Of a stretch of 59,113 nt of DNA, positions 1 to 59,113 are shown piece after piece (position 1 is the first letter of the stretch; the number at the start of each line of letters is the position of its first letter). The stretch comes from a virus. Lineage: Duplodnaviria > Caudoviricetes. The notes under the pieces were generated by a model, which had not been told where the DNA came from, did no database searches, and saw nothing but the letters and a program-made list of their open reading frames with translations. The stretch lies in IMG/VR virus record IMGVR_UViG_3300031578_000036, positions 1-59,113 of that record. One strand, given 5' to 3'. The translations under genes and the position numbers were made by a program.

Positions 1-275
1 AGTCCATCGTGATGCCCATGCTCTCGGCCAGATCAGTGAAGTCCTCGAGCGTATACCCAGCCGCCTTCAGCGTGTCCTCCAGGACCTCCTTCGGTCTGCC
101 CTGCATCCAACCCACACCGCCCGTGAACTCCGTGCCCCCGAACGCCGTGATGGCCTTACTCGCCGCCGAGAAGATCCCGGCGCCCTTAGCGCCAACTAGC
201 ACATCGGCCAGCTTGTCGATATGGGTGTTCAACCGTTCCAGCGCCTCATTGTTCGCCTTCAGCGCCTCTGTCCGT
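1..275. repeat. Terminal direct repeat / circular assembly overlap, left copy
   Basis: Aligns without gaps to 58839..59113. Positions 149-275 (127 bp) are identical; 1-148 carries substitutions. Confidence 0.95.
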
Positions 276-2341
276 GCGACTTCCTCGGGGCTCGGCCCCT
301 TGTCGGCGAAGATGCCCGAGAGGATGCTGGCAAGACCGGCACCGATACCTAGTGCCACATTGGCCTGGCCCAACCCGCCGAGCGCGCCCCAGCCGCCTGC
401 CGCCTTCATCGAAAAGAGCTGGTCAGCGATGTTGGCCACGCTGTTGAGCGAGGCCGCCGCGTTGTCGCCCATGAACCCGAACGAGCGCCCCAGGTCCAAC
501 AGCCCGCGCGCCAGCATGGACACACTATGGAGGGTGTCGTCCAACGTCTCCGGCAGTTCCGCACCGGGCCCGCTCAGGAACGCCTCCAGCATCCCGTACA
601 TCTGCCGCTCGCTGTCGGTCATGTCGTCTACCGAGCGACCCGTCAGCGTCATCTGCTTGCGGATCGTCTGGAGCATCACAACCGAGGTGCCCATCTCGCG
701 CGGCATGGCTGCCCACGCCTGGAGTAGCCCCTCCACGTTCTCCTGGAAGCTGAGCACGTCGCTCTGTGCCATCACCAGCCGCTCGGCTTCCTCTACCGTC
801 TCGGCCAGCTTCTGGCGGAGCGCCTCATACTCGGCGGTCAGCCCGGCTACATCGGGGCCCTGGACTTTAATCTTTTCGCTCAGTTCCCCCATGGCCTTAT
901 TGAAGTCACTGATCTTCTCATCCAGTCCGCTGGGCGGCGGTGCGGCTGCCCCGGTCGGGACGGCCAGCGCCTTGAGTCGGTTGTAGATCACCTCCACGGT
1001 GCGCATCGCGGCCACGGCCTTCTGCATCTTGGTAGATGTCAGTTCCGTGCCCTTGGCCAGCAGATCGTCCACCTCATCCGAGAGTTGGTTGAATAGGGCA
1101 CGCGCGCCCTCAACCTGGCTCAGCATATCCTGGTAGTGGGCGATGCTGGAGGCGTTGGGCAGTTCCCCACCGGAGGACAGCGCCGCCGCAGCCAACCCAG
1201 CCGCCTGGGCCGTGCCGTACTTGTCCCAGCTTTCCGTGCCCTTGTCGAGCGCCGCGTTGATGAGTCCGAGCATACGGGCCACGATGGGCAGCGTATTGTT
1301 GCCGAGTTCCAGAAGGGAGACGTTTACCTTGTTCTTGAGCAACTTCCACTGGTTGCCCAATTCGCCGTTCATCTTCTTGACTGCCGTTTCCGTGGTGCCC
1401 GACGCCTTCTCCATGCGCCCGATGCTCTCCACGAACTGATCGGTACCCGTGCCGGCCAGCACGCTCGCGGCCCGGAACGCGCGGAGCTCGGGGAGGATCT
1501 GTGCCATCACCTGCACGTTGCCGCCCGTCACCTGCTTGAGTTCGGCCATCATCCCGGCCAGGCCCTTCGACTTCAGAGCGGCCAGGCCAAACTCCATGCC
1601 CATCTCTTCCGCCTTCGCCGCCCCCAGGCTTTCCGTGTCCATGAGGGCGAGCAACAGCCGGTTGAGCGAGGTCACGGCCTCGGCCCCCATGATGCCACGC
1701 TGCGTCATGGTCGCAATCGCGGCGCCTACCACCTCGATGCTCTGGCCCGTCAGCGCCGCGGTATTCGCCACGTCACCGATCTGCGTGGCCAGTTCACCGA
1801 ACCGGATCACGCCCTCGTTCACCGTCTGAAATAGCACGTCCGAGACGCGGGTGGCCTGACCCGCTCCCATCCCGTAGGAGTTCAGCACGGTGGTCAGCGC
1901 ATTGACGACCGTGGTGGTTTCCGTCAACCCAGCCACGCCAGCCTTGGCGGCAACCTCCAGAACCTCGTAAGCCGCAGCCGTGTCCGTGATGCCCGCGCTC
2001 ACGACCTCGTACATGCCCTGGACAAGTTCAACGGGCGCCTTGGGGACCTCCGTGCTGAGCTTGATGATCTGGTCCCGGAGTTCGCCCATCTGGTCCACGG
2101 TCGTGGGGAGCAACGTGGACAGTTCACGCATGGCCTTATCGAGTTCGGCCGCCATCTTCGTGCCCTTCACGCCAGCCAGTACCGCAGCAGCGCCCAGGGC
2201 GACGAACATACCAGTGGGCGTTACGATGGCCGCGCCGAGCTTCTTGAGCATGCCGGTGGCCTGCCCGATCCCCGCATTCAGCGGGGCCAGGTTGGTGCCC
2301 AGGTCCCAATAGAGCTGATCTATCCGCTGGCCCTTAGCCAC
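1..2341 (-). CDS. Tail tape measure protein, N-terminal part (TP901-like); continues across the circular junction into 58036..59070
   Basis: Not in the ORF track because it runs off the edge. My translation from GTG 2341 reads MAKGQRIDQLYWDLGTNLAPL...AAELDKAMRELSTLL...LVQGMYEVVSAG...VSDVLFQTVNEGVIRFGELATQIG. It is Ala-rich and helical, follows the tail chaperones, and is in frame with the 58036..59070 ORF through the terminal overlap (about 1047 aa in total). Confidence 0.9.
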   Translation of the reverse strand, partial: MAKGQRIDQLYWDLGTNLAPLNAGIGQATGMLKKLGAAIVTPTGMFVALGAAAVLAGVKGTKMAAELDKAMRELSTLLPTTVDQMGELRDQIIKLSTEVPKAPVELVQGMYEVVSAGITDTAAAYEVLEVAAKAGVAGLTETTTVVNALTTVLNSYGMGAGQATRVSDVLFQTVNEGVIRFGELATQIGDVANTAALTGQSIEVVGAAIATMTQRGIMGAEAVTSLNRLLLALMDTESLGAAKAEEMGMEFGLAALKSKGLAGMMAELKQVTGGNVQVMAQILPELRAFRAASVLAGTGTDQFVESIGRMEKASGTTETAVKKMNGELGNQWKLLKNKVNVSLLELGNNTLPIVARMLGLINAALDKGTESWDKYGTAQAAGLAAAALSSGGELPNASSIAHYQDMLSQVEGARALFNQLSDEVDDLLAKGTELTSTKMQKAVAAMRTVEVIYNRLKALAVPTGAAAPPPSGLDEKISDFNKAMGELSEKIKVQGPDVAGLTAEYEALRQKLAETVEEAERLVMAQSDVLSFQENVEGLLQAWAAMPREMGTSVVMLQTIRKQMTLTGRSVDDMTDSERQMYGMLEAFLSGPGAELPETLDDTLHSVSMLARGLLDLGRSFGFMGDNAAASLNSVANIADQLFSMKAAGGWGALGGLGQANVALGIGAGLASILSGIFADKGPSPEEVARTEALKANNEALERLNTHIDKLADVLVGAKGAGIFSAASKAITAFGGTEFTGGVGWMQGRPKEVLEDTLKAAGYTLEDFTDLAESMGITMD

Positions 2342-2351
2342 GCAGCCCCCG

Positions 2352-2684
2352 TTAGTTGACCGTCTGTGCCTTACTCCGCTTCGTCGCCTCGCGCAGCACG
2401 TACCACGTGGCCACGCGCGCCGGGTCGGTCCATTCGGTGATCGGCCCGATACCCGGGCGGGCGTAGCTCAGGCACGCCGCCGGGCCCTCCGTGTCCATGT
2501 CCCGCGCCCACACCCATACCCACGCCTCACGCCCCGTCCCGTGCTCGGCGGCCAGTTCCTCACCGACCCGCTGGAGGCCCGTCAGGCCCACGTCGTCGGC
2601 TACCTGCACGAACACGCCGACCCCGCCGTCCTTGCCGTCCACAATGCGCTGCCAGGCCAGGCCGGTGCTTGCCGCCATCTTCAT
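2352..2684 (-). CDS. Hypothetical protein between tail chaperone and tape measure
   Basis: ATGA-coupled to the upstream gene; lies in the tail operon. Confidence 0.6.
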   Translation of the reverse strand: MKMAASTGLAWQRIVDGKDGGVGVFVQVADDVGLTGLQRVGEELAAEHGTGREAWVWVWARDMDTEGPAACLSYARPGIGPITEWTDPARVATWYVLREATKRSKAQTVN

Positions 2685-3499
2685 GCCGTGGGCACCTCCG
2701 GCTCGGCTTCACGGGCCAGCCTGACGGTAGCAAGTAGGCTGACCAGGGAGCGGTCCCGGGCGAGTCGCGCCGGATCCTCATTGAGCCGCATGGCCAGGCT
2801 ACCCAGAAACACATTCCACGACATCGGTGTCTCGGTGGGGCCGCCCTTCATCGGCTTCACGATGCGGGCCAGGGCCTCGAGGCGTACCGCGTTGACCCGC
2901 AGGAACGCCGCATGGATGCGGTATAGGTCGAGCGGGTCGAGGTCCACCCACCGGTCGGGAATGTCGGCCTGCGGGTCCATGTACGGCCCGCCGCCCGGTC
3001 CCGGATAGGTGGCCACGGCTGCAATCGCACCCAACTGCCAGGCAAGCTCGTGCTCCACCTTCTCCATCGTAGTCACGGGTTCCCTCACGCCCGAACCTTC
3101 CAGTGTGCCGGCGGTTGCGGCCTCGCGTAGCGCCTCAAGCCGGGCGGCCAGCCAGTCGCACATCCAACTGCGGGCCCGGAACCAGAGCAGCGCGTCCAGC
3201 CCCTTGGGATGCACGTCCACCGCGGTCCCGTCAAGCAGGCGGGTGCGCACCGGCTCCTCACGCAGCGCGGCCAGCACTTCCTCCTCTGCCGCACCCTTGG
3301 CGCTCGGCGCCTGGGCATCATCGTAGACCCACGAGCGCAGGGTACCGTATAGCTGGACCCACGCCACGATTCCACCGCTGCGCTTCGGCCACACGGCCCC
3401 AAGTTCCTCGGCCGTCACCCGCTTCCGGGCCAGCAGGTGCGCGCGCATATTCTCACATTGCGAACGCACCCATTGGCTCGTCGTCAGTTTCAGGGCCAC
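2681..3499 (-). CDS. Putative tail assembly chaperone
   Basis: Lies between the tail tube genes and the tape measure gene. Probable GTG start at 3499, directly after the tube gene stop. Function is inferred from synteny only. Confidence 0.55.
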   Translation of the reverse strand: MALKLTTSQWVRSQCENMRAHLLARKRVTAEELGAVWPKRSGGIVAWVQLYGTLRSWVYDDAQAPSAKGAAEEEVLAALREEPVRTRLLDGTAVDVHPKGLDALLWFRARSWMCDWLAARLEALREAATAGTLEGSGVREPVTTMEKVEHELAWQLGAIAAVATYPGPGGGPYMDPQADIPDRWVDLDPLDLYRIHAAFLRVNAVRLEALARIVKPMKGGPTETPMSWNVFLGSLAMRLNEDPARLARDRSLVSLLATVRLAREAEPEVPTA

Positions 3500-3500
3500 G

Positions 3501-4250
3501 TTACGTGACCGGGTTGATCCAGCGCCAGTGCGCCGCATTGAACACCAACTGCGCGGGCGCGTCCTGGCCGCGCGCCAGTCCGATGCTCTTGCTGGGATCC
3601 ACCTTGCAATCCCAGAACTGGAGCTCCACCGTGGCGCCGTTGCCCAGCGTGCCCCGTGCCCAGAACCCGACCGGGCTCTCCCCGCTCAGGCTTGCCGGCG
3701 TCCAGTCCACCACGTAGGGGTCGAGCGGCGTCGAAGTGCCGGCCCCGTGCATGGCGCTGTCCGCGATGCCCACGGCGGCGAGCAGGTTCTCGCACGATAG
3801 GTTTTCCAGCGAGACGGTGACCTTGTACTCGCTGTGATTGATGTTGTAGTCGTAGCCGTGCCTACGGGTCGCGGCATCAATCCGCGTCCGGTCCACGGCC
3901 ACATCCAACTGCACCCCGTCGTCGCTTAGGTCGCCCAGGTTTGTGCGGTCCAGCTCCCACACCAACTCACCGATTGCGTGGGCGTAGGCCATCTTGGAGA
4001 CGAGCGGCAGGTTCGTGCTCGCGCCTTCCGTCTTGGCGATCTCCATGACGCCGGGGCTCCCGATCCTCACATAGTCGCCGCCCCCTGTGCTCGCGCCCGT
4101 CTTGGCCGCCAACTTGATCGTCGTGGCGCCCACCACGGAGGCCGAGGCCACGGTAGTGCGTAGCGTGGTCGCTCCGGTGCTCTTGTTCGTCATCTTGCCG
4201 AACTGGCTCAGCGCCTTGAAGAGTTCCGCGTTCGAATTCGTGCGTGCCAT
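3501..4250 (-). CDS. Major tail (tube) protein, paralog 2
   Basis: Follows the tail terminator. Highly similar to 4263..4997 (LGDLSDDGV, RTRIDAATRRH, FWARGTLGNG, ARGQDAP). RBS GGAG upstream. Confidence 0.75.
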   Translation of the reverse strand: MARTNSNAELFKALSQFGKMTNKSTGATTLRTTVASASVVGATTIKLAAKTGASTGGGDYVRIGSPGVMEIAKTEGASTNLPLVSKMAYAHAIGELVWELDRTNLGDLSDDGVQLDVAVDRTRIDAATRRHGYDYNINHSEYKVTVSLENLSCENLLAAVGIADSAMHGAGTSTPLDPYVVDWTPASLSGESPVGFWARGTLGNGATVELQFWDCKVDPSKSIGLARGQDAPAQLVFNAAHWRWINPVT

Positions 4251-4262
4251 CGTCGTGTCTCC

Positions 4263-4997
4263 TTACGCCACCGGGTTGAGCCAGCGGACATGCTGGGAAT
4301 TGAAGACGAGCTGGAGCGGCGCGTCCTGGCCCCGGGCGAACTTCACCGACTTGCTGGGGTCGATCCGGCAGTCCCACATCTGGACTTCGACGGTGTTCCC
4401 GTTGCCCAGCGTGCCCCTCGCCCAGAAATGCACCGGCTTGATCGTGTCCAGGTTGGCCGGGGTCGCATCGGCCACGTAGGGATCGGCGGCCGTACCGGCT
4501 CCGTGCCGGTTGGTCTCCGGGATGCCCAGCGACGTCAGCACGTTCTCGTCGCTCAGGTTCTCCAGGTTGACCGTGGCCTTGTATTCCGTGTGGTTGATGT
4601 TGTAGTCGTATGCATGGCGCCGGGTGGCCGCGTCGATGCGCGTCCGGTCGGCCGCCACGTCCACCACCACGCCATCGTCGGACAGATCCCCGAGGATGGT
4701 GCGCGTCAACTCCAACACCGTCTCGCCCGCCGCATGGGCATAGGCCGTCTTGCTCACGAGGACCGCGCTGGTGCTGGCGGTTTCGATCTGCGCCACCTCC
4801 ATCACACCGGAAGGCCCAATCCTGATGTAGTCGAGCGCCGTGCCGCCCACCGCACTGGCGATCTTGACCGTGCTTACACCCGCTGCGTAGGCAGCCGACA
4901 GGGTGGTGCTGACCTTCGAGGCCGCCGTGCTGTCGTCCATCATCCCGAACTGACTCAGGGCCTTGAACAACTCTGCGTTCGTATTCGTCCTCGCCAT
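4263..4997 (-). CDS. Major tail (tube) protein, paralog 1
   Basis: Synteny, beta-rich tube-like sequence, GGAGG RBS; paralog of 3501..4250. Confidence 0.75.
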   Translation of the reverse strand: MARTNTNAELFKALSQFGMMDDSTAASKVSTTLSAAYAAGVSTVKIASAVGGTALDYIRIGPSGVMEVAQIETASTSAVLVSKTAYAHAAGETVLELTRTILGDLSDDGVVVDVAADRTRIDAATRRHAYDYNINHTEYKATVNLENLSDENVLTSLGIPETNRHGAGTAADPYVADATPANLDTIKPVHFWARGTLGNGNTVEVQMWDCRIDPSKSVKFARGQDAPLQLVFNSQHVRWLNPVA

Positions 4998-5025
4998 CTC
5001 GCCCTCCTAGTTGAAAGGCCCCCGC

Positions 5026-5451
5026 CTATCGGTTGAACCTGATCTCCCACTCCTGCTGCACCCTTATCCTGCCCTCGTCCAGTTCCGGTAAGTCGCGCCT
5101 GCTGCGCAGGTAGGGGATCGCGTCCACCGGTTTCGTCCGACCTGTGCTTGCTAGGTTGGTCTGCGTGAACACGGTCTCCATCCTGTCGGCCATGTCCCAG
5201 GCCAGCCCCGCGCTATCCGTTTCCGTGTAGTAGTCGAGCTGGAGTCCTAGCCTCAGCGCGTCCTTCGGTCCCTTCGTTGGCGTGCCGGTTGGAAAGAAGC
5301 CGACGATCACCGGCATGCTGTTCATGCCCCGGTCGCCCCAACGCAGCAGCGGGTACGTCTTGCCCGACAGCGTGGCGAGCCCACCCGCGCCTGTATCGCC
5401 CTTGGCGATCTCAAACAGCGCCACCCACACGTCCCACTCGTTATTGGCCAT
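5026..5451 (-). CDS. Putative tail terminator / tail completion protein
   Basis: 141 aa, LQLDYY motif, canonical position between the HK97-gp10-like gene and the tail tube. Confidence 0.65.
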   Translation of the reverse strand: MANNEWDVWVALFEIAKGDTGAGGLATLSGKTYPLLRWGDRGMNSMPVIVGFFPTGTPTKGPKDALRLGLQLDYYTETDSAGLAWDMADRMETVFTQTNLASTGRTKPVDAIPYLRSRRDLPELDEGRIRVQQEWEIRFNR

Positions 5452-5998
5452 TGCCGCCGCCCGTCAGGCCGCCCAATACCTTCGTGCCCTTGCCCAGCGC
5501 GTACCTGACGCCCTGCGTCATGCCGTCCTTCGCGGCCTCCTTGGCCGGTCGTGCATGGGGTCTCGGCTGGAGCACGAAGTTCTTCCCTGGGTGGGGACCC
5601 GTTCTTGACCCAGCGACGTTGACTCCGTACTCCAGCGCGAGCCCATATCTCAAGCCCGTGCCCACTCTCATGTTCTCGCCCACCTCGGCTATGCCGATGC
5701 TCTGCCCCAGCTGGTGGGTGTCGGGTGCGGGCGGATCGCCCGGTGCGCTTGCCGTGTGCGATGAACTCCGACCCGGATGCCCAGGACTGCCCGGGATGGC
5801 GATCACCCGCCCACCCTTCGTGATGAAGCTGATCCCGGCCGGATACGTCTTGCCCGAGCCGGGCTGGTTCAGCACGTCCTTCCACTCGCCCTGGAGCTCG
5901 ATGGCCGCACGCTTCAGCGCGCCCTTGCGGGCCGCCATCATACCCATGCCCGCAACGATCTGGGCGGGTGAAGCCTTGAGCGTCCAACCGCGATTCAT
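5441..5998 (-). CDS. HK97 gp10-like neck / tail-component protein
   Basis: HTASAPGDPPAPDTHQLGQSI, YGLALEYG and PRPHARPA motifs; ATGA-coupled start at 5998. Confidence 0.75.
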   Translation of the reverse strand: MNRGWTLKASPAQIVAGMGMMAARKGALKRAAIELQGEWKDVLNQPGSGKTYPAGISFITKGGRVIAIPGSPGHPGRSSSHTASAPGDPPAPDTHQLGQSIGIAEVGENMRVGTGLRYGLALEYGVNVAGSRTGPHPGKNFVLQPRPHARPAKEAAKDGMTQGVRYALGKGTKVLGGLTGGGNGQ

Positions 5999-6363
5999 GC
6001 CGTGCTCTCCGTTGTGAGCTTGAGCAGCGCCCGCGTATGCTGCCCGCCCGCCGTCGTGTAGGGCCGTAGCGCCTCCACGAACCACTTGGTGCCCGAGGGA
6101 TAGGGGCCCGCCGTCTGCTTCAGCAGATCGCCCCGTGCCACGGCTACCGTGCTATTCAGGAACACCTGATGCGTGCCCACCAACTCCTGGCCCCACGTCC
6201 GCTGGACTTCCGCAGGCGAGACGGGCTGGATATGGGCAGCCTTCGAGCCGATCACCGTGCTGCTGAACGCCAGGTGCGTGACGCCGTTCACGACCGTTTC
6301 CGTGGGCCGGAATACCGTCACGGTATGGTCAAGCATGGCGGCGAGATCCGGGTTTACAGCCAT
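5995..6363 (-). CDS. Head closure / head-tail adaptor (stopper) protein
   Basis: LDHTVTVFRP...AHIQP...ARGDLL pattern; 122 aa; synteny. Confidence 0.65.
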   Translation of the reverse strand: MAVNPDLAAMLDHTVTVFRPTETVVNGVTHLAFSSTVIGSKAAHIQPVSPAEVQRTWGQELVGTHQVFLNSTVAVARGDLLKQTAGPYPSGTKWFVEALRPYTTAGGQHTRALLKLTTESTA

Positions 6364-6412
6364 GCGTCACCCGCCCGAATGGCAAGCAAACCGGAGGCGA
6401 ATTGTGCGGCCA

Positions 6413-6847
6413 CTAGTCGGTGCTCCCCGAGTCCATGTCCATCATCGGGATGACCTCGGAGAACATCCCCGAGGAGAACGCGGGCCCAGGCCGGTCCTCA
6501 TCGTCACGCTCCGTGTCCCGATCCGCGACGCTGATCCCGATGGCGCCCACGCAGCCGGCGTCCTGCGCCACCCCGGCCTCGATCTCCCCTGCCAGCGCCA
6601 GATACGCCTTGGCCTTCTGGGAGTGCGAGATGCTGAGTTGGTCCATGCCGATGTCGGCCTTGCGGCTGAACTTGGCGGCAATGGCCCGCGCTACCGCTGA
6701 GGCCGCCTTGAACTTCGACCCGTAGGTAGCCAGCGCCGCCGCGATCTCCGCGTCCGTCTGGAGCGGGTCGGTACTGTCCGTGTCCCCGACGCGCCAGCGG
6801 ATCCAGTCGCGGCTGCTTGTGCCCGGATCGGTATACGTGAAGGCCAT
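6413..6847 (-). CDS. Head-tail connector (adaptor) protein
   Basis: FTYTDP...IRWRVGDTD...LQTDAEI...AIAAKFSR pattern typical of phage adaptors; synteny. Confidence 0.7.
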   Translation of the reverse strand: MAFTYTDPGTSSRDWIRWRVGDTDSTDPLQTDAEIAAALATYGSKFKAASAVARAIAAKFSRKADIGMDQLSISHSQKAKAYLALAGEIEAGVAQDAGCVGAIGISVADRDTERDDEDRPGPAFSSGMFSEVIPMMDMDSGSTD

Positions 6848-6850
6848 GGC

Positions 6851-7201
6851 CTACAGCGTCCCGCACACCTTGACGGTGAGCGTCGGGGCCGTGGAGCTCG
6901 TGCTTGTCAGGGTCGTTAGACTGAACCGCACCTGGCGCGCGATCTTCACCGCCGTGGAGCACGCATAGCCCACTGCGCCCTTGGTCGAGATCGTGTAGAC
7001 CTCGCCAGCGGCCGGCGCCGTGGCATCGCTCAGCGTGCCCTGCATCGTGCCCTTGGCCGTCACGGTCGATGTGCTTCCACCGCTCGCCAGGCAGAGGGCC
7101 CACCTGCCCAGCGGGCCGCGCAACTTGTGCCATGATCCCGGCGACGTGCTGCTCGTGCCGTCAAAGATCGTCTCCGGCCCCCAACTGGTATCCTGGATCA
7201 T
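6851..7201 (-). CDS. Small Ser/Thr-rich putative virion protein
   Basis: ATGA-coupled start (MIQDTSWG); beta-rich, about 7 ST dipeptides in 116 aa; in the head-neck operon. Confidence 0.6.
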   Translation of the reverse strand: MIQDTSWGPETIFDGTSSTSPGSWHKLRGPLGRWALCLASGGSTSTVTAKGTMQGTLSDATAPAAGEVYTISTKGAVGYACSTAVKIARQVRFSLTTLTSTSSTAPTLTVKVCGTL

Positions 7202-8745
7202 GCCACCTTGCCTCCTCCCGCTGCCGCCGCCTCCGGTGCAACCTTCGCCAGGTCCGGCGTCATTGAAGTATGATCTGCCACCGTCCAACTCTGGAGCGTC
7301 CACTCCACGTTCTGCTTGGCCCCGTTTACCGTCGCCTTCGCCAGCGTCAGCCGCTGGATCTCCGCGTCAATCGCGACTTCCCGATTGTTGAACTCGGTCA
7401 TGCGTTCCTTCAGCTTCGCCCGGAACCCGTGGTCCGTGCCGAACCCGTACTGATGGCTGGCCTTGAGCAGATCGCTCGTCTCGGCCACGATGATCTCACG
7501 GCCCATGCCCTTCGCGATCCCGAGCCAGTATTCGACGTTTGGTCTCTGAAATCGGTACTCGCTGTTGTGCGAGGCCAGGCCCTCCACCACGAGCGTCTGC
7601 GTGGTCGTGGTGAAGCCCACCGTCTCCGTCTCGCCCAAGAACTCCACGCCCACCACACCCACGGTGTTCGCATAGTCCACCGGCTCTGTTAGAACCGGAT
7701 TCGTGGCACCGACGATGTTCGTGACGCCTGGCACCAACTCATCCGTATGCTTCCATGCGGTCGCGCCACCATCAATCGTCAGCCACCGGTGCCCCTCGCT
7801 CGCCACGACGCTGGTGCCGTCCTCGAAGTGGATGCGGTAGCTCGGCCGACTCGCCACACTCCGCCCCAGCACCTCTGAGACTCGCCACGTCCGCGCGGCC
7901 CGTACCTCGGTGGCCGTAGCCACGCCGCCGCCTTCCTGCGCGATCCTGCGGGCATGCACGGCACCTGTACCATCCCCCGGCGTCTCATCAAATCCCATGA
8001 GCTTGTCGCCTTCCTGCACCTCATCGGCGCGCACCCACCGCAGGTCAGCCGTCAGCAAATTGGCGTCCGGTGCGAGGCAATCCTGGGCCATATCGACGCC
8101 GTACACCGCGATGGTCTTATAGCCCATCATCAGGGCCATTCCGATCATCCACGAAATGCTGTTCGTGAAGTAGCCGCTGCCGAACTGCGCCTCGATCTCG
8201 GCCTTCGGGAACTTCACCGAGTTGGGCATCCCGGCCACCACGTCCTGGAGGTAGACGGGACAGGGCAGCGTGCGGTACTTACCCACCCGCTCCGCGTTCA
8301 CGGCCGTCATGTCGTGGACGTCGAACCAGCGCGTGAACCGCCCAATGGGGATCTCCCCCTCGTGGACGTAGAGCGCGTTCAGGCCCCAGAACTCGAAGTC
8401 CTGATCGTTGTACGGGGCCAGCGCCTTTGACGGCGTGAAGCCCACGATGGCCACCCTGTCCTTCATGCGTGGCAGGGCACAGTGCTCGGGCAGGTGGATG
8501 GTCGCCTGCCCGTCCGCCGTCTTCTCGATGCGCGTGCCCGGGGGTAGCGGCTGCCCGTTGATGCTCATGGCGGCCGCGCCGGAACTCGGCGCTACCACGG
8601 TTGGCATCTCCACAGCACCCACCTCCGGCTTGTCCACGCCCACTAGCTCCAGATGGCCGTGAGGCCGGGGCGCCTCAGTCACCGTTTCCGGCTTCTGTTG
8701 CGTCCCGGCCCCCTCGGTCCTCGTCTCCTGATCCTTCTTGGTCAT
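7198..8745 (-). CDS. Putative sialyl/nonulosonyl-transferase-like protein (CstII GT42 / Maf-like Rossmann fold) containing a mini-intein
   Basis: RVAIVGFTPS, FWGLN and NSISWMIGMALMMGYKTIAVYGVDM resemble the CstII/Maf pattern (IxGxGPS...S...AxxxGYKxIYLxGxDF). Probable start is MTKKDQ at 8745, with a GGGGA RBS. Confidence 0.6.
   Translation of the reverse strand: MTKKDQETRTEGAGTQQKPETVTEAPRPHGHLELVGVDKPEVGAVEMPTVVAPSSGAAAMSINGQPLPPGTRIEKTADGQATIHLPEHCALPRMKDRVAIVGFTPSKALAPYNDQDFEFWGLNALYVHEGEIPIGRFTRWFDVHDMTAVNAERVGKYRTLPCPVYLQDVVAGMPNSVKFPKAEIEAQFGSGYFTNSISWMIGMALMMGYKTIAVYGVDMAQDCLAPDANLLTADLRWVRADEVQEGDKLMGFDETPGDGTGAVHARRIAQEGGGVATATEVRAARTWRVSEVLGRSVASRPSYRIHFEDGTSVVASEGHRWLTIDGGATAWKHTDELVPGVTNIVGATNPVLTEPVDYANTVGVVGVEFLGETETVGFTTTTQTLVVEGLASHNSEYRFQRPNVEYWLGIAKGMGREIIVAETSDLLKASHQYGFGTDHGFRAKLKERMTEFNNREVAIDAEIQRLTLAKATVNGAKQNVEWTLQSWTVADHTSMTPDLAKVAPEAAAAGGGKVA
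7564..8079 (-). mobile_element. Mini-intein (172 aa, no endonuclease)
   Basis: N-terminal CLAPDANLLTADLRWVRADEV, block B ASEGHRW, C-terminal TLVVEGLASHN followed by Ser+1. Removing it restores GVDMAQD-SEYRFQRPNVEYW. Confidence 0.88.
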
Positions 8746-8823
8746 CGGGTGGTCCCCCGTCAGGTTGTCAGATTGTCGCCTACTCCCCGGCGCCATGCGC
8801 CCCACTACATCTGCCCTCGCCGC

Positions 8824-9561
8824 TTAGGTGGTGGCGGCCAGTACGTACCCAACCCCACCGGACACAACCCACCGCGTGGTGGTCGCGGCCTCGATACTCA
8901 CTCCATCACCTACGGCATTCAGCAGCACGAATTTGTTCGTGCCGTCGAACGTCGCCGCCGTGCTCTTGATGTGGATTGGCATGGTCGAGGGCGCGTTGGC
9001 CAGGAACACCTTGTAGTGGTCCCCGACCAGCGGCTTGCTCAGCTTGGCGCTCGCAATGACGCACCCCTTCGAGCTCCCGACCTTGGTGAACAGGTACCCA
9101 CCGAGCGCGGCCGGCAGCGCCTTCGTCACCGTGCTCTTGGTGGTATTCGTCAGCGCACTCCACGACTCGCTGACCATCGTGCTCACGACCTTCTTCGCCC
9201 CGATAGTCACGGCGCCCGCGTTGCTCATGGTGACATCGCCACTGAGGGCGTAGGCCACACCCACGCCACCCGTCGAGCCGACCAGCACCTTCGTGTTGGC
9301 GATGGCCGTCATGGTCGCGAGCACCTTCTTCGCGCCGATGGCCGTAACGCCCCCGTTCGACATGGTGACGTCGCCGGTCAGGGCATAGGCAACGCCCCCA
9401 CCTGCCGTCGAGCCGATTGCGATCTTCGTATTGGCCAGCGCCAGGTTCGCGGCAGACACGCCCTTGGCCGCGATCTCCGTGCTGGTGATCGAACCGGCGT
9501 CAGCTACAATCGTTCCGTAGAGCTTCCCGACTAGCGCCGAACCCCTCGTGACTCTCTGCAT
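8824..9561 (-). CDS. Putative head fibre / decoration protein with two internal repeats
   Basis: Two copies of LANTKxxxGSTxGxGVAYALxGDVTMSNxGxxxIGAKKV; Gly/Ala/Ser/Thr-rich; downstream of the capsid gene. Confidence 0.6.
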   Translation of the reverse strand: MQRVTRGSALVGKLYGTIVADAGSITSTEIAAKGVSAANLALANTKIAIGSTAGGGVAYALTGDVTMSNGGVTAIGAKKVLATMTAIANTKVLVGSTGGVGVAYALSGDVTMSNAGAVTIGAKKVVSTMVSESWSALTNTTKSTVTKALPAALGGYLFTKVGSSKGCVIASAKLSKPLVGDHYKVFLANAPSTMPIHIKSTAATFDGTNKFVLLNAVGDGVSIEAATTTRWVVSGGVGYVLAATT

Positions 9562-9691
9562 TCTGCATCTTCTCCCGAGCGCAGTCGCGCTCCACCTCGT
9601 GGCTCCATGTGGCCGAGCTTGTGTCTACGGAAACGAACTGGCCTTTCCTGATCGGCCCGCCGCACTTCACGCAGAGTGCCGGTCCCACCGC

Positions 9692-10063
9692 CTATCCTGC
9701 AAAGCCGAGGTTGGCCGCCTCGGCCTTCTGCCTTGATCCGCGGAATACCTTGCCGTTCGCCAGCTTCCAGAGGCCCACCCCTGGCAGCTTCTCCACGCCC
9801 GACACGGTGTCCGGTTCCTGCTCCTGCACGCCCAAGTCCAGCGGCATACGGTCATGCTTCGTCAGCCATCCTGCGCTGAGCCACCACCGCCCTTCGCTGT
9901 CACCCACAGGCTCCGCACCCTCGGGCAGCGGCTGGATGTACCGCTGTGCCTCCAGCGAGGTGGCGGTACGCCAGGGGAGCGCATTGACGCACTCCCCCGG
10001 CAACCGCTCCACGCCGTCGTCCTCAAACTGCTTCGTCACATGATGCGTCAGGATCTTGCTCAT
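9692..10063 (-). CDS. Hypothetical protein downstream of the major capsid gene
   Basis: GAGGGG RBS; C-terminal GLWKLANGKVFRGSRQKAE motif. Confidence 0.6.
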   Translation of the reverse strand: MSKILTHHVTKQFEDDGVERLPGECVNALPWRTATSLEAQRYIQPLPEGAEPVGDSEGRWWLSAGWLTKHDRMPLDLGVQEQEPDTVSGVEKLPGVGLWKLANGKVFRGSRQKAEAANLGFAG

Positions 10064-10088
10064 CGGTTTGGTCCCCTCGTCGTCAGTC

Positions 10089-11033
10089 CTACGCCACGAC
10101 GCTGTGGAAGAAGTAGCCGAGGTCGGTGGCCACGAGCTTGAAGTCGTAGGCCGTCTCGCCCTCGATCCGGTCGCTCTCCAGGTGCTCCATGCGGAAGTTC
10201 TTGATGACCACCGGCGCGGCCAGGCCCGTCCCGGACCACTGGAACGTGTAGCCCGCGGCGGGCGTCAGCAGCCCAGGGGTAGGCGGCACGTGGCACAGAA
10301 GCCCGTGCTTGCCGTGCGTGAAGTCGTAGGCAGCGGTGCCGCCCTCAGCTCCGGTGTTCTTGATGGCCTTGGCGATCACGATCTTGCCGATCTCGAGGAG
10401 CGCGGCCACCATGTCCTGCGTGATGCTCGCGGCGCTGGTGTACTTGAAGTGGTCCACCACGTCCGGGTGATGGCGCAACTTCGTCCACACCTCGTAACCG
10501 AGCGCGAAGGTGTTGGCCTCCAGCCCGGTATTCTTCAGGATGGTGGTCTTGCCCGTCTCCACGTCACCGACGGGATCCGAGGTCGTGTAGCTGGACCACA
10601 GGTTGCCGGGCGTGATGCTCGTTCCCCAGATGGCGTCCACGAAGAACTCGCTCGCCCACTGGATCTCACGCTGGAGCAGCAGGCGCTGGGTCACGAACTC
10701 GGTCGCGTCCCGGTCCATGTCGATCCCGGCGTCCGCGTTGTCACGCTCCCGGTCGCCCACGTCCTTGTGGAAGGCGTAGACGTCGCAGAAGTACGAATCG
10801 CTCGACAGGTTGTAGCCACCACCCGCCGACTCCGCTCCGCTCTCGCGCTTCTCGGCCTCGTCACGGAACCAATCGGCCTTGGTGTAGGTCGCGTACTTGT
10901 TGGAACGCTTGTCCACGTTCACCGCAGGGAAAACAACGTCCGCGATGAAGTTGGTCCTGCTCTGGATGTACGCCGTCGAGATGTTGGTCAACAGAGCGTC
11001 GACGTGTACCTGACTCTGGGTGGGCTGAGGCAT
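10089..11033 (-). CDS. Major capsid protein (HK97 fold)
   Basis: HVDALLTNISTAY...FIADVVFPAVNV...WFRDEA...DPVGDVE...AGYTFQW...DLGYFF; 314 aa; GGAGG RBS; synteny. Confidence 0.9.
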   Translation of the reverse strand: MPQPTQSQVHVDALLTNISTAYIQSRTNFIADVVFPAVNVDKRSNKYATYTKADWFRDEAEKRESGAESAGGGYNLSSDSYFCDVYAFHKDVGDRERDNADAGIDMDRDATEFVTQRLLLQREIQWASEFFVDAIWGTSITPGNLWSSYTTSDPVGDVETGKTTILKNTGLEANTFALGYEVWTKLRHHPDVVDHFKYTSAASITQDMVAALLEIGKIVIAKAIKNTGAEGGTAAYDFTHGKHGLLCHVPPTPGLLTPAAGYTFQWSGTGLAAPVVIKNFRMEHLESDRIEGETAYDFKLVATDLGYFFHSVVA

Positions 11034-11147
11034 TTGTGCCTAACCTCCATCGGTTGGTGTCATCATGCGCGCGGTGCGTTCCGGCTCTGGTCCCCAGCCC
11101 GCCATCCCAGCCCACCGCGTCGTGTCATACCGCTTCCGGCCTCACGG

Positions 11148-11561
11148 TCACGCCGTGGAGGTCGGTCCCTCATGCGTGATGCGGACGGCGATGATGCCAG
11201 CCGTCACGCCAGAACTGCACGCCTCCATGGCTCTCGCGAACCTGTAGGCCGTGCCACCCGTGCTCGACTTCTCCAGCTTCTTCCGGGTGCTGCCGATAAT
11301 CAGGCTGTCCCCGTAGGCGATCTCTTTCACGGAAGACCCGCACCAGACAACCGCCTTGCTGATCCCACCGACAGCCACCAGCGCGCCATGGCCAGCGGCC
11401 GTGGGTGCATTCTGGAGGATGCCGACAACCACGGACCCCTTGGTCGTGGTCACGTTCACGCGGCCCGTCGTGCTGTTCTGCGTCACCGGGTAATACTGGT
11501 AGGACGACAGATCAGCGCCCGCCTCGTAGGTCTTGCACTTCAAGCCAAGCTCATACGACAT
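11148..11561 (-). CDS. Capsid cement/decoration protein (DUF2190-like), paralog 2
   Basis: AGADLS...GILQNAP...GISKA pattern; immediately upstream of the MCP; GAGGAGG RBS. Confidence 0.75.
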   Translation of the reverse strand: MSYELGLKCKTYEAGADLSSYQYYPVTQNSTTGRVNVTTTKGSVVVGILQNAPTAAGHGALVAVGGISKAVVWCGSSVKEIAYGDSLIIGSTRKKLEKSSTGGTAYRFARAMEACSSGVTAGIIAVRITHEGPTSTA

Positions 11562-11574
11562 GTGGTTATCCTCC

Positions 11575-11982
11575 TCAAGCCGTAGAAGTCGGCCCCTCGT
11601 TGGTGATGCGAACGGCGATGATGCCGCGCGCCGTGCCGGTGCTCAGGGCTTCCTCAGCCCGCGCGAACCGATAGGCCGTCCCGCCCGTGCTGGACTTGAG
11701 CAGGTAGCCCTTGGTCGAGTTGATGAGCGAGTCGCCGTAGGCGATGCTCCGCCCCGTGATGTTCGTCTGCACGGTGGCCTTGCACACTCCGCCGACAGCC
11801 ACTAGCGCACCGCGGGCCTTGGCCGCCGGGGTGTTCTGGAGGATGCCGTCCACCCGGGCGCCGCGCGTTGCGGTGACGTTGTACAGCCCGCTGGAGTTCA
11901 GAGCCACCGCACTGAACTGCTTGGTGCTCAGGTCGGCCATCGCCCCACCCGTGACCGTCACAAGATTCATCTCGTAGCTCAT
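11575..11982 (-). CDS. Capsid cement/decoration protein (DUF2190-like), paralog 1
   Basis: Paralog of 11148..11561, sharing KSSTGGTAYRFARA and GIIAVRITxEGPTSTA. Confidence 0.75.
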   Translation of the reverse strand: MSYEMNLVTVTGGAMADLSTKQFSAVALNSSGLYNVTATRGARVDGILQNTPAAKARGALVAVGGVCKATVQTNITGRSIAYGDSLINSTKGYLLKSSTGGTAYRFARAEEALSTGTARGIIAVRITNEGPTSTA

Positions 11983-12083
11983 GTTCCTTCTCCGTCAGCG
12001 GCGGGGGCGTCCCCACCTTGTCCGTGTCCGTGACCCGACCAGCAGCCCCGCAGGGCTCCCAGCCGGGTCCGGGCCCGCGCGCC

Positions 12084-12830
12084 CTAGCGGGCCTTCTGCT
12101 CGTCCTGGTACCGCTTCACCAGCGCCTTGTCGGCCCTGACCACCAGATCCACCGCCTGCTCCAGCGTGGGCGCCTCGCCCTTGGTCACCAGCTCGGCGGC
12201 CTTGGCCTGGATCTCGTCCCACGCCGTCTTGACCTCGCCCTGCGCACCCGTGCCGAGCTCCTTGAACAGCCCGCCGTTGGCGATCTGCTCGCTCGCGGCC
12301 TTGAGCATGGTTTCCAGCGCCGTCCACGTGTCCTCGTCCACCGCACGCTTCACGGTGAGCAGCACGTCAGTATGCTTGTCGCCGCTGACGTTCTCCAGGT
12401 CGCCACCCTTGGCGAACCGGATGGCCAGCCCGTCACGCTCCGCCTTCTCGACCGCCTCACGCTCGGCCTTCTCAAGCTCCGCGATGCGCTCGTCACGCTT
12501 GGCGATCTCCTCGTCACGCTCGGCAACCTTGGCCAGCGCGGCCGCTTCCGCGTCCGTCTTCGCCAGTGCCTCTGCCTTGGCCGTGTCCGCCTCGGCGCGC
12601 GCCGCCTCGAGGTCGGCCTGGGCCTGTTCCAGCTTCTCCATGTCACCTTCCTGCGTTGTGCCCGGATCCACGACGCGCGTGGCTTCCGGGTCGTTGGCCG
12701 GCACGACCACCGCGCCGGGGTCCCGCTTCCAGATCAGGATGTCGGCCTCGGGGTTGTCGCCCCGGTCAACCAGGCCAATCGTGTCAATGCGCTTGACGCG
12801 CAGTAGATTCCGCTTCTTCGGCTCAGGCAT
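12084..12830 (-). CDS. Putative scaffold protein (short protease-like N-terminus plus coiled coil)
   Basis: IGLVDRGDNPEADILIWKR followed by a long Ala/Glu/Lys coiled coil; lies between the protease and decoration genes. Confidence 0.65.
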   Translation of the reverse strand: MPEPKKRNLLRVKRIDTIGLVDRGDNPEADILIWKRDPGAVVVPANDPEATRVVDPGTTQEGDMEKLEQAQADLEAARAEADTAKAEALAKTDAEAAALAKVAERDEEIAKRDERIAELEKAEREAVEKAERDGLAIRFAKGGDLENVSGDKHTDVLLTVKRAVDEDTWTALETMLKAASEQIANGGLFKELGTGAQGEVKTAWDEIQAKAAELVTKGEAPTLEQAVDLVVRADKALVKRYQDEQKAR

Positions 12831-13425
12831 CCGCCATCTCCTCGCGCGTTCCCGCGCCCCTGATGCTGAACATCCGGCGCTCGCCACGCTTTACCTTCTG
12901 CCAGGCTTCCTCGTCTTCGATCTTGAAGCCCACCCAGGCGCCGAACCGCTTGGTCGTGATGCCCATCGCCTCGGCCTTGGCCGGGGTCAGTACCAAGCAT
13001 TCAACGAGCTTGCCCACGCCCTCTAGCTGCGTGTGCATGTCGTCCGCCTCGCGGCTGTTCAGCACGTAGTCGTAGAAGGCGAGTTCCAGGTCCTCGAGCG
13101 CCGCCTGGCCCACCACGTCGCCGCTGTTGTCCACCACGTCCACGCCATCAGCCTCGGCCACGTAGGCCCAGCCGAATACCAGCCGCCGGTCCTCGTCTAG
13201 CTTCTCGATGGCGAAGGGCGCGAGCTCCAGGTCTTCGGCCGCTTTCTCGGCCTCATCCACGTTCGTCATCAGGGCCCCCAGGTGTGCCATGGCCCCTGCG
13301 TGCGAGCCGTGGCACTTCAGGTCTTCCCAATCCCCGTTCCGCCGTACTTGCACGCAGTTGGCTTTCAGCCGGTATGGCACTAGTGAACTCCTATGCTTGG
13401 CAGGGTTGGCCGGACGTGGGGCCAC
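12823..13425 (-). CDS. XkdF-like putative prohead serine protease
   Basis: RRLVFGWAYV...DNSGDVV...DDMH...AWVGFKI.DEEAWQKVKRGE..MFSIRG pattern. Confidence 0.8.
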   Translation of the reverse strand: MAPRPANPAKHRSSLVPYRLKANCVQVRRNGDWEDLKCHGSHAGAMAHLGALMTNVDEAEKAAEDLELAPFAIEKLDEDRRLVFGWAYVAEADGVDVVDNSGDVVGQAALEDLELAFYDYVLNSREADDMHTQLEGVGKLVECLVLTPAKAEAMGITTKRFGAWVGFKIEDEEAWQKVKRGERRMFSIRGAGTREEMADA

Positions 13426-13551
13426 GTGGACGCCGCGGCGAGGATGTCCCCTGTCCGGTGGGGTCGGGTCAATTAACCGCCGAAGCGGGGGCCGTTCACG
13501 CCCATACCCGTCTTTCCTTGCTCCAACCCTGCACGAAGTCGTCTCCCTGAA

Positions 13552-13627
13552 ACGAAAAAGGCCGCCCGTCCCAAGGAGGTTTCCCGGATCTCGTGTGTCC
13601 GGTACTCGCTGCTCAGGACGGGCGGCC
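13552..13627 (-). terminator. Long hairpin with U-tract (terminator/attenuator-like)
   Basis: 12-bp stem GGCCGCCCGTCC (13560-13571 pairing with 13616-13627), with an internal CCGGA/TCCGG stem, followed by TTTTTCGTTT on the minus strand. Confidence 0.65.
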
Positions 13628-13701
13628 CGAAATGCTACGGTTCTCTGCCCCGTCGGCGGGCCGTCGCGCTCGGCTCCGCTATGTCATTCCTTCAAGGTGC
13701 T

Positions 13702-13730
13702 AAGATATAACCTTATCGGTAAGTCGTCAA
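13702..13730 (-). promoter_or_regulatory. Sigma70-like promoter upstream of the head operon
   Basis: TTGACG-N17-TATCTT on the minus strand in an AT-richer intergenic stretch. Confidence 0.65.
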
Positions 13731-13969
13731 CCGGGCATCTTGGGCCATGCGGACCCGGTGAAGCGCCACGCATCGTCGCGGAAGTAGGCCAGGGTGATGT
13801 CTGTCAGGCGCTTATCCATCATGCCGTATTGGCTCAGCGCATCCCGGACTCGGACTACGCCGATGCTTCCGGTATCCACCCATGTGGGCGGCTCCGGCTT
13901 CAGCTTGGCTAGGATCGCCGGCGCGAACGGCACAACCACCAGCGCCTTCAGGAAGTCCGTGCGTTTCAT
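13727..13969 (-). CDS. Small protein with Tat-like N-terminus and peptides resembling the tail tube and capsid
   Basis: MKRTDFLKALVVVPFAP...ALSQYGMMDKRLTDITLAYFRDDA; GGAGG RBS; ATGA coupling. Confidence 0.6.
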   Translation of the reverse strand: MKRTDFLKALVVVPFAPAILAKLKPEPPTWVDTGSIGVVRVRDALSQYGMMDKRLTDITLAYFRDDAWRFTGSAWPKMPG

Positions 13970-14241
13970 GGTACCGCCTCCGGGGCGCGGTAGTACACAT
14001 CGCAATCCACGGGGGCCAGGTCTCGCATCTCCCGCATGGTCCTGTATTCACCGCACCGAACCTTGATCGCTATCGTGTCGGCGTTCGCCGGTGTCGCGTG
14101 GAGCCACGGCGGGTCGATGTCCTCCGGTGCCGTGATGGCGATTCGCACCTCCACCCGAGAGCCAATAGGTAGGGGGCCACCTACCATGTCCTCGACCAGC
14201 TTGCCGATAGTGGTGGCGTCAAACTCCATTGGCTTGCTCAT
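13966..14241 (-). CDS. Hypothetical protein
   Basis: AAGGAGG RBS before MSKPMEF. Confidence 0.55.
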   Translation of the reverse strand: MSKPMEFDATTIGKLVEDMVGGPLPIGSRVEVRIAITAPEDIDPPWLHATPANADTIAIKVRCGEYRTMREMRDLAPVDCDVYYRAPEAVP

Positions 14242-14333
14242 AGGTCCCCTCCTTATCGCCAATATGTCCAGCCTATTGCACCCTCGCCAGTACCCGGTCA
14301 GCGTATGCCATGGCTCCCGGGACAGGTGCAGGC

Positions 14334-14684
14334 TCACGGCATCACCCCGCAGTCATCCCAAAGCGGATTTGAGTGGCTTGGATTCCCCCGGAGCACGTTG
14401 TGGAGCAGTTCGTGCGCGCCCACCTTCAGGTCGTCCACGACGGGGCGCAGGAGGTAGATGCTGTTCGGCTTCTCCCAGCCGCCCAGCGCATCTGGGTGGC
14501 CAGCGATCTCCTCCACCACGAACCACCGCGCATCGCGCGCCGATACGTCCCGCCCCGTACACGCGCTGATGAGTGCCGCCGCTGCGTCCTGCACCGTGCC
14601 AGGCTCCATCGGCACCGGATCCACCACGTCTAGCGTGCCGCTGCACCCGGCCATCAGCATGACAGCCAGCAACGCCACCCTCAT
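14334..14684 (-). CDS. Putative lipoprotein with HExxH metallopeptidase motif
   Basis: Signal and lipobox MRVALLAVMLMAGC; AHELLH motif. Confidence 0.6.
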   Translation of the reverse strand: MRVALLAVMLMAGCSGTLDVVDPVPMEPGTVQDAAAALISACTGRDVSARDARWFVVEEIAGHPDALGGWEKPNSIYLLRPVVDDLKVGAHELLHNVLRGNPSHSNPLWDDCGVMP

Positions 14685-15382
14685 GCCGCCCGCCTCCTCA
14701 GCCACGCATCGGCCAACTGCCAGTCGGCCTCCGTGTCCACGTCCAGCCCCTCCAGGGCGTCCACGACCACCGGCCGCGTCTTCGGCACCCAATACCGGCC
14801 CTGTGCCCTGAGCGTGCGGGCAGAGGCGATCTGACAGCCGCCCGTGCTCACGTAGCACTTCGGGGGTCGGGGCCAGCCGATCAAATACGGGTCGGCGGCA
14901 CCGCCCGGTGGCCTGAGCGGGGCCAGCCAGTTGGATGAATTGGCGTAGCGCAGCGCCTCCCGGTGGGCCCCGCGTACCGTGGCGACCGAGGCGCAGGGAT
15001 CGCGCTCCCAGAGCTCCATGCAGCGCCGGATCGTCTCAGCGGTGCGTAGCGGGCTGGTGGGCAGCAGCATCCCTACGGCGTGCTCATCGTCCTCGGGGGT
15101 GTCCAGCTTGTCCATGACCCAGAGCACCACGTCCACGGCGCTGACGCTCGACTCGGACAGGTGGGGCGGGCGGAACAGCACCTCGGCCACGTTGGTGCGC
15201 CACGACGTCTCGCCCACCTCCGTCTCATCGGTCGCCACAACGACGTGCCCGCTGAGGAGCAGCGCCTCGCGTACCGTGTGCAGGAACATGGGCAGGTCGT
15301 CCGGTCCCGTGGGCCTCGTGTTCTTGCCCGGACACCGCTCGCTCTCGCCCTTCACGGGGATGACCCACAGGTACTCAGCCAC
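14681..15382 (-). CDS. neuA: Acylneuraminate cytidylyltransferase (CMP-nonulosonate synthetase)
   Basis: VIPVKGESERCPGKN, VVATD, RPPHLS, LLPTSPLR and LDVDTEADW are all NeuA-family motifs. Confidence 0.88.
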   Translation of the reverse strand: MAEYLWVIPVKGESERCPGKNTRPTGPDDLPMFLHTVREALLLSGHVVVATDETEVGETSWRTNVAEVLFRPPHLSESSVSAVDVVLWVMDKLDTPEDDEHAVGMLLPTSPLRTAETIRRCMELWERDPCASVATVRGAHREALRYANSSNWLAPLRPPGGAADPYLIGWPRPPKCYVSTGGCQIASARTLRAQGRYWVPKTRPVVVDALEGLDVDTEADWQLADAWLRRRAA

Positions 15383-15620
15383 CGTGGGCCGCGTCCTCGG
15401 CCTGCATATCAGCCCAGCGTGCCCTCAGTGGAGGACAAAGCAGTTCTCGCACGACGGCCGCCATCGGCTTGCCCTCGCGCTCCGAGACTTCGCGCAGCAT
15501 ACAAGCGCTCTCGGGGCTGAGGTTGACGCCGATGCGCTCTACGTTGCCACCAAGCGGCGACGGTAGGGGCCGCTTCCGTGGTCGTCCGGGCTTCTTTACT
15601 CCATGCGCCCCACTGTCCAT
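15375..15620 (-). CDS. Ribbon-helix-helix DNA-binding protein
   Basis: PGRPRKR plus RIGVNLSPESACMLREVSEREGKPMAAVVRELL. Confidence 0.65.
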   Translation of the reverse strand: MDSGAHGVKKPGRPRKRPLPSPLGGNVERIGVNLSPESACMLREVSEREGKPMAAVVRELLCPPLRARWADMQAEDAAHGG

Positions 15621-15644
15621 AATATCCCCCTTGGTTGAAGTAAC

Positions 15645-16076
15645 TCAGGCTACGTCTTCCAGGGCCGACATATCGCCTATGATACCGGCCAGGTCGTGTT
15701 CCGCTGCCAGGATGCGCCGGGGTTCGGCGGCCTTCACCAGCGCGATTCCGTGGCCTCGCGCCATCTGCTTCTGCAATAGCCCGCGGACGTGGGCCGAATG
15801 CTGATCCAGCTCCAGGTCGGGCGTGAAGATCACCAGCAGCCGCTTCTCCGGTGCCGCCGTCACTACGCCACCCATCCGGTCAGGCCGCACGCTCAAGTCA
15901 CCAAGCCCCTGTAGCCATAGGCACTCGAAGATCCGGCATTCATCGGGGCGGGTGTCGTAGATGGCGCAGCCGTGCGGGCTCAGGTGCTCGCACGGCGTCC
16001 CGGCCCCCTTCTGAAGCGCCTCCACGGCAAGCCAGGTGCAGCACATGGAACAACTGCCACAACGACGTGCGGTCAT
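15645..16076 (-). CDS. YkgJ-like CxxCxxCC cysteine-cluster protein
   Basis: CGSCSMCC...C.HL...GCAIY..RP.EC..F.C.W pattern. Confidence 0.8.
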   Translation of the reverse strand: MTARRCGSCSMCCTWLAVEALQKGAGTPCEHLSPHGCAIYDTRPDECRIFECLWLQGLGDLSVRPDRMGGVVTAAPEKRLLVIFTPDLELDQHSAHVRGLLQKQMARGHGIALVKAAEPRRILAAEHDLAGIIGDMSALEDVA

Positions 16077-16158
16077 CCGGGTCCCCTCCGGTTGCCCTAT
16101 TCGGTAAGCCTAACCTACAACGCCGCCCGGCAATTATCCAGTAGCGGGCTCCCGGGCA

Positions 16159-18489
16159 TCACGGCTTGACGCGCCGCGCAGCCTCCGGGTTCGGCACCAT
16201 GATCTCCTGGTGGTGGTACCCCAGCCGCGAATAGTCCAACATCACGCTATCGTACCCGGCGCGGTGCAGGGCGGCGGTAACATCACGCGCGGTTGCTGTT
16301 GGCGTCAGATCAAGTGCACCCCTCACGAGGGCCTCTTTGTCCATGCCCCACTTGTCCGCCGCCAGGCGGAGTGGATTCTTCAGGGTTACATCGAAGGCGA
16401 GCGTCTTCTGACCCTTTCCGGCGATGTTCGGGTCGGTTGATAGATATGCTCCGCGTCCCAAGTAACCGGGATCCGTTCCCGTCCCAAAACGTGCGGGGTC
16501 GAAGACATCAAACTCCTCCCCGGCCGTGGCATGAAAGGCCCGGAACGTCGCGGGCTCATCGGGAAGCGATGCCAAAGCTTCTCGGAGTCCAGCCGGGGCG
16601 GTTGTGCCTCGGGCCGCCGCCCCCCGTCGTGCGTTCTCGCGGGCTGCCCGTTCTTCCTCGATCTGGCGGATCCGCGCGTCCGTGCGCTGGCCTGCCGCGC
16701 TCCGCGTCTTGCGCGTGTCCACGATGCGTGTGTCACAACGGCAGTTGTGGGTAGCGTAACCGTCTGCGATGTAGTAACTTGAAGTGGTTTCGAGGTTATA
16801 CACCCAACCGGAGAAGTGGCGATGGCTTTGAAGAAGGACTTGCCCGAAACGGTAATCGCGCAACTCTACCGCGACATGGAGTGGTCCGAGTTGCAGGTCG
16901 CCAAGCACCTCCACGTCGACCGGAGGACCATCCGCAAGCGCCTGCTCGCCCTCGGCATTCAACCCCGGGGGCGTAGTGAGGCTGAGTTGCTGAAGTGGAG
17001 CCACCGGACCCCCACCCAGCGCCACTTCCAGGTGTCCGCCGCCCACGATGCTGTCCGAGGCCAACCCCAGGGATTCTTGCATAAGTGCAGCATCGCCCTC
17101 GGGAAGCAGCGCACCCTCCCGAACGTTTCGCCCCTGGAACTCGACGCTATGCGCATGCTCCAGGCCCACGGGCTCGATCCCGTCCAGCAACTCGCGATAG
17201 GTCCCTACAATTGCGACCTGGCCCTCGATCCCGTCGCCGTGGAAATCTGGGGCGGCAACTTTCACTTTTTCGGCAGACACTTCGCCCGCGTGGAGGAACG
17301 CTTCCGCTATATCCTCAATGCGGGCTGGTGCATCTACGTCCTGCCCATCACCGTCCCCGACCCCCTGACTGAAACCAGGGTGCGCGATCTCGTCACCTAC
17401 ATTCACGCTGCCCGCCGGCACCCACCCGTGCCGCGTGAGTACCGGGTGGTTTGGCGTGCAGGAGAGTGGGAGCGCGTCGGCACAGCGGAGGATGATGAGA
17501 TCGCCGTGAAACCACCGTTTCGTGGCGCCCACGATCCGACCACGGGGCGCTACTACCGCCTCGCCGGGTAGACACGACGGATGAATCGGCGGGTCGCCCT
17601 CGGGGAACGATTGCCCTACCGGCACGGTCGTTTTGTGGAGCCGCATACAGATATCGCATGTCCGTTCCGAAGGCGACGCCAGCCACATGATCTCGTGGTA
17701 TTCGGGGTTGAGCGCACCCTCGCGCATGGCCTGGGTCCAGAACGCCGAACGGCCGGCTGTCACGGCTCGGGTCGCCTCGGTCCTGGCTATGGTCAGGGCG
17801 CGCTGCGTGATGGCCCGCTGTTGGTAGGCGTCGGCCAGCCGGTTGGCGTTCGCCAGCGTCACCTGGGCATTGCGCCGCACCACGTCCCGGCTCATGGCCC
17901 ACCGCTCGTGCAGGTAGTCCACGCCCAGGTCCCGGTCGGCCGCCTCAATGACGCCTTGCCGAAACGACGTGACGGCCCGGGCCTGCATCTGCGTCAGCCC
18001 GATGCTGGACCGGATGGCCCGAGCTGCTGCCTGGGTACCGAGTCCGTTCTCGTAGGCCAGTCGAGTGGCGAGTCGCACCGCTGCCCGTGTTTCGTCCGTC
18101 ACCTCGCGGATCAGCGTCGGGAGGTGGCTGTTCAGGTAGTTGACCACGAGCGGGTCGATGACCTGCCAGCCCATGCTGACCGTGCCAGGCATCCGGGTCA
18201 GGGCGAGGCGGCCGCCCTCCTCCATGGCCGAGCGCAGCCCGGGGCCCATCTCCTGGCCCAACGCGGCGGCCAGCGTCTGCCAGTCCACCGCGCCCTCGAC
18301 CAGCGCCCAGTTACCCGCCTCGAAGGCGGCGGCGATCCGCGCCATGCTCGTGGACTTCATGGCCTGCAACAGCGCCTGCTCAATGCCCGGATACAGCTTT
18401 ATGCCCATGCGCTCGTAGGCGGCGAGCGTTTCGCGCCAGAGCGCGTCCATGCGTGGCGGCGTCTTCCGTGCCTTCACGAGCCAAGTCAC
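16159..18489 (-). CDS. MuF (gp7-like) minor head protein with intein and C-terminal ADP-ribosyltransferase-like domain
   Basis: RALTIARTE, W...ERTCDIC..LH and PPIHPS|CRC, the MuF motif split by the intein. C-terminal FHAT...FDVFD...GRGAYLST...LKNPL...GYDSV...EIMV. Directly follows the portal. Confidence 0.88.
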   Translation of the reverse strand: MTWLVKARKTPPRMDALWRETLAAYERMGIKLYPGIEQALLQAMKSTSMARIAAAFEAGNWALVEGAVDWQTLAAALGQEMGPGLRSAMEEGGRLALTRMPGTVSMGWQVIDPLVVNYLNSHLPTLIREVTDETRAAVRLATRLAYENGLGTQAAARAIRSSIGLTQMQARAVTSFRQGVIEAADRDLGVDYLHERWAMSRDVVRRNAQVTLANANRLADAYQQRAITQRALTIARTEATRAVTAGRSAFWTQAMREGALNPEYHEIMWLASPSERTCDICMRLHKTTVPVGQSFPEGDPPIHPSCLPGEAVVAPRGRIVGATKRWFHGDLIILRCADALPLSCTPNHPVLTRHGWVPAGSVNVGDEIAHPGFSQGVGDGDGQDVDAPARIEDIAEAFLHAGEVSAEKVKVAAPDFHGDGIEGQVAIVGTYRELLDGIEPVGLEHAHSVEFQGRNVREGALLPEGDAALMQESLGLASDSIVGGGHLEVALGGGPVAPLQQLSLTTPPGLNAEGEQALADGPPVDVEVLGDLQLGPLHVAVELRDYRFGQVLLQSHRHFSGWVYNLETTSSYYIADGYATHNCRCDTRIVDTRKTRSAAGQRTDARIRQIEEERAARENARRGAAARGTTAPAGLREALASLPDEPATFRAFHATAGEEFDVFDPARFGTGTDPGYLGRGAYLSTDPNIAGKGQKTLAFDVTLKNPLRLAADKWGMDKEALVRGALDLTPTATARDVTAALHRAGYDSVMLDYSRLGYHHQEIMVPNPEAARRVKP
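16744..17574 (-). mobile_element. Intein (277 aa) in MuF
   Basis: Block A CLPGEA, block B TPNHPVLT..GW, block F VYNLET..YYIADG, block G THN followed by Cys+1. Inserted in the conserved HPxCRC motif. Confidence 0.92.
16822..17571 (+). CDS. HTH + DUF559/Vsr-like (PD-(D/E)xK) endonuclease encoded antisense inside the MuF intein
   Basis: HTH: LY...WSELQVAKHLHVDRRTIRKRL..LGI. Nuclease: SPLE...IGPYNCDLAL..VAVEIWGGNFH...ILNAGW. GGAGA RBS 7 nt before ATG 16822; G/C-rich third codon positions. Confidence 0.85.
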   Translation: MALKKDLPETVIAQLYRDMEWSELQVAKHLHVDRRTIRKRLLALGIQPRGRSEAELLKWSHRTPTQRHFQVSAAHDAVRGQPQGFLHKCSIALGKQRTLPNVSPLELDAMRMLQAHGLDPVQQLAIGPYNCDLALDPVAVEIWGGNFHFFGRHFARVEERFRYILNAGWCIYVLPITVPDPLTETRVRDLVTYIHAARRHPPVPREYRVVWRAGEWERVGTAEDDEIAVKPPFRGAHDPTTGRYYRLAG

Positions 18490-19859
18490 GCGGGCGCTTC
18501 CTCACCCGGCACGTCGGGCTCACCCGGCACGACCACGGGCGCCGGGGCCTCTGGCATGGGCGGCGGCGGCCGGAGCGCACGCTCGCCCTCCGGTACCGCA
18601 GGCAGCCGTGCGGCTTCGCGCAGGTGGTCCTCCAGCACGTCGTCAGGGAACAGCGGGGCACCGGCCCGGGACAGCCGCTCGATGAACGTACCGAGCACGT
18701 CCAGGTCCACCCGCTCCACGCCACCGTGGGCCAGGGTCGGGCATTCCTCTGTGCCCCACCCGTTCAGGGCCATGAGCCGTGGGATGGCGTGGCGGTTGAA
18801 TGTTTCGGCCACCTCGTCCAGCACGCTGTTCATGGCGATGGTGAACAACTCGCTCTTGTCGGTGCTCAGCGCGCGGTTGCCCGAATCGGTACCTAGCAGA
18901 ATGAAATCGGCCAGCAGCGTGGCGGCGATGCGCTGGTCATACCGCTTGACCACCGGGTCGGTGTCCACCCGCTGTTCCCCGGTGGCGGACTTCAACTCGA
19001 AGTCATAGAGCTTGTTGCCGAGCGCGTCGTAGGCCAGCGGCATGACGAGGCCCTTCATCTCATCGTTGCGTATGCGCGTTGCGGTTAGCAGGAACGTCTC
19101 ATAACGCGCCCTGTCATCCGACGATGCGCTCGATGCCGTGATCTGCGGCGGAACCCACATCACCGGCAGCCCCGGCCCCCGCTCGATGCTGATGGCCTCA
19201 ATGTCCTGGATGCGCTTCTTCATGTACCAGGACGTGAACGCCCGCTCCAGCAGGCTGCGCCCCTCGGGATTGCCCTTGGCCGCCGTCGTGCGGAATAGCA
19301 GACTCTTCTCAATCGGGATCGTGTAGACCAGCCCCCGGTTCGGGTCGCGCTGGACCATGGCCGTGACGCCGTTCGAGTCGTCAAACACGAAGTGGTCGCG
19401 TGTCTCCTGGGAGCGGCCCGTGATCTTGCGCCAGCCAATCCGGCCGTCCGTGTACTTGCTCGAGGAGCCGGGCGAGTCCTTGACCGGACCCGCGCGCTTC
19501 TTGTAGACGAGTTCGGACCACTCCCAGCCGTAGACGAGGAAGGTCAGGATCTCACCGAGCATGTCCGTCCACGAATGGCTCATGTCCTCCATGCAGCCCT
19601 CCACGAACTCGACCTGCTCCGCGGCCTGGGGGCCGTCACCTCCCGCCTCCACGCGCCACGGCACCTGACGGGCGAGCATCTCGATGGCGAACAGGCCAGC
19701 GCCCACCACGGGGTCATAGCGGCTCATCTCCGTCCAGACCTTCACAGCCAGGGTGCCCTTGAGCTGCCTCATTGGCTGGTCGCTAGGCAGGCCGCCGGAC
19801 ACCTGTAGTCCGCTGACGCCAGCCTCACCCATCAGGTCAACCTTCGTGTCTTCTGCCAT
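18486..19859 (-). CDS. Portal protein (DUF935 / Mu gp29-like)
   Basis: YGWEWSELVYK, GNPEGRSLL, LADFILLG and AIPRLMALNG motifs; follows TerL. Confidence 0.88.
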   Translation of the reverse strand: MAEDTKVDLMGEAGVSGLQVSGGLPSDQPMRQLKGTLAVKVWTEMSRYDPVVGAGLFAIEMLARQVPWRVEAGGDGPQAAEQVEFVEGCMEDMSHSWTDMLGEILTFLVYGWEWSELVYKKRAGPVKDSPGSSSKYTDGRIGWRKITGRSQETRDHFVFDDSNGVTAMVQRDPNRGLVYTIPIEKSLLFRTTAAKGNPEGRSLLERAFTSWYMKKRIQDIEAISIERGPGLPVMWVPPQITASSASSDDRARYETFLLTATRIRNDEMKGLVMPLAYDALGNKLYDFELKSATGEQRVDTDPVVKRYDQRIAATLLADFILLGTDSGNRALSTDKSELFTIAMNSVLDEVAETFNRHAIPRLMALNGWGTEECPTLAHGGVERVDLDVLGTFIERLSRAGAPLFPDDVLEDHLREAARLPAVPEGERALRPPPPMPEAPAPVVVPGEPDVPGEEAPA

Positions 19860-19908
19860 CGGCCCCTAGCTCCCCTAGTCCTCGGTCTGGGTCAACGTCC
19901 CCGGTTCG

Positions 19909-21318
19909 CTACAGTCTCCATGCTGGTACCTGCACGAGCCCATCTAGTCTTAGGCCCACCACGGGCGCCTCGGCCTCATGCGCCAGCATCAGTTCCCACA
20001 GCGCCCAGGCCCGGGCATCGGCTCGGTCGGGGCTGGGCATCCGCTCGCCTTCGATCCACGTACACATCTGGTCTTCCAGGTCACCGAACGTCCCGACGTG
20101 GTGGACCCTGCCCTGCTCGTCCAAGGCGGCCACAGGCTCGAATCGCTTGTGCTTGCCCTGACTTGCGTGGACCTTCTGCACGTTCACGGTCGGGTCAATG
20201 GTGCGGATCGTGTGCGCTACCATGTCACCGCCCTGGTTCGCCTCGGCCACCACGGCGTCCGCCTTGAATCGGTGGTACAGGCGCACGGCCGTCTCGCCCC
20301 ATTCCTGGGGGGAGTAGCGCCCGCTCGCGTCCTCGAGCACATAGCCATGCTGCTTGAGCGATACCGGGCCGTCCACGCCAGCCACCACGATGCCCGTCTC
20401 GTCGGACTTCGACGTGGCCGTAATGGCGGGGTCCACACCGACCACGATGCGCGCCAGGTGCGGCTCCTGGAGCACGCGGTTGTCGTCAATCGTCTTCCGG
20501 TGCCATAGCGCCCGGGGATCGTCGCTCAGGATCTTGGCATAGATTTCCTGCTGGCCGAGCGTGGTGCCCTCGAGCGGGGCGATGACCGTATCGTAGAACA
20601 GCGGGCTCAGGTTGTAGCGGTTGACGTAGCTGGACGACGTGACCATGCGCCACGCCGGATCGGTACTGCACCGGGCCAGCACGTCCTTGACCAGCTTCAT
20701 GGGCTTGGGCGTGGTTGTGACGCACACCTTCGGCGCGTCCAGTTTGGCCTCGCGCATCCCGAACATCAGGTTGTCCCACGTCTCTTGCGGGTAGCGCCAG
20801 GCGGCCAACTCATCGCACCATGCCCTGTCCCCGCCGAACCCGCGCGTCTGCTCAGGGTTGGCGCCGGAGAACACGGTAGCCGTTGCACCCGTGGGCCAGG
20901 TCAGGCGGCGCTTGCTCGGCACGTACTCGGGGCGCTCCCATGGTGGGGCCACGGTCATAATGCCGCTCAGGCCCTCTACCATGACGTCGCGCACATCGCC
21001 GGGTGTCTTGCCTATGATCGCCATGTGCCTGCGCTCGTCCCCGGCCATTGCCTCAGTGTGCATCCATTCGGCGCCCGTCCTCGTTTTGCCTGCGCCTCGC
21101 CCTGCCAGTAGCAGCCACATGAACCATACGCCTTCGGGTGGGAATTGGTCGGGCCTGCCCCAGAAGTCCCAATTCCATTCCAGCCCGATCCAGTCTTCAT
21201 CGCTGAGGCTTTTGAGCCAGGCGGTTCTCTGTGATTCGGGCAGCGATGCCAGCCAAACGGCCCACGACAGCCCGTCGGGCCTCGGCTGCAACCTCTGCAA
21301 TTTCGATGGCATCTCCAT
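19909..21318 (-). CDS. terL: Terminase large subunit
   Basis: Walker A AGRGAGKTR, Walker B AWCDE, VTTTP coupling motif, nuclease motifs VGVDPA...DETG...SPDRADA. Confidence 0.95.
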   Translation of the reverse strand: MEMPSKLQRLQPRPDGLSWAVWLASLPESQRTAWLKSLSDEDWIGLEWNWDFWGRPDQFPPEGVWFMWLLLAGRGAGKTRTGAEWMHTEAMAGDERRHMAIIGKTPGDVRDVMVEGLSGIMTVAPPWERPEYVPSKRRLTWPTGATATVFSGANPEQTRGFGGDRAWCDELAAWRYPQETWDNLMFGMREAKLDAPKVCVTTTPKPMKLVKDVLARCSTDPAWRMVTSSSYVNRYNLSPLFYDTVIAPLEGTTLGQQEIYAKILSDDPRALWHRKTIDDNRVLQEPHLARIVVGVDPAITATSKSDETGIVVAGVDGPVSLKQHGYVLEDASGRYSPQEWGETAVRLYHRFKADAVVAEANQGGDMVAHTIRTIDPTVNVQKVHASQGKHKRFEPVAALDEQGRVHHVGTFGDLEDQMCTWIEGERMPSPDRADARAWALWELMLAHEAEAPVVGLRLDGLVQVPAWRL

Positions 21319-21694
21319 CCGCCCCCGTGTGCTCTACTCGCTGCGTCTCGCGGTATCCGGCCTGCGTCTTCAGGTAAAAGCAGATCGCACCGATGTTGCC
21401 CTTCCGGGCCTGTGCCAGTAGTGAGTTCCCGACATCCCGCACCGCACTCGCCCTGCCTTCTTTATAGGCACGCGCAATCTGCTCGTCCCGTTTCTTGGCT
21501 GCCTCAAACGTGTCGTGGCTGATCCCGAAGTAGTCCGCCATCTGCTCCATGTTGAGCACCCCGGCAAGCACCCCGATCTCCTTCACTTGCTTCTCCGTGG
21601 GCGTCCACGGCTTCGGGCCCGGCTTGCTGCCGTTCTTGGGCTTGCTGTCCGCCTTCCCGTTCTTGCTCGGCTTCTTGCCGTTGGTTCCGCTCAT
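21197..21694 (-). CDS. terS: Terminase small subunit
   Basis: HTH (MADYFGISHDTF), GNIGAICFYLK and VEHTGADG motifs; directly upstream of and overlapping terL. Confidence 0.8.
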   Translation of the reverse strand: MSGTNGKKPSKNGKADSKPKNGSKPGPKPWTPTEKQVKEIGVLAGVLNMEQMADYFGISHDTFEAAKKRDEQIARAYKEGRASAVRDVGNSLLAQARKGNIGAICFYLKTQAGYRETQRVEHTGADGDAIEIAEVAAEARRAVVGRLAGIAARITENRLAQKPQR

Positions 21695-21936
21695 GGTGCC
21701 AGCTTCAGGTCGCGCAGGGTGAGCATAACGGTGGCCCCGTTCAGGCGGACCTGGAACAGCGGTAGGTCGGGGTTGACCCGCCCGGCCAGGAGCGAGCGCA
21801 CGGTATCCACGCCGACCGATAGCCCCCTGATGGGCAGCGGCATACCATCGGGCGTCAGGCGGTAGGTCAGCGAGACGCCGACGTGTCCCGTGCTGCTCGC
21901 CGTCAGGTCCGTCGTACCGTTGCCGTCGCTTGCCAT
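21691..21936 (-). CDS. Hypothetical protein
   Basis: Coupled ORF between the methyltransferase and terS. Confidence 0.45.
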   Translation of the reverse strand: MASDGNGTTDLTASSTGHVGVSLTYRLTPDGMPLPIRGLSVGVDTVRSLLAGRVNPDLPLFQVRLNGATVMLTLRDLKLAP

Positions 21937-22571
21937 GCCTTCGCTCCCGCTGTGCTCAGGTATCCGTCCGGTGGCCCCATCGTCAGTTCTCCGCCCAACG
22001 TCAGCAGCATCTCGCCCAACTCGCCCACGGTAGGCTCATGCAGGTGCCAGGGGTTTAGCGGCTTGTGCTTCCCGTGGCGTACCGGGCACATGACTACCAG
22101 CGCGCCACCGGGCTCCAGTGCGTCGTAGGCCCGCTGTAGCCATACGGGCTGCTGATGCCCGGCTAGGTGCTCCAGCGTCTCAATGCAGACTACCGCAGCC
22201 AGCGGCTCGAATCCCTGTAGCCATGCGCCTGCCTGGCAAATGGACAACCCGTAGAACGCCACGTTGTCCAGCCGGTACCGTCCCCTCGCCACGTCCAGGG
22301 CCTCCTGGTTCCGGTCTACGCCCACGATTGCCCTGTCCCTGAACGCCTTGGCCAACATCGCCGTGCCGTACCCGGTTCCACATGCGCAGTCGAGGATTGC
22401 CCCATCCGGTAAGTGCGCGGCACGAAGCAGCCGGACGGCCTCACGGTAGCGGCGTGCATGGCGGGCGGTGCTTTCCTTGCTGCTCGAGTGCTTCGGGTCG
22501 TGGTACTCAGCAGGGCGTGGTGCGACCGGCTTCCGTTCGCGCATCGGGATGATGATGGAACGGCTACTCAT
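21903..22571 (-). CDS. Class I SAM-dependent methyltransferase (glycan-cluster type)
   Basis: ILDCACGTGYG, GVD, VCIETLEHL, LEPGG and NPWHLHE motifs. Confidence 0.88.
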   Translation of the reverse strand: MSSRSIIIPMRERKPVAPRPAEYHDPKHSSSKESTARHARRYREAVRLLRAAHLPDGAILDCACGTGYGTAMLAKAFRDRAIVGVDRNQEALDVARGRYRLDNVAFYGLSICQAGAWLQGFEPLAAVVCIETLEHLAGHQQPVWLQRAYDALEPGGALVVMCPVRHGKHKPLNPWHLHEPTVGELGEMLLTLGGELTMGPPDGYLSTAGAKAWQATATVRRT

Positions 22572-23049
22572 ACGAGGCGGACCTTACGGTGAGGTGCCCC
22601 AAAGTACCTACCCTGTTGGGTGTTAGGCCCGCGGCGATCTGTGCTGCGCGAATGGAACCAAAGTAGCGCACGTATAACGTATGAGAGGGCACTTCTGGAG
22701 CCGCAGTGATTTCCGAACAGCTCGGCGTGTGCCCAAGCTGTTCCGCTAGGGTGCGGAGTGCGTGGATAGAGGTTTCTGGCCCAATCCATGTCTTGGCGCG
22801 GCCCGCACGGTGGGCATTAGAACACGGTCGGGAACAGTACTTCCGTCGACGTGCCCCGAACGGGGTAACCATGAACCCCCTACCGCACCCAACGCAGCGG
22901 ACGGGCACCCTCATGTTCCTAACTTTGTCGCAACCGGCGCGACGAACGATTTGAGCAACCCGCTGCCGGGTTATACCATATTTCGCGCCGATGGCGGCGA
23001 ACGTCATGCCGCCCTCATAGGCCGCAACCATTTCTTCGTCGCGCATCAT
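22564..23049 (-). CDS. DNA-binding protein: HTH + Zn ribbon + homing-endonuclease-associated repeat
   Basis: TFAAIGAKYGITRQRVAQI; CVGC...KYCSRPC; LAEQLGHTPS...YFGSIRAAQIAAGL. Confidence 0.7.
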   Translation of the reverse strand: MMRDEEMVAAYEGGMTFAAIGAKYGITRQRVAQIVRRAGCDKVRNMRVPVRCVGCGRGFMVTPFGARRRKYCSRPCSNAHRAGRAKTWIGPETSIHALRTLAEQLGHTPSCSEITAAPEVPSHTLYVRYFGSIRAAQIAAGLTPNRVGTLGHLTVRSASYE

Positions 23050-23948
23050 GCTGTCCTTAGCCGGGCAATCGCCGGCAGTTCGGAGTCCCAGATGCGTTTC
23101 ACGCCGTCGCCCAATGCGCCACCGTCCATCGCCCTGATATGCTCCACCAGTCGCTTGAACGCCCACGGCTCCAGGCTGGCCGCATGGTCGCTGCCCTTCG
23201 CGTTGCGGTCCAGCGTGATATGGCGCTCCACGACCTCGGCACCAAGTGCCACGGCCCATTCGGTGGGGCTGCGTCCGTATTCATGTCCACTGTAGCCCAC
23301 CCGCCAGCCCTCGTCCCCGAACGTCTCGTGCATCCATGCAGCCAGCCTGGGCACGCACATCAGGTTGAGTTCCGTGGTCGGGGCCGGGTAGGCCATGTGA
23401 CAGTGCAGTACCCAGAGCTCCGGGCATTCGAGGTGTAGCGGTGTGGACGCGGTGAGTCGGGCATAGGCCACCACCACCGCCGTGCGCGTCTGTTCCTCGG
23501 CTATGCCACCCGTGCTCAGGACTAGCGCCTGGGCTCCGCGGCGTGCGGCCTGATTGGCGGCAGCGACCACGAGCTCCAGGTCGGTGACCCGGGCCGAGGG
23601 GATCTTGATCCATGGGCAGGCCAGTGCGTTCTCCCGTTCCAGGCTCGGCACGTCGAACACGCTCACGCCCATGGCCACACCCGCCATCCGGGCCTCACGC
23701 TGGAGTTCGGCCAACTGCTCGGCGCTGAACTCCATGCGCTTGCGGTATGCCAACTTGGACATACGCTCGCCCCATGGTGTGTCGCGCAGTTCGTTCCATT
23801 CGGCTTCGGGTACGGCAAGCTCGGGCGTGCGTAGCTGGAACTTCACCGCGTCAACACCCGCCTCTGCGGCAGCATGGATCAGACGGACGGCCTTGCTGAA
23901 CTCGCCATCCCAATTGATCCCGACTTCCGCGCAGATGTACGTGCTCAT
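23046..23948 (-). CDS. neuB: N-acetylneuraminate / nonulosonic acid synthase
   Basis: ICAEVGIN, DAVKFQ, IKIPS, VLSTG, LHC..YP, GYSGHE, ERHITLD and GSDHAASLEP; no C-terminal SAF domain. Confidence 0.93.
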   Translation of the reverse strand: MSTYICAEVGINWDGEFSKAVRLIHAAAEAGVDAVKFQLRTPELAVPEAEWNELRDTPWGERMSKLAYRKRMEFSAEQLAELQREARMAGVAMGVSVFDVPSLERENALACPWIKIPSARVTDLELVVAAANQAARRGAQALVLSTGGIAEEQTRTAVVVAYARLTASTPLHLECPELWVLHCHMAYPAPTTELNLMCVPRLAAWMHETFGDEGWRVGYSGHEYGRSPTEWAVALGAEVVERHITLDRNAKGSDHAASLEPWAFKRLVEHIRAMDGGALGDGVKRIWDSELPAIARLRTA

Positions 23949-24215
23949 GCCAGCATCCACGCCCCCAGCGAGTAGAGCACCCAGCCGCAGAACATGCCGA
24001 GGAGCACGGCCGCAATCGCCCGGCGCCAGCTCATGGCTGCTCCGTCTGGTCCTGGCTACGGACCATCGCCGCGCGGTCGCGGTCCTTCCGCCCACGGGTC
24101 GCGCGCTCCTGCTCCGCGTCGTATGCGTCCCACCGGATGGGCGCCTGCTTGCGCGTCTTCCAGCCGTATGGGGTGCGGAGTTCTTCCGTGCCGTTGCGCT
24201 TGCGTGTGCGGCTCA

Positions 24216-24524
24216 TCAGCCCGCCTTCCGTCCGTCCACATCCTGCCAGTCGAACTCACCGAACAGCGTGCCGTCCGGGTCTACCTTGGCCAGAACCTCG
24301 TCGCGCGTCTGATTCATACGCACGGGCCTCGGTGCGCCGCGCAGCGCGGCCATGCACCCACTCACCCGCTTGCGTGGCTCCATGTTGGCGACGGTGTAGT
24401 CAGGGTTGTCCTCAACCAGATCCTCCACCGCCAACACCTCACCGATGCGGATGCTGACCTTCGCCGTCACCGCGGGCCGCTCCTGCCCGAGAATCAACAC
24501 GCCGTCCCCGTTGCCTTCAGCCAT
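24216..24524 (-). CDS. Hypothetical protein
   Basis: Coupled ORF with a GGGGGA RBS. Confidence 0.5.
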   Translation of the reverse strand: MAEGNGDGVLILGQERPAVTAKVSIRIGEVLAVEDLVEDNPDYTVANMEPRKRVSGCMAALRGAPRPVRMNQTRDEVLAKVDPDGTLFGEFDWQDVDGRKAG

Positions 24525-25585
24525 CAGGTCCCCCCTGTTAGGCCCGCCAGCGTTTCTGCCAGCAGGGCGTTGCATTGTCTCGCCCACGTCACGTTGTCCG
24601 TGTCCACGGGCTGCGCCTCACGGATCAGCCGCGTTACCGTGTCCTGCTCATCGCCCTCGTGGAGCATTGGCACGCCGATCTGCCGGGCGAGATAGCCGAC
24701 CTCGGCGAGTTGCCCGAGTCCCACGACAGGCGCACCCATGCTGGCGGGGATCAGCATTCCGTGCTTGCGCATGGATACGACCACGCGCACGTCCCCGTAT
24801 GCGGCACTCGCCCACTCCCGCACGCACTCGCATGTGGGCGGGTACAGGTCGGGCCGGGTGTCGTCCAACTTGTCGTGCAGCACACCCCATGAGCCGAGCA
24901 ACGTCCGCGCTCGCTCGTCCAGCTTCTCGATATGCGGCACGATGCGAACCCGTAGGCCCAACGCAGAGGCGGCCCACGCGACATGGTAGAGCGCCAGCGC
25001 CTCACCGTAGCGGCCACCCGCCCAGCGCCAGTCCGCCTTATCGCTTGCCCAGCACAGGGCCAGCACGTCCGAGCCGCCACGCCATGGCTCCCACGGCGCA
25101 CCCAACGCAGGATCGGCCACGACCTGCACACGATCAGTCGCAATGCCGAGCGCGCCCAGATGGTCGCATGTCTCCGGGTTCCGCACCGTGAATGCGGCGG
25201 CGTGTTCCGTCAGCCAGCACAGGGTGGGCGCAAACATGGGGTGCGTGCCGGTCAGGTCTTTCAGGGTGGGAAACGCAGTCCAGCCGATGCCCCAGACGAC
25301 TACCGGGATGCGCAGCGCCTCGAGGAATGCGGGCGTCACCTGCCATTGCCAGCCGCTCACGCTGTTGAGTTCCGGCTTGTCCCAGAGCAGGCCACCACCA
25401 CCCACTAGTACGGCGTCCAGTTTCGCGTTGGCCCATTCGGCCTGCTCACGGGTGGTCCATTGCGTGCTCTGGCAGTCGGACGACGTAATGCCCCAATCGG
25501 CTCCGGTGGCCTCGCGCACAGCCCACTGGATGGCCCGGTCGCCGTAGTTCCTGCCCCACGCGCCGATGTGCAGAAGCCGCTTCAC
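24524..25585 (-). CDS. Polysaccharide pyruvyl transferase-like protein
   Basis: NYGDRAI, VLVGGGGLL, WGIG, TVRN, ADPAL and SMRKHGMLI motifs. Confidence 0.85.
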   Translation of the reverse strand: MKRLLHIGAWGRNYGDRAIQWAVREATGADWGITSSDCQSTQWTTREQAEWANAKLDAVLVGGGGLLWDKPELNSVSGWQWQVTPAFLEALRIPVVVWGIGWTAFPTLKDLTGTHPMFAPTLCWLTEHAAAFTVRNPETCDHLGALGIATDRVQVVADPALGAPWEPWRGGSDVLALCWASDKADWRWAGGRYGEALALYHVAWAASALGLRVRIVPHIEKLDERARTLLGSWGVLHDKLDDTRPDLYPPTCECVREWASAAYGDVRVVVSMRKHGMLIPASMGAPVVGLGQLAEVGYLARQIGVPMLHEGDEQDTVTRLIREAQPVDTDNVTWARQCNALLAETLAGLTGGT

Positions 25586-25860
25586 GCTGGGTCCCGTGGC
25601 AATATGCCCGAATGGGTAAGCCATGAGACAACCACATCGCGGTCGAATCCCGCTGTCTCGCACCAGGCGACGGAACGCCGGGGCTCACACCAGAAGCGGA
25701 GCTCGCCCGCGTGGTGCGCGTCCCACGCCACACCCGCCTGCTTGCCAGCCGGTCGTGGCACCCGCAACACCTTCACCGAATCCGCCAACAGGGATTGGGC
25801 CAGCCTGCGGTACCCCCTGAAATCGTGGCCACTCGGTGTGCGTTTCCGGCTGTCGGGCAC
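25582..25860 (-). CDS. Hypothetical protein
   Basis: GGAGA RBS; first ORF after the candidate promoter. Confidence 0.5.
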   Translation of the reverse strand: MPDSRKRTPSGHDFRGYRRLAQSLLADSVKVLRVPRPAGKQAGVAWDAHHAGELRFWCEPRRSVAWCETAGFDRDVVVSWLTHSGILPRDPA

Positions 25861-25897
25861 CGCATCTCCGTGTCTAGGTCAAGGGTGCGCTGCCCCA

Positions 25898-25925
25898 AAG
25901 ATATAGCGTTTCGGGCAAATTGCAA
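25898..25925 (-). promoter_or_regulatory. Candidate promoter for the glycan/packaging operon
   Basis: TTGCAA-N16-TATCTT; shares TATATCTT with the 13702 promoter. Confidence 0.45.
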
Positions 25926-25940
25926 ACCCCACCCGCCGCG

Positions 25941-26870
25941 CTATGCGCTGATCTTCTCCAGGCCAGAGATACGGGTGTGCTTGGTGGGTGGCTCCCTGTA
26001 GGCGGGTGCCGCGGTCTTCAGGGCCTCCGCGTTGAGCCGTGCTATCTCGGCTTCCTCGAGCCGACGGGCCTGCTCCCTCGATTCGTTGGCCGTGGTGCCC
26101 TCGGTGCGGCGCTGGTCCTCCTGCCGGTCGGATGCGATGGCGTCGTCTATGGCGCGCTCGAGGATGGAGGCGAAGTACGGCCGGTAGAATCGCTCCGGCT
26201 TGGCGGCGGTCCAAGACAGGATCGCCGTGGCGAGGATTGGTGGCTGTCGGTCGGTCGCCATGCCCTTCCATGCGCCCTGCTCGGTTCCGTGTGGACCCCA
26301 GATGCCCCAGATCGAGCGTTGCGCCATCAAGTCCACACTCGTCAGGCAGTCCGCGTGGGTGCCTAGCCAGGGGGCTAGTTCGGCGTGCCGGGAGTTTTCC
26401 ACATTCGGTGGCCGCTGGGGGGCTACGGGGGGGGTAGTTTCAGTAGCAGAAGCAGAAGAAGACTGCAAACAGCAAACTGCAAAGCTAGATTCTGCCACTG
26501 GCAAAACTGTGGCACTGCCAGAATTGTCCTTCTCGTGCTTGGCCTTTGCGCCGGCCTTCCCCGCGTCCGATTTCGCCTTGCAGTAAGCGTCCTGCTTTTG
26601 ACGCTCCAGATCGAGCCTCGGGTGGGTGTACCGTTCACCGCTCCTGCGGAAGCACTTTTCCACACCCACCCAGATGCGTTCCATGTCGGCTTCGGGCACC
26701 CGACAGAGGCGGGCAAGTAGACTCGAGTCGGCGGGGATCGATCCCTCAAGCCAGCAATAGGACAGGAGGTGGACGTAGGCCCCCTCCTGCTCTAGCGTCA
26801 TCAGCGCCACGAGCTCGTCAGCTAGGTAGTCCTTTGGGTAGAACTGGAACGCGGGGCGCTTGTCAGCCAC
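25941..26870 (-). CDS. DUF1376 (YdaU-like) replication initiator
   Basis: PAFQFYPKDYLAD...MTLEQEGAYVHLL..CW..GSIP...HPRL...AGKAGA N-terminal pattern. Confidence 0.8.
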   Translation of the reverse strand: MADKRPAFQFYPKDYLADELVALMTLEQEGAYVHLLSYCWLEGSIPADSSLLARLCRVPEADMERIWVGVEKCFRRSGERYTHPRLDLERQKQDAYCKAKSDAGKAGAKAKHEKDNSGSATVLPVAESSFAVCCLQSSSASATETTPPVAPQRPPNVENSRHAELAPWLGTHADCLTSVDLMAQRSIWGIWGPHGTEQGAWKGMATDRQPPILATAILSWTAAKPERFYRPYFASILERAIDDAIASDRQEDQRRTEGTTANESREQARRLEEAEIARLNAEALKTAAPAYREPPTKHTRISGLEKISA

Positions 26871-27299
26871 GTATCTTCTCGGTCGGGGTGTCTATCCCCA
26901 TGCGGGCCCGCAGGGCGTCAAGGGCGTGATGGACGATTGCCGCCAGTTCGCCGTCGCGTGCGATGGGGTACTTGGCCCTCACCGCCTCGATCTCTGAGCG
27001 GATCTGGTCGGCGGTGTAGAGAGGAATCCACTCTGTTTCGCCAGGTTCCTTCCAATCCGAAAACCCGTGGTCTACGTGGTAGAACCCCACCGGCTGCATC
27101 TTGTCAGCGGCCATCGTGGCCCTCTTCACATTGCTGCCTGTAGAAATCGCGCTCCTCTTGTTCTTCCTGACGGCGACGTTCTTCGTGCTCGCGTTCGCGG
27201 CGCTCGTATCCTTCCGGGTCGCGGTCATAGGCAGCCATCTCCTCATTCATGCGGCGAATGAACTCCACTGGCATGACCATCCCCGTAGGCCACCTCGGT

Positions 27300-27695
27300 C
27301 TACCCACGGTCGTCCTCCTTGGGCTCGGTGCCCTGGTCATAGATCCACTGCCGGGCGATCTCACAGAGGGCGATGAACACTGCGTCCTTGTCGCGTTCCA
27401 GTTGTCCCAGGTCCGCGTAGGGCACGAGGTCAGGATGGATCTTGCGCTCGCTGTCGTAGGCTTCGCCGTGGGCCCATCCCATCGCCAGATAGGCTTGCAT
27501 CCATGACCCATGAAGCTCCTCCGGCGACATGGATCTATGGGAGCCACACTGACGTTCGATCACCTTGCAGAACTGCGCCCGAAAGGCGTCTTCGCGGTGG
27601 TCCCACCACGCAGGGATGATCGGTGCGCCAGCAGCGGTAGCGGCAATGCGAGCCGCCTCGTACACGAAGTAGGCTCTACGCTCCGTCAGGCTCAT
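27300..27695 (-). CDS. RyR-domain-like phage protein
   Basis: EELHGSWM...GW..G...D.ERKIHPDLVPYADL...ERDKD pattern. Confidence 0.7.
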   Translation of the reverse strand: MSLTERRAYFVYEAARIAATAAGAPIIPAWWDHREDAFRAQFCKVIERQCGSHRSMSPEELHGSWMQAYLAMGWAHGEAYDSERKIHPDLVPYADLGQLERDKDAVFIALCEIARQWIYDQGTEPKEDDRG

Positions 27696-27894
27696 GTCGC
27701 CTCCTCCCCGAGGGCCACGCAGCGGTCCCACTCCGCCATCAATTCACGAGTCGTAACCGCACGTCCGCATATCTCACTCGCTGGGTAGCGCCACCCAACG
27801 AGACGGCAGAGCCTTCCTACCGCGATCTCGAATTGGCATTCATCATCCATCAACTCCCTGATAGCCGTTCTGATTTCTTCGCGCTCGGTGTTCT

Positions 27895-28268
27895 TCACGG
27901 CTTCCCCTCCCTGGGGGCCACGGGTGAGGCGGGGGCGTGCCCGTCGTAGTCGATGATCGGCGCGAACAACCCGCTCGAAGCCTCCGTGGACAGCTTCGCA
28001 CTCAGGACGGAGATCGTGTCGATTACGTCGCGTGTGTCGAGGTTCACCATCACATCGACCGGCCCGTTTTCGTGGCTGGAGTAGATGCATAGGCGATGCG
28101 TGTCGGACGGGACCGGCGCGGTGTTCGTATGGCCGCAGCACATGAACGAGGCGTGGCCCTCGGACGAGAGCCGGGCCATGCCCGCGCAGTCGTTGCGCCC
28201 CCTCGGGCAACCGCCTGGATGGTGCGTCTCCCCGTCCCATAGGCGCGCGCTGCTTCTGGCGTCATTCA
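27895..28268 (-). CDS. Hypothetical Cys-containing protein
   Basis: Coupled minus-strand ORF beginning MNDARSS. Confidence 0.45.
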
Positions 28269-29849
28269 TCTCTTCACCTCCGGGTGGGAGCGGAGCGCAG
28301 CGAGCAAACCAGCACGGATCGCGCGCGGCCACTCGGCGGCCCAGAATTGCACGTCGTGTGGCTTGAGCGGCTGCATGGCGTGGGTGATGGCCTCGGCGTG
28401 GAAGTCGCGCACCATCTGGTCCAGCGCCCCCACGTCCTGCTCGGCGTCGCGTCGGACCAATTTTTCGCACGTTCGGCGGATCGAGTCCTTGTGCTTCGCC
28501 AAGAAACGTTCAGCGAACTCATCCGGCTCCTGCTCAACGGGCTCACGGTAGACGGAGCCCAGCGGCTCGCCGCAGTCGGCGCACCGAACCTGCGTTGCGT
28601 CCTCGGTGCAGCACGCGGCACACAATGGCTCCCCAACCGTGCGGGAGCGGAGAGCGGCAGCGAGCCCGATGGCAGCAGCCCGTCGCGCGTCTACCCTGTC
28701 TCTTACGTCCACGAATTTGTGCCCATGAAACGGCCCGAAGCACTCCTGCTCCAAAAGCACCCGAGCCAGCGCCTCCACGTCCTCGTGGGGCTCGGGACGT
28801 TCTGCGGCCAGGTGTGCGTGGGCGTCGTGGGCACCCATCGCTGCCAGGGCTTGCCACAGGTGGTGCATCACCTCGTCAGCTATCTCATCCGCCCCGATGT
28901 CGTACTCTTGGAGCGATACGAGCGCGCATCGGATATTGGCCTCCACGGTCTCCTCGTTCGGGCGCTCCGGCTCCCCGGGCACTGCCTCGGTCCATCCCCT
29001 CGGACGCCGAAACTCCCACTCGCGCTCCACGTCCTCATGGGGCTCCACGGGAGGCACGGGGCGCGACGTCTCATCTTCCCATGCCAGCGTTCCATCCAGC
29101 TTCCACACGAGGTCAAGGTCGAAGTCCACCGTCGGCTCCTCGCTGGCTTCCGGGGGAGAGGCGGTGAGCGACACAAGCACCTCTCCGGATTCCACCGGAT
29201 GGCCGAAGTGCCTTCCTGCATGCCCCCTCGGCCTGTCACAGATGTAGACCGGATCTCCGAGGCCACCGCCAAGGCCGAATGCGCGGCCACAGTAGTTCGG
29301 CTCCCGCTCCCCACCTTGGCGGGCGAGGGCGAGGATGCGCTCCCGGAAGTGCGACACCGCAGCGAAACTCCTAGGAGGCTCGGACCCAGGCATATCCGCA
29401 CCAGCCAGATAGGCGCGCTCCAACTCGTCCTGTATCCGTTCCACCAGCGCCTCCACGTCCCCAGCATCACGGCGAGCGCGAACGAACTCCGTAGACGACA
29501 GCCCTCCCGTTATGTCTGGGGCCGCACCGTAAAAACTCGCCATCGTGGGAAACTCCGCATCGGGGGGCACGGGAGTGGCATAGAGGGCCATCGCCTCACC
29601 ATCCTCCACGTATGGCATGAAGGGTGAGACCTGCGCCCACTCGCCTCCCTGTAGCGCCGCGAGGTTCTTCGGCGTGATCCACGCCACCGCCACCGGCTCC
29701 CCCACGGGCTCGGCACGGAGCAGAGCAGTGGCCTCGCGGACGGTGGCCCTGTGCTTGTCCAGTTCCTCCCGGGTCACGTATCTGTCCCTCATGCCCATCG
29801 ACGCATCAACGCGCTCCAGTGCCCTCGCGATCCTCTCGCGCTCAGTCAT
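28266..29849 (-). CDS. Mosaic hypothetical protein (EPVAVAW, DVEAL modules, Zn fingers)
   Basis: Long ORF built from short modules separated by recurrent linkers. Confidence 0.6.
   Translation of the reverse strand: MTERERIARALERVDASMGMRDRYVTREELDKHRATVREATALLRAEPVGEPVAVAWITPKNLAALQGGEWAQVSPFMPYVEDGEAMALYATPVPPDAEFPTMASFYGAAPDITGGLSSTEFVRARRDAGDVEALVERIQDELERAYLAGADMPGSEPPRSFAAVSHFRERILALARQGGEREPNYCGRAFGLGGGLGDPVYICDRPRGHAGRHFGHPVESGEVLVSLTASPPEASEEPTVDFDLDLVWKLDGTLAWEDETSRPVPPVEPHEDVEREWEFRRPRGWTEAVPGEPERPNEETVEANIRCALVSLQEYDIGADEIADEVMHHLWQALAAMGAHDAHAHLAAERPEPHEDVEALARVLLEQECFGPFHGHKFVDVRDRVDARRAAAIGLAAALRSRTVGEPLCAACCTEDATQVRCADCGEPLGSVYREPVEQEPDEFAERFLAKHKDSIRRTCEKLVRRDAEQDVGALDQMVRDFHAEAITHAMQPLKPHDVQFWAAEWPRAIRAGLLAALRSHPEVKR
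29040..29158. repeat. Dispersed ~119-bp coding repeat, copy 1
   Basis: Encodes PPEASEEPTVDFDLDLV...WEDET.RPVPPVEP; second copy at 30963..31081. Confidence 0.9.
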
Positions 29850-30427
29850 GGTCCGGTACCTCCGCCGTGAACATGGTACGGATGCAGCGCACGTCACCGG
29901 CACGATGCTGCTTGTCCCACTCGCCGGGTTTGCCCATATGCTCCTTCCACGCCCCGATGCTTCCTACTAGCGACGGGCGGGCCGTGAACGGCAGCGACAC
30001 CCATTCGCTGCCGTTACGCATCCACACGACCCAGTTCCACTCAGTCCTTGTCATGATCGGGCCCTCTCACGGGTGCGGAGAGCGGCGAGCACGTTTGCCG
30101 CCTTTCGCAGGTCACGCAGAAGCCCATCGAACACCTCCACGCGAACCCCCGCGTCCTGCGAAATCTTGAGCAGGTCGGCGTGCGTCACCAAGCGCGCGAC
30201 GAGTTGCGAGTCTGGCCACCACTCCACGTCCCCAGGCTCAGCCACGGTGGGGAGGGCAGCAAGGATCGCCTTTTCAAGCCACACAACCCGCTCGGGGCCT
30301 TCAATGCCAACGTTTTCGGATTCACACATTGGACAGCGGTACGTTTCCTCTGTGCTGTCAACAACGTGGAACCGCTCGCAGTCGCGGCAAAAGAAGGCCC
30401 CGATGTTCCCGTAGAGGGCGTGGAGGT

Positions 30428-30668
30428 CTACTCCGTCGGCGTGATGTCCACGTAGTACGCCTTCCCCGCCTCGAAGAAGCCCGCCAGGGCCTTGTTGGCC
30501 ACGTTGAACTTCATCTCGCCCCACGGCGTGTAGATCGAGAACGCCCGATCCTCCTTCGTCAGCGCCTCGTCGTACTGCGTTGGTCATCTCGATCACCGCC
30601 CCGTTCTCGCTGGCCGGATCGCCCTCCACCTTCTGCACCGTGAACTTGCACCGTGCCGTCTTGACCAT
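30428..30668 (-). pseudogene. Small phage gene interrupted by a +1 frameshift near 30580
   Basis: MVKTARCKFTVQKVE...VIEMT continues in the shifted frame as TQYDEALTKEDRAFSIYTPWGEMKFNVANKALAGFFEAGKAYYVDITPTE*. The span is 241 nt, i.e. 80 codons plus one base. Confidence 0.7.
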
Positions 30669-30944
30669 TCCCCACCTCGCTCTCTGTTGCCACCAGTTCA
30701 GGGTCGGTGGCTTCACCGTTTCTCAGCGCCTCCACATCCTCCCTGTGGGGCTCGGGGGCACGTACCAGGTCTCGCAATGTGATGTCGCTCGGATGCTTGG
30801 CGCCCCGAGGGATAATCCGCAGCGTACCACACTCGGCGCACATCTGCGTTTCCCCGAAATGCTCGCTGGCGGGGCTGGTCGTCTCCCACCGATGCGGCGC
30901 ACCAGCCGCACATGGGTAGGTGTCTGGGTCCCTTCCTCCGCCGC

Positions 30945-31448
30945 TCATCTCTCCCCTCCTTCGGGCTCCACGGGAGGCACGGGGCGGGTCGTTTCGTCCT
31001 CCCACTCAAGGCTCCCATCAGGCTTCCGCACGAGGTCAAGGTCGAAATCCACCGTCGGCTCCTCGCTGGCTTCCGGGGGAGCCGAGGCGAGGCGATAGCC
31101 GTAGACGTGTGACGCTGCCGTGCCGGACGACATCGGGCAGATTCCGCCCTGCCACTCGGGGCGACCACAGTTGACGCAGATCTTCGCCTCCCTCTCCCCG
31201 CTCCCGGCGAGGGCGGCACGAAGCGATCCCACCTGAGAGCGCAGTGCTTCAGCGTCCTGCTCCGTGTGCATCAAGTCGGTGCGGAGGCGGATGATCTCGG
31301 CCACGGCAGCGTCGAGTGCGCGAACAGCCCGTTCCGCGTCGTCCGCGGTCGGGTGTGGATTTGCCTCAAGCACGTATGCGGCTTCCTTGGCTTCGCTCAC
31401 GACATCCGCCTCCTCGCTCCCCGTGGGGAGCCCGTCAGGAGTGCTCAT
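30945..31448 (-). CDS. Mosaic hypothetical protein
   Basis: Coiled coil, CxxC, and the shared repeat module. Confidence 0.55.
   Translation of the reverse strand: MSTPDGLPTGSEEADVVSEAKEAAYVLEANPHPTADDAERAVRALDAAVAEIIRLRTDLMHTEQDAEALRSQVGSLRAALAGSGEREAKICVNCGRPEWQGGICPMSSGTAASHVYGYRLASAPPEASEEPTVDFDLDLVRKPDGSLEWEDETTRPVPPVEPEGGER
30963..31081. repeat. Dispersed ~119-bp coding repeat, copy 2
   Basis: Matches 29040..29158. Confidence 0.9.
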
Positions 31449-31878
31449 GGTCCATCTCCGTGACTTGCTGATTGATCTTCGCGGCTTCGGCCATATGCCA
31501 TGCTATCACGGGTGCCGCGCCGTCTACTTTGTCGAGCCGCGCTGCCCATGTGATGTGCTCCATCATCGCATCGCGCAGGCGGTTCCTTGCGATCCTGCGC
31601 GCTTGGTCCTTGGCGTACTTCGAGTCCCGCCCGCGCCAGTCAATGAGGGCCGTCAGGATGTAGGCACGAGCCACGTCTTCGGAGATCCACCCAGCGTCCG
31701 GCCACTCATAGACCGGCCCGAGCCATTCCCACTCGCCCACCTCACATGTCACCGCAGATCCACGGGAGCGAAAGTAGAATGGCTGTCCGTCGAAAGTCCC
31801 TTCGGCCTGCACGGGGCAGTTGCCGCCAAGCCACTCGATAACGAGCCCTTCCTCGGGGAGCCCGCTGGGGGTGGTCAT
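31435..31878 (-). CDS. Hypothetical phage protein
   Basis: GGNCPVQAEGTFDGQPFYFRSRG motif; coupled ORF. Confidence 0.6.
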   Translation of the reverse strand: MTTPSGLPEEGLVIEWLGGNCPVQAEGTFDGQPFYFRSRGSAVTCEVGEWEWLGPVYEWPDAGWISEDVARAYILTALIDWRGRDSKYAKDQARRIARNRLRDAMMEHITWAARLDKVDGAAPVIAWHMAEAAKINQQVTEMDHEHS

Positions 31879-32082
31879 CCGTAATACTCCGCTTCGAGGT
31901 CCTGTTGGCGGTCAGACAATTCTTGCGCCATCGCAGCAGCGGCGTCCCTGTCGATCTCGCGCGCCTCGCGGTTGTATTCCTCGCGGGTGATACGGCCAGC
32001 ATCGAGGTCCGCCTCAAGGCGCTCATGTTCGCGCTCTGCCGCGCGATCAATGTGCCATCTACTCATCGTCGTTCTCCTCCCC

Positions 32083-32601
32083 CTACCGGGGGCCTGTGGG
32101 GTTAACAGCCCGCATCCTCCGTGCGATCTCGCGCAGGAGGTAGCCGGGGGTGCCATGTGAGTAGGCGTCGCCCGCAATCACAATGACGACCCCGATTTCT
32201 GGGTGTCGGTCGAACCACTCGGCCCACGCCTCCAGGGCTTCCGGGGTGGGCTCGCTCGCTTCGATTACCTCGGCGGCGCAGTCCAACGTGTGCGACAGGT
32301 CCAACGACAGGCACGGGCTCCCAGCGTAGGAGCGCAGCGTCTGCGCCAGTCCTCGGGCGGCAGAGGGCTCGCCCCCATCACCCGGGGCACGCTCAGGCGT
32401 ACCCGACTCACGAGACACGAGCGTCTCGCTGGGTGATGGGGGCGAAGCGCGACGGTTCCAGGCGGCTGCGTTGTCGTCCCTGTGGATGCTCGCAATTTCC
32501 GGTCCCATCGCCCCACAGTCGGCGCATATCACTTCGCCATCGCTATCGTGCCACGCATTGTCTTCCCCGCAGAACGGGCACGGCTTCAACGTCTCAGTCA
32601 T
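32083..32601 (-). CDS. Lar-family (restriction alleviation-like) Zn-finger protein
   Basis: LKPCPFCG...CADCGAMGP...AAAWNRRA. Confidence 0.75.
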   Translation of the reverse strand: MTETLKPCPFCGEDNAWHDSDGEVICADCGAMGPEIASIHRDDNAAAWNRRASPPSPSETLVSRESGTPERAPGDGGEPSAARGLAQTLRSYAGSPCLSLDLSHTLDCAAEVIEASEPTPEALEAWAEWFDRHPEIGVVIVIAGDAYSHGTPGYLLREIARRMRAVNPTGPR

Positions 32602-33733
32602 GGTCCCCTCCGTAGGCACGGAGGATGGAAGCCAGGGTACAGTCGGGTGCATGGCCCCTCGCCTTTGACTCACCGCACAGCGGGCATTCAGGGCGGGGCG
32701 GATCATACGGGGCCTGCCCTGCGTGTTCGCAATCCCTTAATGCTCCCAAGATCCGCTCCCACTCCTCCACCGGGACGACCACGACGTGGACCATGTCGGC
32801 GTAGTACTCGTCGCTGTTCCACACGCGGACGACCTCGCCTGGGTTCTGGCCCATCGTTCCCGGTGCGATCCAGCCCTTCACGATCTCGTTCATAGCTCCT
32901 CCGCCATTCGAGCCGCGATCATTTTGTCCTGAATCGCAATCGTTTCTGTCGCTGCGTCCAGCGCCTCCCTCATCTCAGCGGCAGAGCGTAGGGCAGAGGC
33001 GACTCTGTCTGTGGCGAACACGCGGCGACCGTCTTCGGTGCAGTGCATCTCCGCGACCTTCAGCCTCCACGCTAAATCCCGGTACTCTGCGGCGTTCATG
33101 GGAACACCGCTATTCCGATGGCGTAGGCGATCACAAGGAGGATGATCGCTGCGACCACCGCGAATGCCCCGAATATCGTGGCATAGTACGGATCGCGGTC
33201 CATGCCTTTCCCGACCGTCCTCGACACGATTCCGAGGACTAGTAGGGCCCCTAGGCCCATGAACAATCGCGCAGTCCCCGGGTCCGTCGTGCTCCGCTGG
33301 CTCGGTGGTGGGCCATACCGTCCGCGCTTCCGTGCATGCTTCGCGCTCGGCCTCGCCCAACTCCTTCAGGAGCTTGTCGGTCAGGTCCACGAGGGTGTGC
33401 ATCCACTGGAGCGCGTACTCCTCGGGCTCTTGGGCCACCGTGTCCCGGACGTGGGCCATGAGCGCAACCTGGCGGCGCAGGGAGGCTAGGTTGTGGGGGT
33501 GGCGGCACTTCATGCGACCTCCTCGCGGCCGAAGTTGGCGGCGGCGATGTCTGAGGCCATGACGGAGTGGATGGCGTCACGGCGCCCAAGCTCGATGCCC
33601 TTCGTCAGCCCCTCGGTGTGGGCGTGCTGACACGCGGCCTTGAGGTGCGCGGCGGCGAGCGGGGCGGCCAGCATCATGCCGGCGGATACGCCCAGGAGCA
33701 CGCCGACGAGGAAGGCGAGGGTGGTCGGGTTCA

Positions 33734-34324
33734 TCAGTCCTCCGTCAGGTTGACGACTTTCGTCGCGTAGGTTTCGCACCCGGGGGTACGCACGCAGCCG
33801 TTGTAGGCGTTCAGGCTTTCCCGGATCGCCTTGTCCAGCGCCCGGCCCAGGTAGTCCCGCAGGATGGTTGAGCCGTAGCACACGCTCGTGATCCCGTCAG
33901 TCAGGTCGGTGCCGCACGGGTGGTCCGCTCTCACGTGCACCGGCATGATCTGCATCCAACCCACCGCGCCGGCGAAGCTCGTGGTGTCGGGAACTAGCCA
34001 GGGGTTCTCCACCATCAGCACGGCGGCCACGAGCGCAGGCGATAGCTCCCGCGTCTCGGCCTCGGCGACGATGGCCCACGCGGCTTGGCGCGCCAGCCAC
34101 GGGTCCCGCGCCCGCCGTAGTAGCGCCCGCTCGATGGGGAACACGTGGCGGACGTACCGGGTGACATCCCCGTCCAGGCTCGCGGACAGGAGGGCGGCCT
34201 GACGCTCCATGCGGGCAACCTCCGCCTCAACGTCGTAAACGGCGTGCTCGATGCGCGTCCGCGTGGTATGGGGCAGGAACGGCGCGGCGATGAGGGCGGC
34301 AAGCACGACCAGGGCGGACCTCAC
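33734..34324 (-). CDS. Lytic transglycosylase (SLT domain) with N-terminal signal/anchor
   Basis: LVAAVLMVE, SFAGAVGWMQIMP and LNAYNG motifs. Confidence 0.82.
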   Translation of the reverse strand: MRSALVVLAALIAAPFLPHTTRTRIEHAVYDVEAEVARMERQAALLSASLDGDVTRYVRHVFPIERALLRRARDPWLARQAAWAIVAEAETRELSPALVAAVLMVENPWLVPDTTSFAGAVGWMQIMPVHVRADHPCGTDLTDGITSVCYGSTILRDYLGRALDKAIRESLNAYNGCVRTPGCETYATKVVNLTED

Positions 34325-34547
34325 GGTGTGGCCTCCGGCGGCGCTTCCTGGGTGTCAGGCACGTCGGGGCCGAGCAGGGCCGTCAGGCCGAGTTTGAGAG
34401 CAAACGCGCACCAGCCGACCAGCCAGACCCACCCACGGGTCACCAGTGGGATGGCCTTCCAGTCCTGCGGCCGGAGCGCATCCACGGCACGGACCAGCCG
34501 ACGCGCGGCCTGCCGTACCGATACCAGCGCCCGTCTCGTTCTCGTGG

Positions 34548-34934
34548 TCATGCAGCTCTCCTGCCGACGTATCGCCAGCGATAGATCAGGTTGCCGTTCG
34601 AGCCCGGGGTCGTGCTCACGTGGTCGGGATGCTCTGAGCGGACCCAGTCCCGGGTGCGGAACACGGTGCCCATGATGTTCGGGGAACAGTCCGCGGGGAG
34701 CGCGAGACTTGCCTGCGTCTTGCGGAGCACTTCCGCGTCATCGGCCGTCACGCACGCCTGGGCCTCACCCAGCATGTCCACCCGGAGCAGACAGAGCACG
34801 GCGAGCCGGTCGCGCATCCGCTCCAGCCACGCCCGCCGCTCGTCGGCCATCTTGTCCAGCACGGAGACGGCACGCTCGCGCTCGGGTGGGCGTGGCTCGA
34901 ACAGGTCGGGTGGATACGTGCGAACGGTGCTCAC
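34548..34934 (-). CDS. Hypothetical protein (possible winged-helix)
   Basis: VTADDA...NIMGTVFR...W pattern; coupled ORF. Confidence 0.5.
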   Translation of the reverse strand: MSTVRTYPPDLFEPRPPERERAVSVLDKMADERRAWLERMRDRLAVLCLLRVDMLGEAQACVTADDAEVLRKTQASLALPADCSPNIMGTVFRTRDWVRSEHPDHVSTTPGSNGNLIYRWRYVGRRAA

Positions 34935-35197
34935 CGGCCCATCTCAAAGAGGTGGAAGACGAGCGCGCCGTCGGCCATCTGCCACGATCCGATATACCGC
35001 CCCACGTCGTCGTGAAGCGTGTGGCCCGTGCCGGCGAAGCGGAAGCGGCGCATTTCCTTGGGCAGCATAGGGTTCACCCGCGCCCACAGGCAGGGCACGC
35101 CGCCCTGCATGGCCACGTAAAGGGGTTCTGCCCCCATGGGCATTTCCAGGGTCACCACGTCGCCCAGGGCCAGCGGAAACTTCCACATGACGGTCAT
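34931..35197 (-). CDS. Conserved phage hypothetical protein
   Basis: WKFPL...MPMGAEPL.V..Q...LWA.V...GTGH...YIGS....LVFHLFE. Confidence 0.65.
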   Translation of the reverse strand: MTVMWKFPLALGDVVTLEMPMGAEPLYVAMQGGVPCLWARVNPMLPKEMRRFRFAGTGHTLHDDVGRYIGSWQMADGALVFHLFEMGR

Positions 35198-35628
35198 GCG
35201 GCCTCCACCGACGCCATCAGCCATGCGTCGTGGTACATCGGGGCGGTGGCTCGCACGGATTCCTTGGTGCGGCCCCAGGTGGCCAGGAACTGCGCCTCGC
35301 TGGCGTTGTCATAGTCCTGATGCACGGGCCTCCAGAGCGGGACCAGCACCGTCAGGTCGCCACCACTCCCGCGCGACTTCATGTGGGCCGGGTCGATCTG
35401 GTAACCCCTGGTGGCCGTCAGTCCGGTCACCTCGCACGGCTGGACCACGACCCAGTCCCGCTTCTCCCCGAAGTTCCGGGCGTACAGCTTGGCGCGGCGC
35501 TTCGGGTTCGTGCGTGGGATGCTGTTGCGTGGCCGCTCGCCGGCCAGCACCTCGCGCCGCAACCGCTCCTGCCAGGCGCGCACGGACGCGGCGTGCTTCT
35601 GTCTCGCCTTCTGCACGTCGGGGCTCAT
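35194..35628 (-). CDS. Putative HNH-like (DUF968/Ref-type) nuclease
   Basis: QPCEVTG...IDPAHMKSRGSGG...LVPL...HQ. Confidence 0.6.
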   Translation of the reverse strand: MSPDVQKARQKHAASVRAWQERLRREVLAGERPRNSIPRTNPKRRAKLYARNFGEKRDWVVVQPCEVTGLTATRGYQIDPAHMKSRGSGGDLTVLVPLWRPVHQDYDNASEAQFLATWGRTKESVRATAPMYHDAWLMASVEAA

Positions 35629-36959
35629 GCGGCCTCCATCGAACGGGCCTCACCGTCAACGACCTGGACCAGTCCGGGGCCCGAGCGGCCCACGGAGCAG
35701 ATCAGGACTTGCACCCCGGGTTCCTCGCGCGCCTCGGCGTCGATCTCCGCCAGCATGTCGTCGTCGAGCACGTCGCCCTCGTCGATCAGCGTGAAGCCGA
35801 GCCCGGCGGCCTCCGCCACCGCCAGCGCGATCCGCACGCGCTCCCCACCGGATGCGACCTCAAGCGGGCGCGCGTTGTAGATCGGCACGCCCTCCGGGTC
35901 GAAGGACAGGCCGTCTACGGGGATTGCGGCCGCTTCGATCAGTGCCAGGCGCTCGGCCTCCACGGCCTTCATGGCGGCGGTGATTCGGTCGTACTCCGCC
36001 GTTGCGCGCTCGGCCTCCACCTGGGCCGCCTCGTATGCCTCCCACGGGCGCATGGAGCGGGCCACGGCTTCCGCGCTGGCGATGTGGGCCATGTACGCCT
36101 CGATGGCCTCGGTCGGGTCGGGCATGGCTTCGGCGGACGCCTGGGCCACCTTCAGCCCAGCCTCAAGCCTGCGCCGGTCCTTCTTCATCTCCTCCAGGTC
36201 CGCTTCTGCGCCGTTCAACTCGGCGCGTAGGGCAACAACCATTGCCCCCTGGGCGCCGATGTCTCGGTCAATCCGCTCGATCTTCGAGCGCTCCGCCAGG
36301 ACAGCACTGGCCGCGTCCTGCCGCGCGCGGTCCTGTTCCCGGAGCTTGCGGACCTCGGCAATGGCGGCCTCCGTGTCCACGGGCTCGGGCTTCTCGCCTT
36401 CGGGCCGGGGCACGGCGTGGGCCTTCCGCTGGTCAGAGATCGCGGGCGTGCGCTCATCGTAGAGCGCCTTCCATGTGGCCTTCTTCTCGGCCAGTTTCTT
36501 CGGAAGCTCCGGGTCGTTGCCTAACCCCAACAGGATCTCGGTCTTCCGCGCCAGCGGGAGGCCAAAGAAACTTTGGAGGTCGGGGTCCGCGCCGTGATTC
36601 AGTTCGTCCAGCTTCGCCTGGCCGTACTTCCCACCGTCCGGGCCCTTCACGTAGAGCGAGCCCTTCGGATTGGCTGGCGTGTGATTGCGCTTGACCCGCC
36701 ATCCTTCGTCGAGGAGGATGTCGGTGTACCCGGTGCCGTCCTCGGATGCGTCGTTGACCGGGCGCTCGCTGACGTGGGCCGCCCCGCCCATCGCTCCATT
36801 GACCGCACGGAGCAGCGAGGTCTTCCCGGATCCGTTCTTGCCCGTGATGGGGATTAGCCCCCGATCCGGGATGTGCTCCACCAGCGCGGCCCGTAGGCCC
36901 TGGACCATGTGAACCTCGATCCGGACCAGCTTGGGACCCTGCTTCTTGGCGGCGTTCAT
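35625..36959 (-). CDS. SMC/Rad50-like ABC ATPase
   Basis: Walker A GKNGSGKTS, central coiled coil, signature ASGGE, Walker B LIDEGD. Confidence 0.85.
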   Translation of the reverse strand: MNAAKKQGPKLVRIEVHMVQGLRAALVEHIPDRGLIPITGKNGSGKTSLLRAVNGAMGGAAHVSERPVNDASEDGTGYTDILLDEGWRVKRNHTPANPKGSLYVKGPDGGKYGQAKLDELNHGADPDLQSFFGLPLARKTEILLGLGNDPELPKKLAEKKATWKALYDERTPAISDQRKAHAVPRPEGEKPEPVDTEAAIAEVRKLREQDRARQDAASAVLAERSKIERIDRDIGAQGAMVVALRAELNGAEADLEEMKKDRRRLEAGLKVAQASAEAMPDPTEAIEAYMAHIASAEAVARSMRPWEAYEAAQVEAERATAEYDRITAAMKAVEAERLALIEAAAIPVDGLSFDPEGVPIYNARPLEVASGGERVRIALAVAEAAGLGFTLIDEGDVLDDDMLAEIDAEAREEPGVQVLICSVGRSGPGLVQVVDGEARSMEAA

Positions 36960-37387
36960 GGGGCTGGATCTCCTAGTTTCGCCATGGCGTTGTAGTGTGC
37001 GATTGCCTTCTCGTCCCACGTAAGTTCTGCGCGGAGCCGCCAGTATTCGGCCTGGGCCTGTTCGCTTTCCTCAAGCGCGGCGGCGGCGCCTTCGATGTGC
37101 TGGCGGTAGCGGTCATCGGCCCGCGCCATTCGCTCTAGCTTGGCCTCGGACAGCCCTTCCTTCGCATGGACCTGCGCGAGTTCGCCGGCGATGTGGGCAA
37201 GCACGACTTTCCGCATGTGGTCCATGTGGTATGCCACGCCCGCCGCCTTCGCCTTGCGCTCTCCGAGCGCGCCGAGTTCCGCGAGCCGGTCGTATGGATC
37301 GCTCCCCAGCGACGCCACAAGGGTTTCCCGCGCGCTACCGTCGGGGTGCTGCCTGCGGGCGGCCATCTCGCGGAACGTCGGCATCAT
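36956..37387 (-). CDS. Hypothetical helical protein in the recombination module
   Basis: Coupled between ERF and the ATPase. Confidence 0.55.
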   Translation of the reverse strand: MMPTFREMAARRQHPDGSARETLVASLGSDPYDRLAELGALGERKAKAAGVAYHMDHMRKVVLAHIAGELAQVHAKEGLSEAKLERMARADDRYRQHIEGAAAALEESEQAQAEYWRLRAELTWDEKAIAHYNAMAKLGDPAP

Positions 37388-38175
37388 GCCTCAACGCCGC
37401 CGGCGAGCGCGGACAGCCACTTCTGCACGGCGGCCATCTTCGCGGGGCTCAGGGTAGCCACGGCACCCTCGGCCCGGCTCCGCTCCTCGGCGTCGATGGC
37501 CTCCAGGTCGTGGGCGGCCTTGATCTCTGTGAGCAGATCCTTCTCCCAGGTCGGGAGCCAGATCGGATGCTCGCACCCCTTGGCCTTGCACTTCAGGTCG
37601 GGGCCCTTCGGGTTCTTCTTGTTGGTGCGGTTGTCCCACATGGTGCCGCCGCACTTGGGGCACAGGATCACCTCGTCGCCTACGGTGGCGGGCTGGCCCT
37701 GCGTCGGCTTTGACGGGGCAGGCGGGTCCTGGCGTGTGGGCGCCTCACCCTTCGGCGGGTGGCTGGCGGCATTGCCGTCGTCGTCTTCCTGCGTGATGCC
37801 GGCGATTGCGGCCAGCGAGTACCGGCGCAAATAGGTAATGGCGCTTCCGAGGCTCTGTGCGTCGGACGGCTTCGGCCCCTCCTTCGTCTCTTTCGGCGCG
37901 AGGGGGGCACTTGCCGTCTCGGCCATCCACTCTCCCGACTCGTGAAGGATGACGTTTTCCAGCGATGCGGTACCGTCCGCTCCCGTCGCCACGAATTGCA
38001 CAACGGCGAGGCCGTGGGCCGAAAAGACTGGCTTCATCACGCGCAGAATCTCGGTCAGGTCCGCGTACCGACTCCGGTAGAACGGGTTGGCCGCGTTCTT
38101 GGTTGCGTTCTCCACCTCGGCCTGCGCCTCCACCAGCGCATGGGCCAGCTTCGCGATGCTCTCAGAGTGACGCAT
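37384..38175 (-). CDS. erf: ERF-family single-strand annealing protein with C-terminal Zn ribbon
   Basis: NPFYRSRYADL, HESGEW, GSAITYLRRYSLAAIAGI..EDDDG; CPKCGG.MWDN. Confidence 0.92.
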   Translation of the reverse strand: MRHSESIAKLAHALVEAQAEVENATKNAANPFYRSRYADLTEILRVMKPVFSAHGLAVVQFVATGADGTASLENVILHESGEWMAETASAPLAPKETKEGPKPSDAQSLGSAITYLRRYSLAAIAGITQEDDDGNAASHPPKGEAPTRQDPPAPSKPTQGQPATVGDEVILCPKCGGTMWDNRTNKKNPKGPDLKCKAKGCEHPIWLPTWEKDLLTEIKAAHDLEAIDAEERSRAEGAVATLSPAKMAAVQKWLSALAGGVEA

Positions 38176-39358
38176 CTACCACCTCCCCATCCTGTAGTCG
38201 GTTTCGTCGTCCCACTCGATTGCCTTCGGCGGCCCTGCCACGTAGCCCACCTCGTCCAGGAATGCGTCCACCTCGGCCTCCAGGGCGGCGAGCCGTTGCG
38301 CTAGGCGCCACCCGAGCTCCCGTTCCTTCCGCCCGTTCGCCTCCAGCCACACCACGCACGCGCACAGGTTGTGGAGCGGCGAGATTGCGTCAGCGTCGGC
38401 TTCCGGCAGGCGGTCCACGGGATTCGTGGGGCTCGGCTCCAGGTCGCCGGTCAGGGCGATCCGGTTGCGCTCGGCGTTGAGCGACTCGGTCATGGAGCGG
38501 CCGTTCATTCGGCATCCCAATTCGTGTGCATCAACAGGGCCAAAAGGAACGACAAGCCCGTGAGCGCCAGTCCCACGGGCCACCATGGGCTGGTGTCATA
38601 CACGGTCAGGATCGCCGTTGCGACCGCAACCCCGAGCATGAGCGCGGAGCAGTAGATACCCCTTTCTCTTGTAGTCATGGTCAGAAGTCCAGTTCGGGTT
38701 GCGCGTCGGCGGGCAGCTTGTGGGTGCAGGGTTCGCAGTATTCCTGCCGCTCCCACTCCCACCCGTTGCGCTTCGTGCGGAGCCAGTAGGGGCGGGCCTC
38801 CGCCTCCGGGATCTCCTTGCCGCATCCCCAGCACGTCACGGTGTCCTCGAGCGTGACCACGGGGAACGGGCAGGGCCCGGGCAGGATCTTGATGTTCATG
38901 GTGGCTCCGGTTGTCATGGTCGGGTTCCGGTTGCTTTCGTTGTCAGGCGGCGGGCCGGTGAATCGTCGCGTGGTTGTCGCGCCACACGATGATGTAGCCC
39001 TCGCGCTTCGCCTGGTCGGCGTAGGTGCGGGCGTTGATCTTGCACCGGGTGATTCCGTGCCCTGCCGTGACACGCTCCCCGGTCATGATGACGCCGATCT
39101 GCTCCCCCGGGCGGGTCGAAACACTCTTGCTCGTTTTCATCGTCGTTCTCCGTTGTCAGGCGGCGGGCTTGGTGCCCGCCTCGATGTCGGCGTGCATCCG
39201 GTCGGCGGCGGCCTTACACATTCCCTCGGAGGTCGGCGCACCGGCCTCGTGGCGGATCCGATCAGCGTCCGTCAGCCAGTGGTGCGGCGTGCACCACACG
39301 CACCGCATGGCCAGCAGTTCACGGACGTTGCCGTTCAGGCCGACCCAGCGCACGGCAG

Positions 39359-40039
39359 TCACGGGGTGGCTCCGAGGGCGGCACGGAGTAGTGGCGCCAA
39401 CGCCGCAGCCGTGACGCGGTCGTACTCGGCCAACGCCGCAGCCGTGACGCGGTCGTACTCGGCCAACGCCGGAGCCCTGACGCGGTCGTACTCGGCCCAC
39501 GCCGCAGCCGTGACGCGGTCGTACTCGGCCAACGCCGCAGCCCTGACGCGGTCGTACTCGGCCCACGCCGCAGCCGTGACGCGGTCGTACTCGGCCAACG
39601 CCGCAGCCCTGACGCGGTCGTACTCGGCCAACGCCGGAGCCCTGACGCGGTCGTACTCGGCCAACGCCGGAGCCCTGACGCGGTCGTACTCGGCCAACGC
39701 CGCAGCCGTGACGCGGTCGTACTCGGCCGACGCCGCAGCCCTGACGCGGTCGTACTCGGCCAACGCCGCAGCCCTGACGCGGTCGTACTCGGCCCACGCC
39801 GCAGCCGTGACGCGGTCGTACTCGGCCAACGCCGCAGCCCTGACGCGGTCGTACTCGGCCAACGCCGGAGCCGTGAGTACCTTGTGCGCCAGCCACCCCA
39901 CGTCCAGGCCGAGCCGGTGGGCTTTACGGATCGTCGCAACCGTGATCGGGGCCCCATTGGGCCACTCGTGCTCCACGATGGCGACCTGTTCGGGGCATGC
40001 GCCTAGCGAACGCAGGTACTTAGCGGTGATGCGCTTCAT
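39359..40039 (-). CDS. 11-aa tandem-repeat helical protein
   Basis: LRSLGAC...DVGWLA head followed by 14 copies of A(A/P)(L/W/S)AEYDRV(R/T)A. Confidence 0.75.
   Translation of the reverse strand: MKRITAKYLRSLGACPEQVAIVEHEWPNGAPITVATIRKAHRLGLDVGWLAHKVLTAPALAEYDRVRAAALAEYDRVTAAAWAEYDRVRAAALAEYDRVRAAASAEYDRVTAAALAEYDRVRAPALAEYDRVRAPALAEYDRVRAAALAEYDRVTAAAWAEYDRVRAAALAEYDRVTAAAWAEYDRVRAPALAEYDRVTAAALAEYDRVTAAALAPLLRAALGATP
39395..39876. repeat. 33-bp coding tandem repeat, about 14.5 units
   Basis: Unit GACGCGGTCGTACTCGGCC(A/C/G)ACGCCG(C/G)AGCC(G/C)T, head-to-tail with no spacers. Confidence 0.97.
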
Positions 40040-40431
40040 TTGTCGTCTCCGGTAAGGGCGGCACGGGCGATGACGTGGCACGCGGTTGAGCACCCCATCT
40101 CGTCGCAGTTGTGAACGTCGGGGTGGTCGTCAGCCAGGTCGCCGTTCGGTGAGCCATCCGTCAGGATCATCTCACCCTCGGCAGTGACCCACAGGGTTCC
40201 GCAGAACATCGTTCCAGGTGGCACGCGCTCCCGCTGGCGGCGCTCGTCCGACATCGGATATGCATGGACCCTGGCGAGGTGCAGGAAGCGTGTGGCGATG
40301 TCCTCGGGCTCCACGGGCAGGCTCGCAACCGCACGGCGCAGGCATTCGCAGGGGCCGTCGGTGTAGCCGTGCTCGTGGCAGTGGTAGTGCGCGCCGGTGA
40401 GCGTCCTGAAGCCTTCGTGCGTGATGCTCAT
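40036..40431 (-). CDS. Hypothetical protein
   Basis: Cys/His-rich; HNCDEMGC motif. Confidence 0.5.
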   Translation of the reverse strand: MSITHEGFRTLTGAHYHCHEHGYTDGPCECLRRAVASLPVEPEDIATRFLHLARVHAYPMSDERRQRERVPPGTMFCGTLWVTAEGEMILTDGSPNGDLADDHPDVHNCDEMGCSTACHVIARAALTGDDK

Positions 40432-40480
40432 GCGTCCCCCTTCAGCGCGTCCTTCGCGCGGTTGCTTGCGGTCCACCATG

Positions 40481-41221
40481 TCAGGCGGCGAGCGCATTGT
40501 GCTTCGCGTAGTGGGCAATCACTCGCCCGCACCAACCCTGGAGCAGCCGTACCGTGTGCAGATCCGCGTCCGTCATCCCGTCCACGTCGCCCTCGTCAGG
40601 CATGTCGATTGAGCGGATGAAGACGACCACCTTGCCCTCGGCGGGCTCGGTCTCGCCCTCCACCACCACGGGCTCGGCGTTCTCGACGGGTGTGGGCTCG
40701 CTGGCTTCGGCAAGGCGCCGCGCGGTGGCCTCTGCCACTTCCTCGGCCATCGTCTTCGGTTCGGCCTTCGGCTTGCGGGGCTTCGGAAGCATCCGGCGGT
40801 CCCGGGCTGTCCGAACGTGCTTCGCGGTCACGGGCTTGCCCTTGGCTTCGGCGTCGGCCCGTGCCTCCTCCAGCACTTCCGCCCGCTGGTCCACAGGAAC
40901 CGCGACCAGTTCGCGGGCCTGGCCCTCGTTGACCGGAACAGTTGTTCCACTTTCGAGCAGCCCGACCACGACCTCGTGGGCGTCGATCAACTGGCGGGCG
41001 CGGCGGTCGGTCCACCCGCAACGGGCCTGGCAGTACGCCTCGAAGGTGCCGAAGTCCTCCCTGTACAGCCGTTGGTCACGAATGATGGACAGTGCGCCCC
41101 CGACCTCCGCGAAGGTCTGGAGCCCCTTCTCCACGATCCCGTCCAAGTCGTTGAACTTCCGGCGCTCGACTACGGTGAGCGGCTCGGGCTTGGTGACGGT
41201 GGCCACGGCTTCGGTAGTCAT
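40481..41221 (-). CDS. Phage DNA-binding-like protein
   Basis: EVGGALSIIRDQRLYREDFGTFEAYC...NEGQAREL, a domain commonly seen in phage early proteins. Confidence 0.7.
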   Translation of the reverse strand: MTTEAVATVTKPEPLTVVERRKFNDLDGIVEKGLQTFAEVGGALSIIRDQRLYREDFGTFEAYCQARCGWTDRRARQLIDAHEVVVGLLESGTTVPVNEGQARELVAVPVDQRAEVLEEARADAEAKGKPVTAKHVRTARDRRMLPKPRKPKAEPKTMAEEVAEATARRLAEASEPTPVENAEPVVVEGETEPAEGKVVVFIRSIDMPDEGDVDGMTDADLHTVRLLQGWCGRVIAHYAKHNALAA

Positions 41222-41385
41222 GCGGCCCGCTTTGCGTCGTCAGCCACGGCGCGGGTAACGGCACGTTCCACGTACTCGGCGCGCGTCTGCCCTTCACGGG
41301 TGGCGATTGCCTCCACCAGCCGGATGATATCCGTCCGAAGTCTGAACGTCACGGGTTCCCTTGTCGGGGGCCTCTTGGTCGGCAC
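41218..41385 (-). CDS. Ribbon-helix-helix (Arc/CopG-like) regulator, 55 aa; first gene of the early operon
   Basis: Below the ORF-track cutoff. Translates as MPTKRPPTREPVTFRLRTDIIRLVEAIATREGQTRAEYVERAV; GAGGAG RBS; ATGA-coupled to the next gene. Confidence 0.75.
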   Translation of the reverse strand: MPTKRPPTREPVTFRLRTDIIRLVEAIATREGQTRAEYVERAVTRAVADDAKRAA

Positions 41386-41425
41386 GTTGCTCCTCTCTTT
41401 CCGGGTTGGATCCTTGGCGCGGTAT

Positions 41426-41455
41426 ACGATACGTGTACGCCAGCCCGGATGTCAA
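41426..41455 (-). promoter_or_regulatory. Sigma70-like early promoter
   Basis: TTGACA-N18-TATCGT directly upstream of the RHH gene. Confidence 0.7.
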
Positions 41456-41562
41456 GGGTCTTGTTTCCGCACCCACCAATAAGCAGAGGCCGGAGCCCAT
41501 AGGACCCGGCCATTAAACGCCGTAGTTGTCAGCACGCGCCCTAACAGGTAGGGTAGCTGCCG

Positions 41563-42171
41563 CTAGCGCACCACGGCCTCAAGCGCACGAAGGATGGCGT
41601 AGTAGCCCAGCGCCTTCGGGATCTCATAGAGCGGGGCCCACCGGGGATAGCGCACCGTCGTGCGGTACGGCTCCTCGAGCCCGGCGGCGACCCCAAGTGG
41701 CAGGCGCACCCGGTAGTCCTCGGCCACCAAGTCGCCGTAGCCATTCATGCTCGTCACGAGCAGGGGGTTCCGCTGGAAGGGGAGCCAAGTCTGCCCAACC
41801 GTGAAGGAGCGGATCACGGAGGGGGACGGAAGCGCACGTTCTGTGCTATCCTGTCCTAGCTCAGTAGGACGTTCCGGGTCGGACTGCGCTATCAGGATAG
41901 GACGGCAGAACCGCTCCACGTCCTCCATGACGGCTCCCGGGGCGATGGCGCGCACGTCGGGTTGTAGATAGACGTACACGATCCTGTCGCGTATCCCCGG
42001 CGGGCCCGACGGCACCTCGCGCACGATGATGGCAACCCTCGTGGTCTCCACTTCCCGATATGGGAATACTCGTTCCCAACACGACAGGCAGGCCACCAGC
42101 GTCAGGGCAACGCCCACGAGCACCCACCCAATGCGGCCCATTACCCAGAAGCCAACCCTGGCGCCGTTCAT
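41563..42171 (-). CDS. Membrane-anchored hypothetical protein (possibly lysis accessory)
   Basis: N-terminal hydrophobic helix; last gene of the lysis-region operon. Confidence 0.5.
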   Translation of the reverse strand: MNGARVGFWVMGRIGWVLVGVALTLVACLSCWERVFPYREVETTRVAIIVREVPSGPPGIRDRIVYVYLQPDVRAIAPGAVMEDVERFCRPILIAQSDPERPTELGQDSTERALPSPSVIRSFTVGQTWLPFQRNPLLVTSMNGYGDLVAEDYRVRLPLGVAAGLEEPYRTTVRYPRWAPLYEIPKALGYYAILRALEAVVR

Positions 42172-42373
42172 GGGATATCCAACAGGTCGCCCATCGCCTC
42201 GAACCACGCCTCGCGCACGGCCACCATGTCGTCCCGCTCGGCGGGCCCCAAATGCTTCACTTGGCCGCGCAAGTATTCACCGAACGCCTCGATGGCCGCG
42301 AATGCTTCACCGGCCCGGGATGCGCGCGTGAACTCGGCGCTGTCTTCCGGCAGGTTGAACGCGAGGATGCCTT

Positions 42374-42631
42374 TCATGCTGCGCGCTCCACCACCCGGAA
42401 CACCGGGTACCGCTGAAGGTGGCCCACGCTCGTCTGCCTCCAGTCGCGGAACCCTTCCATCTTGCCCTCACGGCACAGCGCCCTCACCCGGTGCTGCACG
42501 GTGGTGAGGGGAAGGCCGGTTATGTCGCAAATCTCCGCAGACGTGAATGCGTTAGGCGCCGACGCCCCGGGCGTTGGCTGGGCCTCGAGCATGGCCTGGA
42601 TCAGTTCGGCCTCGGTCATGTCGCGGCTCAT
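42374..42631 (-). CDS. Small winged-HTH protein
   Basis: FTSAEICDITGLPLTTVQHRVRAL...G. Confidence 0.6.
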   Translation of the reverse strand: MSRDMTEAELIQAMLEAQPTPGASAPNAFTSAEICDITGLPLTTVQHRVRALCREGKMEGFRDWRQTSVGHLQRYPVFRVVERAA

Positions 42632-43494
42632 GCGGCGCTCCGAATGATGGTGGGGCGCCGGGGCGCGGCGATGAACGGAATCACCTCGTCGCGCCCGTCA
42701 CGGATCATGCAGGCCGCGATCCCCACGTCAGCCAGCCGTTCGGCAGCGATCCGGTGGACGAACTCGGTGGCGAGCTGGAGGCAGGGCGTGGCTATCAGGC
42801 GGGTGACGCGCTTGTATGGCCGGCCGGAGTCGCCGTACAGGTGGGCGTGGGAGCGGATGGCAATGTCGGGTGGTCGTTCCTTGTCATCCCGCGCCTCGAA
42901 CTCGATGTCCTGGGCGTAGTACAGCAGGTACGGGTTGCGCGTGTGCGCACGCTGGCCCATGCGCCCGTGGTGGGCCTGGTCAATGAGAAGTCCACCGACT
43001 TCGTAGCGCCGCCGGTAGCTTGTGACTTGGCCGGTGTCGGGGTCCTCCACCAGCGGGAACCCCTTATCGCGCAACACCCTTGCCAGCCCTTCTTCCAATG
43101 AGCCGCCCTTGCCCACGTGCGCCCCGGTGCCCCGGGTCATGTGGATGGCCACGGGCCGGAGCTCGGTGAAGGCGTGGACCAGGACGCGGTTTGCCGTGCG
43201 GACATGGTGGCTGTCCATGGCCGAGGTATACTGCGCGTTCGTGTTGAGGTGGTGGAGCCCATCCGTCATGTCGCCATTGACGGCGAGCGTCACGTCGGCG
43301 CCCTCCTCCTTCGCTAGCGCAGCGACCTCACCGATGGCCTTGACGTAGTGGTTCCAGATCCAGCATTGGGCCTTGGATGGCTTGTACCACCCGCCGTCGT
43401 CCAGTTGGAACCCCTCAGGCTGGCAGATCGCGACCGTGGAGCCCCCGTGAACGTCGGCTACCATGACGATCAGGTGCTTGCGCTTCTTGCTCAC
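42628..43494 (-). CDS. Calcineurin-like metallophosphoesterase
   Basis: ADVHGG, NGDMTDG, GTGAH, HHG and RSHAH motifs; GTG start at 43494. Confidence 0.8.
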   Translation of the reverse strand: MSKKRKHLIVMVADVHGGSTVAICQPEGFQLDDGGWYKPSKAQCWIWNHYVKAIGEVAALAKEEGADVTLAVNGDMTDGLHHLNTNAQYTSAMDSHHVRTANRVLVHAFTELRPVAIHMTRGTGAHVGKGGSLEEGLARVLRDKGFPLVEDPDTGQVTSYRRRYEVGGLLIDQAHHGRMGQRAHTRNPYLLYYAQDIEFEARDDKERPPDIAIRSHAHLYGDSGRPYKRVTRLIATPCLQLATEFVHRIAAERLADVGIAACMIRDGRDEVIPFIAAPRRPTIIRSAA

Positions 43495-43910
43495 TCGCCC
43501 TCCCTGTTGGGGTCGCCCCTGTGGGTGTGCCACGCCAACGCGGCGAAGTCGTTGACGTACCCTTCGGATGCGTCTGACCAGAGCCTTTCGGCTAGGGCCC
43601 TCTTGGGTTTCTGCGTGATGATCGTTTCTACGCATTGGTCCAGTGGAGCCATGAGCACGTGGCCGATCTCGTGAAGCATCGTCACCGCCCGCCCGCGCGC
43701 GTCCATGGACCAGAACATCGGATGGAATGCAATCTCGGCGGATCGCTGGTCCCACATGGCGGTAGCGGATGCGTAGCTGTTAGGGTCCTTGTCGTCATAG
43801 GAGATCACGAGCGTGTCCACCCAGCCGGGCAGGAACGGGCGCCACTCTGCTACCACCTTGCGGATCTCCGCGTCCAGCGCGTCGGGCAGTTCACGGTAGC
43901 GCACTCTCAT
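43491..43910 (-). CDS. HExxH metalloprotease-like protein
   Basis: TMLHEIGH with a downstream Glu. Confidence 0.6.
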   Translation of the reverse strand: MRVRYRELPDALDAEIRKVVAEWRPFLPGWVDTLVISYDDKDPNSYASATAMWDQRSAEIAFHPMFWSMDARGRAVTMLHEIGHVLMAPLDQCVETIITQKPKRALAERLWSDASEGYVNDFAALAWHTHRGDPNREGE

Positions 43911-44155
43911 GTTTCACAGTCCTCCCGGAATCGGCCGCACACGGGACAGCGTGCCCAGCCTGGCAGCACGGGCTGATTGCACTCGCCGCACCGCCATGGG
44001 GACTGGTCCTCGTACCGCAGGGTGCGGAGCGGGTGGTCGTCCTGCTCCTGGAGAGCCTCGCCCGGGTCGATGCCGTCAGGGACAGCAAGCACACAATCCT
44101 CGTCGGCGTCTTCAGAGACGCGCACGACCCGGAGGTGCGGCTCGCGGTCCATGGG

Positions 44156-44350
44156 CTACGTCTTCGGTGGGGGCTCAGGTGGCACGGTGCCCTTCTTCTG
44201 GCCGCACGCTCGGCACGCCTTGGATGTCTCGCATTGCTTGCGCCCGCACCACCGGCAGATCCAGGTGCCACGCATACGGCTGCAATGAACGCAATTCATC
44301 CAATCGCCACTGTTCTCCTGGTCGCAGACTTCACAGGTCCAGTGCTTCAT
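44156..44350 (-). CDS. Small double Zn-ribbon (RanBP2-like) protein
   Basis: WTCEVC...CVHC and WICRWC...CRACG. Confidence 0.6.
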   Translation of the reverse strand: MKHWTCEVCDQENSGDWMNCVHCSRMRGTWICRWCGRKQCETSKACRACGQKKGTVPPEPPPKT

Positions 44351-44775
44351 CTATCTCCCCACAGTAGAGACTCACGGGGCATCCATGCGGGCGCAGGACC
44401 GGCCCAGAAGGCGACCTGAACCGCCGCTACGGGGATTATCCACCACATCAGCACCATGGGAGGCAACCACAGAGCCACACCCATGGCGTAGACCCACATC
44501 ACGTCGCCCACGTGGTCGAGCGCATCACCACGCCCCCGGCATAGGTCGGGCAGTTCGCGGAGCGAATAGAACGCGACAGCCAGGGGCCAGTACCAGGCGA
44601 GCGGGAGCCACAGCGGGCCGCCGATCAGCACCCACACCAGGAGCGCATTCAGGGCGTGCGCGGAATGGCCCGTGACGCGCGGCGAGGCGTAGGCCCACAC
44701 CCGGCGGAACCACTTGAGCCACCACGGATAGGACTCCACGGGCCAGTTGTCGGGATCGAAGCTGCCGGGGTTCAT
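44347..44775 (-). CDS. Membrane protein next to the endolysin
   Basis: Several hydrophobic, Trp-rich segments. Confidence 0.5.
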   Translation of the reverse strand: MNPGSFDPDNWPVESYPWWLKWFRRVWAYASPRVTGHSAHALNALLVWVLIGGPLWLPLAWYWPLAVAFYSLRELPDLCRGRGDALDHVGDVMWVYAMGVALWLPPMVLMWWIIPVAAVQVAFWAGPAPAWMPRESLLWGDR

Positions 44776-45305
44776 GCGATCTCCGGCAGATCCACCCGGC
44801 AGCGGTCCCGTAGCGCGTTCACACGGGACACCCAGGCCAGGAGGAAGACACGGGACGCGGGGCGCCCCAGACAGATGCGCTCGTAATAGTCCAGGCGTTC
44901 CCACAACATCCGCCCTACTAAGGTGGGCAATGGCAGGGCAGCGACGGCGGCCAACGTCTGCGGCCCGACATTGCCGTCCGCAGGAACGCCCACGGCGCGC
45001 TGTAGGATCTTCGCTGCACCCGCGAGCCCGTGGTTCACGCTGGCGTCGAAGTGGCACAGACTGACGGGCCACGGCAGGGCCTCGCATTTGGCCGGGAGCC
45101 AATAATTGTGGTGGTAGATCAACTCCACCTCGGCGTCCGTGATGGTCCACACGTCGCGGGCGGGCTTCCCGTTGGCCCCGAGCCAGGCGTTGAACACGGC
45201 CTGGGTGATGCCCTTCATGGTGCGCCCGCCGGGATCGGCCGGGTTATCTGCGCCGCCGCCCTCGAATCTCAGGGTGACGGGCAATGCCTGATAGAAGCCG
45301 CTCAT
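44772..45305 (-). CDS. Endolysin, glycoside hydrolase family 108
   Basis: FEGG..DNPADPGGRTMKGIT, YW, FDASVNHG, LQRAVG..ADG.VGPQT and W..RV motifs. Confidence 0.92.
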   Translation of the reverse strand: MSGFYQALPVTLRFEGGGADNPADPGGRTMKGITQAVFNAWLGANGKPARDVWTITDAEVELIYHHNYWLPAKCEALPWPVSLCHFDASVNHGLAGAAKILQRAVGVPADGNVGPQTLAAVAALPLPTLVGRMLWERLDYYERICLGRPASRVFLLAWVSRVNALRDRCRVDLPEIA

Positions 45306-45634
45306 GGTTCCACCTGGGCAGAACCCATCGGAATCTCGGGATCGTCCACGGCGCGGGTGTTTATCATGCGATCCGCGAAGATCGTCCCCGCCTCGCCGGG
45401 CTTGCCGAACATCCCCGTGACGGCCCGGACCACCGCCTCGGCCGGGGCCTTGCTTAGCGCGCCGTCAATCGGGAGCGCGAACAGGACGCAGAAGACGATG
45501 AAGGCTTCGGCCCAATTCGCTGCACCTATGGGGGAGTGCGCGAGTCGCCACACCTCGGCGAGCGTGAACAGCGCCACGGTCCACCGCGTCGTGGACCACC
45601 ACGGCCAGCGCATCTTCTGGCGGCGCTCGGTCAT
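45302..45634 (-). CDS. Putative holin
   Basis: Two hydrophobic segments; immediately upstream of the endolysin. Confidence 0.5.
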   Translation of the reverse strand: MTERRQKMRWPWWSTTRWTVALFTLAEVWRLAHSPIGAANWAEAFIVFCVLFALPIDGALSKAPAEAVVRAVTGMFGKPGEAGTIFADRMINTRAVDDPEIPMGSAQVEP

Positions 45635-45709
45635 GGCCCGCGCCTGCCGTGTACTCGTGTGGTGCGCCGTTCTCTCTGCATGGCGTCCCCCCGTTGCCAG
45701 ATGGCTTCT

Positions 45710-45738
45710 ATTCTACGGGCGATTACCGATTCGGGCAA
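45710..45738 (-). promoter_or_regulatory. Sigma70-like promoter upstream of the lysis cassette
   Basis: TTGCCC-N17-TAGAAT. Confidence 0.6.
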
Positions 45739-45864
45739 GTGCATCATGCAAGAAAACGCGCCCTCGGCTCATCACAATCCCAGCACGAAGCGAACGATCT
45801 GCCGCAGTCCTTCGTCCGTCCGCCACAACTCCGTCAGCACCGCGAATAGCGCCGAGAACATGTG

Positions 45865-46020
45865 TTAGTTGTCCCGGCTATCCGGCTCGTCGCCACCGCC
45901 ACCGCCACCGCCACCTGGATGGCTGGAGGTGAACGGCTTCCGCTGAAGTAACTTGACGATGACCGACCCAGCGATCACCAACGTGACCGCGGCGATCAGA
46001 ATCCCAATCCACTTGCTCAT
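45865..46020 (-). CDS. Small single-TM protein with poly-Gly tail
   Basis: MSKWIGILIAAVTLVIAGSVIVKLL; GGAGG RBS. Confidence 0.5.
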   Translation of the reverse strand: MSKWIGILIAAVTLVIAGSVIVKLLQRKPFTSSHPGGGGGGGGDEPDSRDN

Positions 46021-47006
46021 GATGCCTCCTGTGTGAGTGCGTGCAATTCTTCCCGCTGGCGGCACGGCACCGCTCCGCGGATCAGGACCGCGCCAGCCGC
46101 CTTGACCTCTTCCAGGTATCGGTGCGAGGCGTAGCGTGGGTTCACATGGTTCTCGATTGCGTAGGGTTCCTGGTGGATGTAGTCGCCCTTGTGAAACAGC
46201 CGTTCCCGGTCCCGGGCCGTGACCCCGGCGTTGTGGTAGATGGCGCGCTCGTCCCAACGTTCAGCCAGGTCGGTGGCCCAGGTGAACGCCAGCTCGGGAG
46301 CGATTGCCGTCTTGTGTCCCGCACGCCAGGCGCCCCAGAGCATGGCCCACATGTCGGCCGTGAAGACCTGAATCTCGTGATACTTCTCCGGCGTCGCAGG
46401 ATCGGCCTTGATCTCCCTCGTGCGGCGGCGGAGATAGGCGTACAGCGTCTCGCTGTCCTCGTACATGCGCCGCCACCAATCCGCATCAATACCCTTCATC
46501 ACGTATTGAGCGCCTCCGGCTCCGGCGTCATTGGCCTCCGGCACGCCCGGGTCGAGCCCCATCAGCTCGCACATCCCCTCGTACAGCCCATGACCCTTGC
46601 TCCGCAAGTAATCCACCCCGATATAGCTGCGGCAATCGCTGACGTGCCATGTTTTTCCCTCGGCCAGATGATCCCAGGCCGGAGGCCGCGTGAGCACAAT
46701 ATCGCAGTCATGATAGAACACAGTCGCCCCCTCCAGCTCCGGGAAGCCCTCCCAGTGCTGGGCCAGCACATAAGGCCGGATCGACAAGGCGTACACGGGA
46801 TTCGTCCGCCGGTCGTGGTAGAAGGCGAACCGCACGCCAGGGTAGGTGCGCAGCACGGCGCGCCACGAAGGGGGCACGCAGCGCGTCACCGCGCCCACCA
46901 CGTGGATCGACCCAGGCTCAACGCCATTGCGGAGGAAGCTCCGCAGCATGGTAGCCACCTGCCAAGCGTAATAGTTCGTGACAGGTTGGGCGCAGAGGTA
47001 GATCAT
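46017..47006 (-). CDS. Glycosyltransferase-like protein (GT-A; resembles peptidyl O-glycosyltransferases)
   Basis: YYAWQ, DxD motif FYHDCDIV, GGAQY, ADMWA, IYH. Confidence 0.65.
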   Translation of the reverse strand: MIYLCAQPVTNYYAWQVATMLRSFLRNGVEPGSIHVVGAVTRCVPPSWRAVLRTYPGVRFAFYHDRRTNPVYALSIRPYVLAQHWEGFPELEGATVFYHDCDIVLTRPPAWDHLAEGKTWHVSDCRSYIGVDYLRSKGHGLYEGMCELMGLDPGVPEANDAGAGGAQYVMKGIDADWWRRMYEDSETLYAYLRRRTREIKADPATPEKYHEIQVFTADMWAMLWGAWRAGHKTAIAPELAFTWATDLAERWDERAIYHNAGVTARDRERLFHKGDYIHQEPYAIENHVNPRYASHRYLEEVKAAGAVLIRGAVPCRQREELHALTQEAS

Positions 47007-47704
47007 CAGCCAGCTCCCCTAGCTAACGCCGCATCCCGGAGGGTGGGGAGGAAGCTCACGTCACCCGGCTCGATTGACGCTCCATTGCCCGTATCCTGGT
47101 GCGCCGCTTTCCATGCCGCGACCCGCTGCGAGAGAGACGCCTTGCCACCCAGTGACCCGGACGCATGGTGCATCCCGAATCCCCAAGTGTAGACATAGGA
47201 GAAGCGTTCAGGCCCCACATCCTCATCGACGATGCGGAGATTAGCCAGGAGGGGCCCGTGCTCGTCTCCCTGCCCAATCCGGTACCCTACACGACGCACA
47301 GCCGCTGTCCGGAAAAGGACGGAAGCCTCGAAGGCGTTTCCCGCTGCCTCTAGGTATCCCTTTCCGCCGTGCAAAAACCACGACCTTGACGGCTTCCATC
47401 CGTCCGCCTCACCAATTCGGGCCATCGCCTGGGAAAGATGCCAGGGGAACCAGAAGTCATCGTCGTCCCAGGTATGGACGAAATCACCGCGTGCCTCCTC
47501 CAAGACCCGAATCCGGCCCGCGCCGAGGTCGTCGTGCCACGGTTCGTTGAGGATCTTCACGCCCTGCATCGTCGTCCTGAGTGGTTCTGGGTGCGTGTTC
47601 AAAATCACCCACTCACGGTCAGCGTAATCCTGCCATGCCCAACAGGCAGCGGCCTGGCAGAGTTGCTTGTAGCGCCCGTGGGTGACGGTGAGGCAAGAGA
47701 TCAT
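47006..47704 (-). CDS. Glycosyltransferase family 2
   Basis: ISCLTVTHGR...QDY...EWVILN...ARGDFVHTWDDDD. Confidence 0.85.
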   Translation of the reverse strand: MISCLTVTHGRYKQLCQAAACWAWQDYADREWVILNTHPEPLRTTMQGVKILNEPWHDDLGAGRIRVLEEARGDFVHTWDDDDFWFPWHLSQAMARIGEADGWKPSRSWFLHGGKGYLEAAGNAFEASVLFRTAAVRRVGYRIGQGDEHGPLLANLRIVDEDVGPERFSYVYTWGFGMHHASGSLGGKASLSQRVAAWKAAHQDTGNGASIEPGDVSFLPTLRDAALARGAG

Positions 47705-48294
47705 ATTACGGCCCTCCGTTGCAAAAGTACCTGGGCTTCGATGTGGTGAAGGGCCCTGAATCCACGGCCCAGCAGGAACGGGATCGTCCTCCTTCCCTTA
47801 CCGCTCCAGTCCCGATCGAACACGTCGTCGATCAGCACCAGCGCACCCGGGCTGAGCTTCGGGAGGGCGGCTTCGGCTTCGGCTAGGTTGTGGGCGTGAC
47901 ACCGGGCCACGTTATCAGGATCTCCGCAGTAGTCGTAGCTGTCGAGATAGAGCAAGTCGATCTGTCCACCGAAAGCCCGCAGGAAAGCCACACTGTCAGC
48001 CGTCACGAGATGGACCTGCAAGCCGGGATTGGGATAGTAGGTGGCCCGGAGCAGTTGGGCGCAGCGTGTGGCTGCGGGGTCCACATCCACCGAATAGAGG
48101 GTTGATCCGGTCTCTTGACAGAAGCCCAGCCAGTGATAGGTGGACCATCCGTCACCGAGGCGGGAGTCTCCCTCCAGACTCCGGACGGAACCCGTCTCCA
48201 CAATCGTCACCGCCCCCCCAGGGAATGTGCTCCGCAGGCTGTCCAACGTCGCCGCGAAAGACTTAGCCCTGCCGGTTTCGATCATCATCAGCAC
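47701..48294 (-). CDS. SAM-dependent methyltransferase (Methyltransf_24-like)
   Basis: IVETGS, SVD, DSV.FL, IDLLYLDS and LSPGALVLIDD motifs. Confidence 0.85.
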   Translation of the reverse strand: MLMMIETGRAKSFAATLDSLRSTFPGGAVTIVETGSVRSLEGDSRLGDGWSTYHWLGFCQETGSTLYSVDVDPAATRCAQLLRATYYPNPGLQVHLVTADSVAFLRAFGGQIDLLYLDSYDYCGDPDNVARCHAHNLAEAEAALPKLSPGALVLIDDVFDRDWSGKGRRTIPFLLGRGFRALHHIEAQVLLQRRAVI

Positions 48295-49343
48295 GCTCCC
48301 GTGTCAACGATCTGCCCGGCCGAAACCTGATACCAAGTTACCGCGTCAGAATAGAAGCCATTGTTGGCAGCCTGCGCGCAGATGGCGTTGAAGTACACCA
48401 GGCTCCCAATCCCCAGGATCGCGTCAGGGCTGTAGAGGTTCTGGCTGGGGACTTCCTCGCAAGCGATCACGGCGGATACCCCCTCGCTGAAGATTCCATG
48501 GTCATAGCAGGGTGCAGCCGTGGTGGTTGTCGTCGTAGTCGTTGTAGTCGGTGGTGCCGTCGTGGTCGTGGTTGTCGTGGTGGTAGTCGGCGGCGTGCAC
48601 GCTTCCGTCGCGACGATCTCGCCGCCGGAGACCTGGTACCAGTCCACGCCGTCAGAGTAGAAGCCATTGCCGGCGGCTTGCGCGCAGCCGGAGTCAAAGT
48701 ACACCAAGCTCCCGATGCCGAGTATGGCGTCCGGGCTATAGAGGTTCTGGCTGGGAATTTCCTCGCAGGCGATAGAGGCGGTGACGCCTTCGCTGAAGAC
48801 TCCGTGATCGTAGCAAGGCGCCGCAGTCGTTGTTGTGGTTGTTGTAGTCGTAGTCGTCGTCGGCGCAGCCGTTGTCGTCGTTGTCGTCGGCGCAGCCGTC
48901 GTCGTGGTGGTCGTCTCGCCCGCACACGTTCCGGTAGCGGCGATCTGCCCGGCTGAGACCTGGTACCAGTCCACGCCGTCAGAGTAGTAGCCGTTGCCCG
49001 CAGCCTGGGCGCAAGTGGAGTTGAAGTAGACCAGGCTGCCGATCCCGAGTATCGCATCCGGGCTGTACAAGTGCTGAGACGGGATCTCCTCGCAGGCGAT
49101 CAGGGCGGTCACGCCCTCGCTGAAGACGCCGTGGTCATAGCAGGGGGCCGCTGTCGTGGTGGTTGTAGTTGTAGTCGTTGTAGTTGTTGTGGTCGTGGTC
49201 GTCTTCTGGAAGATCAGCCGGTTTCCACCCGCGCTACCGGCCCACAACTCGGTCAACTCGACGTTGCCGCCTGCGGTCCCGACATGGATCTCCGTGAGCT
49301 GCTTGTTCCCGCCAGCCGTGCCGACGTGCGTCTCAATGGCCAT
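48288..49343 (-). CDS. Mucin-like tail-fibre-associated protein: three Cys-rich domains separated by poly-Thr linkers
   Basis: Three copies of APCYDHG.FSEGV...YSDxVxWYQVS.G.I.....C; long Thr runs; TGATG-coupled to the large tail protein. Confidence 0.75.
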   Translation of the reverse strand: MAIETHVGTAGGNKQLTEIHVGTAGGNVELTELWAGSAGGNRLIFQKTTTTTTTTTTTTTTTTTAAPCYDHGVFSEGVTALIACEEIPSQHLYSPDAILGIGSLVYFNSTCAQAAGNGYYSDGVDWYQVSAGQIAATGTCAGETTTTTTAAPTTTTTTAAPTTTTTTTTTTTTAAPCYDHGVFSEGVTASIACEEIPSQNLYSPDAILGIGSLVYFDSGCAQAAGNGFYSDGVDWYQVSGGEIVATEACTPPTTTTTTTTTTAPPTTTTTTTTTTAAPCYDHGIFSEGVSAVIACEEVPSQNLYSPDAILGIGSLVYFNAICAQAANNGFYSDAVTWYQVSAGQIVDTGAC

Positions 49344-52300
49344 CAACTATGCCGCCCGTAGAGGGCGCCCACGGCGAGCGCGCCAGGGGCGGCGGTGCTG
49401 AGTGTGAGGTTCAATTTCACGCGCGGTTGGTTGCCGGTAGATTTATCCCTGAGCAGGCCCGTGCCGATCACCAGTATCGTGCCGAGCATGCCGCCGCCCG
49501 TCGAGTCGGTACGAATCGGAACGAGCAGGTTGCCGCCCCAGCTCATCGGGGGGCCAGCATCTCCGGGGCCAACCGCGCCGCCGGTTGCGTTATACGGGGT
49601 GACTGTTGCGCCGGTGACCCCATAGGACAATGCGAAGAGGATGTTGCCCTCTGGGCTGGCGATGTTTGTGTTCCCGCTGCCGCTGCCCGTGGAACCATCC
49701 GTCCATGTGTAATGCAGGCTCTTTACGGCGCTACTCGCTGCCTGGTACTGGAGCCTGTTTGTCATCACGGCGGCCCCCAACACCCACTGCACCACGGGCT
49801 CGACCCAGATGCTCTTGAGCGTGTTCCGGCCTATACCCATCGTTAGCGCGTCGTAAAACGCCGTGCTGCTCTCCGTGCCGGTTCCGCCCGTGCTGCTGTA
49901 GCCCAGCAGCCCGATGTACCACATCTCCCCGTCGGTTGCGGTAGCCAGGCCCGTGCTCACCCCACCGCGCCCGTTTTTGGCTGCCGCTGCGCGGATCGTG
50001 GCAAGCGCCGGATTGCCTGCGGAGCTTACGGCGATCTTGGCGCTACGCGTATCCTTGTCGCCCTGCCAGGTGACGTTGAGCTTGCCGCCGGTGGAGAAGC
50101 TGCCCCACGCGGCCACGTCGGGGATCTTGCCCTTGTCGAAGCCGGGGCTCGACAGGTTGACGGGGAATCCGGTCGAGTCGTTCGTGTCGTAGAGCAATCG
50201 CCATTCGACGAAGCTCTGATGCTTCTCTATCAGCGTCACTTCTTGCGCGTAAGTGCTGTTGTTCGTCAACGTGCCCGCGGCGCGCGAGCCCTTTAGCGCC
50301 CACGCGCTCGGCGCCGCCGTCCCGCTCTTGTACCGAGCGTACAGCTTTTTGGCCTGCCAAGTGCTCGGGTCGATCACTTTGACGCCGTGTGTTGCCACCA
50401 CTAAGCCTTCCGAGCTGTTCGTCTCCAGGAGGCACGGCACGCGCTCGCCCCGCATGTCCGCGGCTAGGAGCATGGCGCCGTGATTCGTGTAGTCCGTGCT
50501 GGCACTAGGATAGGCGGCGGCGAGCAAGCGCATGACCTGGCCGACCTTCACCGTCCCCGCTGCCGTTGCCCAGGAGAGCGTGCTGGATCCGGCCAGCGCG
50601 CGTTTGCGACCGTTCGCCGTCGAGGCCGTGGCGAGCGCGATCTCTGCAGGCCAGAGCAGGCCAGCGGACGGCAGGCCCGATATCCACGCCACGCGCACGT
50701 GCGTCGCGTCCGCGTCCGCGCGCACGGCGATCTTGGCGGACCCGTCCACCTCATTGACCTTGAGGCCCACGGTGAGCATGTCGGTCAGCGGCGAGGCGTC
50801 CACGTAGGTCAGGAACCGATCACTGAGCGAGCCCCGGTTGTCCACGCTCCAAGCTTCCAGCGCACGCAGGCTCTTACCCGTGGGCCGGGGCACGATGACG
50901 TTGACGCTGTAGCCGCTTTCCTTCCAGCCGGTCAGGGGGTAGCGTGTGTTGCCCGTGGAGGCCAGCGTGCTCAGGTATTGCGTGCCGAACATGGTAACCA
51001 GCGCGCCGTCCGTGCGGGCCGTCATCTTGAATGTTACACCCGTGCTTGACGTGCTCGCCGCCGTGGATTTCGCGACCTCAATAGTAGGGCGCCGGAACTG
51101 GCTGCCCCAATTGCGCGTGCGCCGCCGGCCACGCCGACCCGGCACGCCCAGCCCGCTCAGGTCCTCGGGCCGGTTGGACAGCACCACGGAAGTCTCGCCC
51201 GGGTTGTCCAGGTTGCGCCGGATCTCCAGCACGCGGGTCTCGATGTCGAAGCCCATCTCGGGATCCGTCACCACGACCATGCCGCCGAGCTTCAACTGGT
51301 CCAGCGACAGTTCCGGGTGCATCCGCTCGAGGTCCGCCATACTGACTTCGAAGCTGACATACGGCCAGGAGTAGGTGACGAGGTAGTCGTTCGCCTCGCG
51401 CCATAGCAGGTTGCTCGCCCGCGAGTCATAGAACAACTCGGCGCCTGCGGCCGTCTGCGTGAGCTGGCCAGCGTCCAGGTACCATTCGGCGCCGCCCGTG
51501 CTGTAGGCCGTCACCCGGACCCGCACGCCCGTACTGGCCACCTGGAAGAAGTCCACCCCGGCAATCGCCAGGTTCTCCACCCACACGTCGCGCACGCTGG
51601 TGATCGCGGGCTCTGCGCCGTCTGGCGGATAGAGGCCGCCCTGCGTGCTGCTCACGTCCACCAGTTCCATCTTGACCGTGCCGCTCTTGACCAGCAGCGC
51701 GATCTGCCCGGTGAAATACGGGCCCTGGCTGGACGGCTCGATACCGACCACCGCGCTCTCCACGCCAAGCCCGGAGGTAAGCGCCGTCAGGTGTAGGCTC
51801 TGCGTACCGTAGCGCGTGTAGATGCTCGCCGTCTCGGCTGACGAGGCCGGGGCGCCCACGAGTGTCCAGCCTGCGGGCTCGCCGCCCGTGCTCAGCGCGC
51901 CGCCCAGGTACGGGTTGGTGAGCAGGTTGTCCACGGGCGGGATGTCCTCCCGGTCGTAGACCTGTACCACCATGCCGTAGGTTGCGACGTTGGCCGGATG
52001 CTGGAGGTAGACCAGATCCGCGCCGGCCGCGCTGCCCCGGAAATGGACACGCTCGCCGACCGTGATCCCGTGGGCCGCCGCGCTCAGGACCACCGTATAG
52101 CCTGTGCTGCTGTCCACGATGGGGGTGACGGTACCGCCCGGTTCCTCAAGCCACAGGCCGTTGAACTGGTCGGGGATGCGTACCGGCGGGCCGTCCACCG
52201 TGCTGATTGTGACCGTCTTGCTGCTCACGCCCGAGACCAGCCAGGAGGCGTCAGCGATGCTCATCCGGTCGCCCTGGTCGCCGCCCCCGCGCGGGTACAC

Positions 52301-53005
52301 GCGGGTGGCCATGTTCGTGCGCGCGTCCGAGTCGCGACCCAAGCCCAACATGTTGAAGCTGTACCGGATGTAGACGGGATCGAATGTGGAGCCGATGCGC
52401 GTGGACAGCGATACCGTATAAGTCGGTGCCGTGCTGTCGCGCTGCACGTCCAGTTCGAGGCCCGTCTGCGTGGCGATCTCGGACAGCGCGGAGAGTGGGT
52501 TGTCCCAATCGTACACGATGTCGAGCGGTTCCAGCGTCAGGCCGCCCGTGCTGCCCACGGTACCGAGCGTGAAGTGCGCCGGGGCCGCCGTCATGGCTAC
52601 AGCCGCGTGCGCCGCCGGGGCCAGGTTGTACAACTCGAAGTACGGATTGACGTCGCCGTTGGCTTCGGTGCGTGTCACCATGCCCTGGGAGAGATCGTAG
52701 CGGATGCCCTCGCACTCGACCGTGGCGCGCAGTCCGTCCGGGCCCCGGCTCTGCGTGGTGCGGACGATGCGCCATTCCTTCCAGGTGCCGTCCCTGAATA
52801 CGACGCGCAGCACGCGGCGCTCCAGGATGCTCGGCCACGACGCACCAAGCCGGTGCAGCTCGAAACGGGCGGTGTCCTTGCCGTCCAGCGTCACGTCGTC
52901 CGTCGCGCTCAGCCAATCATTGACGATGGCCATGCGTGAGGCGGCAGTAGATGACGCCTGGCAGTCCGTCCAGATTTCGATGTGCTCGATGACGCGGGCT
53001 GCCAC
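49343..53005 (-). CDS. Large tail tip / baseplate hub (Tal-like) protein with carbohydrate-binding-like and fibre regions
   Basis: N-terminal prophage-tail pattern (ATRVYPRGG, LKLGGMVVVTDPEMG..TRVLEIRR), NLLTNP CBM-like segment, 1220 aa, downstream of the Dit-like gene. Confidence 0.75.
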   Translation of the reverse strand: MAARVIEHIEIWTDCQASSTAASRMAIVNDWLSATDDVTLDGKDTARFELHRLGASWPSILERRVLRVVFRDGTWKEWRIVRTTQSRGPDGLRATVECEGIRYDLSQGMVTRTEANGDVNPYFELYNLAPAAHAAVAMTAAPAHFTLGTVGSTGGLTLEPLDIVYDWDNPLSALSEIATQTGLELDVQRDSTAPTYTVSLSTRIGSTFDPVYIRYSFNMLGLGRDSDARTNMATRVYPRGGGDQGDRMSIADASWLVSGVSSKTVTISTVDGPPVRIPDQFNGLWLEEPGGTVTPIVDSSTGYTVVLSAAAHGITVGERVHFRGSAAGADLVYLQHPANVATYGMVVQVYDREDIPPVDNLLTNPYLGGALSTGGEPAGWTLVGAPASSAETASIYTRYGTQSLHLTALTSGLGVESAVVGIEPSSQGPYFTGQIALLVKSGTVKMELVDVSSTQGGLYPPDGAEPAITSVRDVWVENLAIAGVDFFQVASTGVRVRVTAYSTGGAEWYLDAGQLTQTAAGAELFYDSRASNLLWREANDYLVTYSWPYVSFEVSMADLERMHPELSLDQLKLGGMVVVTDPEMGFDIETRVLEIRRNLDNPGETSVVLSNRPEDLSGLGVPGRRGRRRTRNWGSQFRRPTIEVAKSTAASTSSTGVTFKMTARTDGALVTMFGTQYLSTLASTGNTRYPLTGWKESGYSVNVIVPRPTGKSLRALEAWSVDNRGSLSDRFLTYVDASPLTDMLTVGLKVNEVDGSAKIAVRADADATHVRVAWISGLPSAGLLWPAEIALATASTANGRKRALAGSSTLSWATAAGTVKVGQVMRLLAAAYPSASTDYTNHGAMLLAADMRGERVPCLLETNSSEGLVVATHGVKVIDPSTWQAKKLYARYKSGTAAPSAWALKGSRAAGTLTNNSTYAQEVTLIEKHQSFVEWRLLYDTNDSTGFPVNLSSPGFDKGKIPDVAAWGSFSTGGKLNVTWQGDKDTRSAKIAVSSAGNPALATIRAAAAKNGRGGVSTGLATATDGEMWYIGLLGYSSTGGTGTESSTAFYDALTMGIGRNTLKSIWVEPVVQWVLGAAVMTNRLQYQAASSAVKSLHYTWTDGSTGSGSGNTNIASPEGNILFALSYGVTGATVTPYNATGGAVGPGDAGPPMSWGGNLLVPIRTDSTGGGMLGTILVIGTGLLRDKSTGNQPRVKLNLTLSTAAPGALAVGALYGRHS

Positions 53006-53009
53006 GGGC

Positions 53010-53468
53010 CTACTCCCTGCTCAGTTCGCGCTGCTCCAGGGCAAGCTCCCGCTCCCCGAACGCGATGGGCACCAGAAGCTCGCGCAGCTTCGGCGGCTTG
53101 CCGCTCACGCCGCCCGGCTTGTCCTTCAGCTTGCCGCGGCGCATGACCTTGCGGGGCACCGTGGGCTTCAGCGTCTCGCCATCCTTCAGCGTGACAGCCT
53201 CCACGGGCTCGTCCTCCTCCCACTCAGCGTCGAATACCTTGCCGCGCTCCGTGGTCGTCAGGGCCTTGGCGCACGCCCGCCACGAACCGGCCACGAGGGT
53301 TGCGCCCATCGCCTCCAGTTCCGGGTGCGGGTTGCGCGCGCTGTAGAGATAGAGCCATTTCGTGCCCCGGCTGATCTCCACCACGTCCCCGAACGGGGCG
53401 GGCCGTCCGTCCACCTCGGGCGGATAGGTGGCGAGCGTGATGTCGAGCTTGTAGAGTCCGCGTCCCAT
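53010..53468 (-). CDS. Hypothetical tail-region protein
   Basis: TAATG-coupled; GGAGGAG RBS. Confidence 0.55.
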   Translation of the reverse strand: MGRGLYKLDITLATYPPEVDGRPAPFGDVVEISRGTKWLYLYSARNPHPELEAMGATLVAGSWRACAKALTTTERGKVFDAEWEEDEPVEAVTLKDGETLKPTVPRKVMRRGKLKDKPGGVSGKPPKLRELLVPIAFGERELALEQRELSRE

Positions 53469-54796
53469 TAGAAGCACTCCTCCATCTGTGCGGTAGTCCG
53501 ATTCCCAGCCACGACCTTGACCTCGGTAGGGGCGGAGTTAGCTGTCGCGTTCGTACCAGCCAGCGCGATCACCTGTGAGGCCCACGCGCTCGGAAGCGCG
53601 AGCGTGGAAGCGAAGGCGCCGTCCAGTGTGGTATCCTCCTGCGCTCCATCAATCGTCAGACCCACGGAGTCAATCGCGCCCGACGCCGCCTGGTGGATGC
53701 GCACCTTGGTGGCATTCATTAGGGCCAGCGTTGCCACGGTCCAGTAGCCCGTGACTTCCGACGTGCCGTTGTGATACGCAATCACCAGCCGCGCGCTGGC
53801 CGCCTCGTAGTACATCCTGATCGCTGCTGTCGCGCCTGCACCGTTCCCAAGATTGAAGAATGTCCGCACCGTTCCCTGGTTCGGGAGATCCGCGACAGCA
53901 CCCTTGGCCAGCACCGTGATCTCCTGCGGCTCCGCCAAGTACGGGAACGTCAGGCTGTCAGCCGTCCTAGCTACTGAGGCCGACAGAATGAACGGAGGCG
54001 GAACGGCGTCGTTGAAGGCGTTGGCCTTCCACACGTCGATTGCGCCCGTCTGCGCCACCGTGAGTGCAGGGTAGATATAGAGTACGTTGTTGTTGGCCGC
54101 CGTGACGCTGGTTGATTGCACGTCAATCCGCCAATAACCGTTGCCCATGTAGAACACCCCAAGGAGGGTCCCCACATCAACCACTACGGTCGGTTTCCCA
54201 GCTACCCAGCCTGTGATATTCACCCTCAGTCGTGTTGCCGCGCCCGTGTTGTCGTCCAGTTGCAGCTTTTGATTGCCACTTGCGGGCATCGTCGCCTGAC
54301 GCACCACAAACGACATAGCCTTAGCCCCATCGCCCGTGAACGTGACCGCCCGGTGGATTTCTTCTTGGGCCGCCCCATCGTCATCCGCCACCCTATACGC
54401 CCCCGTCCCGCCCAGCGGATCGCTTATTCCAGTCGTGATAACAGGCGTACCACCTTGACTCCACGCTGCCAGATTGTCGCTCGTGATGAGGTTCGTGTAC
54501 GCCCGCCCGAGCACGAGCGCGGGCTCGTACAGCCCCGTGGCTGAGTTCAGGAAGTAGCCCCAGCACGGTTTGCCGGGCCCGCCCTCGTCGCTCAGCCGGA
54601 CGCCCTTGGTGCTTGTGTCATACGGTAGCCCACGCTGCACCACGCGGCCCGCAGCCGAGGACCGTGAGAACGTGCCGGACAGCCCGCCCATCGTCTTGAG
54701 CTGAAGGTCACTGGCGCGAAACGAGAACAACGTGTTTGATTTCCGCGCCGTGTTCTGGAACGCGCGACCGGGTAGAACGCTAGGGGCTGGGCTCAC
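53468..54796 (-). CDS. Minor tail / spike-fibre protein, paralog 2
   Basis: SPAP.VLPGRAFQNTARKSN N-terminus, TNLITSD, RTADSL, LamG-like C-terminus; GTGA-coupled. Confidence 0.65.
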   Translation of the reverse strand: MSPAPSVLPGRAFQNTARKSNTLFSFRASDLQLKTMGGLSGTFSRSSAAGRVVQRGLPYDTSTKGVRLSDEGGPGKPCWGYFLNSATGLYEPALVLGRAYTNLITSDNLAAWSQGGTPVITTGISDPLGGTGAYRVADDDGAAQEEIHRAVTFTGDGAKAMSFVVRQATMPASGNQKLQLDDNTGAATRLRVNITGWVAGKPTVVVDVGTLLGVFYMGNGYWRIDVQSTSVTAANNNVLYIYPALTVAQTGAIDVWKANAFNDAVPPPFILSASVARTADSLTFPYLAEPQEITVLAKGAVADLPNQGTVRTFFNLGNGAGATAAIRMYYEAASARLVIAYHNGTSEVTGYWTVATLALMNATKVRIHQAASGAIDSVGLTIDGAQEDTTLDGAFASTLALPSAWASQVIALAGTNATANSAPTEVKVVAGNRTTAQMEECF

Positions 54797-56109
54797 AGTG
54801 ATTCCCTCATATAGTCCATCGTTTGCACGCCACGGGCCGCCTTGACCGAGCGGAACGCCGGATTGCCCTGGTTCGCGCCAGCCGGATCGCAGCCGAGATA
54901 GAGCCGCGTGCCCGCCCACGCGGACGCGAACGCCGCCGCGCTCCCGGTCGCCGTCGTCTCTGCCGCGCCATTGATGCTCTGGCGGATTGTTGGCAGCCCG
55001 GCGGCCGAGAGCGTCAGCAGCAATTCAACCTCCTGCCCCCAGGTGGGCGCAGCCGCGAGCGTGGCGGTCGAGTCCGTCACGCCGTTGTCGTGCTCGCCCA
55101 CGTAGAAGCCGCCCGCCGCGGAGATCAGCGCGCGCGGATCCGTCGCCGCTCCCGTAAGTCCGATCTGCATGATGCGCGAGGATGCGAGTCCGACCGTGCC
55201 GCGCTCCACGAACTTCAGGTACACGCTCATGGCCGCAGGCTTCGCAAGGAACGGCCAATACAGCGTGTCGGCCGCATGCGCTACCGATGCGCTCAGGATC
55301 TCAGGGCAGGGTACCGTGGCGTTGAAGACGTTGGCCCGCCAGATCGTGATTGAGCCCGTGGCCGCAGCGGTTGCTGCCGGGTAGACCGTGAGAGCGTGCG
55401 CATGCGAGGCGTCCACCACCGTCGTCTGGCCGAACAGTGCCCAGAATCCATTGCCCACATACCGCTTGCCGAGGTATGTGCCCGTGGTCGCCGCCACCGT
55501 GGGAGTACCTGAGGTCCATGCGGAGATCGCCAGACTTAGGACATCTGCCCCGGCGATGTCGTCCCACACGTTGAGCGTCTGTGTGCCTGCGCTCGCCATC
55601 GTCGCCTGCTTCACCACGAAGGCTGCGCCCTTGACCGCGTTGCCCGTGAAGGTGAAGGCGAAGAACTTGCCCTCGGCCGCCCCAGCGTTGTCGTCCGCAA
55701 TCGTATAGGCACCCGTGCCGCCCCTGGGATCGGACACGCTTGAGGTGATAACGGGGGTGCCCACGTCCGCCCACCCGGCATTGAAATCGTCCGACGTCAC
55801 CAGATTCGTCCGCGCCCCGCCGAGCGACAGCGCAGGCTCGTAGACGCCGCTCGCGTTCAGCACCCAATCCCATGACGGCTGCTTGTCTGCACCACCGATG
55901 CCCGCGCGCCGCTCGTAGCCCGCGTCCTTCCAGTGCCGTGCCCCGCGCTTCAGCGTGTAGCCCGCATCGCTCGCCCGCGTGAGCACGCCCACCTGACCCG
56001 TGAGCGCGGTAAGCGATAGATCCGCAGCCCGCCAGGACAGGAGCAGATTCGACTTCCGCGCCGTGTTCTGAAATGCACGTCCCGGTAATACGGTCGGAGC
56101 CGGACTCAT
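54793..56109 (-). CDS. Minor tail / spike-fibre protein, paralog 1
   Basis: Paralog of 53468..54796, sharing the N-terminus and DP.GGTGAY..ADD. Confidence 0.65.
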   Translation of the reverse strand: MSPAPTVLPGRAFQNTARKSNLLLSWRAADLSLTALTGQVGVLTRASDAGYTLKRGARHWKDAGYERRAGIGGADKQPSWDWVLNASGVYEPALSLGGARTNLVTSDDFNAGWADVGTPVITSSVSDPRGGTGAYTIADDNAGAAEGKFFAFTFTGNAVKGAAFVVKQATMASAGTQTLNVWDDIAGADVLSLAISAWTSGTPTVAATTGTYLGKRYVGNGFWALFGQTTVVDASHAHALTVYPAATAAATGSITIWRANVFNATVPCPEILSASVAHAADTLYWPFLAKPAAMSVYLKFVERGTVGLASSRIMQIGLTGAATDPRALISAAGGFYVGEHDNGVTDSTATLAAAPTWGQEVELLLTLSAAGLPTIRQSINGAAETTATGSAAAFASAWAGTRLYLGCDPAGANQGNPAFRSVKAARGVQTMDYMRESL

Positions 56110-56804
56110 CTCATCCCCTCCATGTCTATCCCAAACAAGAAGAACTCTAGGGGCGTCTTGCAGTGCTTTGACATATTGCACGGCCTACACGCTGGTACGA
56201 GGTTTTCAATGTCATTTGATCCGCCACGGGATAATGGGACCATGTGTTCCCGCTGAAGTGGGCCATCGGCACCGCAGTAGGCACACCTATGGCCAAAACT
56301 TTCCAACACCGCCCCCCACTCCTCATGCGTATGCGTACCGGGGACGCCAGCCCTGCTCAAGTGTCCCCCCCTAGTCCCCTCCATCGCACCGACCGGATCA
56401 GCAGCGTACCGTGCGGCCATTCGTTCGCGCGCGGTCGCACGCCTCCTCTCGGCATCATTGGCGTAGCCAGACCGTGACCACATTAATTCACGGATGCGAT
56501 ACTCCTCGTCCGTATGTCGCCGAACCTTCCTCCGCGCATTATGCCTGACCTGTATGGAAGGGTCGCGCCGCCTGAGAACCTTGCTCCGAGTGGCCTTGCA
56601 TTCCTTACACTCAGAACTATGCCCATCACGCGTGTTCTTCCCACATCGCTCGAACATCGCCAGCGGTTTGCGTTGGCGGCACTTACAGCAAGCCTTCATA
56701 CCGTCAGGTCGTAGCCTGGCGGCATCGTCCCGCACCTCATCCCAGCAACGTGCCCGCAGTCGCGATTGGTGGGCCCGTTTTGCTTCAGCCGTGCCCGCCA
56801 TCAC
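56106..56804 (-). CDS. Free-standing HNH endonuclease
   Basis: N-terminal CCKC...CKEC Zn finger; CAYCG...EHMVPLSRGGSN...NLVPACRPCNMSK. Confidence 0.9.
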   Translation of the reverse strand: MMAGTAEAKRAHQSRLRARCWDEVRDDAARLRPDGMKACCKCRQRKPLAMFERCGKNTRDGHSSECKECKATRSKVLRRRDPSIQVRHNARRKVRRHTDEEYRIRELMWSRSGYANDAERRRATARERMAARYAADPVGAMEGTRGGHLSRAGVPGTHTHEEWGAVLESFGHRCAYCGADGPLQREHMVPLSRGGSNDIENLVPACRPCNMSKHCKTPLEFFLFGIDMEGMR

Positions 56805-56856
56805 TTGCGCGCCGTATTCTGGAACGCCCGGCCCGGCAGTACGCTAGGTGCTGGCA

Positions 56857-57180
56857 TTATGGACACCTCCGTTCCGATTCGACCGCACTTAACTCATCGG
56901 GCAAGAGCAGGAGGCAGATGAGGCGGTCATATCTCGCCTCGGCCAAGGCATCGGTATCACGTAGGTCCGAGATATCGGCGTCGTGCCCGCTGAGCCTTTT
57001 GTCCTGCTCTATCGCCTTGGCCTCGACGTTGTCCATGCGGATCGGCAACTCGCGCGTAACCGTGAAGGTCCGGGACGACGTGGCCCCAAGCGCGAACGCT
57101 CCGGCGACCAACGCCAAAATGAAACTCCCCACGGTGAGCCACGCCTGTGCCGTTCTCGGCAACCTCTCCCACCAACTCAC
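56857..57180 (-). CDS. Single-TM plus coiled-coil protein
   Basis: GTGA-coupled; WLTVGSFILALVAGAFALG transmembrane helix. Confidence 0.55.
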   Translation of the reverse strand: MSWWERLPRTAQAWLTVGSFILALVAGAFALGATSSRTFTVTRELPIRMDNVEAKAIEQDKRLSGHDADISDLRDTDALAEARYDRLICLLLLPDELSAVESERRCP

Positions 57181-58022
57181 AGGAATGCCCTCCGGAAAAG
57201 GATGTCGCCACCGTGGCCTGCCCGGTTGATCGCTACCGTGGGGTAGGGACCGGTAGAGCCGCTTGCGTCCTGCGGGTCCAGCGCGAAGAACGTGGCCGAC
57301 GTGGACAGCGCCGAAATGGAGTTCGTGCCGTTGCTCTTGGTGATCGTTGCCAGTTCCATGTCGATGGTCAGCGTCTGCGTGCTGGTCAGCGTGGCCGCCG
57401 CACCCGCTAGGGCCATCGTGTAGACCGTATCGCCGCCTGCGTTGCGGTACGTCAGCGTGTAGCCAGCCACCCCGGTGGACGGCCCGAACACGCGGATCTG
57501 CGGCAGGCTCGGGGCCGTTCCAACCGGGCACTCTGCGCGGATCGTGGAAAACGCCACGATGGTGCCGGAGACTTCGTAGGACAGCGGGTCGCTGCACAGC
57601 CAGGTCATCCGCACGCGGTGCATCGCCGTGCCCGTAGGCCGCAGGGCCGGGGCGATAGGCATCACGTCGAAGTCCTGGATACGCGCCAGATAGAACCGCG
57701 TCGGCTCGTCGCTGAACCGCAGTTCGATGGTGCCCATCATGGCACGCCGCTTCAGGTCGTCCACGTCGGCCACCAACTGATTGACCGAGGTAGCGATCTG
57801 GACGCCCTCGCATGTGATGGTGCGCGGGGTGCTCTCCCAGGCCCGAGCGAGCGGGACAGTACCCACCCGACCGGGCAGCGCCGTGGTACGATCCGGGAAC
57901 GTCAGGCCAGCACGGTGCCGGTCAATCATGTTGTCCAGCGCGAAGCCGATCCGGGTGCAATCGAAGTCGTTGATCCACATTCCGCGCCGGTCGCTGGCGG
58001 GGTTGTTGCTCGGCACTGGCAT
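57177..58022 (-). CDS. Distal tail protein (Dit-like)
   Basis: PRTIT...LRFSDEPTRFYLARI...WLCSDPLSY; directly follows the tape measure gene. Confidence 0.8.
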   Translation of the reverse strand: MPVPSNNPASDRRGMWINDFDCTRIGFALDNMIDRHRAGLTFPDRTTALPGRVGTVPLARAWESTPRTITCEGVQIATSVNQLVADVDDLKRRAMMGTIELRFSDEPTRFYLARIQDFDVMPIAPALRPTGTAMHRVRMTWLCSDPLSYEVSGTIVAFSTIRAECPVGTAPSLPQIRVFGPSTGVAGYTLTYRNAGGDTVYTMALAGAAATLTSTQTLTIDMELATITKSNGTNSISALSTSATFFALDPQDASGSTGPYPTVAINRAGHGGDILFRRAFL

Positions 58023-58035
58023 CTTCCGTTCCTCC

Positions 58036-59113
58036 CTAGCTTCTCAGTCCGTCCGGCATCGCCAGCCCGCGAGCCCGCCGCACACCTAGCAGCTTGTCGC
58101 CCAGCGCCCGGTCCACCTCGTCAACGAACGACGCAGCCACCGCCCGCGCCGTCGCACCTGCATCTACCGCACCCTGCACGATGATGTCGCCCACCGTGAT
58201 GGTGATAACCTGCGGGCCACCGGCGCCCGTCTCAGTTGCCCTATCCGCTAAGCCGCCGCGCATGAAACTGGCCATCTCGCTCGGTGTCGGCGCCTGCACG
58301 CCTGCGGGCCGGAACGATGCAACCAGCGCCTCCACGCCCAGCGCCGTGCGCTCGCCCCAATAGCTGACCGTCGTGAGGATGCCCGCAATGCGGTTGCCCG
58401 TCACCTCGGTGATACTGCGGCTGATCTGGAACGCCTGCGTCGTGCCCTCTTCGCCGCCCTTCTCGTCCAGCATTGTCTCGAAATCGGACAGCCACCCCAT
58501 GAAGTCCGTCAGGCTGACGCCGGGGCCCAGCTTGCTGAGATCGAACGTGCCCGCCTTGATCGCGGCCCACGTCTCCTCAACCCACTTCGACATGGCCGCG
58601 CGGCCCTCCTCCGTCTCGAGGTTGAAGCCGCGCAATTTGATGAGGTCACTTAGGGGAAGGTTGGCGTACTTGACCAGTGCGTCCCGGAACATCTCCAACT
58701 TCTTGATGGGGTCCGTCACGTCGAACATGTCCAGTTCGGCCTGGATCATGCTCATCTGCCCGGCGAACGTCTCGAACATCAGGCTGCTGTTGATCTTGTC
58801 CAGGGCTTCCTTGAACGCTGCCAGCGACTCCGTGCTGAAGTCCATCGTGAGGCCCATGCTCTCGGCAAGCTCGGTGAAGTCCTCAAGCGTGAAGCCCAGG
58901 CTCTTCAGCGTGTCCTCCAGAACCTCCTTCGGTCTGCCCTGCATCCAACCCACACCGCCCGTGAACTCCGTGCCCCCGAACGCCTCGATGGCCTTACTCG
59001 CCGCCGAGAAGATCCCGGCGCCCTTAGCGCCAACTAGCACATCGGCCAGCTTGTCGATATGGGTGTTCAACCGTTCCAGCGCCTCATTGTTCGCCTTCAG
59101 CGCCTCTGTCCGT
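58036..59113 (-). CDS. Tail tape measure protein, C-terminal part
   Basis: In frame with 1..2341 through the overlap; C-terminal QVITITVGDIIVQG. Confidence 0.88.
   Translation of the reverse strand, partial: RTEALKANNEALERLNTHIDKLADVLVGAKGAGIFSAASKAIEAFGGTEFTGGVGWMQGRPKEVLEDTLKSLGFTLEDFTELAESMGLTMDFSTESLAAFKEALDKINSSLMFETFAGQMSMIQAELDMFDVTDPIKKLEMFRDALVKYANLPLSDLIKLRGFNLETEEGRAAMSKWVEETWAAIKAGTFDLSKLGPGVSLTDFMGWLSDFETMLDEKGGEEGTTQAFQISRSITEVTGNRIAGILTTVSYWGERTALGVEALVASFRPAGVQAPTPSEMASFMRGGLADRATETGAGGPQVITITVGDIIVQGAVDAGATARAVAASFVDEVDRALGDKLLGVRRARGLAMPDGLRS
58839..59113. repeat. Terminal direct repeat / circular assembly overlap, right copy
   Basis: Aligns to 1..275. Confidence 0.95.

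What the first reader, a model, noticed from the sequence alone, without database searches (positions are those of the whole stretch)
16744..17574. Intein whose putative homing endonuclease is a separate gene on the opposite strand, nested inside the intein
Seen: the MuF intein has intact splicing blocks (CLPGEA; TPNHPVLT; VYNLET; THN/C). Its central ~180 aa have no LAGLIDADG or HNH motif and are skewed to G/V/E/D/A/L, like a shadow reading frame. The plus strand, codon-for-codon in register, encodes a 249-aa HTH + DUF559/Vsr-type PD-(D/E)xK nuclease (SPLE...YNCDLAL..VAVEIWGGNFH...AGW). It has its own GGAGA RBS and G/C-rich wobble positions. It starts just inside block F, and its TAG is the complement of intein codon 2 (CTA), so it fills the element almost exactly and double-codes the N-terminal splicing domain. 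It is the only convincing plus-strand gene in the genome. Known: canonical inteins carry their endonuclease in frame, and Vsr-like/EDxHD nucleases can act as homing endonucleases. Inference: this is a bidirectionally coded selfish element that splices out as protein on one strand and expresses its homing nuclease independently from the other. I am not aware of this architecture being described.
Basis: partly seen in the sequence, partly recalled or inferred. Interest (0 to 1): 0.93.

Follow-up and report, generated by a model that had tools for sequence, protein, structure and literature searches.

The report
Capsid-gene intein with antisense homing nuclease
A self-splicing protein insert (intein) in a soil phage's capsid-assembly gene carries its DNA-cutting "homing" enzyme as a separate gene on the opposite DNA strand; the arrangement is real and widespread in phages but was already described in a 2025 preprint.

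Summary
A 277-codon class-1 intein (16744-17574, minus strand) interrupts a MuF-type head-morphogenesis gene at HPS|CRC. A 249-codon ORF (16822-17571, plus strand) lies inside it, codon-for-codon antisense, and its TAG is the complement of intein codon 2.

The ORF is a real gene. It folds with high confidence (pLDDT 94) into an HTH plus a Vsr-like/EDxHD nuclease. All 138 related loci fetched encode it, and 137 keep it nested in the same register, at 42-72% G+C. Substitutions favour the plus frame in the intein middle (854:221) and the minus frame in the extein (343:66). They are balanced over the N-terminal splicing lobe (222:208), which indicates true dual coding. The nuclease's start and stop codons sit in conserved intein codons (block-F His, Leu2).

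Near-identical E. coli phages differ by exact presence or absence of the element, which fits homing.

The novelty claim fails. Antisense Vsr-like nucleases in actinobacteriophage minor-capsid inteins are described in bioRxiv 10.1101/2025.01.02.630785, and antisense LAGLIDADG inteins earlier. This is a new member of a known kind. Its breadth and dual-coding detail do not appear in that preprint's main text. Expression, cleavage and splicing are untested.

The parts
16159..18489 (-). MuF-like head morphogenesis / minor capsid gene, 776 aa precursor including the intein
   Evidence: ORF. Pfam Phage_Mu_F E=1.4e-7 at aa 215-306. PHROG head morphogenesis phrog_3517 E=1.3e-32.
17575..18489 (-). N-extein (aa 1-305), ending ...PPIHPS
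   Evidence: The Pfam MuF match stops at the junction.
16744..17574 (-). Class-1 intein, 277 aa, with Cys1, T40-x-x-H43, WVYNLET, H276-N277 and +1 Cys
   Evidence: Invariant C1 L2 H43 P44 H276 N277 in 56 aligned inteins. Foldseek hits the Mtu RecA mini-intein at prob 1.0.
17377..17574 (-). N-terminal splicing lobe (intein aa 1-66), dual-coded with the C-terminal beta domain of the nuclease
   Evidence: pLDDT 82-97. The profile matches solved inteins at positions 6-73. Synonymous/non-synonymous counts are balanced, 222:208.
16855..17376 (-). Intein middle (aa 67-240), a read-through shadow of the nuclease gene with no in-frame endonuclease domain
   Evidence: pLDDT <50 at 145-158 and 170-234. 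No Pfam hit. Plus-frame selection 854:221. aa 81-130 score higher (pLDDT 61-92), and their status is unresolved.
16744..16854 (-). C-terminal splicing lobe (aa 241-277, blocks F and G); holds the nuclease's ribosome-binding site and start codon on the other strand
   Evidence: pLDDT 93-96. Profile match 217-271 to solved inteins..
16159..16743 (-). C-extein starting CRCDTRIV..., about 194 aa, plus stop codon
16822..17571 (+). Antisense homing-endonuclease gene, 249 aa plus TAG
   Evidence: AF2 pLDDT 94.3. 71 homologues at up to 50% identity. All seven invariant residues are present.
16810..16813 (+). GGAG Shine-Dalgarno-like site, 8 nt before the ATG
   Evidence: Sequence. No test of function.
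16846..16950 (+). Helix-turn-helix region of the nuclease (aa 9-43)
   Evidence: Helices 9-17, 23-30 and 34-43. HTH_23 E=0.003. HTH families in 22-24 of 63 relatives.
17131..17418 (+). Vsr-like / EDxHD PD-(D/E)xK nuclease core (aa ~104-199), with Y129 N130 D132 E141 H148
   Evidence: Foldseek 3r3p prob 1.0, TMt 0.63. Profile vs 3r3p E=0.023 and 3hrl E=0.037. MTES_1575 in 32 of 63 relatives.
17419..17568 (+). C-terminal beta-strand domain of the nuclease (aa 200-249), antisense to intein blocks A and B; YRVVW is the complement of PNHPV
   Evidence: pLDDT 89-97. Both frames are constrained.
17569..17571 (+). TAG stop, the complement of intein Leu2 codon CTA
   Evidence: The same arrangement holds in 66 of 76 family members.
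16792..16806 (+). Relic of the family's usual start region: GAGG (antisense of Leu-Glu codons of block F) then CCA where 29 of 56 relatives have ATG
   Evidence: The window has Trp257 where relatives have His (CAT).

Best explanation
This is a mobile intein of the phage MuF/minor-capsid gene. Its homing endonuclease is a free-standing-type gene (HTH plus Vsr-like/EDxHD nuclease) written on the antisense strand of the intein, in codon-for-codon register.

On the minus strand, the whole 277-codon insert is translated as part of MuF. The two splicing lobes (aa 1-66 and about 241-277) fold into a Hint domain and excise the insert, rejoining HPS to CRC. The roughly 170 codons between them are only a stop-free shadow of the nuclease gene.

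On the plus strand, the nuclease is translated from its own start. That start lies in the antisense of block F, and the ORF runs to a stop that is the antisense of Leu2. The whole translation unit therefore travels with the intein.

During co-infection, the nuclease is inferred to cut an intein-less MuF allele at or near the HPxCxC-coding site. Repair from the intein-bearing genome would then copy the element in.

Shown here: both frames are open and conserved, selection is frame-specific, the fold is as stated, and close relatives differ by exact presence or absence. Inferred: transcription and translation of the antisense gene, its cleavage site, and splicing activity.
For: Fold. AF2 with a 63-sequence alignment gives pLDDT 94.3 and pTM 0.78. 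The best meaningful Foldseek hit is the I-Bth0305I catalytic domain 3r3p (prob 1.0, TMt 0.63). The profile hits 3r3p at E=0.023, 3hrl at E=0.037 and HTH protein 2lvs at E=6e-5. Pfam MTES_1575 REase matches 32 of 63 relatives.

The intein in its own frame. It is confident only at the ends, with pLDDT <50 at 145-158 and 170-234. It matches mini-inteins over about 101 columns. Profile positions 64 and 230 are adjacent in the KlbA mini-intein.

Conservation of the arrangement. All 82 phage and IMG/VR loci and 55 of 56 prokaryote-genome loci have a long minus ORF open across the nuclease in the same register, at G+C 0.42-0.72. The nuclease frame contains 0 TTA/CTA/TCA codons in 66 loci, against 253 expected from extein usage.

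Selection. In 21 nearest-neighbour pairs, the intein middle shows plus-synonymous/minus-non-synonymous 854 vs the reverse 221. The N-lobe overlap shows 222 vs 208. The extein control shows 66 vs 343 (15 pairs). Binomial p values are 3e-88, 0.53 and 3e-46.

Stop and start codons. The stop is the antisense of Leu2 in 66 of 76 loci, whereas CTA+TTA make up 11.5% of extein Leu codons. The start is the antisense of a His CAT at one of three block-F columns in 55 of 56 loci. At the main column the count is 29 CAT vs 2 CAC, against 46% CAT in the background.

Mobility. Phage Snoke carries a 272-aa element exactly at HPN|CRS. Phage K1ind1 lacks it, and their exteins are 332/347 aa identical.
Against: There is no evidence that the antisense gene is expressed. 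No sigma-70-like promoter or terminator was found in 16300-17900, although the host and its promoter type are unknown.

The window's own intein gives no Pfam Intein_splicing hit even at E<=10, whereas 55 of 56 aligned inteins do.

The window has lost the family's usual start: it has Trp257 (CCA) instead of His (ATG). It depends on an ATG 18 nt downstream.

Sequence-only matches to solved nucleases are weak (E about 0.02-0.04), as is the window protein's own Pfam REase hit (E=0.097).

The substitution counts have several limits. They come from divergent pairs (61-78% nt identity). They count codon columns rather than inferred events. They use a plus-guided alignment for the nuclease region. They include near-duplicate loci L013/L014 in two pairs (one of these was dropped).

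Intein aa 81-130 have pLDDT 61-92 in the intein frame, and plus-synonymous change is depressed there (0.28-0.37 vs 0.44-0.63). The simple 'shadow' label for that stretch may therefore be incomplete.

No close MuF relative of this particular phage was found to show an empty site.
Confidence: 0.85

Rival explanations
1. Shadow ORF. The plus ORF is open only because high-G+C sense codons rarely give antisense stops, and its similarity to other sequences merely mirrors conservation of the intein protein.
For: A 475-aa antisense ORF with no Pfam hit lies right next door (17581..19008). tblastn scores against Salmonella phages are similar for the two frames: plus 79-87 bits, minus 69-76 bits.
Against: The ORF stays open at 42-46% G+C. 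Substitutions favour the plus frame 854:221 in the middle, while the extein control is reversed at 66:343. pLDDT is 94 with a nuclease fold, whereas the minus-frame middle is disordered. A relative exists outside any intein (L103).
Confidence: 0.02
2. A real nuclease gene that is no longer a homing enzyme here. The element in this phage is fixed and vertically inherited, and the antisense protein is decaying, silent, or domesticated (for example as a DNA-binding regulator).
For: The canonical start is lost (Trp257). No promoter-like site was found. No related MuF alleles were found for this lineage. The preprint reports that several Vsr-like-HEN inteins look vertically inherited (section 15).
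Against: The ORF is intact. All seven invariant residues are present, as are 12 of the 13 nearly invariant positions checked (F147 replaces W). The window also differs from consensus G at position 19, read from the sequence. There is a replacement ATG with GGAG at good spacing. The family as a whole shows strong purifying selection.
Confidence: 0.1
3. An independent free-standing-type HEG that uses the intein only as a safe harbour and promotes its own spread (for example by targeting nuclease-less mini-inteins or nearby DNA), rather than homing of the intein into empty alleles.
For: A relative sits as a free-standing gene just downstream of an intein-less MuF gene (L103). Related MuF inteins in Gordonia phages appear to carry other nuclease types: 15 Gordonia records match the intein frame but only 8 match this nuclease (preprint section 8).
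Against: The ORF spans codon 2 to block F, so the nuclease and the intein cannot move separately. The only polymorphism seen is whole-element presence or absence. 137 of 138 loci are nested in one register. No mini-intein allele was seen, but none was searched for.
Confidence: 0.03

Closest known systems
Anti-sense VSR-like HEN inteins of actinobacteriophages (Gosselin, Arsenault & Gogarten, bioRxiv 10.1101/2025.01.02.630785; abstract and sections 8, 15 and 28 read, plus passages)
   Same: A full intein in the extein frame. A Vsr-like nuclease ORF on the antisense strand. No recognisable in-frame endonuclease. Minor capsid (MuF) is among the host proteins. An HHpred link to 3R3P is reported there, and a Foldseek link is found here. 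Gordonia phage Malisha carries a homologue of the window's nuclease (32.5% identity, E=2e-20).
   Different: The window is a soil metagenomic phage and is not in PhagesDB. [quoted passage not shown] Its main text has no occurrence of 'synonymous', 'start codon' or 'Salmonella'. I could not see its supplements, so I cannot tell whether Malisha-type inteins are in its clusters.
I-Bth0305I / EDxHD (Vsr-like) homing endonucleases (PDB 3r3p) and the Vsr-like HENs of fractured genes and split inteins (Dassa et al. 2009, PMC2677866: search listing and abstract only)
   Same: The Vsr-like PD-(D/E)xK catalytic fold. Association with self-splicing elements in phage genes.
   Different: Those nucleases sit in a group I intron or between split-intein halves on the sense strand. 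Here the gene is antisense and overlaps the splicing domain. Sequence similarity is marginal (E=0.023).
Anti-sense LAGLIDADG inteins (Synechocystis DnaX and Chloroflexus SpoVR-like, as cited in the preprint; Gorbalenya 1998 and Gogarten 2002 not read)
   Same: A homing endonuclease encoded on the strand opposite the intein.
   Different: A different nuclease family. I know of them only through the preprint's citation.
Canonical bifunctional inteins (e.g. PI-SceI, PI-MtuI; recalled)
   Same: Hint splicing domain, site-specific insertion, and sporadic presence/absence.
   Different: Their endonuclease is an in-frame domain of the same polypeptide.

Membership tests
Class-1 intein (Hint domain) | N-terminal Cys/Ser, block B T-x-x-H, C-terminal His-Asn, and +1 Cys/Ser/Thr | tested here: met
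   C1, T40/H43, H276-N277 and +1 Cys. C1 L2 H43 P44 H276 N277 are invariant in 56 inteins.
Class-1 intein (Hint domain) | Hint fold | tested here: met
   The AF2 model hits the Mtu RecA mini-intein at prob 1.0 over about 101 columns. The profile matches KlbA, PI-MtuI and RadA inteins at E 2e-9 to 1e-6.
Class-1 intein (Hint domain) | Match to Pfam Intein_splicing (PF14890) | tested here: inconclusive
   The window's intein has no hit at E<=10, whereas 55 of 56 aligned inteins hit at E<=0.01.
Class-1 intein (Hint domain) | Protein splicing activity | not testable with these tools
   Needs expression of the precursor.
Vsr-like / EDxHD homing endonuclease | Vsr-type PD-(D/E)xK catalytic fold | tested here: met
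   Foldseek 3r3p prob 1.0, TMt 0.63, 98 columns; 3hrl TMt 0.53.
Vsr-like / EDxHD homing endonuclease | Conserved catalytic acidic and His residues | tested here: inconclusive
   Y129 N130 D132 E141 are invariant and H148 nearly so. E141 aligns with the Glu of AIEVNG in 3r3p. I did not map the full EDxHD motif residue by residue.
Vsr-like / EDxHD homing endonuclease | Site-specific cleavage of the element-free allele | not testable with these tools
   Needs an in vitro cleavage assay.
Intein with anti-sense VSR-like HEN (2025 preprint) | Nuclease ORF on the antisense strand inside a full intein, with no in-frame endonuclease domain | tested here: met
Intein with anti-sense VSR-like HEN (2025 preprint) | Homology to the actinobacteriophage examples | tested here: inconclusive
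   Eight Gordonia phage records match. Malisha has a 316-aa antisense ORF in gene 5. Whether these are the preprint's cases is unknown, because its supplements are closed.
Mobile (homing) genetic element | Precise presence/absence at one site among close relatives | tested here: met
   Met for the family: Snoke vs K1ind1, a 272-aa gap at HPN|CRS with exteins 95.7% identical. Not shown for the window's own lineage.

The most novel reading that the evidence does not exclude
The element belongs to one ancient, very widespread lineage in which intein and antisense nuclease are obligately interlocked. The lineage includes phages of enterobacteria, Pseudomonas, Vibrio and actinobacteria, and prophages in many bacterial phyla.

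The nuclease's start codon (antisense of a block-F His CAT), its Shine-Dalgarno-like site (antisense of the Asn-Leu-Glu codons of block F) and its stop codon (antisense of the invariant Leu2) are hard-wired into conserved splicing residues. About 64 codons, possibly about 125, encode two folded domains at once.

This would be one of the clearest natural cases of long antisense dual coding. It goes beyond what the 2025 preprint's main text describes.
Probability: 0.5. Interest if true: 0.6.

Novelty: new member of a known kind. Interest (0 to 1): 0.45.

Why it matters
It shows that a homing endonuclease can serve an intein without being part of the intein protein. This supports the 'splicing domain first, nuclease gene invades later' view of intein origins.

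The family is also a natural, well-sampled example of two folded protein domains encoded on opposite strands of the same codons. That makes it useful for studying the constraints of overlapping genes.

On the practical side, gene callers miss or truncate this gene. In the five annotated phage records I opened or saw listed, it is unannotated or a partial 'hypothetical protein'. Phage genomes used in therapy and biocontrol (Jerseyvirus, Kagunavirus) therefore carry an unannotated nuclease.

Tried and rejected
Chance openness was rejected as an explanation, as set out under the first rival.

A direct phmmer search of the nuclease against PDB sequences gave only a marginal HTH hit (7bhy, E=1.4). 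The profile and fold searches were needed.

A megablast of window 14000-20000 against phages found nothing. A pattern scan of IMG/VR with the N-extein (window 17575-18489) found no relative. No empty-site allele could therefore be shown for this phage's own lineage.

The promoter/terminator consensus scan of 16300-17900 found nothing.

For sequencing runs, no RNA holder was listed: the five holders are DNA, and three may be the source.

Pfam on the three other plus ORFs that passed the composition filter, and on the neighbouring 475-aa antisense ORF, gave no family.

I considered whether intein aa 81-130 belong to the Hint fold, which would mean the nuclease core is also dual-coded. Solved mini-inteins join profile position 64 directly to about 230, and Foldseek aligns only about 101 columns. 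AF2 confidence and the depressed plus-synonymous change leave the question open.

Not done: a search for mini-intein alleles at the MuF site, a phylogeny of intein vs extein, the search of protein representatives, the protein-atlas search and complex prediction.

The Shine-Dalgarno count (34 of 56 loci) has no shuffled control.
Full report
WHAT IS THERE. The window is a 59,113-bp IMG/VR virus record from soil-type metagenomes, estimated 46% complete. It is about 65% G+C, and nearly all composition-supported ORFs lie on the minus strand. ORF 16159..18489 (-) encodes a 776-aa MuF/SPP1-gp7-type head-morphogenesis protein. It matches Pfam Phage_Mu_F at E=1.4e-7 over aa 215-306, and PHROG head morphogenesis at E=1.3e-32. 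The Pfam match stops at aa 306, where a 277-aa insert begins. The insert runs from CLPGEA to YATHN and is followed by CRC. It occupies 16744..17574, exactly the coordinates of the finding. On the plus strand, an ORF runs from 16816 (GTG) or 16822 (ATG) to 17571. Its TAG is the complement of intein codon 2 (CTA), and the two frames are codon-for-codon antisense. GGAG lies 8 nt before the ATG at 16822.

IS IT MORE THAN CHANCE? Openness alone is not, because in this G+C-rich DNA a 475-aa antisense ORF with no family match lies right next to it. Everything else is. G+C by codon position flips inside the intein: minus-frame GC1 is 0.80-0.88 and GC3 is 0.57-0.70, against GC3 of 0.8-1.0 in the N-extein. 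The plus protein has 71 database relatives at E<=1e-3 among 836 candidates, at up to 50% identity. Four of them are named 'very-short-patch-repair endonuclease' by their source. Of 63 aligned sequences (the window plus 62 relatives), 32 match Pfam REase_MTES_1575, and 22-24 match HTH families.

FOLDS. With that alignment, AlphaFold gives pLDDT 94.3 and pTM 0.78. The model has an N-terminal three-helix HTH, a helical linker, an alpha/beta core and a C-terminal beta domain. The best meaningful Foldseek hit in the PDB is the catalytic domain of the homing endonuclease I-Bth0305I (3r3p, prob 1.0, TMt 0.63, 98 columns). The endonuclease-like protein 3hrl follows. Rank 1 by E-value was a ribosomal chain at rmsd 18, which I disregard. 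The sequence profile hits 3r3p (E=0.023), 3hrl (E=0.037) and HTH proteins. These matches are weak on their own but agree with the fold result.

The intein was folded in its own frame with 56 aligned inteins. It is confident only at aa 1-66 and 241-277, and it falls below pLDDT 50 at 145-158 and 170-234. It matches mini-inteins such as Mtu RecA over about 101 columns. In the profile search, the KlbA mini-intein joins profile position 64 directly to about 230. The canonical splicing domain is therefore the two ends, and the middle has no in-frame domain.

RELATIVES KEEP THE SAME ARCHITECTURE. tblastn with the plus protein finds 120 phage records, 81 of them near full length. By organism: Salmonella 62, Pseudomonas 15, Gordonia 8, Klebsiella 8, Escherichia 6, Vibrio 4, and others. 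Every listed match lies under a head-morphogenesis or minor-capsid gene. In E. coli phage Snoke, the depositors annotated an intein-containing capsid morphogenesis protein, and the match lies on the opposite strand as an open 269-aa ORF. Gordonia phage Malisha has a 316-aa one.

All 82 loci then held, plus the window, have a long minus ORF overlapping the nuclease ORF in the same register. Their G+C ranges from 0.42 to 0.72. A scan of one genome per prokaryote species found 56 loci in many phyla, and in 55 the in-register antisense frame is open across the whole match.

In 63 of the 80 IMG/VR loci, a simple rule recovers a clean intein (Cys1 ... His-Asn|Cys with no stop) whose codon 2 is the nuclease's stop. 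The junctions are nearly all H-x-x|C ... HN|C-x-C, so this is one insertion site in the MuF motif. Across 66 loci, the nuclease frame contains no TTA, CTA or TCA codon, where extein codon usage predicts 253. The intein frame is therefore actively kept open.

WHICH FRAME IS SELECTED WHERE. The frames are in codon register, so a plus third position is a minus first position and the test is symmetric. In a codon alignment of 76 sequences, plus-frame residue identity exceeds minus-frame identity over nuclease aa 1-180. Minus exceeds plus over aa 201-240, which is intein aa 12-51.

I then took 21 greedy nearest-neighbour pairs (61-78% nt identity) and counted codon columns that differ:
- Intein middle: synonymous in plus but not in minus 854, the reverse 221.
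- Stretch overlapping the N-terminal splicing lobe: 222 vs 208.
- N-extein control, same pairs (15 usable): 66 vs 343.

Binomial p values are 3e-88, 0.53 and 3e-46. In 20-codon bins, the plus-synonymous fraction falls from 0.44-0.63 in the pure nuclease region to 0.19-0.21 where blocks A and B are antisense. Selection therefore acts on the nuclease in the middle, on MuF outside, and on both proteins over about 64 codons.

Several caveats apply. The pairs are divergent. The counts are columns, not inferred events. The nuclease-region alignment was guided by the plus translation. Near-duplicates L013 and L014 both appear.

SIGNALS EMBEDDED IN SPLICING RESIDUES. In 66 of 76 sequences, the nuclease stop is the complement of the codon that follows Cys1. 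That codon is always CTA or TTA, although these are only 11.5% of Leu codons in the same exteins. In most of the exceptions read, residue 2 is Phe, and the stop lies a few codons away.

In 55 of 56 aligned inteins, an antisense ATG (a His CAT codon) lies at one of three columns in or just before block F (G-H-V-Y-N-L-E-T): 29, 18 and 8 loci. At the main column, His is CAT 29 times and CAC twice, against 46% CAT in the exteins (p=2.5e-8). Read from the sequence, the antisense of the Asn-Leu-Glu codons gives (G/A)AGGTT about 8 nt before that ATG. This is a Shine-Dalgarno-like site. An SD-like tetramer was found before a suitable start in 34 of 56 loci, without a control.

The window has Trp at that His (CCA instead of ATG). 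It uses an ATG 18 nt downstream, which has its own GGAG. Likewise, 'PDFHGDG' in the intein frame is the antisense of the catalytic PVAVEIW, and block B PNHPV is the antisense of the nuclease's YRVVW. Both follow directly from the sequence.

MOBILITY. A megablast with Snoke's MuF gene finds 230 records. 58 cover at least 80% of it. Many Kagunavirus records match in two pieces that cover about 55% and span about 1,044 bp. K1ind1 aligns to Snoke with a single 272-residue gap exactly at HPN|CRS, and the exteins are 332/347 identical. Snoke's element is 84-91% identical in DNA to those of Salmonella Jerseyviruses. This is the sporadic, precise presence/absence pattern expected of a homing element.

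One relative (L103, a Thermoleophilia MAG) is different. Its 231-aa nuclease gene is 41% identical to the window's. It lies just downstream of, and convergent with, an intein-less MuF gene whose HPQ|CRC site is intact, and its antisense frame is closed by stops. It is either an ancestor-like free-standing form or an escapee.

The window is a new, non-actinophage member. The intein-frame search also hits 15 Gordonia records against 8 for the nuclease. This fits the preprint's report that related minor-capsid inteins carry other nuclease types.

Several things do not appear in the preprint's main text (supplements not seen). These are the breadth outside actinophages, the frame-specific substitution evidence, the overlap with the splicing lobes (the preprint says the ORFs 'typically lie outside' them), and the start and stop codons embedded in conserved intein residues.

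MECHANISM AND CONFIDENCE. The most likely reading (0.85) is a composite homing element. MuF is made by read-through of the insert and protein splicing. The nuclease is made separately from the antisense strand and cuts intein-less MuF alleles during co-infection. Shown: two conserved open frames, frame-specific selection, folds, and empty and filled alleles in relatives. Inferred: antisense transcription (no promoter identified), translation, the cleavage site, and splicing. The main residual rival (0.10) is that this particular copy is fixed and its nuclease idle or repurposed.

VERDICT. This is a new member of a known, recently described kind, and it has dual-coding features that deserve a proper study. 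Interest is 0.45.

Noticed in passing
L103:2938-3633 (+) and L103:3617-4663 (-): A 231-aa relative of the nuclease (41% identical to the window's) stands as a free gene just downstream of, and convergent with, an intein-less MuF gene whose HPQ|CRC site is intact. Its antisense frame has stops. It is the only un-nested copy among the 138 loci examined. It could be an ancestor-like free-standing HEG beside its target, or an escapee.
   Followed up: partly
window 16792-16824: The window has lost the family's usual nuclease start: block-F His is Trp257, so ATG reads CCA. The upstream GAGG relic remains. A new ATG 18 nt downstream has its own GGAG.
   Followed up: partly
window 17185-17334 (intein aa 81-130 / nuclease aa 122-171): The intein-frame model is fairly confident here (pLDDT 61-92), and plus-synonymous change is depressed (0.28-0.37). 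Solved mini-inteins nevertheless have nothing at this position. The nuclease catalytic core may also be constrained in the intein frame. Unresolved.
   Followed up: partly
window 16159-16743 (-), MuF aa 583-776: The C-extein continues for about 190 aa beyond the MuF motif. It has no Pfam hit and only a weak PHROG of unknown function (phrog_4700, E=5e-4). Some depositors label the Jerseyvirus homologues as ADP-ribosyltransferase. Not examined.
   Followed up: no
window 16744-16860: The C-terminal part of the intein is markedly less G+C-rich than its surroundings: GC1 0.55 and GC3 0.57 for MuF aa 541-580. This may reflect the embedded translation signals or a recent arrival.
   Followed up: no
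L141:1018-1419 (+); also L001 and L002: Public phage annotations miss the nuclease gene. Snoke and Malisha have no plus-strand CDS there, and vB_StyS-sam has only a truncated 'hypothetical protein'.
   Followed up: partly
phage records H115, H131, H136, H137, H147, H149, H151: Gordonia phages such as Keitabear and Angelicage match the window's intein frame but not its nuclease. [quoted passage not shown] One MuF intein lineage may therefore host several nuclease types.
   Followed up: no
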